Below, piece after piece: positions 1-64,000 of a stretch of 64,000 nt of DNA. Origin of the DNA: Octopus vulgaris. Taxonomy: Eukaryota. The stretch is from positions 67,332,001 through 67,396,000 of the forward strand of contig OX597816.1 of the NCBI GenBank assembly GCA_951406725.2, given 5' to 3'. The notes below the pieces were generated by a model, which saw only the letters and a list, made by a program, of their open reading frames with translations, was not told where the DNA came from and did not search any database. The translations under genes were made by a program, and so were the position numbers. Each line of letters begins with the position of its first letter. Positions within the stretch are counted from its first letter, which is position 1.

Positions 1-731
1 TTTTATTTTCATATAAGTACACCTCTGCTGGTGTCACATAAAAAGCACCTAATACACTCTGTAAAGTGCCTGATTTTAGGAAGGGCATTCAGCCACAGAA
101 ACCATGTCAAAGCAGACAATTGGAGCCTGGGTGGCTCTCTGGCTTGCCAGCTCCTGTTAAGTTGTCTAACTCATGCCAGCATGGAAAACGGATACTCTTT
201 TACTTGTTTCAGTCATTTGACTGTGGCCATGCTGGAGCACCGCCTTTAGTCAAGCAAATTGACTCCGGGACTTATTCTTTGTAAGCCTAGTACTTATTCT
301 ATCGGTCTCTTTTACCGAACTGCTAAGTTACAGGGACGTAAACACACCAGCATCAGTTGTCAAGTGATGTTGGGGGTGGGGGTACTTTATAAAGAGGACA
401 AGAGTATATAACTTTGGTCTGAAAATGAGTTGAAATAACCTTTTGGTATAAGCATTATACTAATTCACTTAGTATTAAAGTTATTGTATTGTGGCCATGC
501 TGGTGCACTACTGCTTCATTTACAGTTACAATTGTGGTGCTGTAACCATGGGCACTACATGTCTTCTATTTATATATTACTGTAGTTATTGTTGGATGTG
601 ACTATCTGTATTAGTGTGTTTACTGTTGCAGCCATTTGACTGTGGCCATACTGGGGCAGTCTGTAGTGGCCATCTAGATTGCTGTTTGTATGATCCACAA
701 ATATTTATACATTTATTCTTCTTCTTTACAG

Positions 732-771
732 GAACAAAATAAAAGTTTCCCTCCAGTCTTCCAAGATACTG
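732..771 (+). CDS. ICE1: ICE1-like exon (EQNKSFPPVFQDT)
   Basis: Acceptor ttctttacag, donor G|gtatgt; phase 0 to 1, joins next exon in frame. Confidence 0.65.
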
Positions 772-3700
772 GTATGTATATTGTTATAATAACTTATAAA
801 TTCCACCAGATGTAGATCTATTTTTTTGTTTATATTCATATACATTTTGTAAATTTACATGTATAAAATAACTTTTGTTTGTTCATTTTTACTTGATTTT
901 TTTTTATTTTGCTAAAATGTGGCAGGCTGTGATGTGGTGGTGGTGAGCAGGGTAGAGTATTATGTTAATTTGAAATTTTCTCTTTATTTAAAGCTGTCAC
1001 TTCTCCACCTCCAAACCTTCCATCCAGAGATGATGAAATTGCACGTATAATTAGTGAAATGACTTTACCAATTATGTTGTCTCCTATCCCTTCAGAACAT
1101 AATGAAGAGGTAAGTAGTCTTGTGTACTCTTTTACTGGTTCTGCCATGTAGTAGTGTTTGTGTACATCAAAATGTGTTCTCTTTGTTGTAATGTTGTTAA
1201 TAATTTTTCAGTTGTGAAGGCGGCGAGCTGGCAAAATCATTAGCATGCTGGGCGAAATGCTTTGCAGTATTTCATCTGCTGTTATGTTCTGAGTTCAAAT
1301 TCTGCCGAGGTCAACTTATCCTTTCGGGGTCAATAAATTAAGTACCAGTTATGCACTGGGTTCGATGTAATCAACTTAATCCCTTTGTCTGTCCTTGTTT
1401 GTCCCCTCTATGTTTAGCCCCTTGTGGGCAATAAAGAAATAAGAATCATTTGCACACCAGACAAAATGCTTAACAGCATTTTGTCAGTCTTTATTTTCTG
1501 AGTTCAAATTCCACCAAGGTTGACTTTGCCTTCATCCTTTTGGGATTGATAGAATAAGTAACAGTTGAATATGAGGTTGATGTAATTGACTTACCCATTC
1601 CCTGAAATTGCTGGCCTTGTGCCAAAATTTGAAACCAATATTTTTTCAGTTGGGGCACGGTAGAATTTTTAGAATGTTGGATAATCAGTCTTGCACTATT
1701 TAGTTATGTCCTATGTTCTAAATTCACCAAGGTTGACTTTGCATTTAATCTTTTCAGGATCAATAAAATAAATTACCTGTCAGGTACTGAAGTTTAATTA
1801 ATTATACTCGCTCTCAAAAATTCATGGCCTTCTGCTGCCAGTATTAAAAATCAATTATTCTCAGTTTTAATGTAGTATATTTTCACATGTGTATCATTTA
1901 TTACAGTACTACCTCTATGACCCAGCGTTGCCGGATCTAGTGCTAGCCAAGCATATATGGTCTTTCATGAAAATCCTGCTCTCTTGTCATTCACTTGGTC
2001 TAACTCGTTTATTAATTATTCCCTGCATTTCTCAAAGCAAAAAAGCGTGCACGTTTGAAAGCCAAAACACATGATAACGCGTCTTCGCAAAACACAAAAA
2101 TGCGCTGAGTCATACAGACTGTCTGCAAATGTGAACGCGCATGCAATTGTCAAGGGTAAAATTATCTCCGTCCAATCAAAAAGCAGCTGGCAGTCTATTG
2201 ACGTATCTAGCTGTACCGCGTACAAATTTCTATGTTTTAGCGATTTTGAATGGATATGCCCATAACTTATGAGCATAAGGGGTCGGTTTATCGATTTTTT
2301 TAATGGCTTTCTGGGGTGACTGGGGAAATGAAAAGATCTTCACGACCACCCTCAGGCAGTTTTGAAAGCCCATAGAAAATGTGAACCTTTTACATGTAAA
2401 ACTGTGGATTTGTATTAAGGACACACAGACACACAAACATTTTGCCGTTTATAGATATAGAGATTGTGTTATTATGTGATATAAAATAATAATTTATTTT
2501 AAGTTATAATATTGTTAGTAATAAGGCAGTAAGTTAGCAGTCATTAAAATATTGGATAAAATGTCTAATGATATTTGCTTTGGCTTTCTTTGCCCTGAGA
2601 TCAAATGAAAGGCAAAGTTAACCATCAAGGTCAACTTTGCCATTCAGTCAATAAATAAAATACTTTGAAGGCATGTGACCTATAGGTTAAGGCTCTGTAC
2701 TTATGATTATAAGATCATGGTTTTGATTCTCAAACTGGGCAGTGTGTTATGTTCTTGAGCAAAGCACTTCATTTCACATTGCTCCAGCCCACTCAGCTGT
2801 AAATGAGTTCCAACTTTATCTAGGAAGTTAACAGAGATGATTGTTGTAATCTTAGTCACTTATATGCTATGGAAATCAGGTTAAGCTCCAGCCTTATTAG
2901 TCCTAGGGCTCATTAAAAAAAAAAAAGTACCATCTCAGTGATTGACACACTTGGAAAGGGACAGTCACTTTCAGATAAAAGACACAACATTATGCCACAT
3001 CATCCTTATGACTCCATTAGGTATTGAAGGCCCAAGGTGTATAGGTTGTAATATAGTATATTTGTAATTTAATGTTTTGTTATACAATGTTATTATTCAG
3101 CTTGATGCCAGACATAATCAGACAGAATTGTGATCAAAGATGTTCCATACAGAACAATCTAGAACTGCATTAGCCAGTGTGTCCTCTTTTCCAAGACGAA
3201 TTGAGGGAGATTTGGCTGCTATTTTGGCATGCTAAGTCACCGTGTTGAAGATTCCTTGTCAGTTGGGGTATGTTGTTAGTTGTAATATGTTGTGTTACAT
3301 ATTGTTGGGGAATGTAACTTGTAGCATTGATGTTTTATAAGCTGAAAAGTATTGTGTTATAAGCTTTTTCTGTGTTTTGTATATAAGCTGTCATGCATTA
3401 ATATCAATTTCAGTGATGTGCACTGTTCATTTAGAGGTTTGTTTCATGTATTTCTGTATTAAAACTATGGTAACTAATTATATTAGGATGAAGCCTGCAG
3501 ATGTGGCTCTATGGGGTGGTGGGGGAATCTTGTTTTAACCCTGCCACAGCTTAACATAGTTATGATAAAATAAAGTATAACATGTTAAAAATATGGGCTA
3601 AAGAGGAAGATACTTTATACAATATCTGTGTAGAATTAGAGAAATAGGAATCATTATCAAATACTAAGATTAACTTTTTTTAATTTTATGTCTGATTTGA

Positions 3701-6700
3701 GTTAAATGGTTCTACAAACTCGTGCATTTACGTTTGTTTGACCCTTCAGCATTCAGATTTCTTTTTCAAATTTATTGCTTATTTATCCACATTGTTTTGA
3801 ATTAATTATGCATTATTTCATAGCTTCAAGATTTCAATGATGCGATTGTTTATTTTTAGAATGACATTGCAGGGTAGGTGTGAGAGGTTTAACATAAAAC
3901 AGGTAGAATATTTGGGCCAGATTAAATGCTAAAGGGTTAAGTATTGGATTGTCTGGAAAGTTCATGCCGATTTTTAAAGGAAAGAGAAACGTCAATAAAT
4001 ACTTGCCATTACATTTTTAATCAACCAAATATGAACCATTTTGTTGCATAATGCGTCTCCATCTTTCCTTTAACTTGAAAATACCCTCTTCCCAGAATTG
4101 AGGTGGTTTCATGGCAAAGATTTCATCAAGGTATCTTTTTACGTCATTCAAGGAATTGAAATTTTTACCATTAAGACTATTCTGCAGAGACCTGAATAAG
4201 TAGAAATCCGAAGGAGCAATATCTGGTGAATATGGAGGGAGGGTAACACATCCCAGTTGAGCTGCAGCAATTTTTGTCTGGTTCCCAAAGCATCAAGTGC
4301 TGAAAATGAACTTTCTTATCATCCATTTTAAAGGGTTACAGAATTAACACAGGTTATAGGAACATAAACGTTATTCCACGAAAAGATAGCTTAAACAGTG
4401 CTCTAAACGGAGGTGTAGTCAAATCCTATTTTATGGACTCAACCATATTCTAAAATAAGTCGAATGGTGAGCTACTATAAATCGGCATGAACTTTCCTGA
4501 CAACCCAATAGATACATGTACATGGTCAGTGTTTTATGTAACCTGTTACAATTCATAGCATAAACATTACATATGCGCATGTTGAATTGTAAGCAATTAA
4601 CTATCATAAATAACATTTACATGAATATTAACTTTCAACATTTTAATATGCTTGTTTTATTTTATTTTATTTATATTTATATTTTAGGATGATGAAAATT
4701 CATTCTGTAGCCTTCCAGATCAGAATGGCTGTGATGATGGTTCTGTTGACCACTTTGCAGAAATGTTGGAGACAGAATTTCTTAAAGGAGTTGATGCTGA
4801 CAGTGAAACCAATAAAGTACAAGATGCTGTGATGCTACCAAATGACAATTCTTGCCATCTTTTGCAATCTCCTCAGAATGAGGATCATTTACAGGTTAAT
4901 CCTTATCAAATAAATGAAAATGGTATCAATACTACCACAATTGTCTGTGATAAAAATAGTGAAAGTGGTAATGATCATCTCAATGCTGAACAAGGTTGCA
5001 TGAAACAAGATTTAGAAGATGGAAGTTCTAAACAGTTTGAAAGTGTTCCTGGTACAGCAATCCGTACAGACGTTATCCAGATAAATGACACAGAACTTTT
5101 ACCACGTTCTGGTAATATAAATTCTGGAGATGTCTCTACACCTGATTCTGTAACATATCACAATGTTGCTTATAATTACACTGATACAATGCCAAGTCAT
5201 GGTGAAACATTGTTAAATGATAAAATCAATACAAATCCACCAGCACCTAGAAAATGTTCAAATTTGTTTGATGAAAACTTAAAGAAATCTAAAGAAAACA
5301 AGGAGCAGGATATAATTAGTGAATCTTTGGTTGAATATCAGAATGATAATGATAATAAATGTGATATCAAGTGCGGCTATAATTCTGATTGCAGCAAAGC
5401 AAATTCAAACAAAATTTTGGAAAACCATATAGCAAAAGATCTTAGTCAAACTGCTGATAATTCAAAGTTTGATTCTGTTACATTCCATGAAGATGCTTAT
5501 AATAACACTGAAACTCTTTCAGTTTGTGGTGTAACATCTTTAGAAAATGAAATTGATGCAAATCTATCAGTTCAAAGGAAATGTTCAGATTCGTCTGAAG
5601 GTACCTTAAAGATATCTAAAGATAGGAAGAAGAGGAATATCAATAAAGAATCTTTGGCTAAAAATCAGAATGACAATGATAGAAACAAATCTAATACCAT
5701 GTGTGGTTATAACTCTGATTATAACAAAATGAATTCAAAAGAGGTTTTAGGAAACCATATTGAAGAAAATTCCAGTGAAACTGTTGATATTAAGATTGGA
5801 TCACTGTCTGCTAAGATTCCTGCAATAACAAAAGATTTATCTGAAGCAGACTTGAGGTTAACTATTTCTGAAACATTTCAGCTAACTCAACCTCCACATC
5901 ACCAAAATGACATCATTAATTATCATCATTCACAGAATAACTCCCAAACCTTAGATACTGAAAATTTTAAAGATGAAAACCTAGCAGTTAAAAATATTTT
6001 GGATGATAAAAGCCTTCTTCATGAATTTTCTTTGTCTAAAGATGATAAATCTTCAAATCTTTCCTTGTTATTTAACAAATCAGACAGTAAATTAAACAAT
6101 TCAGAAACTCACTTTAACAATTCAGAGATTAAAGTCAACAATTTAGAAACTAAAGTTAATAATTCAGAAACTAGATTCAGCAATTCAGAAACTAAATTCA
6201 ACAATTCAGAAACTAGATTCAGCAATTCAGAAACTAAATTCAACAATTCAGAAACTAAATTCATTGATTCAGAAACTCAATTTAACGATCCAAAAACAAA
6301 ATTTAACAATCCAGAAACTAAATTTAATGATTCAAAAACTATATTTAACAATCCAGAAACTAAATCTAACAATCCAGAAACTAAATTTAACAATCCAGAA
6401 ACTAAATTTAACAATCCAGAAACTAAATTTAACAATCCAGAAACTAATTTTAACAATCCAGAAACTAAATTTCACAATTCAGAAACTAAATTTCACAATT
6501 CAGAAACTAAATTTCACAATTCAGAAACTAAATTTAACAATCCAGAAACTAAATTTAACAATCCAGAAACTAAATTTAACAACCCAGAAACTAAATTTAA
6601 TGATTCAGAAATTAAATTTAACAATTCTAAGAAAACAAATATCATATCCGCATCAGTCTCTCTTCCTAAAATATCTGAAATAGTTATTGCTAATAATGAA

Positions 6701-9700
6701 ATGGAAGATCTAAATGATAGAACTAGTTTGGTATCCAATGAACCAGCAGCATTGAAACTCCAAGAGAAAGTTTGTACTGAGATTAACAATGGAAATACTT
6801 CCAGTGAAGAATTTAATGATTTTAGTGATGATTCTTTAGATTTGGATTACAACACATCTAAGAAAGTGGGCTTTCAAAGAAATTCAGTAGAATATGTAGC
6901 TGATGGTGAGATAAAGGAACGTCACCTGATTAAAATTGAACATTCATATGCATTAGAAACTATGAACGATGAAGATAGCTTGATATTTTCTGATTCACTC
7001 TCTGAGCAAGAAATAGATTCAAGTTTAGCTAAATGTTATACAACAAAACCTAAGCCTACTACCTTTATAAATGACTTGTTTGGTATTTGTAGTTCAGACT
7101 CTGAAAGTGAGAAGCAATTTTCAAATAGTGATATTCCTTTAAAATCTGTAAATAATAGTGATAGAATAGAAACCAGTACAAACTCTGATGACCCAAATTC
7201 CCAAACCTTTCCAGTGAAATTAAAGGAATTACAGTCTGAAGATATTCCTTTAAAATCTGTAAATAATAGTGATAGGATAGAAAGCAATAAAAATTCTGAT
7301 GACCCAAATTCCCAAATCTTTCCAGTGAAATTAAAGGAATTACAGTCTGAAGAGAAGACAATGCCTGAAGATAAAAATCTGCTGATCCGATGTGACTCTT
7401 TTAATACATCTCTAGATGTTGATGATAATAATGAAGATTCACAGCTGTCGAATTTCAGCATTAAGACAAATATGGAGCATAAAAAAGTTACTGCAACTGG
7501 AACAGCTTGTGGAGACATCAAAGAAAATAGTAAACCTTCCCAGAAGGTTGAAGAAGCTCCATGTATCAGAACTAATGTTGTAAATAATAAACCATCATCT
7601 CATATTAAATGTTCTGTAACCTTTCTCCAACATTCTACTTCATTATTGGATTCTATAAAATCTAAGAGCAAAGCAGTAGAGAATGGGAAAAACAATTCTG
7701 TGAGTTCAAAACAATTAGGATTTGAACAGGTCGTTGATTTCTGTCACAATACTGAGAAATCCCAGTCAGAAAACATAGCACATGACACATCATATCCAAA
7801 GATCTTTGCTCGAGAATCTAATGAAACTACTTCTAGTAATGATAGTCTGACATTAATTGAAGAGTTCATTTTAGTTGCTCCTCTGATAACTCCATTCCCA
7901 GATACTTTAGAATTTATCAAAAAACATTCTTCACACACAGATACGGTAAACAGTAAGTATGCTGTTGATCAAATCTCAACAAAGAGTTCTGTAGAGAACC
8001 CTTTGCCTCCACATCTGTCCATCAACTTTAGGAAAAGACCAACTGAAAATTCCATTCTACCAAATATCAGTAGTGGAAACAAAAACCATGTTAATAGTCA
8101 AGACAGCAAATACCCTGATGAACCGGTGCTAAAGAGCAGCAAGCAGACCCCTGTGAAAGTATTCAATCTTTCCCATAATTTATCATCTGACCAAAATGTC
8201 CCCAGCAAAATCTCAGCTACATTTGCTCACAGAAGGAGATTATTAAATAAATCCAGGTAAGAAATAAAAATTTTGTTGTCTCTTCTTCTGTATTGATGAA
8301 AGTTAGGATGTTGTTGTTGTTTTAGCCAAGCTTGATAAAAAAACAGGCCACTTAATGTATCTAGGACTGCATTATATAAGATCTTCTATTCTTTTGTTCT
8401 TTTTAAAGTGTTAGTCATTAGAGGGAGATTTGATATTCATTGGCTTGTTGAAAAAAAAATAACATCTATTGTTTGGTGATAGGAATAAAATTGTTTAGAG
8501 TCTTAATGAGTTTTAATCATTAGCACACCAAACAAAATACTTAAAGGCATTTCTTCCAGCTTTACATTCTGAGGTTGGCTTTACCTTTTATTCTTTCAGG
8601 GTTGATAAAATAGATGCCAGTTAAGCACTAAGGGTCGATGTGATCAGCTTCCATTTTCCCTCTAAATTGCTGACCTTGAGTGAAAAACTAGAAAGAATTA
8701 TTATTTTAATATCCTTATGAGTACAGAGTCATGACTAACATGCAAAATTTGTAGACAACATGATTTACACGAGATAGAATAATCACAGCCAGAAACACCA
8801 ATTCAATGAGTAATCACTTTGATAGGGTTTCTGTGTATCGTAGGTCTTCTCATGCAGAAGTCTCTGGAGATACACCATAATGACAACAGCTCAGTTTATA
8901 GAATCTACTGAATATATATTTCATCATCATCATCATCATCATCATTATGACCATGAAGACAACGACTGTTACCTGTTTATCTCTAACAATGCTAGTGCAT
9001 AAAAGCACCCACCACACTCTGTAAGGTGGTTGGCATTAGGAAGGGCATCCAGCTGCAGGAACCATGCCAAATTAGACTGGAGTCTGGTGCAGCTCCCCAG
9101 TTCAGGTCAAACCATCCAATAAATGCAGGCATGGGTGTTAAATGATGGTGGTCGTGGAGGTGGTGGTGGTGGTGATGATGATGATGATATACTCTGTGTT
9201 CAATTTGTATGTGTATTGTGTGTCTGTGTGTGTCGACTTGTGTGTAAGTGATTGTGTAATGTTTTCTACGGGGTGGGCCAAAAGTCACGAAAAGGTATGA
9301 GATGTTAATAAATTTTTTAAATTATTTTTTTTATTTAGATGTGATTTTTTTCTCACCTAGCTTACATCTATTGTGTGTATGATATTGCAGTATTCAGATG
9401 GCTGCACCAGACACCAATCTGATCTGGCAGAGTTTCTACAGCTGGATGCCCTTTCTAATGCCAACCACTCTGAGAGTGTAAAGCACCCACTACACTCTCG
9501 GAGTAGTTGGTGTTAGGAAGAGCATCCAGCTGTAGAAACTCTGCCAGATCAGATTGGAGTCTGGTGCAGCCATCTGGTTCGCCAGACATCAGTCAAATCG
9601 TCCAACCCATGCTAGCATGGAAATCGGACGTTAAACGATGATGATGATGATGTAAATTTAAAACAGAAAATAAAAAATTAAGAATGACTTTTGGCCCACC

Positions 9701-12700
9701 CTTTAGTAAGTGGATTGGTATTTTGAAAATAAAGTGTTTTACTTAATGAAACAATTATATGTTTGTAACAATGTAGGAATTAATGAATCATGGCACCTGA
9801 TTCACTTTGGTACTGTCTGTCTCATTATTTTATGAGGCCAGAGAGGTCAGAATATGCTGCAAACTCAATTGATTCCAGTTATGTATCATATATTATCTCT
9901 CAGCTGCAGAATGTCATATCAAGATTATAAGTGGGACATTTGCCCTCAATTATAAACTGTTAAAGATAACAGTGACATGATTTGATTTTATTTTACTTAT
10001 CAAAGGCGTTTATTTTGTTTCTTATTTCTTTATTGCCCTCAAGGGGCTAAACATAGAGGGGACAAACAAGGACAGACAAAGGGATTAAGTAACTGGTACT
10101 TAATTTATCGACCCCGAAAGGATGAAAGGCAAAGTTGACCTCAGCGGAATTTGAACTCAGAACATAACGGCAGATGAAATACCTATTTCTTTACTACCCA
10201 CAAGGGGCTAAACACAGAGAGGACAAACAAGGACAGACAAACGGATTAAGTCGATTACATCGGCCCCAGTGCATAACTGCTACTTAATTTATCGACCCTG
10301 AAAGGATGAAAAGGCAAAGTCGACCTCGGCGGAATTTGAACTCAGAATGTAATGGCAGACGAAATACCACTAAGTATTTCGCCCGGTGTGCTAACGTTTC
10401 TGCCAGCTCACCACCTTAAATTTTATTTTGTTTATTTTGTTTCTAAGCTTACTCAGGGTCTATCTCCCTTATTTCACCCTTCAACCAGATTAGCCCTTTT
10501 AAAACTGAACCACTACTATATGACAGTATTCAGAATTAATACAACACTTTGCAAATATCTTTTCTAAGTAAAACCACCCATAGAAGAGAATATGACCATG
10601 TAGTTGTGGTAGGCTATACAAAGGCGAAACATGCCGCCCCCTTAAAGTAAGGGTAGAGGAACACTGTAAAGCTGTGACACGAGGGGAATGTTGGAAAATC
10701 AGGCATAGCCAATCATGTATGGGAAAACGGAGACCACCTCCCCCTGTGGGATGAAGTTAAAATAATCGACAGAGAACACCACTGGAAAATACGAAAATTA
10801 AAAGAGGCTACACATATGCTTGGATACAATAACCTCCTAAGTAGACCGAGTGCAGATATGAATGTAATATGGGAACCTGTAGTAAGGAAAGATAAAATAC
10901 TTGGTTTATAAGCCCTCAAATTCATTCTATAATTACCCATGGGCATATGGCATAGTGGATAAGAACATGGGCTACTAACCCTAGAACTAATAAAATAACT
11001 GTTCAGGTGGTTCAATGATTGTAGTTGATAGTTTCTATTACTTAGGTGATATAATTATTTCCTAGATGTAATTTGCAATTATTACCTTGTGGATGTAGTG
11101 AATACATAGTAGCTAGCATAAATAAGGTCTGAAATTGTTGTTTCTGTTATCTCTGCCTGTCTGTCTGTACCATTAGCAGACTATACATAATAAAGTAAGA
11201 AGATGGTCTGTGTCAGCGTTTAGTGTGTATACACAGTTCAAAATTGAAATGAAATGATTTGGTGTAAAGAAGTGGGGGAAAATCTAAGGTTCCTAACTTT
11301 CAAACAAAAGATTCATCATCATCATCATCATCATCATCATTTAATGCCCGTTGTCCATGCTGGCATGGGTTGGGCAATTTGTCCAGGGCTGGCAAGCTGG
11401 ATAGCTGCACCAGACTCCAGTCTGATTTGGATTGGTTTCTATGGCGGGATGCCCTTCCTAATGCCAACCACTCTGAGAGTGTAATGGGTGCTTTTATGTG
11501 CCACTGGCACAGGTGCCATATGTGTGACACTGGTATGTGCCACAACTGTGATTTTGCTCAGCTTGACAGGTCTTCTTCTCAAGAACGACATAATGCCGAA
11601 GGTCTCGGTCACTAGTCATTGCCTCTGTGAGGTCCAAAGTTCGAAGATCACGCTTCACCACCTTGTTCCCTCTCTTCCTGGGTCTACCTCTACCACAGGT
11701 TCCCTCCACAGTTCGGGATCAGCATTTCTTTACACACCTGTCCTCTTCCATATGCATCACATATATATATGCTTATATCCTGGGGGGGGGGGGGCATGAG
11801 TGTTATTCCCTCAAATGATATCTAATTGAAAAAAATATTTCTTGTGTAAAATGTTTGATTCTGTCTTTTTTTTTCATTAAAATAATTATTTGTATCTTTT
11901 AGATCCTTAAATCGATCACATCATCTGCTTTTAAGCAAGAAGACTGGTCAGTTGAAAGAATTTAAAAAAGAGTCTCATATTACAGCCGTCCAGACAACTG
12001 AGAAACTGACAAAAAAACAAGTTCAGTTTGAATCTATTTCTGATCTGAAGTTAAAGAAGGCTGAAGAAATTAAGAAGTGTTTTGTCAAAGCTGGAGAAGT
12101 TATTGGTGATAACTCTGTTACCACTTCAGAAAGTAAGCTTCCAGAAACTTCCAATGTAGATATAATATGCAAAAGTGTCGGTCAGAAAAAGCACAAAAGA
12201 TTAAAAATTGATAAAACATCAGAAGATTCCACTGAAGAACAGCTCCATAAAAGACAGGTATGTTTTAGGTTTCTCTTCAATGGCACACATCTTTATAGTT
12301 ATTTTTGTAAATTTACTGCACATATGCTTGGATACAATAACCTCCTAAGTAGACCGAGTGCAGATATGAATGTAATATGGGAACCTGTATTAAGAAAAGA
12401 TAAAATACTTGGTTTATAAGCCCTCAAATTCATTCTATAATTACCCATGGGCATATGGCATAGTGGATAAGAGCATGGGCTACTAACCCTAGAACTAATA
12501 AAATAACTGCTCAGGTTGTAGTTGATAGTTTCTATTATTTAGGTGATATAATTATTTCCTAGATGTAATTTGCAATTTTCTATACTAGTTTTTGAGGTGG
12601 GATGGTTCCTTGTAAATGTTGATACATAGGCATAAGTATGGCTATGGGTAAAGGTGTGTCATAGGAAGTTTGCTTCCCAACCACATGGTTCTAGACTCAG

Positions 12701-15700
12701 TCTCACTGCATGGCACCTTGTGCAAGTATCTTCTACTATAATCCTGAGCCAACCGAAATCTTGTGGTTGGCCCTTCCTAACACCAACCATTTTATAGTGT
12801 GTCCCAGGTGCTTTTTATGTGGAACCAGTACTAGTGAGATCACCAAGTAACATGCAAAACAAGACCTCTTAAGTGAGGTGGGAGCAGTATTGAGGGAGGT
12901 GCCAGGTGAGGAGAGGTTAGGCTATGATAGAGGGATGGAAACGGGTGTCTTGCAATAGAGGGGATATAGGGCTATTTCAGTTGGAAAAGGAGAGGTGAGA
13001 GAGAAGATGGTGAAGATGTGCTGGGGTACACCCTCAACTTACAGGGAGGGGTAATATAAGCGAAGTGGTACAGAGGATTGGATAGGGTTAATGGGTAGGA
13101 GAGTTTGTGGGAGTATGGAAGGGGGATGAGAGATGGTGATGAGGAGAGTGGAGTTAGAAAGATGAGTTGTGAGGGACAAATTGCCTGCTAGTACCCAACT
13201 TGTCTTTCCTTGCATCAAGTGCATTATAAGGAAAAATGAAGGTCAATAATTTTTGAATTTCACAAGTCTGTAGTGTTGCTGCTTTCATTGAGACAATACA
13301 CCCTGTCAGTACATTTGAAGATGACTACTGAAGGCGAAAGATCTGTAGCACTTCAGTATAAAGCTGGTTGCATGCATGTAACTTACAACAGATGTATTAC
13401 ACTATCCTTCTGAATAACTTCAATGGATGAAAAACATGTTCTCTCTGGAGAAGATACCAGTTTATTGCAGATTGTAGTGAGTTTTTCCCACATTATAAAC
13501 TGCATTGATTCTGCTGCACTGATTACAGCAGTAAAATATATCATCCTGGGTACCTACAATTTATAGAATTAGAAGCTAAATTAAGTAAGATTGTAACAAT
13601 TATAACAAGTTAGATGCACCAACCTCATCCATTACTCTCTTCCTACCAAGTGAGTTAGGAGGACTTTAAATGATTCATAAGCATTATTGTTGCTTAATGA
13701 ACACCAGTAAATAAAAATAAGGGTGGAGGGATAATCTATAAGTTTTTATATTTAACATTGTGCTATTATTACTCTATTTTATATTGAATTTTCTAGACCA
13801 AAATTTACAACCAAAAATGGTAGGTTGATTTATACACCAAACAACATTAGAGGACCAAAAATACCCTGTGAAAAGCAACAGGTTTTGGAAAGACAGTGTT
13901 TGTTCACAATACATGTTTACATTGTATATTATGTTGTGTGTCATGTTACATTTCATAACAATTGTTTGTTTGTTGCAGTGTAAAGAAAACCGAGTGATAG
14001 CCGAGAAAACCAGATCAGCTTCTCATAAAGGTAAATTTAAGAAACAAAAATCTTTATCAAGGCTACTTTTTTCTTTTATTTATCTTGTAAGTAATTCAAA
14101 ACTATGTGGAAGTATTTATGTGTATTTCACATAATGTAGTACCAGGTCTTATCAATTCAATACTAGACTTATAAAACACAAACAAACCACGCAAAGCTCA
14201 TCAAGGTCTTTGCTTGATCAACTCAGAGAAAACAGTATTACGTGAAACCCATTTGATGTTTTGGTCTTGTTTCATATTTTAGAGCTTTATTAGAGTAACA
14301 ATTCTTTGTCTGATATTTTGTACATGACTCGTTGACAGAGCGGCTAACTGGCTTCCATGCCAGTGGCACATAAAAGGCACCATTCGAGTGTGATTGTTAC
14401 CAGCATCGCCTTACTGGCACTTGTGCCCGTGCTAGTAGGGTGCCAGGAGCACCATCCGAGCATGATTGTTGCCAGAGCAGCCAACTGGCTTCCATGCTGG
14501 TGGCACTTAAAAGGCCACCATTCGAGCGTGATTGTTATCAACATCACCTTACTGGTACCTGTGCTGATGGCATGTGTAAAAAGATTCGAGCAAGGTCATT
14601 GCCAGTATCGCCTGACTGGCCCCGTGCCGGTGGCACATAAAAAGCACCCACTACACTCTCGGAGTGGTTGGCGTTAGGAAGGGCATCCAGCTGTAGAAAC
14701 TCTGCCAGATCAAGATTGGAACCTGATGCAGCCATCTGGTTTGCCAGCTCTCAGTCAAAATCGTCCAACCCATGCTAGCATGGAAAGCGGACTTTAAACG
14801 ATGATGATGATGTCTTCAAACATTGAGCAAATGGATAAATAGATGAAATGTGATTTTGAGTCATGTTATGTGTCATCTACTGAGATATGGAAAGTTGCTA
14901 TAGAGCAACCCTATTTAATCCATAGCAATATGGAAATGTAGATGTTAAAATGAAGATCATCATGGCATTGTCTATGTCACCAGTCATGGTATCAAGGGTT
15001 TGAGAATAGAAAAGTAATGAGTTGTAATTTTTATTAAAGCTGTCACATGGTACCATTTATTTTTGTTTTCTTTCTGTAGTTGAACGAGAGTTGGTAAATT
15101 ATTGGAAGTCTTTATCATCACCACCAAGTGGAACAATTGAGAAAATATTTAACTCCAGATTAGAACCAGCATTAGTTATAAACAGTCTGGTGTTGCAGAT
15201 TGTCAAGGTAAGTAAACTTAAAGAGACTGGGAACTTAGCACCACACACCATATTAGAGTTTTATTGATTTTACAGAAAATGCAAGAAACTGTTTAAAACT
15301 ACTTGGTTATCTAAGAGAAGTGTAACAACACAAACTCATTTGCCTGTTTTTCCATGATAGCATGGGTCGGACAGATATGTTATTAAAGTATTGTTTTACA
15401 TCTGGATACCCTTTCTGCTGTGAACCCTTACCTGTTTTTCAATTAAGGGATCTCTTGTACCACATGTCTTCAAAATTATGAAGTGAATGGATGATTTGTT
15501 GATATAAAACATGACAACACCACCATTGCTTGTAGCTCACAACTTTCATAAAACACAAATGTAAACAAGAACACAGACATACACACACACACAGGTTTCT
15601 TTTCAGTTTCCATCAATCAGATTCACTCACAATCCTAAAGTAAAAAAAAATTGTCCAAGGTGGTGTGCAGTAGGACTGAACCCCAAACTTCATGGTTAGG

Positions 15701-18700
15701 TAGTGACCTTTCTTAACCACTCAGTCATTCTCCCACCTGTCTTATAAATGTTTCAAAATATATTTTGAGGACAATAGCCTTATTGGCTCTCAGTATCCAG
15801 TGAGTTAATTACTGTTTCACTGTGTTTGCAATGGTGTGAATGATAAGGGAATGTTTGTACAACTAAGAATTAGTACAATATGATGCTTTTGTACGAACAT
15901 ATCAGTTTATTAACAATTTTCTGGCTGATATACATCTACATATATCATCACTTTATGCCTGGCATTTATTGGACAGGTCTGACAAACATTTTAACCACTT
16001 GTGTAATTTTATTATCAAACATACAACTGTGAAAACTAACCAGATTTGTTAATATAGGCGCAGGAGTGGCTGTGTGGTAAGTAGTTTGCTTACCAACCAC
16101 ATGGTTCCGGGTTCAGTCCCACTGCGTGGCACCTTAGGCAAGTGTCTTCTATTATAGCCTCAGGCCAACCAAAGCCTTGTGAGTGGATTTGGTAAATGGA
16201 AACTGAAAGAAGCCCGTCGTATATATATATATATATATGTGTGTGTGTATGTGTGTCCCCTCAACATCACTTGACAACCGATGGTGGTGTGTTTATGTCC
16301 CCATAACTTAGCAGTTCGGCAAAAGAAGCCGATAGAATAAGTACTAGGCTTACAAAGAATAAGTCCTGGTGTCAATTTGCTCGACTAAATGCGGTGCTCC
16401 AGCATAGCCACAGTCAAAATGACTGAATCAAGTAAAAGAGTATATATATATACCTGTGTGTGTATGTATCCTCTACAGCTAGACTATTTCTGCCTTTTGT
16501 TCATACTTCAACCTCTCATTACTTGGCATGAAGCCACCGTTCTCTGCATCACATCTACCCTTGGTTGAGGGATTTTTGTCTTGAAGGTTACTTGGTCACT
16601 TCACTGGTGTTGGTGCCACATAATAAGCACCCTGTACAATTTGTAAAGGGCTTCAAGCTATAGAAATCCTGGCAAAATAAAAAGTAGAGCTTCATGCAGT
16701 TGTCTAGCTTGCCAGCATCTGTCAAACTGTCCACCCCATGCCAGTATGGAAAATGGATTTTAAAGGTTATAGTGATTGTGTGTGTGTGTGTGTGTGTGTG
16801 TATCTACATATATGACTGCTTGCTCTGTGTTTTCTAAGACCTTTGGAATAAAACAAAATCCCTAATTTGAAAACTGGTAAATGTTGGCAACAGGAAGAGC
16901 ATCCAGCTCTAAAATCCAGCCTCAAATAACTTCTCACCCAAATATATGCTCACTCAAAAAACACAGATAAAATGGATATTGACTGAAGAAATGTGTGTGT
17001 GTGTGAGAGAGAGGGAGAGAGACACAAATGGAAACAACATAGGGTAAAGAGAACTCCTTAGTTTTGAAATTTGAATGGTAGTATCATTAGAAAGCTGTCC
17101 AAATGAGTCTATTGTTACACATTCTAGATGCAACCTTGAGAGCTGTTCAAATGATTCTGTTGCAACACATCCTAGAATGAATTAAAAAAAAAAAACCCAT
17201 ACATTCCTCAACCTCTGAACACTTTACTGATCTAATTACCCAACCTTTCCTTTGAATTAGAATTTTCTGGAACCCTTCCTCTGCAGAAGTTTGATCTAAA
17301 CATCAACTATATCGATCTTAATAGTTTGGGGGGGGGTGGGGGGGGGGCAGATAAGGGCACTGTCCTTCTTCAGAATAAATATTGTTTCTTATATTAGCAC
17401 AAGGCCAAAAATGTATGTAATTAATTAGTTAATCAAGTCAGTGCCTGTGTTTGACCAATATTTTATTTTGTTAAACCACAGAAATTAAAAGCAGAATTTA
17501 AACACACATCATTTTATCCACTTTTCTTCTGATTCTGCCATTCAGAACCTATTACTATAATCATTTTTATATATAACTATCAACTTTTTTTTACACATTT
17601 ATTATTCATTTACTTTCAGTTGCTGGAGGCAAGTCAGTACGAAATGGTCCAGTGGTACTATATCCATTCTAATGCAGGACAACCAACACCTTACCTTAGT
17701 GAAAAAGAAACTAGACTCTTTCAGCTTATCAGTGTTCTAAATGATCGACCAGATGTAGTAAGTATAAGAAAATACCGTATTCCCAGAATACTGATAGCTA
17801 GTGTTGTTGCTCTTTAGCTCTAGGTTAGCTCAATGTTGGAAAGCTTTCTAACTGTAATTGTCTGATGTTTTGCAGACACAAAATGTACCTAGAATCTATT
17901 ATTATTCAATGTGTCTTTTTTAAAAAACTGTCAGGGGCACATAAAAAGCCGTTGCCAGTACCACCTAACTGGCCCTCGTGCCGGTGGCATGTAAAAGCAC
18001 CCACTACACTCTCGGAATGGTTGCCGTTTGGAAGAGCATCCAGCTGTAGAAACTCTGCCGGATCAGATTGGAGCCTGGTGCAGCCATCTGGTTCACCAGA
18101 CCTCAGTCAAATCATCCAACCCATGCTAGCATGGACAGTAGACGTTAAACGATGATGGTGATGATGTTAGGTATGATTTGGGGGTGAGTTTTGCTACTAT
18201 TTCTCACAAACTGAATAGCCATTCAGAGGATTCTGGCTTTCTCCCAGGAAACTAGTGACTGTGTTTTTTTTTTTTAGGTAAAAATCATTTTAGTAAGATC
18301 CATCATTATCTTCATCATCATTTACGAGGTGCATTCAAAAAGTACCTGACTTTATTTTTTCCCACCAAAATTAATGCAGCAGGCAAAAATCCTTTGGGTG
18401 AGAGGTGACGCCACCCTTCCTGTGCATGTATGGAAATTTTCATGCTGGTAGGTTGCATCAGTTCCCGGCTATTATGCTTAGAGTACAGATGTGTGGTGTG
18501 CACTTGTGAGATTTTCGTTTTCATCAAATGTATAGAGCAGAGATATTGCATCAAGTTTTCCCAAAAGCTTGGTGATACTGAAACCATCCAGAAGATTCAG
18601 CAGGCCTTTGGTGATGATACCATGGGCAAAAGCTCAGATCAAGGAATGGTACATCTGCTTCAAACATGGCCACACCGGGGGGGGGGGCTCATTCAGGCAA

Positions 18701-21700
18701 GCTGAAATGAGGAGCCGGTTGAATATGTTTGGTGAATAGGTATGGAAGACCATTGTGTAACAATCCAGGAAATTGTGGGGATAAGCACAGGATCAGTGCA
18801 TTCCATTTTAATTGTGCATGCAGAGTGTTGGCGAAATTTGTCTCCAAAGTGCTAGTGTAGCAGCAGAAGCAACACTACATGGAAATCTTTCAGGACATAC
18901 TGGACTGTGTAAACCACAACCCAAACTGCATGAAGACCATCATCACTGGTGATGAGACGTGGGTTTATGGTCTTTGCCTGATGCATTTGGTCATCTTGCA
19001 TGAAACGGAAAATCCGATGAGCGTGCACTACAGATCTGTACTCTAGGTGGAACAGCCAGTAACTGATGTGGCTAACTGGTGTGAAAATGTTCATGCATGC
19101 ACAGGAAGGGTAGTGTTGCCTTGCGCCCAAAAGATTTTGCCCCTGCAGCATTGGTTTTGGCAAGAATAAATAAGTTGAATACTTTTTGAACTTACCTTGT
19201 ATGTGCATAGACATATGTATAGAGATGAAAGTCAACATAGACACACTTACATATACCTATATGTACATGGATGAATCTAAACACATGTAAATTAGAGTCA
19301 GTATGTTCAGGAGAGAGAGTGATGGAATGACAAAAGCATTAGAATGGTAAACAAAGGCACAGTGGTTTGAAAGAATAAATATAGTGAATTTGTAAATTGT
19401 AGTTGCGATACCTGTGCTGGTGGCACGTAAAAAGCACCATCCGAAGTGGCCAATGCCAGCACTGCCTTGACTGGTGTCTGTGCCGGTGGCATGTGAAAAG
19501 CACCAACCGCTCGTAGCTGTTGCCAGCCTCCTTTGGCCCCTGTGCAGGTGGCATGTAAAAAGCACCCACTACACTTACAGAGTGGTTGGCATTAGGAAGG
19601 ACATCCAGTTGTAGAAACACTACCAGATCAGACTGGAGCCTGGTGCAGCCTCCTGACTTCCCAGACTCCGGTTCAACCGTCCAACCCATGCTAGCACGGA
19701 AAACGGATGTTAAATGATGATGATGATGATATAATAGGTACAATGATGGACAAATAACATGGATTTACAGAATTATTAGAATACTGGGTTCACAAATCAA
19801 TAGAATGACAGTTGTTTATTTTATTTTATGTTTTTAAATCTTGTCTTTCATCTTTTTGGGATTAATAGCAGTGAAACACTGGGGTCAATATAATCATCTG
19901 TGCCTCTCTCTTCACTCGAAATTGTGAAATCTTATACTTTTTAGAAATCATTGTTATTGGTAAAAGAAAGGATTTTTAAAAAATAATAGTGATAATAATA
20001 ATTGTTATTATTAATGATAAAAAAATTATTATTTACATTTTCATTTATTAATTTTTTTTCTTTTCTAGAATGACTTTATCCCTAAACTCTGTGATAGTAT
20101 TCAGAAAGCTGTGTACAACTATGGCAAGGAATCAAACCATTTAGGAAGATGGTCTCTTTGGTAAGTTATTCAGCATATATATTTATATAAGTGTGTGTGT
20201 TTGAATTGAAAGTTTTTGTTTTTTTGCCTTTTCTACGTCTATTTTCCTCCATTAATGTGGGCAGGTGTAATTTACAATATGTTCATATTTGTTTGCGTTT
20301 ATGGATTTTTAGCTGGTTGTTAGCTATTTTCTTATTGCTGACTAATCAGTGAACCAAAGAGTGAGACAGGATTGGAACCAGCTGACTAATGTACTTTGCT
20401 GAAGAATACAACGCAGCCAATGAGATAACTTTTACTTAGATGCTTGACCAGCTAAAAATAGCAGAAGAAATTAGATAATGTGGTCTTAGATACATTATGT
20501 CATAATGGTCAAGTTAGAATGTTTTTGGTCATGAATCTGCTCAATCAGATCTCACATGGGATCAAACAACAACAATATAGTTGTAGCATATTATATATTG
20601 AACTATGGACCATATGTTCAGGAGACATCATCATCATTTAATGTCCGCTTTCCATGCTAGCATGGGTTGGACGATTTTGACTGAGGGCTGCACCAGGCTC
20701 CAATCTTGATCTGGCAGAGTTTCTACAGCTGGATGCCCTTCCTAACGCCAACCACTCCGAGAGTGTAGTGGGTACTTTTATGTGCCACCGGCATGGGCGC
20801 CAGTCAGGCAGTACTGGCAACAGCCTCACTTGAACCTTTTTACACGTGCCACTGGCACAGGTGCCAGTGAAGCAATGTTGGTAATGACCACACTTGAATG
20901 GCGCCCTTTTACGTGCCATGGTGGAAGCCAGTTGGCTGCTCTGGCAATGATCACGCTCAGATTAGCACCCTACTAGCACATGCACAAGCGCCAGTAAGGC
21001 AACGCTGGTAACAATCATACTCGAATGGTGTCCTTTTATGTGCCACTGGCACAGAAGCCGGTTAGTCACTCTGTCAACGATCAGCCGCTCTGTCAAAATT
21101 TATAGCTACCTTATCTGTTCTTATTTGGTTTTATAGCTCAGATGATACTAAGGAAGTAACAATCAGTTATAGATAAGTTTAACTTTCAGTGGGCACTCAG
21201 AAAGTATTTTCTCGGCAAAAGTGGTGAGTGGCAGAATTGTTTGCATGTTGGACCAAATATTTAGCAGTATTTCTTCCAGCTCTTTATATTCTGGGTTCAA
21301 ATCCTGTTCAGGTCACCTTTGCCTTTCATTCCTTTGGGGTCAACAATATAAAGTGTCAGTCGAGCACTGGAATCAATGTAATTGACTTGTCCCCTCCCTT
21401 CAAAATTGCTGGCCATCACCCTACAACAAACCAGTATCCCCAATCATAGGGGATGTTGTGGTATTGGTCATTTGTATGCAATGCAAACTGGATAACTTGT
21501 CTACCGAGTCCTAGGGGTTGAAACTATAGTGTGTGTGTGTGTGTGTGTGTGTGTAAGTTGAGTAGTTAGTGAATTTTGCAAGATAAAGATCTGTATCCAG
21601 TTGCCAGGGTTCCATGGTCTTTAGAGATCTGCTATTTATATAACTGGTTACTGGCAAAATTCCTTGTGAGTGAATCCAAGTCCTCTAAATGATCAAATCT

Positions 21701-21982
21701 GAGTTTGTACCATTGAACTCTCTACTCATTATCTCGCTGGCTACTGTTAAGGGTACATGTGTCTCTAGAATAACTCAGCAGCTTACACATTAATTTCAGA
21801 AGTAGGTGGTCAGACTAACAGGCTAGTCAGTTTATTATTTCAGTGCAGTAGTTACTTTTAGAGATGGTTTGACTTACTTTGGAAGATTGATATTATAGAA
21901 ATGGAAGTTTTTTATAGTCACATATATAGCTGTCATTGTATGATCATCATAAGATTCATTACTGAGTATCTCTCTCTCTCAT

Positions 21983-22016
<34 letters not shown>

Positions 22017-22674
22017 TATAACATTTGGAAATTGTATCTAACATCTCTACTTTCTTTCATTTCAGCCGTGTATATATTGCTTTATGCCGTCTTCAAGGTG
22101 AGACCTTTATTTATATTTTAAAAAAAATTTTACCACCCATCAAGTGAAGGTCAGCTTCATGAAACCTGTATTTAACCCTTAAGCATTTTAAGCGCCCATA
22201 TCCTGTCCAAATATTCTTGTTTTATGCTCAAACCAACCAGATCTGGCTTGTCACACCTACGCTACTATGTCATTCTAAAAATAAACAATCTCATCATCAA
22301 AATCATAAAGCTACAAGATAATGCATGGTTAATTAAAACAATGTGAATGAATAATTATTACATTTGACAGAAAAACCTGAATGCTGAAGAATAAATCAGT
22401 ATTTGTTCCATCTACCTAGTTTAGTTTGATATGCAAATGTATCTAGGTGTATATTTATCTATTCTCTTTATCTAACTTGTCCTACTTTTTACTATTTCCA
22501 AATCACAACTCCATGCATGCAGCTGTGTATGTACATAAGTTTTAAGGTCCTGCTATGCACTTGTGTGTATTTTAGTATTGATCTGTATGTGTGTTTGTGA
22601 GTATGTGTGTCTGTTCTGTCTATTTAGGTTACTCATATTAGCTTACTCATCATATTTGACCCACAACTCTGTAA

Positions 22675-22758
<84 letters not shown>

Positions 22759-25387
22759 ATATGTGCCCTGCACATGTTAAAAGATAAAGTTTAAGCTTTG
22801 TTACTGATTTATCAAGACTAGGTAATAGATTAGGTTGTAAGGAATTCCAGACAGTCTATGAGTTCAGCTAACTGATTTGAAGATAAAGTCAGTGTTTGTT
22901 ATATGCAAGTGTTTGTTAGATGAAAGAGGTCATTGAGAATGATCTGGATTATGGTAAGATACCTGGAATTGCCAATTCCAAATGTAAGCATGTCAAGATT
23001 GATGCAAAAAAATATCCATTCTTTACATGCTATATCAGAAAGTAAAAAAAACAAAACAATTTCACTGCATAGGTAAATGATATTGTTTATGTTTAACATA
23101 AAAACATGTTCAGCTGTTGAGCAGATAATCCTTCAAAGGACCAAAGGACTAAGTACTTTACTTTGAAATGCATAATGACTGGTGATAGGAATGACATCAG
23201 GTGGTAGAATACTGCCTTAACAAGTCCTGTTCAACCTATACTTGCATGGAGAAAGTACACATTAAAAAAACAGAAAAATGTTTAAATATAGGTGCAGGAG
23301 TGGCTGTGTGGTAAGCAGCTTGCTTACCAACCACATGGTTCCGGGTTCAATCCCACTGTATGTCACCTTGGGCAAGTGTCTTCTACTATAGCCTTGGGCC
23401 GACCAAAGCCTTGTGAGAGGATTTGGTAGACGAAATCTGAAAAAAAGCCCGTCATATATATGTATATATATGTGTGTGTGTCTGTGTTTGTCCCCCCCTC
23501 CAACATTGCTTGACAACCGATGCTGGTGTGTTTACATCCCCGTAACTTAGCCCTTTGTCACCAGCAGGGGTAGAAGCTTTCTAAACTTTGCCCAGGCTAT
23601 TCTTATTCTAGTGGTAACACTCTCAGAGCATCCACCCCCACTACTAACTTGGTCACCTGGGTAGCGGAAACTATCAACTACTTCTAGTTTCTCTCCGTGG
23701 AGTGTGATGGAATCTGTTTTCTTAGCATCTGTAGTGTTTATTGCTCCTGTGCATCTGCCGCACATGAAAGCTATCTTCCCAGTTAATCTTTCTTTGATGT
23801 TGCTTCACCTCTTATGTGTCCATAGCTTACACTGGGTACATCTTATGGAGTTTCTACCTACACCTTTTCTACAGATCCAGCAGGGTCTCCTACCTGAAGG
23901 GTTCCTACTTACTAGAACTTTGGTCTTTGCTACATTGACTCTAAGGCCTTTTGATTCTAAACCTTGCTTCTACACCTGAAATTTCTTCTCTAGTTCTGCT
24001 ATGAGGGCCAGGTCATCAGCATAGAGGGGCTCCCAGGGGCAACCTGTCTTGAATTCCTCTGTTATTGCCTGGAGGACTATGATGAATAAAAGGGGACATC
24101 AAACATTTGAGATTTTGAGATTAATAACCAAAAGAAAAAGCTTTGGAAAAAATTTATTTTATAGATTTGTCTGGATATAATATAAAATGTAAGAAGTTCT
24201 TTAATAAACAGTGTAACTTAATACTGCCCTATATATACATTGACTTACAGCTGGCCCAGCTACCCTCTTTTATTGCGATATTACTACAAATCAAAAACTG
24301 ATTTTAATCTGATGACAATGTGATAATACTGGGAAACAACGAGCCGGCTTTAAGGTCAAAATCTAAATAAATAAATATACACTCTGCATTTAAGATGTTT
24401 TTGTTTTTTTTTACTGAAGTGTGGGTTTCTTGGTGCTTTGAAAAAATTATATGAAATAAATATATTATAGAATATTTATGAACTCCAATCTTGAGCAATG
24501 GAAAGAGAGCAGATCTAAGGTTAGGGCTTGTATTGTTTTATATATATATCATCTTTGTTGTTTTTCCATCTCCTTTACCATACTGTCATGGGTTGGACAA
24601 GACCTTTTGAAGTAGTCTTTCACATTTGGGTGTCCTTTTTAAAATTAACAATTTTAATTGCCCCTTACAGCATGCAGGCATCTTTTCTAAAAATGAAGAC
24701 ACACACACACATATTTATGATCATCAGTGATTCACATAAACTTTTCCATTCTAAGTTGGGTGGTTTTTCTTATCATCTCTTCATGCAGAGATGAAGTGTG
24801 CCCACTCTAAAACTGGGGTACACCAGAACGCACATTCTCCTAAATCTATATGCGAGTATATTATGCTTCAGTGAATTAACATATTCTATAATTCTCTATT
24901 TTCTATGCACTTTTTATATAATTTTTCTCTTTTCTCCTTTTCTTGTAGGTCATCTCAGTACGGCCCGTATTTTCTTTTATAACACATTATGCCAGCTGCC
25001 TTCTCCACAGTACATGCTGTTTGCTTTAACTGTCTCTGCTACATGGCCTTTGGTGTTGACTTTTAACAGAGAAGGTAACCCTCTTTTCTATTTAGGTTTT
25101 ATAATCTTAATCTTAAATTTAATAATCTACCCACGGGCATATGGCGTAGTGGTTAAGAGCGCAGGCTACTAACTCCAAGATTCTGAGTTCAATTCCAAGT
25201 AGTGACCTGAATAATAATTATAGGCGCAGGAGTGGTTGTGTGGTAAGTAGCTTGCTTACCAACCACATGATTCTGGGTTCAGTCCCACTGCATGACACCT
25301 TGGGCAAGTGTCTTCCATTATAGCCTCAGGCCGACCAAAGCCTTGTAAGTGGATTTGGTAGACGGAAACTGAAAGAAGCCCGTTGTA

Positions 25388-25435
<48 letters not shown>

Positions 25436-26566
25436 TATGTGTGTGTATATGTTTGTGTCTGTGTTTGTCTCCCCCAACATCGCTTGACAACCAATGGTGG
25501 CGTGTTTACGTCCCATAACTTAGTGGTTCGGCAAAATAGACCGAAAGAATAAGTATTAGGCTTACAAATAATAAGTCCTGGGGTAGATTTGCTTGACTAA
25601 AGGCAGTGCTCCAGCATGGCCGCAGTCAAATGACTGAAACAAGTAAAAGAGTAACATGAACTATTGATTGGCCAGTTGGACCCTACCTCCTCTTTCTGCC
25701 CATAAATCAAACAAAGTTGTTATTTAACTAAATCCCTCCAAATTGTTGAATACTTTAAAATTTTCTTGAAACATAGGCTGTGTGTTTCATTACAAATATT
25801 GTTATGCAATGGTTAAAGTTTGTCTACCACAGCACATTATTTTCAGTAATGATGCTACCTACCTTCTACCAGTTATTGTATTCTTTGTGTGGCATCATTT
25901 CAAAAATAGGCTCTTTTTAATTTTTCTTTATCTATTTCACAGGTGGACAAGTGACTTTACCTCAAGTTATTGAACACGTAGTAGTTAATTCAATCAAAGG
26001 AAAACATGTAGATAAAAAGGTGAGTGATCTTCAGGTTTGCTTCTGGTGTCTTCATTTTTTTTTTTTATGATTTGTTGATTTTTTTTCAAGAGTGCATTCA
26101 TAACTAAGCATGAAACAATTCATGCAAAGAATGCAAAACTATTCATTGAATTTGTTATGAATCTAATCTCCAACATTTCCATTTGTTCAATCACTGGTTA
26201 TTCTTATGATCATGTTCATTGAAGAAACCTTTTATTTAAAACTAGCACTATGACCCAGCGTTGCCAGGTCATAGTGCTAGTGTATGCATATATAGCTGCG
26301 TGCGTGCGCACATACACGCGAGTGCTATCCAAATCTCCAACCAATCACATAAAGCTAGCTGGCATTCAATTGGCGTATCAAGTTTCGGGCACTTTGATTG
26401 GGTTTTGGATAGAAAATTCACAAAAATGTCACTTCTATTGATTTTTTAATGGCTTTGCAGGGTGACTGGCGAAATGTAAAGATGTGCACGACAACCCTTG
26501 GACGGTTTTGAATGACCATAGAAAGTGCGAGCTCTCTGACTGAAAAATTGTGGATTTGTATAAAGG

Positions 26567-26597
<31 letters not shown>

Positions 26598-28183
26598 TAT
26601 TTTGCCGTTTATATATATAGAGATTGTAGTGACACTTGTCTCAATTCACCATGCACTGAATTGCTACAAACAATGGAGACATAGTTGTGTGATAAAGAAA
26701 CTTGCTTCCCAACCACATGGTTCCTTATTTAGTCCCACTGCATTACGACTTTGGCAAATGTCCTTTATTATAGCTCCAGGCTGACCAAAGCTTTGTGAGT
26801 AGATTTGGTAGATAGAAATTGAAAGTGTGTTGTGTATATATACACAGGTGCCTTTTTTGAGGAATCTGTGTTGATGACATATAAAAGGCACCCATGCTGG
26901 TGTTAGGAAGGGCATCCAGCTATAGAAACCAAGCCAAAATAGAGAACTGGTGTCTGGTACAGCTCTCTGGTTTACCACCTTCAATCAAATTGTCTAATCC
27001 ATGCCAGCATGGAAAACGGCTGTTAAATGATAATGGTATGCATGCGTGTGTGTTTGTGTGTGTGAGAGTTGCTATTCTCTTTTGATAATTGCAAGCAAGT
27101 GTTACCATCATACAAATGGTGTCCTTTGTTTCTAATCTTCTGTGTAAACATGTCCAGCCACAAGGAAATATTACCTTAGTTGAAAACAGGTAAGGGTCGG
27201 TGACAGGAAGGGCATCCAGTCATAAAAAAATCTACCTCAACAAATTCCATCTAACCCATGCTGAGCATGGAAAAGTCACTGTTAAGATGATGATGATGGC
27301 AGTAGTTATGAAGAAGAATGTGGCTGAGCTTGACAATATCAGCAACGCTGTTGAAGAACTTAAGAAAAGATTGGGGAAGGCAAGGGGAATTTTGCTAGTT
27401 GACATCAAAAAAGAAATTAAAGAATATATAAAGAATAGTTTTCCTGGAGTTGTGAACTTAATGATTTATGTAATTTTCATATTTCAAAGAAGGATTCCTC
27501 TGTTGGCTATATGAATAGAAATGAAGATATATTGGGAAAAACTTCAACCAGTGCTAAATTATTTCATAACAAAGCAATTACATAAACAAACAACATTCTC
27601 TGGATGCAAAAGGTGGCTTGGTGTTTGTAATTTTATTCCCAAAAAGGTCGACAGTATGTGGATGTATTCCTAGAATATATGTTTATAATAAAGATAACAC
27701 TATATGTCATGTCAGACCAAACTCCAGTTGCTGTCATGTTAACTCACAATAAGGCTAAGTGTCCATATCCAACTGTCAATTACTACAATAGCAGCTAAAA
27801 TAATGCGTGTATCATGAATGGGAGTGCAGAGTATATAAACAATTGAAAAGTATTCTTAATAACCTGTTTCAAGAAAAGAACATTTTATTTTTTAAAACTT
27901 TGGCTACAAGATACCATATTTGGCTAGGTTTGAGAAGAGAGCCACTAAGTCAATGTTAATAGTTATTAATGATGTAGGAGTATTCTTTTATTTGTTTCAG
28001 TCATTTGACGGTGGCCATGCTGGAACACCGCCTTTAGTCGAGCAAATCAACCCCAGGACTTATTCTTTGTAATCCTAGTACTTATTCTGTCAGTCTCTCT
28101 TGCCAAACTGCTAGGTGACGAGGACGTAAACACACCACCATTGGTTGTCAAGCAATGTTGCGGGGACAAACACAGACACACAA

Positions 28184-28246
<63 letters not shown>

Positions 28247-31200
28247 TATATACGACGGGCTTTTTTCAGTTTCCATCTACCAAATCCACTTACAAGGCTT
28301 TGGTTGGCCTGAGGCTATAGTAGAAGACACTTGCCCAAGGTGCCATGCAGTGGGACTGAACCCGGAACCATGTGGTTGGTAAGCATGCTACTTACCACAC
28401 AGCCACTCCTGCCCATAATATCCCTATATGGGATATTATGGGGATATTAACAATATGTCCTTTCGCGAGAAACAAACATGGGATAGTAAAAAGGAGAGAA
28501 AAGAGGAGAGACAGTGACAGTACATGTTGGTAGTGGAAAAGTGGATGAACAGAAAAAACACGATGAGCAGCTTGATGAGATAGCAATGAAGATGCGTCAG
28601 AGTAAGAGAAAGTTAGTGATAGAGATGGGTCATGGTAATGGTGGTTGGCAAAGGAGTAATGTAAGAGAAAGACAAAACAAAAATTCAAATGGAAATTGTA
28701 GTTAAGACACCCATGCTGGTGACACGTAAAAAGCACCGTCCGAACGTGGCAGATGCCAGCACCGCCTGACTGGCGTTCATGTCGGTAACACGTAAAAGCA
28801 CCAACCGATCGTGGTTGTTTGCCAGCCTGCTCTGGCCCCTGTGCTGGTGGCACGTAAAAAACACCCACTACACTCATGGAGTGGTTGGTGTTAGGATGGG
28901 CATCCAGCTGTAGAAACACTGCCAAATCAGACTAGAGCCTGAAAAACGGACGTTAAATGATGGTGATGATGATTACTGGCAGCTACACAGTTGTTGGGAG
29001 GAGTTTGAATAGAAAACAGCATAAATTGAGGAATAGGATAGCTGTGAAGTTGTATCATACTAAGGTAAAGCAAGTTACAGATGTTAACAGAGATAAGAGC
29101 AGATATCAACTAACAGTCATAATGCAGGGGTAGACTTTAGTAATAGATGGAGAGAACTAAGAAAGAGAAAAATAGTATTAATAATTAAAAGGAAACATGT
29201 AGAGGTGGATGAATCTGATCTTTAGTAAGTATGGAAATTTCACTGAGAAGCTCTAATAAAACTGAAACATGCCTGGAGTTGTTACTGTACTGTACTAAAG
29301 ATTAAAGACACTTCCTGCTTAATGTCTCTATTTGACTTTTAATCAATTTAAATTTCAGAGTTCTCCCACTTGTTTGACAAATTGTTATTAATAATACTGT
29401 TGACTTTCTTTCTATTGTGTTTTGATTATTGGCTCACTACATTATGTTTGTTTGCACTTAACAATCTTAACAATGATTTTTATGAAGAAGGTACCATTGG
29501 AAAATTTTTCTGACTGAACCTGACGTAGCCTTCCAGTTTAGCAGTTCTAGTCAAGCCGTATAACCCATGCCAGTGTGGAAAGCAGATGTTAAATGATGAT
29601 ATAGATGAACTGTTTGAGTTAACTTCAGGACTCACACAAAGACACACATACACACAGTGTTAAACGGTTATGTTCCCTAAATGTACATCTTGATAGAGAG
29701 GAAGGAAGTGTATAATTGTTACTATGAAAAGTAACCGTAGCTGTCACTTGCAAGTGAATATAACTAGGTAGCATGTACCATGCCTTCACTGATTGTTATA
29801 GATCTCTGTGTAGTTGTGAGCAAACGCAGACATCCTCTTTGCCCTGTGAAACATCAAGGATGTGACAGCCAGAGAGAGAAAAATGTTGCAGCAGCACTAA
29901 GCTGGTATTCAATTTCTGCTGAGTAGATTGGAGCAATGTGAAAGGAAGTGCCGTGCTCAAGGACATAGTATGTCAACCAGTCCAGAAATCATGACCCTAA
30001 CATGCTAACCACTAAATCATGCATCTTCAATGTAGGATAAGTAATAAAGGAGACCCCAGATTAAGAACTACTGAGAAAGTGGTTCCCTCAATGTTTTACA
30101 TGATAGATGTTTTATAGTTGGCTGTGGTTATGATGCAAAGAGAGAAAACCTATAATAGTGTGGATCAGAATTTTAATATGTTCTATTTCTGTATTAATCT
30201 AGGGTTTAAATTCAATTTTACAATTTTTACTGTTTTTAGATTCTGCGGTGTTTACATAAACTGTGTGGGTGGACTCTTCAAGCAGAAACTAAGAAAAATG
30301 AGGTCCCACGCCAGCTTTTAGCACAACTCCAGGGTTGTCTTGATGCTACGATGAGCAGAGGTTTGATTCTTTTTCATTTGATATGCTTCATTTCTTTCTT
30401 TCAATTATTTTTGCTTACTCTCATGAAAGACAAAGTTGACCTTGATGAGATTTAAACTCAAAGCAGTGAATGTTGGATCCAATACTGTAAAGCAATCTTT
30501 CCGGTACTCTAATTCACTATATGACTATATCCTTATAAGCTGTATAGCAATATAAGCAGTGTAACTGGATGCTATATACCTTTATTGCATCTATGTTATA
30601 TATATCTGTATACCATGTTATATATCTAAATATTTGATATCATAATATAACTATACTGTATACATACATCTATACTTATACCTGCATTGTATATCACTAT
30701 ATATTCATAGTGTATACTATTATATTTTTTGGTAATATTATATGTTTATAGAAGGTGGTAAACCAGCAGAATCCTTAGCATACTGGGAAAAATACTAAGT
30801 GGTATTTCATCCATCTTTATGTCCTGAGTTCAAGCTCTGCTGAGGGAGTTGATAAAATAAGTAACAGTTGGACAGTGGGGTTGATGTCCTTGACATGCCC
30901 CTCCTCTGAAATCGCTGGCCTTTTGCCAAAATTTGAAATAAATATTATTGTCTATATTCTGTATAATATCTGTATTTATACTGTATATCACTATATTTGT
31001 TTCTCTCCAGATGATACATTTCGTCTAATGAAAGGAATTGAACTGCTGAGTCTCCAAGAGAATTGGTCCTGGACGAACAGTCTAATTCGGAACCGTATTG
31101 GTCCTTTGTTAAAAAAATATCTCTCAATCGAAGAACCAAGTGAATCAGTCACCACCGTCTTGTCTTTCATACTTGAAATGTTAGGTGAGTCTGTTATGTT

Positions 31201-34200
31201 TAGTATTTTGTCTGATTTCTAATTGGTATTACAGTTAATCTCCCTTGCTATATCAAATATGTTTTTTGTTTGAGCAAGCTTCATAACTTTGCTACACCAC
31301 TTTACTTGCCTAAGTGAAAACCTTGTTGGTTCCAGAAGTCCAATGGGCCAGTCACTGCTTCACTGATTTTCCGAGAAACATGTGGCATGTGGGATAACTT
31401 TGCTGTTTAGAACAAATGACACATGGGATATTTTTAATCTGAAAGCACCATTTTTTTCATTTATTTGCCAAAGTAGTACATCATTCACTGTTGTTAGCAT
31501 TTTTTCTGTCTCGAGTATAATCAGCCGAAATTGTGAAGATAATCTGGTACTCAACTGAGGAAAGAAAACTTCGAATGACCTGTCCTTGTTTTCTTTGTAT
31601 CGTCTATCTGGATGTTTTGTTGTCCCATTTTTGTATCACCTAACTGTCTGGATGTTTTGTGCTCTTGTCCCATTTTGTATTTTATCATCATCATCATCAT
31701 CATCGTTTAACGTCCGCTTTCCATGCTAGCATGGGTTGGATGATTTTGACTGAGGGCTGGCGAACCAGATGGCTGCACCAGGCTCCAATCTTGATCTGGC
31801 AGAGTTTCTACAGCTGGATGCCCTTCCTAACGCCAACCACTCCAAGAGTGTAGTGGGTGCTTTTTACGTACTACTGGCATGGAGCCCAGTCAGGTGGTAC
31901 TGGCAATGACCTTGCTCGAATCTTTTTACATGTACCACCGGCACAGGTGCCAGTGAAGCGATGTTGGTAACGATCACGCTCGAATGGTGCCCTTTTACAT
32001 GCCACGGGTACAGAAGCCAGTTGGCTGCTCTGGCAACGATCACGCTCGGATGGTGCTCTTGGCACCCTACTAGCACAGGCATAAGTGCCAGTAAGGCGAC
32101 GCTGAACGATCATACCCGAATAGCCGCTCTGTCAACGATCACACTCATATGGTGCTCTTTGCACCCCACTAGCACGGATGCCAGTCATCGAATTGATTTT
32201 GATTTCACTTGCCTCAACAGGTTTTCGCAAGCAAAGGTCTTCGCTTTATATATATATCATAATCATCATCATCATCATCATTTAGCATCTGCTTTCCATG
32301 CCAGCATGGGTTAGACAGTTGGACTGAAACTGGTTAGCTGGAGAGCTGTACCAGGCTCCAGTCTGATTTTGGCCTAGTTTCTACAGCTGGATGCCCTTTC
32401 TAACACCAACTGCTCCAAAAGTGTAGTGGGTATCCTTTACCTATCTCCATCATGGGTACCTTTTACATGTTACCATCATGGGTGTCTTTTTTGCATCACT
32501 GGCACTGACCATGACTTCACTTGGTCTGATGAGTCTTCTCAAACACAGCAAACTGCCAAAGGTCTCAATCATTTGTCAACACCTCCATGATACCCAGCAT
32601 CCGAAGATCATGCTTCACCATCTCATGCCATGTCTTCCTGGGTATACCTCTTCCACAGGTTCCCTCTACATTTAGGGATTGGCACTTCTTTATGCAACTG
32701 TCTTCATTCATATGCATCACATATTCATACCACTGCAGTCTTCTCTCCTGCACACTGACATTGCACATCCAGCAAAGCCTAGTTTCATTTCTTTCAAGCC
32801 TTTGCATATCCTTTGCAGTCACACTCCATGTTTCACTGCCATGTAGCATGACTGTTCGCACTCAAGCATCATACAATCTACCTTCCACTCTGAGAAAGAG
32901 GCCCTTTTTGACCAACAAATGTAGACGCTCTCTGAACTTTCCCCAGCCTATTCTTATTCTAGCAGCCACACTCTTGGGACATCTACCCCCAATGCTGACT
33001 TGGTCACCTAAATAACAGAAGCTATTAACTGCTTCTAAGTATCTCCCCTGGCATTTGATGGAGTCTATTTTCTGTACATTTATTGTACCTGTCCACACAA
33101 AGACTATTTTCCCTGTTAACCTTCCTCTGATATTGCTACACCTCTTATGTTTCCATAACTTGCACTGGGTACATTTTATAGAGTTTCTACCTAGACTTTT
33201 CTATGTATTGAAGCAGGGCCATCTCCCTGAAAAGATTTGTGATTTGTCTGTTTTCCTACTTACTAAGACTTTGGTCTTAGTAATTATAAAATTAATTCTA
33301 AGACCTTTTGATTCTAGACATTGCTTCCACACCTGAAATTTCTTCTCTTGTTCTGGTAGTGATTCAGCTATAAGGACAAGATCATCAGCATAGTGGAGTT
33401 CCCTGGAGCAGCTTGACATAAATTTCTCTGTTATTGTCTGGAAGGCATGCTTGGGAAAAAAGACAAACTTGCTATCTTCAATTTGTTTTTTTTGTGTCTA
33501 TCATCACTTATGGACATGAATGCTGGGTAATGACTGAAAGAGAACAATCACAAATACAAGTGACTGAAATGCTGTTCCTCTGAAGGATCTCTGGAGTAAT
33601 GTTACTCTATAGGGTGCATAGCTCGGAGATCAGGGAGTCTCCAGGTTGAGACCCTATTTCTCCGTATTGGGAGATCGCAGCTCCAGAATTACAGACATGT
33701 GGTTAGAATGTCACAGGAAAGGGTCACAAGAAAGATTCTTCAAACTGAAAGATTGAGTGCTTCTGATTGGACTCTATGGAAGAAATGCCTGAGGACTCTA
33801 TCTACATGGTACTCCTGGGTATAGTGGGTGGCAAAAATGGATGGATGGATAGATACATGTATGCATGCTTGTGCACGTGACAGTTACACACAGTTTCTGT
33901 TTAAACCAAATTTTGCTCCTAAGACATTGGTTAAGCCAAGGCTGTTGTAGGAAACACTTTATGGTGGGATTTAACCAAGTGCCATATGACTGAATCAACA
34001 TTCTTAACCACACAGCCATGCACCTACCTTTGCTCATTAAGATCCATCTCATTCATGCAAACCTAGAAAATTGGGAATTATGAAAAACAGCTACACAAAA
34101 TACATTTTGAGTAATGGTTCCTCTTGTATTTCACTTTCTACATTGACACTTAATATTTTGCTTAGTTCATCTTCCTCAGACCTGCATCCTTCGGGATTTA

Positions 34201-35276
34201 TCTTCTCCATATTTTCTCATAATCACTAATCCTTTAACATTTCAAACTGAACATGAACCACATTGATCCAACTCATCATCATCATTGCAAACATCTTTAA
34301 ACTATTTGTTTTTCTTCAGACTAAAGACTACACAATAAAATGTCTAACGTTAATTATCTTATTTCCTAATAGGTAATTTGTATTTACATGGTCAAACAAG
34401 GGACAAAACTGCATGCTATGCTGTGAATTACCTCCTGAAACCACTCTTAGCCTCTAAAAAAGGTAAGTTATTTACTATTTGATTGAAATTAAAATATAAT
34501 TTAATTAAACATTTATTTTTTTCTCTTTGTTAATAGAATAACTGAGAAGTATTAATGTCCTCCTCCTCCTTGTTGTTGTTGCTATGCTGTTCAATGCTAA
34601 CATGAATCAGACAGATTTCATGAGGCGGTGCTTTATGGTTGGATGTCCTTTCCACAAACTATTTTAATGATCTTTTATGAGATTTGTCATCTATATTAAC
34701 AGTGCAATGACAATAGCAGAAACGGGGTTTAGTAGTGTAACCCTTTGATAGTATTTTTTGTCATTCTTTCTTTGTTTACGAAATGTTGAAATTTGTTCAA
34801 CATATTGTACAATTTCAATAATCTTTCTATGATACATTTGTTGTGCTTTGTATATATAAAAAAAAATATTTACTCTTGTTTACTAACCTATGCAAATAAT
34901 CAAATTTGTTGCATAACACAACCAATTTCTAAACTGAATATCGGTTAATTTTCCAAGCAAGAAATAATACAATAAAATTGGGGTAAAATGTAAAATCAAA
35001 GCAGTTATAAAATATTGCTCTGTACCACAAAACTAATTTAACAATATACTGTGTGATGTAGTTATTTATTTGAATTATTGTATTTTTTCTATTTCAGTTC
35101 CTCAACAGATCAGCTTATGTTGTGCTAATGTATTACTAAAATTGTTTCCATTTGATCCTGGCACAGTATATCCAACTTTGGAAATCTGGCTCAGTGAAAA
35201 TCCAACAGAAATTACATCAAGTTTGGCTGAAACATGGGCCACTATAAAACACAAAATAAACAACTTCAGAACATGA
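732..35276 (+). CDS. ICE1: Little elongation complex subunit 1 (ICE1)-like gene, 5'-partial, 15 coding exons in window
   Basis: join(732..771,994..1109,4688..8256,11903..12257,13979..14030,15080..15207,17620..17757,20069..20160,22066..22097,24949..25074,25943..26019,30240..30360,31011..31184,34373..34462,35098..35276) = 5289 nt, open to TGA. All introns are GT-AG with consistent phases. C-terminal motifs SLCRVYIALCRLQGHLSTARIFFY, LCGW, GIELLSLQENWSWT and VPQQISL...LEIW resemble the vertebrate ICE1 C-terminal domain as recalled (LCRVYVGICRQLG...IDLL...W.WT). The long low-complexity middle also fits ICE1. Confidence 0.8.
994..1109 (+). CDS. ICE1: ICE1-like exon (AVTSPPP...IISEMTLPIMLSPIPSEHNEE)
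   Basis: Acceptor tttaaag, donor GAG|gtaagt; Pro-rich EMxLPxxLSP motif. Confidence 0.75.
1216..1440 (+). mobile_element. tRNA-derived SINE with Deu/Nin-like central domain (representative copy)
   Basis: GGCGAGCTGGC...GAGTTCAAATTC...CCTTTCGGGGTC.ATAAATTAAGTACC; copies at about 10020-10417(-, tandem), 41790-41950, 46042-46275(-). Confidence 0.75.
1909..2463 (-). mobile_element. Non-autonomous Helitron, long variant (copy A)
   Basis: Element strand starts TCTCTAT.T.TATAAACGGCAAAATG and ends in a degenerate terminal hairpin; A|T target; internal segment differs from copies B-D. Confidence 0.75.
3742..3936. mobile_element. piggyBac-like MITE
   Basis: TTGA-CCCTTCAGCATT...AATGCTAAAGGG-TTAA; a second degenerate copy in the opposite orientation at ~22176-22391. 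Confidence 0.6.
3944..4508 (-). mobile_element. Internally deleted mariner transposon
   Basis: 30-bp TIRs (28/30 match), TA on both sides; minus strand encodes PPYSPDIAPSDFYLFRSLQNSL (mariner YSPDLAP motif). Confidence 0.9.
4688..8256 (+). CDS. ICE1: ICE1-like giant exon (3569 nt), Ser/Asn/Glu-rich low-complexity region
   Basis: Contains ORF 4763..8260; acceptor attttag at 4687 in frame; donor AG|gtaaga at 8257. Confidence 0.9.
5144..5788 (+). repeat. Old tandem duplication of ~109 codons within giant exon
   Basis: DSVT.H..AYN.T...RKCS...QNDND...CGYNSD...NHI occurs twice, starting at 5144 and 5471 (period 327 nt). Confidence 0.85.
6089..6634 (+). repeat. Coding minisatellite, 26 x 21 nt (heptad KFNN[S/P]ET)
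   Basis: Units like aaatttaacaatccagaaact, counted from the translation. Confidence 0.95.
7130..7351 (+). repeat. Recent 2 x 111-nt in-frame duplication (DIPLKSVNNSDRIE...KELQSE)
   Basis: Two near-identical 37-aa units starting at 7130 and 7241. Confidence 0.95.
9269..9703. mobile_element. Tc1/mariner-type MITE carrying a nested RTE-tail insertion
   Basis: TIR GGGTGGGCCAAAAGTCA / TGACTTTTGGCCCACCC, TA flanks. Confidence 0.7.
10565..11080 (+). mobile_element. Penelope-like retroelement 3' remnant (GIY-YIG endonuclease)
   Basis: PCSCGRLYKGETCRPLKVRVEEH.../KSGIANHVWENGDHLPLWDEVKIIDREHHWKIRKLKEA...W; one frameshift. Confidence 0.8.
11314..11760 (-). mobile_element. RTE LINE 3' end with (GAT)n tail
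   Basis: ORF end VEGTCGRGRPRK...DLRTLDLTEAMTSDRD, then GGAAGGGCATCC-type 3'UTR and GAT repeats. Confidence 0.85.
11903..12257 (+). CDS. ICE1: ICE1-like exon (Lys-rich, includes KKHKRLK putative NLS)
   Basis: Acceptor tcttttag, donor CAG|gtatgt; phase 2 to 0; within the frame of ORF 11952..12419. Confidence 0.85.
12316..12577 (+). mobile_element. Second copy of the Penelope-like 3' segment
   Basis: Near-identical to ~10808-11080 and ends at the same point (tttgcaatt). Confidence 0.85.
13979..14030 (+). CDS. ICE1: ICE1-like exon (CKENRVIAEKTRSASHK)
   Basis: Acceptor tgttgcag, donor G|gtaaat; bridges phase 0 to phase 1. Confidence 0.7.
14340..14812 (+). mobile_element. RTE 3'UTR-derived repeat (representative copy)
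   Basis: Same tail family also at about 8996-9190, 9481-9652, 17935-18167, 19405-19730, 20628-21095(-), 28700-28970, 31685-32230(-), 37497-37630(-), 46610-46926, 48641-48860(-), 51353-51531 (8-bp TSD tgtcacat), 52864-53075(-). Confidence 0.85.
15080..15207 (+). CDS. ICE1: ICE1-like exon (VERELVNYWKSL...LQIVK)
   Basis: Acceptor tttctgtag, donor AAG|gtaagt. Confidence 0.85.
16057..16441 (+). mobile_element. tRNA-derived SINE with internal (TA)n(TG)n (representative copy)
   Basis: A box GTGGCTGTGTGG, B box GGTTCAGTCCC; other copies at about 23290-23550, 25223-25652, 27981-28414(-), 36173-36557, 42638-43001, 195-370(-), plus many degraded ones. Confidence 0.85.
17620..17757 (+). CDS. ICE1: ICE1-like exon (LLEASQY...PYLSEKETRLFQLISVL...)
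   Basis: Acceptor tactttcag, donor GTA|gtaagt; 46 codons. Confidence 0.85.
18325..19199 (+). mobile_element. Degenerate mariner with long (~200 bp) TIRs
   Basis: TA flanks; EQRYCIKF..KLG (N-terminal HTH region) and MKTIITGDETWVYG (first catalytic D); right end is a diverged inverted copy of the left. Confidence 0.85.
20069..20160 (+). CDS. ICE1: ICE1-like exon (NDFIPKLCDSIQKAVY...WSL)
   Basis: Acceptor ttttctag, donor TG|gtaagt. Confidence 0.85.
22066..22097 (+). CDS. ICE1: ICE1-like 32-nt exon (CRVYIALCRLQG)
   Basis: Acceptor catttcag, donor G|gtgaga; encodes the most recognisable ICE1 motif. Confidence 0.85.
22676..22757. repeat. (GT)n microsatellite
   Basis: About 40 uninterrupted GT units. 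Confidence 0.95.
23547..24100 (-). mobile_element. RTE LINE reverse transcriptase fragment adjoining a truncated SINE
   Basis: LFIIVLQAITEEFKTGCPWE.LYADDLALIAE...GLRVNVAKTKVL, a Cys-rich finger, then LEVVDSFRY.GD. Confidence 0.88.
24949..25074 (+). CDS. ICE1: ICE1-like exon (GHLSTARIFFYNTL...TWPLVL)
   Basis: Long pyrimidine tract + ttgtag acceptor, donor G|gtaacc. Confidence 0.85.
25134..25220 (+). mobile_element. Short tRNA-like SINE with (AAT)n tail
   Basis: TGGCGTAGTGGTTAAGAGCG...GAGTTCAATTCC; acceptor stem does not close, so not a functional tRNA. Confidence 0.6.
25943..26019 (+). CDS. ICE1: ICE1-like exon (GGQVTLPQVIEHVV...DKK)
   Basis: Acceptor tttcacag, donor AAG|gtgagt. Confidence 0.85.
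26242..26623 (-). mobile_element. Non-autonomous Helitron (copy B)
   Basis: 5' TC, 3' CTAG, A|T insertion with no TSD; terminal palindrome at 26242-26280. Confidence 0.85.
30240..30360 (+). CDS. ICE1: ICE1-like exon (ILRCLHKLCGW...)
   Basis: Acceptor tgtttttag, donor G|gtttga; phase 0 to 1. Confidence 0.8.
31011..31184 (+). CDS. ICE1: ICE1-like exon (DDTFRLMKGIELLSLQENWSWT...ILEMLG)
   Basis: Acceptor ttctctccag, donor G|gtgagt. Confidence 0.9.
32263..33445 (-). mobile_element. 5'-truncated RTE LINE (RT C-half to tail)
   Basis: YADDLVLIAES, FCYLGDQ, RTVMLHGSETW, GRGIPRKTW and (GAT)n tail. Confidence 0.9.
34373..34462 (+). CDS. ICE1: ICE1-like exon (GNLYLHGQ...LLASKK)
   Basis: Acceptor cctaatag, donor G|gtaagt. 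Confidence 0.85.
35098..35276 (+). CDS. ICE1: ICE1-like terminal coding exon (VPQQISLCCANVLL...NNFRT*)
   Basis: Acceptor atttcag, TGA at 35274-35276. Confidence 0.85.
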
Positions 35277-35380
35277 CCTCCAGAGAAAACAGCAGGCTAA
35301 GATGTTATTAAAGATATCTGCATAATTATTTGTATTTAACGAATTTGTACATTAATAATTTAATAATTTGTATATTATTT

Positions 35381-35386
35381 AATAAA
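35381..35386 (+). terminator. Candidate ICE1 polyadenylation signal
   Basis: AATAAA ~105 nt downstream of the stop codon. Confidence 0.5.
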
Positions 35387-36819
35387 ACAGACTGATTTCA
35401 ATTTTTCATTGAAACATAAAGATGTCTTGATTATATTTGTATATTTTAGTATGATCAGAATCTTGTCAAATTTCCAAAGAAAAGAAAAAGAAAACAAAGA
35501 AAATATTAAAAAAAAACCGATTAAAATAAAATTTTTCTATTGAAACTCTACTGAAGTGTATTGAGTAATTTTTCTTTTTAACTTTTTTTTACTCCCAAGT
35601 CCCTCTTTCTAACGAGGTGCTAAAGTTAGTTTATATACAAAGTGAAAAAAATAGTAGATTGTCCTCTAATTTGAAGGAACAACAAGAACAGACAGGCAGA
35701 TGGACCAATTTGATTGAGAGAATTCACATGAATTTGTATTCTGGCATTAAAGTATAGATGTTTGGTTGTATTTTGAGGCTCGATGTTACTGTACAGAAAA
35801 TAAGACTAATGGATTAAAATATATAGTCTTCAGTGATACATCAATATTTATAGATAGGTAAATATCACTTTATAGATATCATATGATAATAGCTTATACA
35901 ATAACAGAGAATACAGCAAAAAAATGAGGCATGATCAAAACGGAAAATTAAGAAAAAGTTTATTGCTTTACTTACTGTATAATCAGATTTATCTCCCCTG
36001 AAATAGCTCCTTCCTTTGCTGAAAACTCCTGCCAACAACGGCATTTTTAAGTTTTGGTGTCTGTTAAGTGTAGTGTTCAGGTTTTATAGAGAGTTTTCGT
36101 CCATCTCTTCTATCATCTGAAATTAGTGATTATTACAAAGTTGCCTAGCAATACCTTTAATACTTTTTATATACAGGAGTGGCTGTGTGGTAAGTAGGTT
36201 GCTTACCAACCACATGGTTCCGGGTTCAGTCCCATTGCATGGCACCTTGGGCAAGTGTCTTCTACTATAGCCTCGGGCCGACCAAAGCTTTGTGAGTGGA
36301 TTTGGTAGACGGAAACTGAAAGAAGCCGGTCGTATGTATGTATATATATATGTTTGTGTGTCTGTGTTTGTCCCCCCAACATCGCTTGATAACCGATGCT
36401 GGTGTGTTTATGTCCCCGTAACTTAGCAGTTCGGCAAAAGAGACTGATAGAATAAGTACTAGGCTTACAAAGAATAAGTCCTGGGGTCGATTTGCGTGAT
36501 TCAAAGGCGTTGCTCCAGCATGGCCGTGGTCAAATGATTGAAACAAGTAAAAGAATACTGCTTTACATAGAACTACACATATTTCAACTGCACTGATTAG
36601 TAACCATTGCAATTGCAACCCTACCATAATACCTGTTCAGGGTCTTTACTTAACATCCTTCGATTTAACTGTTTAAAGTTTTTTGTTTACATCATACAAT
36701 GCAGTGTAGATAGTGTTGTCCATTTAGGTAGACGTGAACAAACTCCAATTCAAGTTTTGATTGGATAATCACTTATAATCCATTATTTCAAAACATTCTG
36801 TTGTCTAATTATTTATTAT

Positions 36820-37440
36820 TCATTTATACTGGGCAAATGTGAATTTTCTCATGTGCAAGTGTCGCAAAGCTTGTTTTTGTCTAGAATTTATTACATTATC
36901 CTTGGATGTAAAAATATGGTAAAATTCTTCTAAACCTAGGTCACATTTTTAAGTTCCAGGTCTCTATGGTTTTGCAGTACAAATTAATTCCCAATTGATA
37001 GTATAGTCTTTGTTACTGTCTTTAATAGACCAGATTAATTTACTGAGACTTGTTTGGAATCTTTTATTTTTATCTCTAAATGAACTTAAATGATTTGCCA
37101 GTCTGCTTTTGAAAATTAATGATGTCCCACCAATGCAAAAGTATTCATTACCTTCAGATGTAACATTACACCTACATCTTACATTTTCAGTCTTACAGTT
37201 ATTTTCCCCCATAACAGGATTCCCATTTAGAACAATGCAAAAATAGTTAATATTTCTCTCAGATTTAGTTTTAATTTGATCATTCATAGTAGAATCAAAT
37301 TCATTTCTACCTAATTCTTTATTACTATTTACTCCTTTAGATAACGCTATCTTTGTTCTATTTCCAGCTGAACTTTTATTCACTTCAAATGTTATTAACT
37401 ATGTTAAATTGGGTTGTTTCCCTTTCAGCGACTTTTAAAT
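36820..37440 (-). mobile_element. Penelope-like (Naiad-type) GIY-YIG remnant
   Basis: NCKTENV...YFCIGGTSLIFKSRLANHLSSFR...TSLSKLIWSIKD..YTINWELI..AKP*...KCDL.LEE; internal stops. Confidence 0.75.
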
Positions 37441-37453
37441 TCTTAGCATTCTT

Positions 37454-37499
<46 letters not shown>

Positions 37500-38719
37500 T
37501 CATCATCATCATCATCATCGTTTAACGTCCGTTCTCCATGCTAGCATGGGTTGGACGGTTCGACCGGGGATCTGGGAAGCCAGAAGGCTGCACCAGACTC
37601 CGGTCTTATCTGGCAATGTTTCTACAGCTATATATATATATAAATTAGAAAAAATAAAACATCTTTTATCAATTCAAAATGAACAATTAAATTACACCAT
37701 CTAGAATATGTAATTTTCTAGATGGTGTAATTTAATTGTTCATTTTGAATTGATAAAAGGTGTTTTTTTTCTAATTTATAATAAGAGATATTATATTTTG
37801 TGAAATTTGATTTAGTATTTCTAAATTGAATTTTCCCCTGTAAGTTAGGAATAATATTCCCTCAAATAATTATAATATATATATATATATATTCATGATG
37901 AACTGCTTTCAGTTTCTGTCTACCAAATCCACTTACAAGGCTTTGCCAGTCAAGGGTTATTGTGGAAGATACTTGTCCAAGGTGCCATGCAGTTAAATTG
38001 AACTCAAGACGATATGATTGGGAAGCAAATATTCTTAATCATATGACTATGCCTAGTCATTTATTGATATGGAAAAATAGATCCAAAGACAATACTGATT
38101 GCACTTGTGACTTAAGTTCATTTGATACAGTGATTGTTGTTTAATCTCAGGTGAGACCTATAATCAAAGCTCTAAGTAATCCAAGTTCATCAACTGTACG
38201 TGTCATTCTTAATAAGGTTGATAAAATACTGCACAAAATTCCACCTATAATATAAAATTATTATGAGAGAAAAAGGAAGTCTTTATATGGTCACTTGACT
38301 TGCTGGAGATAACAGCTAAAATCTTCAGCTCATAGTTTGATGCATTAAAAAAGGAACAGCAACATTGAATAATGTAAATTGGATGGCTATGGCTGGGATA
38401 TCTTCTATCATTAGTCTACAAATTAGGATTGACTTGGGGCTAAACAGCCTCAGTTAACATTTAATTGATATGCATTATTGCTGCAGGTATGGCTGTGTGG
38501 TTAAGAAACAGTCTTTGCAACCATGTGGTTTGGGGTCAGTCCAGTTGTGTGGTTTTGAATCTGCTCCCTTATGTGAGTGTCTGCTACTGTAGCCTCAGGT
38601 TAATCTATATGCTTTGTGACTGAATTTGGTTGATGGAAACTGTGGAGAAGACTGTTGTGTATACACATATGTCAGTGTGTATGTTTGTATTATATGATCT
38701 CCTTGCCTTAACTCAGATA

Positions 38720-39363
38720 GCTCTCCGGCTATCTATCTGAGGCTTTATATAGCTTTGGTGTGGCCTCACCTGGAATTTGCATCACTAGCCTGGAAACCCT
38801 ATCTTGCCCAGGATATTAATCGTCTGGAAACTGTTCAGCAAATTGCAACCAAGAGAATACCCTCCATCAGGCATTTGCCATATTCTGAATACCTTACTTC
38901 GCCAGGCATGCATAGATGGAAACTCCCACATCTGGCAACTGACTTGGCAGACACCCATAAAATTATTAACCATCTTACTAACAATAACTCTGAGCACCTT
39001 TTCAAACTCCACCTGTCTAACACCTGTGGACATGTTTAAAAAGTCAGAAAACAGCACAGCTCCCATGACTTTCGGAAACATTTTTTCACACTAAGAGTTG
39101 CTGAAGCATGGAACAAACTGCTGGCATCAGTTGTTAGTTGTTGGAGCACTGCATCCTTCAAAACTTCCATGCTTCCTGAGATTCGCCAACACTACACCTG
39201 ATTTTCTCCCCTCCATACACACGCAAGCATGTATCTGACTCATACACTGTTCACTTTCCAGACATTTGTACATTACTGCTTAGGCTTTCTATGCACTTTT
39301 GGCAAGTTGTGGTGCACCTGAGCACTGTATAATATAATTTCATTATTATTATTATTATTATTA
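38720..39363 (+). mobile_element. CR1-clade LINE 3' end with (ATT)n tail
   Basis: LVWPHLEFASLAWKPY...LETVQQIATKRI...RKHFFTLRVAEAWNKL. Confidence 0.88.
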
Positions 39364-40162
39364 TATATTTCTTAATGTGCGTCATAGTCATGCATGAGGT
39401 CTCCTTCATTTCCAATATTCTGTGATAATATGTCTAGCTGTGGGGGAAATATTACCTTGCTAAAGAACATGTGAGAGGTGGCAACAAAAAGGGCATCTGG
39501 TCATAGAAAATCTTACTCAGCAAATTCCAACACATGCAAGCATGGAAAAGTGGATACTGATAATGATAGTGATGAATATGTGTGTTTGTGTGTGTGTTTG
39601 TGTTTATGTTGGTCAACCCCACTGCTTGACAACTGGCATTGATTTGTCTATGTCCCCATAACTTTCAGGTTTAGCAAAAGAGACTGATAGAGTAAATACA
39701 AGACTGGAATCAATTTGTTCAACTAAACCCTTCAAGATGGTGCCTCAGTATGGCTGATTTCAAATGACTGAAATGAGTAAAAAAAATCACGAAAGCAAAT
39801 GAAACCTCAGATATGAATGAAAAAAGACTAAATTTAATAAAATATGATCAGCTTTGGGGCAATAAAATAAAGTACTAGTGATGAACTGAGGTTTATTTAC
39901 ATTCTTAGATGTGAATGGTATATTTCTAACATAGGTACAAGCTCCCAGATTTGGTGCAAGGGAAGAGATAAACCAACCTCCACACTTGACTGGTGCTTTA
40001 TTTTATTGACTCTTGAAGGATGAAAACTAAAGTGGGATTTGAACCTGAGGACACCTTTGCCTTTCCTTTTTACTGGTCTTGATAATAACAAAGTACCAGT
40101 TAATTACTTGACTGATACTTTATTTTATTGATCCCAGAAGGATGAAAGCAAAGTTTATAAAA

Positions 40163-40660
40163 AATAATAACGAAATTATTGTATACAGTGCTCAGGTGCA
40201 CCACAACTTGTCAGAAAGTGCATATAAAGCCTAAGCAGTAATGTACAAATGTCTGGAAAGCGAACAGTGTATGAGTCAGATACATGCTTGTGTGTGTATG
40301 GAGGGGAGAAAATCAGGTGTAGTGTTGGCGAATCTCAGAAAGCATGAAAGTTTTGAAGGATGCAGTGCTCCGACAACTAACAACTGATGCCGGCAGTTTG
40401 TTCCATGCTTCAGCAACTCTCAGCGTGAAAAAATGTTTCCTAAAGCCATGGGAGCTGTGCTGTTTTCTGACTTTGTAAATATGTCCACGGGTGTTAGACG
40501 GGTGGAGTTTGAAAAGGTGCTCAGAGTTATTGTTTGTAAGATGGTTAATAATTTTATGGGTGTCTGCCAAGTCAGCTGCCAGACGTGGGAGTTTCAATGT
40601 GTCCATGCCCAGGGAAGTAAGGCGTTCAGAATATGGCAAATGCCTGATGGAGGGTATTCT
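40163..40660 (-). mobile_element. CR1-clade LINE 3' end, inverted relative to 38720-39363
   Basis: RIPSIRHLPYSERL...TRGH...RKHFFTLRVAEAWNKLPASVV; a third degraded copy at ~40970-41250(+). Confidence 0.88.
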
Positions 40661-41310
40661 TTTTTTTTTTTTTTTTTTAGCAGGATTTGAATTCAGAATG
40701 GAAGCAATACTGTAAAGCATTATTCCAGATGCTGTAACGATTTAGTCAGAAATTTGGTGGGAAGAGCTAGTCAGTCATATCGACCAGTGCTTGGCTCGTA
40801 CTTATTTTATTGACCTCGAAAGGATGAAAAAAAGATAACTTTGGTGGAATTTGAACTCAGAATGTGTAGCTGGAAGAATTGCTGCAGCGCATTTTGTTGG
40901 CATGCTAAAAATCCTGCCATCTGAGCTTTTATTTACTTTTTTTTTGTCAGAAATAATGATTGTTTCTATGACTTTCAGAGATATATTTTCACACTCAGAA
41001 TCTTTGAAACATGGAATAAACTACCTGCATTAGTAGTTGGCTGTCAAGACATTGCATCCTTCAAAATCTTCATGCTTCCTATAATTCTCTAACAGTATAC
41101 CTGATGCCCTCCCTCCTTTTTTCTTTAACGATTCATTCACTGTTCACTTCCTGTGCATTATGCTATGTACTGTTAATGTACTTTTGGCTTCTTTTTCTGA
41201 TTAATTGTAGTTCACCCGAGTACTGTGTACAATAATTTCATTGTATATTATAATTGCAATCTCAAGGAACACAAAAGAAAAAAAACTTGGTAAAGGGAGA
41301 TAACCACTGA

Positions 41311-41336
41311 TTCCCAGATTACCCACAATGCAACTG
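41311..41336 (+). promoter_or_regulatory. ZNF143/Staf-type motif in the MED11 promoter
   Basis: TTCCCAGATTACCCACAATGCAACTG about 100 nt upstream of the ATG, at the start of a locally CpG-enriched stretch; resembles the SBS core YNCCCANAATGC. Confidence 0.55.
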
Positions 41337-41430
41337 AACGCCATGCTTCTTTCGTTGTGGTAATTTCTGTGTCGCGGTGAAAAATTTAATTAAAAGACTA
41401 AAGTAACTAATTAAAAATATCTGCCCCACG

Positions 41431-41509
41431 ATGGGATCTGGTCCAGTAGAAAGACTTCGTCAACTTGAAATGATTGAGCGTGATATAGCTACAGCAATTC
41501 ATAGCTCAG
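41431..41509 (+). CDS. MED11: MED11 exon 1
   Basis: ATG at 41431; ERLRQLEMIERDI; donor G|gtttgt. Confidence 0.93.
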
Positions 41510-44500
41510 GTTTGTAATTCCTTATAATGGTCACATTTTGCCTTGTTCGTCGTTTATTGTTTGGAACCAAATTCTTCCAGCCTTGGCGGAGTTCTTGAAT
41601 ATTTCTGTCGAGGAAGAATGCATTGTCTTGTGTAATTTCGCTTTTTAAAGACAGTAAGGTATCGTTTAATGGAGATTTGGTTACTGTTTAGGTGGCCAAG
41701 ACATCTCCTAAGGCTTAAGGCTTGTTTCGTTGTTTTGTCATGTGTTTGTCAAATTCATGTTTGTTTATTTAGCTTTAATATCAAGACTTTCGCGGGCGAA
41801 ATGCTTAGCAGTATTTCGTCTGTTCTTAGTTCAAATTCCTCCGAGGTTGACTTTGCCTTTCATCCTTTCGGGGTCGAAAAATTAAGTACCAGTTGCGTAC
41901 CTCCCCCACCAAATTTCGGCCCTTGTGCCCAGAGTAGAAAAGACTATTAAAACTTTCGCAAAAATCATTGTTAGAAACTGGTTTATTTATTAATTTATTT
42001 ATATTTTGGAATTAATATTTTTCAAATATAATTCTAAAATTTTTCACTCAAGCGTAATAGCTTTAAAAACTTATGAGAAAATTTGGGAAAAAATTTGCGC
42101 AAACTAATTACCTGTTTCTATTGTATTCCATTTCGCCCATTAGCAATTCCGTGGGTATTTTCAAAATTTGGTTTTCAGTAATATTTTTACCATTTCTACT
42201 TCTGTGACGTACAGTAACAAAAACTTTACATGTCAAAGGTGTTAAAAGTAATTAAATGGTAAATAATGAAACCGCCGTTGACCATTAAGTTATTTACATA
42301 GAATTTCAATTTTGAAGATATTAGAGGAATCAGTTTTATTTTGGTTACATTTTGCTAAGCATTTTAGAGGAAAGAGAAACGAGCAATTGTGATGTTTTTC
42401 TCTGAAAGTAATTAACGGCTTCGAATGGAAACTGCTGGAGAACTTAAATCAGCCTGCAACTAAATGAACTGAGGATAATGGAAATAAGTTGTGTAGTCAC
42501 AAGTTATTTTTAATTAAGCAAGCAGGTAGTCGGTCAAACAACAAAGTGCGCCCGGCAAATCTATGTTTTTGTGGTTATGTCATAACTGCACTTAACTGAA
42601 AATCATACTGCACATTCTGATATGCAATAAAATTTCGTAGGAGAGGCTGTGTGGTAAGTAGCGTGCTTACCAACCACATAGTTCTGAGTTCAGTCCCACT
42701 ACATGGCACCTTGGGCAAGTGTCTTCTACAATAGCCTCAGGCCGACCAAAGCTTTGTGAGTGGATTTGGTAGACGGAAACTGAAAGAAGCCTGTTGTATA
42801 CATATATATATATATGTGTGTGTGTATCTGTATTTGTCCCCCCAACATCACTTGACAACTGATACTGGTGTATTTATGTCTCCGTAACTTAGCGGTTCAG
42901 TAAAAGAGACCAATAGAACAAGTACTGGGGTCAATTTGCTTGACTAAGGCGGTGCCCCAGCATGGCTGCAGTCAAATGACTGAAACAAGTAAAAGAATAA
43001 ACGAATTGGTTGCCGTGTAATGATAGTCTGAACATATTGCACTCTCCCCACAGTTCAGTCTTTGTATGACTTAGTTTAATCTTACCTTAACCCTATTTGA
43101 ATTAAACTTATGATTGAAATCATTCCAACTTCGACTGTCTTGTTTTTTCCTTATGTGCAGTATGCATAGGATAACGTTGTAGCTTTTCTGAGACAATGAA
43201 GTGTGGGATCTGGTCATTATATCTAGCAAAAGAAGCCCTGAATAATATTTATAAACTCTGGTGATAGTCTCAGTGGAAGCCAGCAAGGTGGACAAGGTCA
43301 AGGAACCATAGTTGCACCTTATCTATTTGTTGAAATAAATGTCTGTCTAAAATCAAAACAAGATACCTGCAGTGATATGAACTCAAGACCTAATTGGTAC
43401 TCTGAAACCTTATTCACTTGATTATTTTACCCCAACAACTAAAACTACAAAATAACCTACTAATCTTGTTGAACCTTAATCCATGAAGTGGGGAGAATAC
43501 AACAGTTTGCAATTAGCTGTTTATAATCTCTATATATAAACGGCAAAATGTCTGTGTGTGTGTCCTTTATACAAATCCACAATTTTTCAGTTAGAGGGCT
43601 TGCACTTTCTATGGTCATTCAAAACCATTCAAGGGTGGTCGTGCACATCTTTACATTTCCCCAGTCAACCTGCAAAGCCATTAAAAAATCAACAGAAGTG
43701 ACTTTTTTGTGAATTTTCTATCCAAAACCCAATCAAAATGCCCGAAACTTGATACGCCAATTGAATGCCAGCTAGCTGTATGTGATTGGTTGGAGATTTG
43801 GACAGTATTCGCGTGTATGCGCAAGCACGCAGCTGTGTATGCATGCATTAGCACTATGACTCGGCGTTACCGGGTCATAGTGCTTGTGAATGGACTTGAT
43901 AGACAGAAATTGAAAGAAGCCCATCATGTGCGTATGTGTGAGAGAGAGGGAGTATGTTTGTGTCTTGTTCTGATTGTTGTAAATGAATGTCATTCATTTC
44001 CAATATTCTGCAAAACAAGGAGAAATATTAATTGTTTGGAAACAGTTAGCGACAGGGAGGGAATCCAGCCACAGAATATCTACTTCAATAATCTCCATCC
44101 AACCCAGGCAACCATAGTAAAGTGGTTTGAATGAATATGAAGATAAATTAAGCATAAGATTCTGGGAACTAAAAATCTTCAGAAAATATTTTTCATATAC
44201 GTATATATAAATACAAGCACTATGACCCGGTAACGCCGAGTTATAGTGCTTGTATTTATATATACGTATATGAAAAATATTTTCTGAAGATTTTTAGTTC
44301 CCAGAATCTTATGCTTAATTTATCTCCATATTCATTCAAACCACTTTACTATGGTTGCCTGGGTTGGATGGAGATTATTGAAGTAGATATTCTGTGGCTG
44401 GATTCCCTCCCTGTCGCTAACTGTTTCCAAACAATTAATATTTCTCCTTGTTTTGCAGAATATTGGAAATGAATGACATTCATTTACAACAATCAGAACA

Positions 44501-45930
44501 AGACACAAACATACTCCCTCTCTCTCACACATACGCACATGATGGGCTTCTTTCAATTTCTGTCTATCAAGTCCATTCACAAGTCTTTGGTTGGTTTGGG
44601 GCTATAGTAGAAGACACTTGCCCAATGCGCTATGCAGTGGGATTGAATCTAAAACTATGTTGGGAAGCAAACTTCTTAGCCATGCCTATGGCTGCTTTTT
44701 ATTCAGCCAATTTCTGGGGAAGGTGGGGATGCTTGTAACCTTTGTAAGCTCTTTGAGACTAATGACATGAATGTAGCATGCTGACAATTAACAGGGAGGA
44801 ACATCTGGAGTGATTGCTTTGTTAGCGAGATAGTTATTGTTCTTTAGCACCTTATCAGATCTAACTGAGCAGACTAACAATCAGAGGTATTCCAACTATG
44901 GCCATCCTGAGAGTTGCTACAGACAGCCAGTTTTAAACACTTCTGTATGGTCTGTAATATAAAAAAAAATAGGAGAGGACTGAGACCTGATGGACACTTA
45001 ACCTGCAGGCTAAATTTATCATTGTATCACTGACTGTATCGCTATGTATGACTGGTGTAATTGTCACAAGCCATTTATCTATTCCTGATTTATTTACGGA
45101 GCACCAAATTACAAAACAGAATCCAGCCAAAGGCTTTCTCTGGCCCTACAAATACTCAGTATAGGAGCTTACTCTTAGATATGTGCTTCTGTAGTTATCT
45201 CTTGGAATATAGCATGGTAGTATTTCTTCCTAGTACAATGCCAAACTGCATTTCATCACTAATACTCTTCCTGATCAATTGCAAAATAATTCTTTCTATA
45301 ACTTTCACGACCTGGTCCAACAATTTGGTCTGCTTTGCAGATTTGTTGACCACACACCCATGCTTGCATGTGCATGCATGCACACACACACACACACACA
45401 CACGGGTGTGTGCTCTCAGATGCTATTTCTATATATGTCTAGCTAATAATTTGTGGATATTTTTTGGCGCTTGTGTATGTGTGATGATATTTTCATTTGA
45501 TGCTGTGTAATAATCCATACTTCTCTACTGTTTTTACTTGCATTTAATTAGTTTTAGCTTACTGTAGCCTTTATTATGTCATGTTTTAATTCTTTTTCTA
45601 ATCCTTCTCTTCCCTTTCTTCTTCTTATCTTTGGCCTTATTCTACCTCATACACCCATACTCATGATTTCCATTGCTTTATTTACTGCCAATTCCACTTT
45701 GTTTTTACGCATAATAATACCATTTCGGACGATTGGTCCTTCAGCCCTCTTTGTCTATCTTTCTCATAACCTTTTCTCTTATTATACTTCTATTTTATTT
45801 ACCCCAACTTTCAGTATTTATCCTTCCGTATTTAAAATATGCTATTATTTTAGAAACTTATTTAAAACCAGTCTAAATGAGTCACCTCTTTATACTTTTT
45901 CCAGATAATTCTTTTAAACTAATTAGTAGG

Positions 45931-45972
<42 letters not shown>

Positions 45973-48900
45973 TCAATATTTTTCAGTCGTTTGATAAATT
46001 AAACTGCTGTAACCAAAATATCTGGCTGATTGTCACATATGTATTTCTTTATTGCCCACAAGGGGCTAAACATAGAGAGGACAAACAAGGACAGACAAAG
46101 AGATTAAGTTGATTACATTGACCCAGTGCGAAACTGGTACTTTATTTATTTGACCCCGAAAGGATGAAAGGCAAAGTCGACCTCGGCGGAATATGAACTC
46201 AGAACGTAATGACAGGTGAAATACCACTAAGCATTTCTCTCGGCGCACTAACATGTCTGCTAGCTCGCCGCCTTATATGATTGTCACACATCTATCTATA
46301 TATATATAATGGACTCTCCTGTCAAAGACAATGTATGAGCGTTAAGCTTTTGCTGAATGACATACACAAGTGATTTGTTTATGGTGATCAAATGTTTGTG
46401 CCACACCTTAGCTCACTCTCTCTATCAAATTGATGTTGTCTGAACAGGTGCCATGTGTCAGGTGTCAAAGTGATTGCAGAGCAATGTGGGATGAAGTGTT
46501 TTGTTCAAGGACACAACACCTCACTTGGTCTGGAAACTGAAATCATGATTGCTAGATTGTGTGTGCAGTGTCCTAACCACTAAGCCATGCACCCTCACAT
46601 TTGTATCATTGTAGCTGTGATACCTGTGCTGGTGGCACATAAAAAGCACCATCCGAACATGGCCGATGCCAGCACCGCCTTGACTGGCTTCTGTGCCGGT
46701 GGTACGTAAAAAGCACCAACCGATCGCGGCCGTTGCCAACCTCCCCTGGCATGTAAAAAGCACCCACTACACTCACGGAGTGGTTGGCGTTAGGAAGGGC
46801 ATCCAGCTGTAGAAACACTGCCAGATCAGACTGGAGCTTGGTGCAGCCTCCTGGCTTCCCAGACCCCGGTTGAATCGTCCAACCCGTGCTAGCACGGAAA
46901 ACAGATGTTAAACGATGATGATGATGTCGTTAAGAAGCTTGCCTCTAAATCACATGGTCCTGGGTTCAATCCCACTAACATGGATCTTTGAGCATTTGTC
47001 TTCTACAATAGCCCCTGGCCAACTGATGGAAACATAAGCATGTTTGTATGAGTTTGTGTCTCTTTGTCTTGCATCATGTGATAGTTGTTAATGGGTGTCA
47101 CTATCATACAAGCTGTGTTTTTCATTTCTAGTCTTCTGTTTGGAATTAGATGAGGGTTGGCTACAGAAAGTGCATCTGGCTGTAGAAAGTTTACTTCAAC
47201 AAATACCATTGAGCCCATGCAAGCATGGACAAGAAGACTTTAACTCTATAATGATGATCATTATCATCATTATTTTACATTCGTTTTTTTTTCATGTGTA
47301 TGGGTTGTATGACAGTGTCTTGTTACTTGTAATTTCCTTCGATACATACAAAAAAAACAAACCCTTCAATCTTTGCTGTGTATGGTATATGTAACATTAT
47401 ACAGAAATAACTACCTTAATTTTACTTTTTACTTTCTTTATCATTAATTACTCTTGAAATTCTCTCTAATTTAAGGTCAAGCTCTGCAAGAACTATCCAA
47501 AGATAAACCAAGTATGAAGCAAGTAGAAAGTCACACTACCAGCTTCATTAAAACACTTGAAAGTGTTGAGATTGGACTTACAAAGCAAATCAACTATCTC
47601 ACTCAGGTGTCTACTGGTAAGTGAGATTTTACATTGACACAGGCATATTTTTATTACTAATTTCGGTGACATTCTCCTCATCATCATCATGATCATAAAT
47701 AGCAACTAAAATCCTAATCTTAACTCTGCTAGTCTAAATACTTTTAGCCTTTTCTCTTGATTATACATGCATACGTTTTATACCTCACAAATAGCTTAAA
47801 CAGACACGCATAAAAACATACAACCATTTTCTTTTAATGCTGTATTCAAACAGTTCACTGCTTATAGTTTATTCATCATCATCACTTAAGGTCTGTTGTC
47901 CATGCTGGCATAGGTTGGACGGTTTGACCAGGGCTGGTAAGCTGAGGGGCTGCACTGAATTCCAGTCTGATTTGGCATGGTTTCTACAGCTGGATGCCCT
48001 TCTTATTAGAACTTTCATATAAGAAGAGTGATAGGATGACTAGGATTAGTGTGGTCGAAACTTGTAAATAAGAAAAACTATTTTACATATTCATAAATTT
48101 TTGCCTCTTGCCTTTATTTTTTTGTTCTTTCTGATTTCAAGGCATTTTGTGTATATCAACATCAGTTTTGTATTCAATTTCCTCTCTTAGCGTTCAGGTT
48201 TTTGTGCCAACCAGTGAAGTTGTCTCCCTTGCATAAATTGGTTGCACAATTTGATGAATCAGTTACTGAACTCCTCTCCTACATGCTTAGTGAATGAGTG
48301 CTGTAAGGTGATAGTGTAGTGGCTTCCTGAAGTGGAATAAGCGTACAATGGAAGACCTGGAAAGAGGTGCTGAGCACAGTTTTAGGAATACTGAGTTTCA
48401 AAGACATGATCTAAACAATTAAAGAAGCTCTGAGTTGCAGAGCCATCCAGCAAGTGACAACACCATAGAAAAATTAAAACCATGAAGATGATGAAGGTAA
48501 AATAACATTGCATATCCAACACATCTTGATGAATTTATCCATAGAAAGTTTTGGATCATTAAGAATGTTTGCGTGTGTGTACAAGTTGCATGCCTCTTAG
48601 TGTTGAGTATGATTCTTTATAACATAGCTGCCCATACGTTTCATCATCATCGTTTAACGTCCGCTTTCCATGCTAGCATGGGTTGGACGATTTGACTGAG
48701 GACTGGCGAACCTGATGGCTGCGCCAAGCTCTGATCTGATCTGGCAGAGTTTCTACAGCTGGATGCTCTTCTTAACGCCAACCACTCCGAGAGTGTAGTG
48801 GGTGCTTTTGCGTGCCACTGGTATGAGGGCCAGTCTATCGGTACTGGCAACGACCTCGTTCTATGACAATACCAGACTGAACCATTTGAAACATATTTTA

Positions 48901-51900
48901 CTTTAAAACACCCCTTCCAAGTTCGTGCAGCATTTAGTTTTGATTAAATTTGCGTTTGATCAAACGCCATTTTGCTGTTTAACTTGGGTTAGCCCTAAAT
49001 ATGTGGGCAGTCCATTGCAACCGTTTTTTAGACTGTAGCGTGTGAGTTGAAGGAATTTAGCTGTTATTTGTAACAAGTTGAGTGTCCACATAGACTCCCT
49101 CATTAATTTGACACTTGTATTTATATATAATTGTAAGTAGATGTTAAAGCATGGCTATGTGGTTGAATAGCTTGCTTCCCAACTATGGAGTCTTAGGTTT
49201 AGTCTCACTGCGTGGTACCTTCAGCAAGTGTCTTTTACTATAGCCCTAGGCTGACCAAAGCTTTGTGAGTGTATTTGGTAGTTGAAAATTGAAAGCAATC
49301 CGTTGTGTACCTTTGTTTTGACATCATATGATAGTTGTAAATGAGTGCCACCTTCCTAAAAACGATGTTGTCCACTTCTAGTTTTCCATGGGGAAATATT
49401 AGCCCTGCTTGGAAACAGGTAAGGGTTGCTGATGGGAAGGACATCAGGTCATAGAAAAACTGCCCCAACAAATTCTATTGGATCCATGTAAGCAAGGAAT
49501 AATGGACTTTAAATGATGATATTTCCTTTGATACTTATTTTATTCTAAAGAAATGAAAAGTTGGTGTTGCAAATGTTTTGGTTCTCCTAATACTAGACGG
49601 AAATGTCATCAAATGGATGGGAGGTTGATTAGCTTTAGGTCAGACCTGATGGAGAAGATCTATTGTCATAAGCATTCCAGCCATGATACTTCAATATCTT
49701 TATTTTTCAATTCTCCAATTGGTTTTCTTTAAAGAGCTCTTAGGGTATGAGTTTATGGAAATTTGGCTGCTATTTCTAGCAGGTCAGTTGATTATGCACA
49801 GGCTCTTTGTTGGTTCATAATTATGGGATGATGTTGATATAGAAATAAAGCTTTGCTATTTGGCTAAATTCTAATTGTTAATTCAAATTGTAGAATGCTG
49901 TATTTCTTCTGTCAGTTCTTCATCTTGTTTTATTATACATGGAAATTGAAGTAATATGTTGAACATCAATAACACTACTACTTAATCCATAATGTGTACA
50001 ATATGAGTAAAATTAGAAGTGCACTGGTAAACAGCTCCAGTATATCATAGATTGGAAGGGGACTTGGTTGAGGCTGCATTTTTATGGCTAAGATGCTGTT
50101 CCTGTCACTAATCCTTACCTATTTAACAAGTAAGGTATTTTTTTTTTTTACTCCACTACTTAGAGAGTGCACAGCTACAGGATGTGATGTTTAGGAATGC
50201 AATCATTTATTTTTACCAAGACAATTTCATGTGAGAAAACATGCATGTGTATGTGCTCAGACACAAACATACATATGTATATGTGAGAGACTGAGTTTCC
50301 ATTTCGCTTGCAAGGCATGGGTTGGCCTGAGGTAATAGAAGACACTTGTGCAAGATGCCTTGCTGTGAGACTGAACCACTGACCATGTGGTTTTAAACTG
50401 AACTTTTTATTCGTCGTTATCTTACGAGGTAAAGATTCCCTAATCTATTCATTTGTAACTTTTCCTGTGGGAAGAACTGACTCAGTCCTGCTAATCAACA
50501 GGATGCATGTCGATTTCCCAGAGCTGGTGCTGTTTGTTTACAATGAGGGACCATTGAATATTATATGTCTTGTCTATGGACACAAATGAACAGCTAACCT
50601 TTTGAATAGTTGTATTGTGCAGTACATTAAACATCTAACTTTATTTATTAACTTCACAGATATGTTGTTTCTTCTCTTATAATGGCTTCTTACCTAGTTC
50701 TTGTTAGCTCCATATATCTGTCCATCCCATTCTCCTTACCATCTTCCCTCTTCCAAGCACTGCACAAAATAGTCAATCTTCCCCTGCAATTCATTGGAAT
50801 TCTCTCTCTTCAAGTGTTTTTCTTCACAGACATTGACCTCCTTTTCCAGTGTTGGATGACCTATAAAACCCACAATCATAGTTCCTTCATTGCCTACAAA
50901 ATATTAGTGGATAACACTGTTGTTTTATATCAATCTGATCATGTTAGTGTTGAATATGGCTATTTTCTTGTAAATCTCTCCACTCTTCATACAGTAGAGA
51001 TGGTCCTATTTTCGTTCAGTCTAAGATATGATTTGCATAGGGTCATAATGTACTAGCTGTCAAACAACTTGAACTCTTTACCATGTAATCTACAGTCCAA
51101 TACTCAATTTTGAACCTGTATGCATAATTTTAATGTTTGGGCTATATGTTGTAATTATATTATATACAAAAGATGAAATGATTAAGCGAACACCAGTTTA
51201 TGAGTGAGTTTTGCTATAGATATTACTTTTTTTGTTCTAAGCTACTGTTATACATGCCTTGAGATTAATTACTAGATATTCTACCAAATCCATTCACAAG
51301 GCTTTGGTCAGCCTGGGGTTATAGTCGAAGACATTTACCTAAGGTGTCACATGGTGGCACGTAAAAAGCACCCACTACACTCACGGAGTGGTTAGCGTTA
51401 GGAAGGGCATCCAGCTGTAGAAACACTGCCAGATCAGACTGGGCCTGGTGCAGCCTCCTGGCTTCCCAGACCCCAGTCGAACCATCCAACCCATGCTAGC
51501 ATGGAAAGCGGATGTTAAACGATGATGATGATGTCACATAGTGGAATTGAACCCAGAATCATGTGGTTGGGAAGTAAACTTTCTACCACACAGCCATGCC
51601 TGTGCTTATTTAATAAATATAAATATTTTTGTAAGATAGTGGAAATCCTTAGCTTATAGTATACAATTTGTAAAATTGTAGATAATCTGACTAGACAGGA
51701 GCCCCAGCTATGACCATTATTCTTTTCAGTGTTCCTCTTACTATTATATTTAATTTTTAAAAGTAGAAGGGTGTGACTTGAAGGAAATTTTGGCTGCTGT
51801 TTCTAGCATGGCTTATAGATGCATCTTTTTGTTAGATTAGATCAAGAAAATGTAAATTCTTAATCCCAAGGGGTTTTTGTAAGGGTTGTGGGTCAGCTCT

Positions 51901-53454
51901 GGTTTCATGGCATTGAGTGAACAAGCAACGAACCTCATTACTGAGCCAGGTGGAGCTGGTTTAAAAATATTTCAATTTTGTTGCTAATAAATTACTTTAC
52001 CTGTTTCAGTCAACCCAGTTCAGGCTATTTTTATCACTCCTTTGTATTGAATTAGGTTATTCTGTAATGCAATGCACAGAATGTCTCTCCCACACAGTTA
52101 CAATACCTAATCATTGAGTGGCTATAGACTGTATACAACCTGGCTTGTGTGCACGAGTGATCTTGCTTACATTCCAACTGGTGATAATCAAACTGATCAA
52201 ATCTGTAGTTTTTTAGAACTTAATCTGGGAAAGGTGACAATATTCATGGCCTTCGCATGTTCTCTCAGACTGGTCCACCCTGAACATGTGTAGGGAAAAA
52301 TATGGTTTGGGAAGCCAGAAGGCTGCACCAGGCTCCAGTCTAAATTTGGCAATGTTTCTACAGCTGGATGCCCTTCCTAACGCCAAAGAACATGTGTAGG
52401 GAAAAATATGGTTTGACAGATTGCTATAGAGTGAATTTCACTTATAGTACTTTAGGTGGTACCTGTTAACTGGGTGGCAGACAAGCATAGTAGTTTTGGC
52501 TACAAAGTTTTTTTTACAGCTAAACCATTTAAAAAAAAAAAAAAAAAAAAATCCATCAATCTATCTTTTTTGTTTACTATTCCTGGGAGAGTTATGAAGG
52601 TAGGGTTCTCAAACATTTCCTCCATAGTTCTTTCAGAAGCAACTGTCAGACTTTCTGGGGGTGACTGAGATTATGGATATTATCCAACTATTTCATTCTT
52701 GGTCTACCCCTAGGTTTCTTGCTTGTTGGCTCAGCTTGAAGACTCCATCTTGCAATGCCTGCCTGCGACATTCTAACATTGCATGTCTGTAGCACAAGAG
52801 CTATGACCTCTTAATGTGAAGAAACAACTTGAACTGGAGGGACTCCCTGAATTCTGAGAAACACATCATCATCATCATCGTTTAACGTCCACTTCCCATG
52901 CTGGCATGGGTTGGACGATTTTGACTGAGGGCTGGTGAACCAGATGGCTGCACCAGGCTCCAATCTTGATTTGGCAGAGTTTCTACAGCTGGATGCTCTT
53001 CCTAATGCCAACCACTCCAAGAGTGTAGTGGGTGCTTTTTACGTGCCACTGGCATGGAAGCCAGTTGGCTGCTCTGCTGTTAAGTAATGTTATTCCGGAA
53101 ATCCTTCAGAGAAACACTGTTTTAGCCACTTTTATCCACAATCATACTTTTTTTCCTTATTAGATTGAATTAACCTTTTTTTTTCAATGTAGCTCTGTGC
53201 CTCTTTTTGCTACTCTGTTTAAATGCCTGTTAACTTTGTACTTATTTATTTACATATTGCTTGCAGGTCAGCCTCATGAAGGTTCTTGTTATGCAGCACA
53301 GAAAGATCTCCTGATGGCCATGCATAGAGTTGAACATGTCAAAAGCAGACTTAATGAACTTGAAAAAATTCACAATGAACATTTACATGGTTACCTTGCA
53401 TCTGCTCCACAAGGCTCTGGCATGCGCAGGCCATTTCAATCATCACAGATTTAA
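41431..53454 (+). CDS. MED11: Mediator of RNA polymerase II transcription subunit 11, complete, 3 exons, 135 aa
   Basis: join(41431..41509,47476..47616,53267..53454). MGSGPVERLRQLEMIERDIA...ELSKDK...QINYLTQVSTGQPHEGSCY...MAMHRVEHVK matches the MED11 hallmark YLTQV.TGQPHEGS.Y. Confidence 0.97.
43527..43886 (+). mobile_element. Non-autonomous Helitron (copy C)
   Basis: A|TCTCTATATATAAACGG... body like B and D; ends hairpin + CTTG (variant of CTAG). Confidence 0.85.
43883..44583. repeat. Near-perfect 701-bp palindrome (arms ~348 bp, 5-nt loop)
   Basis: Positions pair with sum 88466; identical peptides appear on both strands in the ORF track (43709..44134+ and 44332..44580-). Confidence 0.97.
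45190..45345 (-). mobile_element. RTE RT fragment
   Basis: KLLDQVVKVIERIILQLIRKSISDEMQFG..GR.T. Confidence 0.7.
47476..47616 (+). CDS. MED11: MED11 exon 2
   Basis: Acceptor aatttaag; GQALQELSKDKP...QINYLTQVST; donor G|gtaagt. Confidence 0.95.
53267..53454 (+). CDS. MED11: MED11 exon 3
   Basis: Acceptor ttgcag; GQPHEGSCYAAQKD...QSSQI then TAA. Confidence 0.95.
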
Positions 53455-56400
53455 GCTGAGTTAGCAACATGGAAGCTGGGCTTCATTTGATATAGTAGGT
53501 ACCTAGTCTTGTACTTAATTCATATCAAGCCTCCAAGGAGTGATTATCTGCTTTCATCATCATCATTTAACATCTGTTTTCCATGCTGGCATGTCAAGAA
53601 AAAAGAATGTGAATTAAGATGGAAGCATGTAGGGATTTTTGAAAAGGGCACAGAACTTTTGGTAAATAAGATTCTTGCCCAAAGAAACAATACATCAAAC
53701 CAGTATTTCATAGACTGTATACATTGATTTCTTATACAAAATATTTCCCTTCTTCCTAAAAGCCTTTGAAGAAATCAGAGTAAGTGCTTGGCTGTTAGAT
53801 TCTCCTGTCAGGTTTCAGCTTCAACATCAGTCCCTGTATTAATCTTAAATGCACCATCACATCTAATTCTCACATGACCCTAAAGTTGTCATTACATCTA
53901 AAGAATCATTATCAAAAGACTTAATTTTATGAAATAAAGTGTCTTTTCTATACTTATTACATATATTTCTTCTGTTGTTGTATGTCAAATTTAGCAGAAA
54001 CTGAACATACCTTCGTAGCTAGAAAGAGCAGTCAAATCTCCAAATTACATTTGAAAATTAAGATTTGACTGCTAGATAGAACCAGGGAAGTGACACAATA
54101 TGAACCCATGTGATATTAAACATCTCTTTGATATCTTCTCTTACTCCAAGTGATAGTCCACAATACTAGTTTATTTCACTTTAGCTAGTCACTATCCATT
54201 ATTGCAGAGTCAGCAAGATCATTAAATCTAAGATTGAATTATTGTAGATATTACCTAATGAAACATATGACTTTTTTTTTTTTTACAAAGCTCTTCCAAC
54301 ACCATGTACTCTAGCTTAAATTTTGTGCTTCGAAAGAGTGACTACATTGTATATTTGATCTTCACAAAAACAGCATTTTATACTCAAGGACTATCAGCTG
54401 AGAAAGTCTGCACTCTTACAGTGAAACACAAAGTGTGCTGAACCTACAAACAAGTTATTGCACGTGTCTACCTGGCCCAAACAAAGTTGACTAGTGCTAC
54501 TGAACAATGAAAAACTGAGGATGGCAAAAATAAACAGTTTCTTCTTGAGAAGAATTTTTCTTTTTAATGAGAACAAAATTGTGAAAAAATACAGGAATTT
54601 CTTTGGAAAAGCAGAAATTAACAAGGAAAGAACAATGCAAAAGAAAAAATGGAAAATTATATATAAATAACAACAACAGAAGGAGAACAAAAATCATTTA
54701 ATAAACAAATCAATTTTTGTTGAGGTGGTTTTTTTCCCCCCCTTTTTTTTGGTGAGTTTTTTTTTTAAAGAAAATCAGCTTTAGATTTTGTTCTGTTTAT
54801 AACAGAAGAAAAAAAAATTATATTGAAGAGTGTTGGTCTAATTTATCTTCTTTCAAGAAACAAATTTAGAACTATAGGCAGAATTAGTGAGGTTAAAAAA
54901 AATTATAGATGCTCAACTTATTCAGAATTCTTTTCAATGAAGAATATTAGTTTTGTTTTAGTAAACCTTTATCAACAACAGTCACGATGGCCTCATATAG
55001 GGGTTACTTTGTAAGGCTATCATGAGTCAACAATATTGGAGGGAGGGAGAGGATATTTTTCAGCTAATCTTTCTATTTAATAATAATAATAATAATAATA
55101 ATAAAGCCTAAAAATAACCAGTTACTGGACGATATTTTTTTATACATTGCATGATTAAGGCTGTTCTTAAAAATAAAAATATAAAGATCATAGGGGCATG
55201 TCTTTATGAAATCTTAAGTAAAAAGGGGCAAACAAAAGTCAGAAAATACATTTGAAAAATTAGAATAATATGTGCAAAATGTAATTAAACTAACTGTACA
55301 TGATTGAAGCAAATTTGTTAAACATTGGAAAAACAAAAAGACAAATTAGAAACCAGGCCAATGCATAAAAAATACAATAAAGAAGAGGGAGAAAAAAGAT
55401 TGTGATGTTTTATAAAATATATCTATGAGACGAGGAGAAAGGGAGTAGGGGACAAAGAAAAAAAAAGGCAAGTTAGAATGATTTATAGTCATTGCATAAC
55501 CAAGAAACCTCCATATTCTAACCTTTAAGACAATAAGTTACACCCAGAAACTCTGATGAGGATTTTAGTTGCCTAAAAAAATAAAATAACAAATAATCAA
55601 AGAAAAGAGAAAAAAAAGTTATACTGAAGAAACACTATTTCATAATAGTAATGTTTTAATCTTACAGTTTGGACACAGATTCAATCTAATTTGTCCACAT
55701 ACATCCACAGGTTGGTTGTTTCTAACCACTGTTGTCTTCATCTTTGAATACATTCCAGAAATGGTGCAGAGAGGTTTCAAAGGACAGTCAATTTTGACAG
55801 TTTCTTCCCCATTTTTTTCTTCCTTCTTCTGTAATTGGGGGAGATTTAATTTTGTTATTGAAATAATTTTGTTTTGGGGTTGTTGGTTGTTGTTTTCTAT
55901 TTAAGCAAATATAGCAGCTGATGCTCTTGTTAGGATGTCCTGCTTTAATTTTTTTTTTATTTTTAGTTCCCTGCTTCACAAACTCCAGAAACATACAAGA
56001 ATCCATTAGTGCTCAAATGAAGAAAGAAAAAGAAAGCAGCTTATGTAGTTCTTATATATAACATTATATATACACACATACATGCATGCATGTGCCTAGT
56101 TAAGTACATACATACAAAGACAGACAGATAAGAGGCAGGCATGAGAAAAAGCAGGAAGGGAGAAATAAATAGGATTAAAAAAAAAAGTTAAAAGCCCATG
56201 TGTAGAAGAATAGTTTTTTACATTTTCTGTTTTTGAAAGAGCTGCTGAACCAAAAAAATATATGTATATATAAGAACCTTATATTTTGTTCAATTACCAG
56301 TACTCTTTTTTTCCCTCATAAAAATACCAGTTTTATGTGAAACACAAAATATACTAGAGCAGTCTTCTGAGTGACAAAGAAAACTGATTATATAAGCTTA

Positions 56401-57341
56401 GATTTAAGACTTTCTTTTAATATTTAATTTTAGAGAATTACACATTTACTCTATTGAATACCCTCTCTCATATATTATATATATGTGTGTACAGGTTTTT
56501 GTATAAATTTAGCTACCTGGTGTTTCATGCAGGTGTTGCTCTTTCATGCTGTCTGAGTGAATGCTGCACATGAAACAATGTAGCTCTGCTATACTTAGAG
56601 AGAAGTCTTTCTTAATTTGCATTTCTAAAACAGTGCGTTGCTGAAGTGTTTGTTTGTAATTCATTTTTAGCTGATGATACATCTAGGTGCTACTCAAAGT
56701 TTCTTGTTTCCATGTGTTTGTCAAGTGAACACGAAAGCAAGGAACAAAGTTGCAATGGAATGAATCATGAAGCTTCAAATGCATAAAATAGCTACATGTA
56801 TTATGTTTTTTCCCCTATTTGTATGAGATTATATATAGTTTAATTTTCATTAATTATTAAGGTGCCTAATATTACCAATATCTACCTATATTTGGAGCAA
56901 GGAGAAGAGTAATGAATTTTGAGTAATATAATTTAGAGATACAAGACAGCCACTGTTAATTTAGGTAATGAAGAATATTAATTAATTAATTAAAATAAGC
57001 TGTTTCAGGTTGACAAACTGAACCTGTAGACAAATGGAGAGAGAAGGAAGTAAACTTATTTAAATACATATGTATGTATGTGTGTATGTTTGTGAAGATG
57101 TGTTACTTGGTTTTACATTTAATAGTATTTGAAGAAGTTAACTAACCTTTCATTAATTGCAACTAAAAATAGCAGCTGTTTGTAAAAAGACAGAGAGAGG
57201 GGGAAAGTGAGAAAACAACAACAACAACCAAAGTGAAAAATGTTGAGCACAGGTGTCTGTATGATGATGAATTTTGGTAGAAGTGGTGGAGGTGTCATTA
57301 GCAAATCTCTCAAATAGATAAATCAGTGTACTGTACACACA

Positions 57342-63440
<6,099 letters not shown>

Positions 63441-64000
63441 CTAGAATTAAATACAAACTAAGTTAAAGCAGCAAAAACACAAAAACAAATACATATTTTC
63501 AAAAAATTAATACACAAACACACTAGAACTTCTGAAGTATGGTATACAAGAATATTTTATTTTGGTATTTGGTTTGCAAAATTCTTGATGTGACTTGTGC
63601 ATTGAAACCTATTTTGCTATTTCTTGGGAGGATCATTTAACCAATTGACAAATAAAAACAGAGAACTGAAATAGAACCTGTGCAAGTGTTTATTATTGGC
63701 ATAGTGACCCTACTGCAATACAAATAGAAAAAGGTATTCAAGAAATCTTTTAGTTGTATCTACACTACCTTCCAACCAATATTTCTATTAGTCATTTTCA
63801 GGTGGTGTATTTTTAATGAAATATTTCCTCTGCATCTATTTAGGGATTTTTATTACTCACAGGGTTCATATTCTCTGATCCACTGTTCAACTGTCATGCA
63901 AGACTGCACTATTTGAATCACTTTGATGTTTTTAAAATCAAAATTGAAATCTCACACACTAAACCTGAATAACAGAAACTTCAAGAGTTTGTCAAGTCTG

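Follow-up and report, generated by a model that had tools for sequence, protein, structure and literature searches.

The window analysed here, a stretch of 64,000 nucleotides of the Octopus vulgaris genome (contig OX597816.1, positions 67,332,001 to 67,396,000), contains copies of a Helitron-like element whose 3' end is a palindrome of 39 nt closed by a three-nucleotide loop, which reads AAC in some copies and GTT in others. How does a transposon end come to exist in these two forms? An earlier note, made from the letters of the window, had offered two answers: hairpin transfer, as in the replication of parvoviruses, or an inversion of the hairpin after insertion. The features that raise the question are listed below, in window coordinates.

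1909..2463, minus strand: copy A, a related Helitron that differs in its middle part; a degenerate form of the S1 palindrome lies at 1909-1946, loop AAC
26242..26623, minus strand: copy B, a member of the non-autonomous Helitron family S1; ~380 nt, 93% identity to the natural copy L053
26242..26280, minus strand: terminal palindrome of copy B; loop AAC, two CpG-type mismatches in the stem
43527..43886, plus strand: copy C (S1); hairpin at 43848-43886, loop GTT, terminus mutated to CTTG
43887..44213, plus strand: X, inverted duplicate of the native downstream flank of copy C; 1 mismatch to the native flank
44214..44252, plus strand: second hairpin, H2, the reverse complement of copy C's hairpin, whose private mutations it shares; loop AAC, adjoining the native flank
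44253..44579, plus strand: X', the native downstream flank of copy C; runs unbroken into a SINE-like repeat (~44526-44678)
57474..57824, plus strand: copy D (S1); hairpin at 57786-57824, loop GTT, four mismatches in the stem

A direct check of the sequence confirmed the coordinates and strands that the earlier note had given for its four copies, as well as their loops on the element strand, AAC in A and B and GTT in C and D. The single family that it had made of them needs to be divided: B, C and D, which each show 92-94% identity with a natural copy from the genome, belong together and are what we call S1, while copy A, though related, is another element, with an identity to the others of 77-83% that is confined to its first 175 nt and a 1-nt deletion in its hairpin. 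Its count of terminal hairpins was incomplete, as it had missed H2. All four copies start at A^TC and terminate at or near CTAG^T (^ marks the boundary of the element), and none carries the perfect 39-mer. The exact palindrome together with 18 nt of body matches 105 S1 copies genome-wide, 48 with AAC and 57 with GTT, so the consensus proposed from the four imperfect copies was right; reversed-pattern controls gave 0 matches. The plus-strand reading of GTT in all four loops, which had been put down as possibly chance, is indeed chance: genome-wide, the plus strand reads GTT 114 times and AAC 139 times. Elsewhere in the window, an open frame of 1,190 aa (4688-8260, plus strand) contains a tandem array of about 26 repeats of 7 residues (21-nt unit, 5964-6761) and probably represents one large exon belonging to a host gene, and a 449-nt inverted pair (38851-39299 and 40215-40663, 94% complementary, 915 nt apart) has a translation resembling the end of a retrotransposon protein.

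In order to characterize the family we searched the whole assembly (2.8 Gb), in which an exact 19-nt body anchor identifies at least 1,899 S1 copies. The first 100 matches of this body anchor, selected without regard to the hairpin (the hairpin-blind sample), include 74 with an intact hairpin. The terminus is CTAG^T in 63 of these 74, and a T stands next to it in 73; the start, not located in 24, is A^TC in 45 of the remaining 50. As to the target-site duplications and terminal inverted repeats that the earlier note had named as arguments against a Helitron, direct repeats flanking the element measure 0-3 nt in 47 of 50 copies and 6-10 nt in the other 3 (TA-rich flanks are common), and the two ends are not complementary, so that there are no terminal inverted repeats. 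With these ends and a RepHel partner in the genome, the assignment stands: S1 is a non-autonomous Helitron. The GC-rich core of its hairpin stops 10 nt before the terminus, as is usual, and beyond it the arms remain paired up to the final nucleotide (-21.7 kcal/mol), forming a perfect 18-bp stem that reaches the terminal CTAG just as first described, a variant of the canonical short hairpin. The bodies form a star, each about 3.8% from the majority letters. At four loci (L003, L041, L185 and L270) another repeat, likely also a Helitron, has its 5' end at the S1 3' end or a few bases from it.

The genome also contains a young family of autonomous Helitrons with open frames of up to 1,744 aa, one member of which matches Helitron_like_N (E=1.8e-51) and PIF1 (E=5e-62) and carries HUH and Y2 motifs. 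Its first 19 nt are identical to those of S1 and its last 29 nt are similar. On this shared sequence it is likely the autonomous partner of S1, which we infer to have been mobilised by it in trans. The end of the Rep-Hel partner, which the earlier note had wished to see examined, proved ordinary: instead of a long palindrome, 11 of 11 ends (15 RepHel loci were read) have a short hairpin of the canonical type, placed 11 nt before CTAG and closed by AAC. Many copies are near-identical (e.g. L111, L113, L116, L124), with RepHel open frames of 1,500-1,744 aa, and the family is possibly still active. For comparison we used a non-autonomous Helitron family with a canonical short 3' hairpin, of which one 3' end alone has at least 19,592 copies (e.g. 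L166-L171); flipped loops were found in 0 of 100 among the matches listed, of 19,592. At position 7 of the S1 stem several copies carry a recurrent C-to-G change to the letter found in this large family, a possible exchange between families.

Both loop isomers are common in S1, as the earlier note had supposed. The hairpin-blind sample contains 52 GTT and 22 AAC copies, a departure from 1:1 (p=0.0006), besides 26 in which the hairpin is deleted or cut, and among the 40 copies whose bodies lie closest to a query about 26 are GTT and 10 AAC; without selection, then, the family is ~70% GTT and ~30% AAC. A first count of 126:127 had suggested a 1:1 equilibrium, which we rejected since its anchor mixed in a sister family (S2, below) and favoured perfect stems, and unselected copies stand at 70:30. 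Among the papers listed by searches of mostly open-access literature, there was no report of loop isomers in Helitrons.

One conceivable history is a single inversion per family, after which founders of the two isomers, identical in body, amplified in parallel and never flipped again. The mapping of the loop on a body tree, proposed in the earlier note, speaks neither for nor against this: loop state requires 28 changes on the S1 tree, against 27.6 with shuffled labels, and is thus unlinked to it, but the tree is a star without supported branches, on which one origin is formally possible. Among 154 body variants tested none tracks the loop after correction, so that diagnostic variants of two founders are lacking, and the isomers are of equal age; all 8 copies with one shared body variant are GTT, as parallel founders might leave, with p=0.02 before correction for the 154 tests. 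(A link between a T at position 7 of the left arm and GTT was rejected, the association being absent from hairpin-blind copies.) Parallel founders also need separate events in S1 and in each of the two families described next, and they leave unexplained the shift between perfect and damaged stems reported below; we regard them as very improbable.

Two sister families, S2 and S3, differ from S1 in body and 5' end and have the palindrome in common with it, except that an inherited C.A mismatch interrupts the stem seven pairs from its end. The loop is GTT in 7 of 37 S3 copies and in 7 of 40 S2 copies (36 of the 40 read directly; 8 of 48 matches were S1 bodies and were left out before counting), giving 14 flipped copies in 77. 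Flips in three families with different bodies bear out the recurrent inversion that the earlier note had proposed. Both sister families have Helitron 5' ends of their own, with internal indels, and the idea that they are 5'-truncated retrotransposons was rejected. An S2 sub-lineage (L002, L373, L377, L378, L380, L381) whose right arm carries 1 inserted nt, and whose perfect inner stem is therefore shorter, is unflipped in 6 of 6 copies; S2 also has an apparent captured coding fragment. The S3 body (e.g. L068) contains, ~230-130 nt upstream of the hairpin, a motif pair resembling a hammerhead ribozyme core.

The inherited mismatch allows hairpin transfer to be distinguished from other kinds of inversion. 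In the rolling-hairpin replication of parvoviruses and AAV, which depends on an initiator of the HUH family, the terminal palindrome is paired to the 3' end and flip and flop isomers arise. Such a transfer would invert the hairpin as a whole, carrying a mismatch in the stem to the other side, and would yield isomers at about 1:1. In the 14 flipped S2 and S3 copies, the C.A mismatch is in place in 12, homogenised in 2 and swapped in 0 (arms are homogenised in 2 of 47 unflipped copies). Since hairpin transfer would swap the marker in all 14, the parvovirus-like answer of the earlier note fails where it is testable; the S1 ratio of ~70:30 instead of 1:1 and the short hairpin of the partner likewise count against it. 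The exchange points of these flips are internal to the stem, the arrangement also seen in template switching. Body-hairpin-inverted-body products were found in 0 of 139 loci and in 0 of 98 loci read earlier, although integrated copies need not keep such intermediates.

In S1 the founder stem is symmetric, and a whole-hairpin flip would therefore leave no trace in the sequence. A version limited to this family can accordingly be formulated, in which an AAC donor primes itself from its paired 3' end, Rep resolves the product, all products are GTT and relaxation in place then leads towards 50:50. The stem does pair to its final base, and S1, at 70% GTT, stands apart from the other Helitron families examined in this genome, in which AAC is the sole or the prevailing loop; given a symmetric stem, an AAC donor with obligatory transfer equals a GTT founder by sequence. 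Helraiser, moreover, depends on its loop sequence for full activity, according to the available part of PMC4778049. The absence of swapped markers and of body-hairpin-inverted-body products and the short hairpin of the partner weigh against this version too, and a single template switch makes a GTT founder more simply, L139 being such a product in S3. We consider hairpin transfer in S1 highly unlikely.

Inversion after insertion is favoured by the relation between loop and stem. Patterns allowing up to 3 mismatches match 650 times with AAC and 1,364 times with GTT. The GTT share is 54% in perfect stems (57:48) and ~70% in those with 1-3 mismatches (~1259:545; a class obtained by subtracting the perfect copies and the perfect copies of the other isomer, and including mismatches in anchor and loop), and the difference is significant (Fisher p=0.0015; with tandem duplicates collapsed, p=0.0013). 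The body divergence of perfect AAC copies (0.040, n=31) is no lower than that of perfect GTT copies (0.036, n=32), so the former are not younger, and the isomers, being reverse complements, should be equally mutable. Mutations acquired after insertion cannot alter a ratio fixed at transposition, so this shift favours flips that happened later. Flips also follow the stem across families, from 0 of 100 listed short-hairpin copies and 0 of 11 autonomous ends to 14 of 77 copies with the interrupted stem of S2 and S3. On these sequence data the S1 loop was probably inverted repeatedly after insertion, by host polymerases that switched template between the arms. Inversion after insertion is thus the better supported of the two options in the earlier note, given the shift with stem quality and the 14 flips without a swapped marker.

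An in-situ model with a GTT founder, fitted with two parameters, estimates that a perfect copy has flipped ~1.0 times since the family arose (kT, range 0.66-1.44) and puts the flip rate of damaged stems at 0.2x (0.08-0.53), about five times lower. It predicts 57% GTT in perfect S1, 70% in damaged S1 and 17% in S2/S3, where 54%, 70% and 18% are observed (the fit used 14/79 for S2/S3; the final count is 14/77). Its lnL is -8.7, against -8.6 for a saturated model and -13.8 for a constant ratio. Dividing kT by 0.038 substitutions per site gives an estimate of ~17-38 loop flips per base substitution.

Some results do not follow this pattern. In 97 hairpin-blind S1 copies there is no gradient (GTT in 7 of 8 and in 68%, 73% and 72% at 0, 1, 2 and 3+ arm mismatches), the perfect copies of contig 1 are 4 GTT and 0 AAC, and the mutation load of the stem is alike in AAC (2.14) and GTT (1.94) copies. 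With the hairpin-blind sample flat and the load equal, it is the 105 perfect copies, together with an overlapping 34-mer set, that carry the gradient. Mirrored mutations in the two arms show no significant excess in S1 (6 observed, p=0.27; 3 non-CpG, p=0.08), the three non-CpG ones all in AAC copies. In three sets of duplicated insertions the loop is unchanged, one of them with ~5% divergence in the flank and 2% in the element. The flat sample, these loop-keeping duplicates and the 8 of 8 GTT variant leave room for a contribution at transposition. Flips could indeed arise mainly at that stage, by a stem-dependent template switch during displacement of the Rep-nicked strand or synthesis of the circle's second strand, with flips in place a minor addition. 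The flat 70% plateau of hairpin-blind copies and the concordant duplicates agree with this account, as does a loop unlinked to the body tree, and the inner flips of S2 and S3 are explained equally well. It offers no reason why perfect-stem copies of equal age should be nearer 50:50, and copy C shows that the stem engaged in a strand switch after its private mutations arose. We judge a main origin at transposition rather unlikely, although clearly not negligible.

It could also be argued that errors of sequencing, assembly or polishing randomise the loop at perfect hairpins, since perfect stems are the class nearest 50:50 and loops at single sites were called from the assembly alone. Such errors fit poorly with the abundance of both isomers in damaged stems (52:22) and with duplicated insertions that agree in loop. 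CpG-decayed loops, furthermore, are found in both forms, AAT and ATT, which indicates that both states are old. We give this explanation almost no weight.

Copy C provides the example of a strand switch at an inserted element. It is followed by X (327 nt), H2 and the reverse complement of X, a young local inverted duplication; the inverted repeat measures 348 nt and has H2 in its middle, and outside the hairpin X and X' differ at 1 of 327 nt. Since the downstream arm X' continues unbroken into the SINE-like repeat, it is the native flank. Of the two junctions, one has a 5-nt microhomology and the other lies in the Helitron stem. The simplest reading of this arrangement is that two template switches occurred at an already inserted and already mutated copy and left AAC beside the native flank. 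The structure, a single example with microhomology at a junction, would also result if a circle of the bottom Helitron strand had re-integrated at the stem. Similar inverted duplications were found in 0 of 98 and 0 of 139 loci, and L185, considered as a second, was rejected as two copies of another repeat. Loss of the hairpin is more frequent: the 26 deleted or cut hairpins per 100 copies comprise 13 internal deletions of at least 5 nt within the 39 nt, 12 copies without the right part and 1 without 1 nt, compared with about 3 deletions per 39 nt of body per 100 copies (one rearranged copy left out). Some of the 12 right-part losses may be truncations at insertion. The hairpin deletions and the copy C duplication likely stem from the same instability.

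Template switching after insertion would then give the following history. S1 elements, mobilised in trans by the RepHel family with which they have a 5' end in common, would descend from a founder with GTT and have spread in one burst ~3.8% of divergence ago. During later rounds of host replication, a new strand would leave its template in the left arm, copy the loop from the opposite strand and return in the right arm. This would happen about once per perfect copy over the age of the family, and about five times more rarely where the stem is interrupted, so that perfect copies would drift near 50:50 while damaged ones would remain near 70% GTT.

Our verdict is that S1 has a real and unusual Helitron end, and that the mutational mechanism most likely behind its loop flips is already known. 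ODIRA-like events produce inverted duplications by template switching at short inverted repeats, and at copy C too a flank is duplicated in inverted orientation between two short inverted-repeat junctions, although over only ~370 nt and with the Helitron stem as one junction. With parvoviruses and AAV, S1 shares the HUH-family initiator, the terminal palindrome paired to the 3' end and the two isomers; it differs in that marked stems (S2/S3) invert only inside the mark, in ratios of 70:30 and 18:82 and in a partner without a long palindrome. The available sections of PMC5714925 present the rolling-hairpin and Helitron models separately. In yeast, according to the sections available of PMC8604942, which cites the Ripley model for template switching at inverted repeats, a spacer between arms of more than 9 bp is inverted by intermolecular template switching, reversibly and once with conversion to a perfect repeat. 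A short spacer inverted between arms of this length is what we see in S1; the loops of S1, S2 and S3 are exact reverse complements, and flip frequency rises with the length of perfect arm, as in that process. S1 differs from the yeast case in offering thousands of hairpins of the same age in an animal nuclear genome, from which rate and stem dependence can be estimated. Hairpin-associated small inversions in chloroplast spacers also recur and are polymorphic (PMC2903610, in the part available); palindrome-associated and recurrent like those of S1, they concern single organelle loci with polymorphism, whereas S1 has many nuclear copies known from one assembly.

Compared with canonical Helitrons such as Helibat and Helraiser, as far as the accessible part of PMC4778049 describes them, S1 agrees with them in its ends (5'-TC, CTAG-3'), in inserting between A and T, in lacking terminal inverted repeats and in having a 3' hairpin and a RepHel partner in the genome. 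The 19-bp palindrome of Helraiser, located 11 nt upstream of the end, acts as a terminator, and a change in its loop lowers activity to the level of a deletion mutant (PMC4778049, same part). Unlike Helraiser, S1 has a stem that runs to the last base, which places CTAG^T on both strands, and a loop in two orientations. Helraiser depends on its loop, yet the majority isomer of S1 has AAC on the opposite strand and a precise CTAG end. Precise ends with a GTT loop would mean that recognition of the terminator works on either strand or depends on its shape, or that flipping is tied to transposition. Hairpin transfer in S1, if true, would explain a GTT majority among AAC Helitrons and link Helitron transposition to parvovirus replication. 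S1 is in effect a natural mutation-accumulation experiment with thousands of hairpins of the same age, in which, by the model estimate, the loop of a perfect 18-bp stem in an animal nucleus inverts ~17-38 times as often as a base is substituted, and in which about a quarter of the hairpins have been deleted or cut.

Follow-up and report, generated by a model that had tools for sequence, protein, structure and literature searches.

The palindrome and its setting in MED11 intron 1

We analysed a window of 64,000 nucleotides from Octopus vulgaris (GCA_951406725.2 OX597816.1:67332001-67396000), and all positions below are counted from its first letter. The exons of MED11 are placed as follows:

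41431..41509, + strand: MED11 exon 1 (coding part), with a GT donor and a weak Pfam Med11 match (E=0.13, profile positions 2-20)
47476..47616, + strand: MED11 exon 2, with splice sites and a match to Pfam PF10280 (E=3.1e-10)
53267..53454, + strand: likely MED11 exon 3, with an AG acceptor in phase and the motif QPHEGS

Exon 3 gave no Pfam match and was placed by the QPHEGS motif, which we take to be that of MED11. By its splice sites, intron 1 extends over 41510-47475. In it lies a 701-base palindrome (43883-44583), whose left edge is at the hairpin that terminates an old, non-autonomous Helitron. The location of the palindrome in MED11 intron 1, as given in a preliminary description of this DNA, is therefore borne out by the splice sites and by the PF10280 match of exon 2. 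A coding function of the region was ruled out, since none of its three long frames has a Pfam match.

A repeat search placed the arms of the palindrome at 43883-44230 and 44236-44583 (348 nt each, 99% complementary, with a gap of 5 nt), and BLAST matched one arm to the other with E=0.0. The same search recovered the hairpin and its inverted copy, 43850-43887 and 44213-44250 (38 nt, 97% alike). The parts are the following:

43850..43887, + strand: hairpin H, with its stem at 43850-43884 and its loop in GTT orientation, reaching the element end; DNA fold of -15.4 kcal/mol
43883..43887, + strand: outer junction, a 5-nt microhomology (CTTGT) common to the reverse complement of 44579-44583
43888..44212, - strand: derived arm, 325 nt of downstream flank in inverted orientation, opening with a truncated SINE piece
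44213..44253, + strand: second hairpin H2, an inverted H with loop AAC, which rejoins the original right arm; fold of -13.6 kcal/mol
44254..44583, + strand: original downstream flank in normal orientation, as given by the repeat search, the arm comparison and the continuity of the SINE
44541..44683, - strand: SINE-like repeat containing the distal ACAAG microhomology site, aligned with 5 other copies in the window

Along the locus, the Helitron body is followed by H, the inverted flank, inverted H and the flank. H2 again terminates in CTTG|T (44249-44253), and the switch window there is 44240-44250. The gain from the event is 366 nt, and its removal leaves body, hairpin and flank. The repeat at 44541-44683, which we take to be a SINE, is unbroken across 44583 and truncated at 43883 in the alignment of the window copies. 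The right arm thus keeps the repeat intact and the left arm has lost part of it, which marks the left one as derived. A MITE or a foldback transposon was ruled out as the source of the arms, which cut a SINE and lack a target duplication.

The arms differ at 44140/44326, 44224/44242 and 44227/44239; these, with the loop 44231-44235, are the complete list. The assembly thus contains the fold-back that the preliminary description had reported, with the 5-nt CTTGT/ACAAG microhomology at its outer junction and with one outer arm difference, at the 44140/44326 stated there, plus two near the apex. The inverted flank is also present, but its size, put at about 330 bp, is corrected to 325 nt (43888-44212). 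Within the MED11 intron, a 350-bp perfect stem of this kind is predicted to be likely unstable and could give rise to double-stranded RNA in the pre-mRNA.

An old Helitron at the start of the palindrome

The element to the left of the palindrome belongs to a family with further members in the window:

43527..43886, + strand: non-autonomous Helitron copy, 360 bp, with 5' TC after A and 3' CTTG before T
about 26241-26624, - strand: full sister copy (alignment), with end CTAG|T
about 57462-57825, + strand: full sister copy (alignment), with end CTAG|T
2289-2465, - strand: diverged 5' fragment of the same family, about 80% alike, lacking the 3' half

The A|TC boundary of the first copy falls at 43526|43527, and all four aligned copies start with A-TCTCTATAT. 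At the 3' end, CTRR precedes T: both other full copies end in CTAG|T, and the copy at 43527-43886 has the variant CTTG|T. The 3' terminal hairpin folds in the three full copies (-10 to -17.6 kcal/mol), and the hairpin pattern has 4 matches in the window and 0 in 100 shuffles. The flanks of the full copies are mutually unrelated and show no target-site duplication. Judged by these ends (A|TC start, hairpin, family CTAG|T end), which are those that define such elements in the description of Helraiser (PMC4778049), the element is a non-autonomous Helitron, and they uphold its earlier naming as such.

The family is old, because its full copies diverge by about 9% in pairwise comparison and carry 16, 16 and 15 private changes each in 348 columns; the element at 43527-43886 has 16 private substitutions in 348 columns, or 4.6%. 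It is also very large by contig depth: in the four sequencing runs that we compared with the locus, the summed depth of contigs over the Helitron body exceeds that of the unique flank by about four orders of magnitude, a depth that is no copy number. The letters before 43527 are loose in 30-48 contigs per run in these four runs, as dispersed insertions of the family would have them. Pattern scans for family copies in metagenome contigs gave 0 matches. In all four runs, contig joints lead from 43667/43676 to 43526-43531, that is, from element position 140-150 back to its start; such joints are head-to-tail repeats of the Helitron 5' part elsewhere in the genome.

The hairpin arms of the family (43847-43886 and its sisters) include the terminal CTAG, at both stem ends. 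The loop reads AAC in the copy at 26241-26281 (- strand) and its reverse complement, GTT, in 43850-43887 and 57785-57826. The AAC loop is present there with no duplication of the flank. The two loops would reflect either loop inversion or two subfamilies.

Reconstruction of a probable template switch

A model with one switch and one return rebuilds the palindrome locus with 2 mismatches in 2,201 nt. It has 72 equivalent solutions, in which the copying strand leaves at 43882-43887, lands at 44578-44583, ends copying back at 43850-43861 and returns at 43874-43885. The product consists of the left part of the ancestral allele, a reverse-complement fragment and the right part, with no deletion and no untemplated bases at the junctions. 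Junction A has 11 nt of hairpin-arm homology and inverts the loop; junction B has the 5-nt microhomology. Among 200,000 random opposite-strand junctions in the window, homology of at least 5 nt has P=0.007 (0.7%) and homology of at least 11 nt has P=0.0001. Nothing is present three times except the hairpin arm, which measures at most 14 nt and lies within the junction ambiguity.

The palindrome is probably an inverted duplication of 366 nt at an old Helitron's end, likely made by a single template switch and return, with the hairpin as a passive substrate. A polymerase would stall at the 35-nt hairpin, and the nascent 3' end, which matches one hairpin arm, would cross to the opposite strand and anneal with the other arm there. 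Copying would then run about 366 nt backwards, through loop, arm and flank. At the hairpin base, CTTGT/ACAAG would bring the strand back to the template it had left. The same two switches in mirror order would give an equally good fit, and a transposase would be unnecessary. The hairpin seeded the event, since the apex lies within it and the hairpins of the three full Helitron copies make up only 0.2% of the window.

Points 1 (43882-43887) and 4 (43874-43885) of the switch overlap, so the orders 3-1-4-2 and 3-4-1-2 both fit, and the spacer is inverted. By our derivation these orders would be their own mirror images, with microhomology-first and hairpin-first inseparable from sequence. We favour the hairpin-first order, since stalling at the hairpin would explain both departure and return within a few bases of its base. 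The two-step switch of the preliminary description, using hairpin arms and a 5-nt microhomology, therefore holds in that it rebuilds the locus with 2 mismatches, but the order it gave, with the microhomology used for leaving and the hairpin for returning, has a mirror reading of equal standing. Two other routes to the structure were ruled out. In an inverted local re-insertion of the Helitron, the inverted piece would not begin inside the hairpin and lack the 5' TC, as it does here, and a leftward nascent strand that simply folded back on itself would give a middle loop of the opposite orientation.

Two of the 366 duplicated nt (44242 and 44326), or 0.5%, differ between the copies, against 4.6% for the private divergence of the element, and therefore the palindrome was not made at the insertion of this Helitron copy. 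The duplication would be more than 10 times younger than that insertion, unless arm-to-arm conversion has reset the divergence. Of the three differences once counted in support of a very recent event, the one at 44227/44239 corresponds to a mismatch of the hairpin's own and predates the duplication; the other two post-date it, and the event is young on their count.

Comparison with known rearrangements

The class to which the palindrome probably belongs, template-switch mutation, is known, and the present case is one locus, seen in the assembly only. As far as the consulted sections of the source papers go, it resembles four-point switches of the order 3-1-4-2, in which one nearby reverse-complement fragment is copied between two switches, with two inverted repeats, an inverted spacer and the need for an inter-strand switch. 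This order accounts for 1% of 794 human-chimp events in the consulted part of Loytynoja and Goldman 2017 (PMC5453318). The copied fragments of the great-ape gold set have a median of 12 and a maximum of 128, according to the part of Walker et al. 2021 that we used (PMC7954356). Against these figures, the fragment of 366 nt in the palindrome is longer than any, which counts against a reading by template switching; the locus further departs from the ape set, as those excerpts describe it, in its transposon-hairpin seed and in the equal fit of 3-4-1-2. The single allele would thus be a clean, base-resolved case of a known class of template switch, of unusual length and with a transposon hairpin as its seed.

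For DUP-TRP/INV-DUP rearrangements we relied on a 2024 paper whose authors we take to be Grochowski et al. In its consulted sections (PMC11293582), these rearrangements have one junction at pre-existing inverted repeats and the other with 1-9 bp of microhomology, as the palindrome does. They differ from it in scale, with repeats of at least 0.9 kb and segments of tens to hundreds of kb in the same excerpt (PMC11293582), whereas the arms at the palindrome are 11-15 nt. The triplicated inverted core is absent from the palindrome, where no more than 14 nt are present three times.

Small inverted triplications (SIT) share with the palindrome a sub-kb inverted fragment, short reverse-complement junctions (mode 6 bp in SIT) and two template switches, in the portion of Lei et al. 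2026 at hand (PMC13334657). That portion gives SIT sizes with medians of 148/160/148 bp, flanking direct duplications with a median of 148 bp and a range down to 7 bp, and two spacers of about 30 bp (PMC13334657). Unlike the SIT of this excerpt, the palindrome has a direct duplicate of at most 14 nt and a single, hairpin-sized spacer. The ODIRA model, in the sections available to us (PMC4689423), begins with a switch from leading to lagging strand at a short interrupted inverted repeat, which is a plausible first step here too. In contrast with ODIRA as presented there, the palindrome neither needs nor shows a ligated closed fork, an extrachromosomal intermediate, an origin or a full triplication. 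The likeness to inverted-repeat-primed amplification drawn in the preliminary description accordingly fails for ODIRA proper, as no segment is triplicated and the second junction is a microhomology located at the first. In the titles and abstract openings of the open-access literature, we found no paper on such an event at a Helitron hairpin.

Independent runs and the status of the duplicated allele

Twenty-four runs were listed, 20 of them with part of the window, and the best shares 0.74 of the words. We compared the contigs of four runs (X1, X2, X3 and X18) with 43250-44275. X2 and X18, from two studies, each contain one 255-nt contig that equals 43988-44241 without difference and has one unmatched letter on the side of 44242. 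In a simulation with k=31, a last match at 44241 is predicted for the unduplicated allele; for the duplicated allele, heterozygotes included, the unitig would break at 44139 (allele of the window) or at 44226 (allele without the later changes). The X2 and X18 contigs thus suggest that an unduplicated allele exists. They extend just 29 letters beyond the join of flank and hairpin, less than the 31 letters of the bridging rule, and bubbles and short side paths can be lost when contigs are built. Their stop at 44242 requires a second sequence with the terminal 31-mer, which may be a paralog or the outer junction.

In X1, the left flank is matched exactly over 302 nt, and a 761-nt contig joins the flank 43988-44215 to 533 nt that are unlike the compared stretch and replace the Helitron hairpin. 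This is a third arrangement at the same element end, by insertion, deletion or rearrangement. An empty site or a simple inversion was ruled out for this contig, since the match would then stop at 44213 or 44217 and not at 44215. In X3, of which about 80% was read, neither the unique flank nor the left flank is covered.

Contigs of the Helitron family swamped the hairpin region, and short junction contigs fell outside the pieces listed. Among those listed from the four runs, no piece crosses either new junction (43883-43887 or 44242-44253). Contig depth at 44265-44275 is nil in all four runs, a hole in contigs that proves nothing. Fragments spanning the apex of a palindrome can drop out of short-read libraries. 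The depth ratios of contigs are 0.94 for arm to left flank in X2, 1.49 for outer arm to left flank in X1 and 0.68 for the long flank contig to left flank in X1, which are weak hints and not copy numbers, and their directions disagree.

Since two of the four runs fit the unduplicated allele, one has a third arrangement and one is uninformative, the duplicated allele is either rare or private, or an artefact. The independent confirmation that the preliminary description had looked to is not provided by these runs, in which both junctions are absent among the pieces listed and X2 and X18 fit the unduplicated allele. We consider it highly probable that the allele is real and rare or private. An artefact of library or assembly, in which a chimeric fold-back read (from amplification or hairpin self-priming) entered the consensus and the two arm differences are polishing errors, is unlikely. 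This account draws on the same absence from the four runs and on the place of the post-event differences: 44242 and 44326 both fall in the right half, other individuals have the sequence of the left arm, and errors left over from assembly could account for the differences. Strand-displacement amplification is known to produce inverted chimeras with short microhomology. A literature search on assembly artefacts of the fold-back kind brought up two unrelated papers. Yet an artefact would need two chimeric switches within 370 nt, with the direction restored and no sequence lost, in a window that is without any N and has its repeats resolved. The share of 0.74 of words in the best run also means that the runs may come from individuals other than the assembled one. 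Finally, such events do happen in this genome, as older fold-backs in the window, with arms of 88-91%, indicate:

9395-9576: older fold-back unrelated to the Helitron family, 182 nt, 88%, with a spacer of about 10 nt, from the 3' part of a SINE-like repeat
37639-37780: older palindrome unrelated to the Helitron family, 142 nt, AT-rich, 91%, with no second copy among the window self-matches of at least 60 nt

Possible consequences for Helitron capture

Capture of flanking DNA by Helitrons is usually explained by bypass of the element end. If recurrent, errors of replication that turn the flank around and restore the terminator would be a further route beside end bypass, and only then would the palindrome matter more. 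The composite 43527-44252 has an intact 5' TC, the internal inverted flank and a second hairpin with a CTTG|T end, and it still sits in the A|T site of the insertion. With its intact 5' TC and downstream hairpin and CTTG|T end, it resembles the products of 3' transduction by end bypass in Helraiser, as set out in the consulted part of the paper (PMC4778049). In that part, the first end is read through in about 11.7% of events when intact, and changes to the loop impaired function (PMC4778049). Because Helraiser reads through its end and its mutants used CTTG ends, the composite could in principle move by end read-through; because loop changes impaired Helraiser, the flipped loop may terminate transposition poorly. 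Two differences should be kept in mind, again within the sections of the Helraiser paper that we used (PMC4778049): bypass captures the flank in direct orientation during transposition, whereas the flank of the palindrome is inverted in place, and the Helraiser hairpin of 19 bp lies 11 nt upstream of the end, whereas the arms of the window family run to or through CTAG.

The preliminary description saw in the locus a mechanism for inverted capture by Helitrons. A mechanism is more than this one locus supports: neither of the two other full copies within the window has an inverted flank, the two older fold-backs of the window are unrelated to the family, and no moved copy of the composite was seen in the 64-kb window or in the long contigs over the unique flank, of which each informative run has one among the pieces listed. 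Nor is the flank duplication necessary as a source of the flipped loop, given that the copy at 26.4 kb has an AAC loop without it, so the flipped loop occurs in the family without capture. A broader proposal would make the long terminal hairpins of this abundant family recurrent seeds of template switches, which flip the loop and rebuild the 3' end past an inverted flank; capture in inverted orientation would then be independent of transposase, a flip of this kind would be the origin of the AAC loop at 26.4 kb, and composites that have moved would be present at other sites of the genome. We hold this to be improbable. The hairpin is most likely a passive substrate.

Less likely origins of the palindrome

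An active role of the transposase is very unlikely. RepHel of an active family would nick CTTG|T, the free 3' end would be joined or primed at an opposite-strand CTTG|T 330 nt downstream, and repair would be resolved at the hairpin arms. The exact element end indeed falls in the leave window 43882-43887, and CTTG|T lies on its own strand at both junction partners; in the consulted part of the Helraiser study (PMC4778049), mutants without the hairpin or the right end made CTTG-3' ends beside T. However, the base of the hairpin is the element end, where a passive switch would be expected as well; the distal site reads G|T instead of the A|T of a target; and this Helitron copy is old (16/348 private changes). 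The inverted piece moreover starts within the hairpin and not at a 5' TC, which excludes a re-inserted element.

Break repair with templated insertion (polymerase theta end joining or MMBIR) after cleavage of the extruded hairpin, in place of a switch at a live fork, has a very slim chance: the 5-nt microhomology and the base change at 44242 within the switch window suit error-prone repair synthesis, and the sections at hand (PMC11293582) attribute DUP-TRP/INV-DUP to break-induced replication together with MMBIR or NHEJ, but the junctions have neither deletion nor untemplated bases, and the product is identical to that of a template switch and inseparable from it by sequence.

Other repeats in the window

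The window holds a further inverted repeat, 38851-39353 and 40160-40663 (504 nt, 93% alike, 807 nt apart), one end of which adjoins a long T run; a target duplication is not evident. Comparison of the window with itself also gave tandem arrays at 5143-5789, 6069-6644 and 7130-7353, with units of about 327, 63-105 and 111 nt, respectively.
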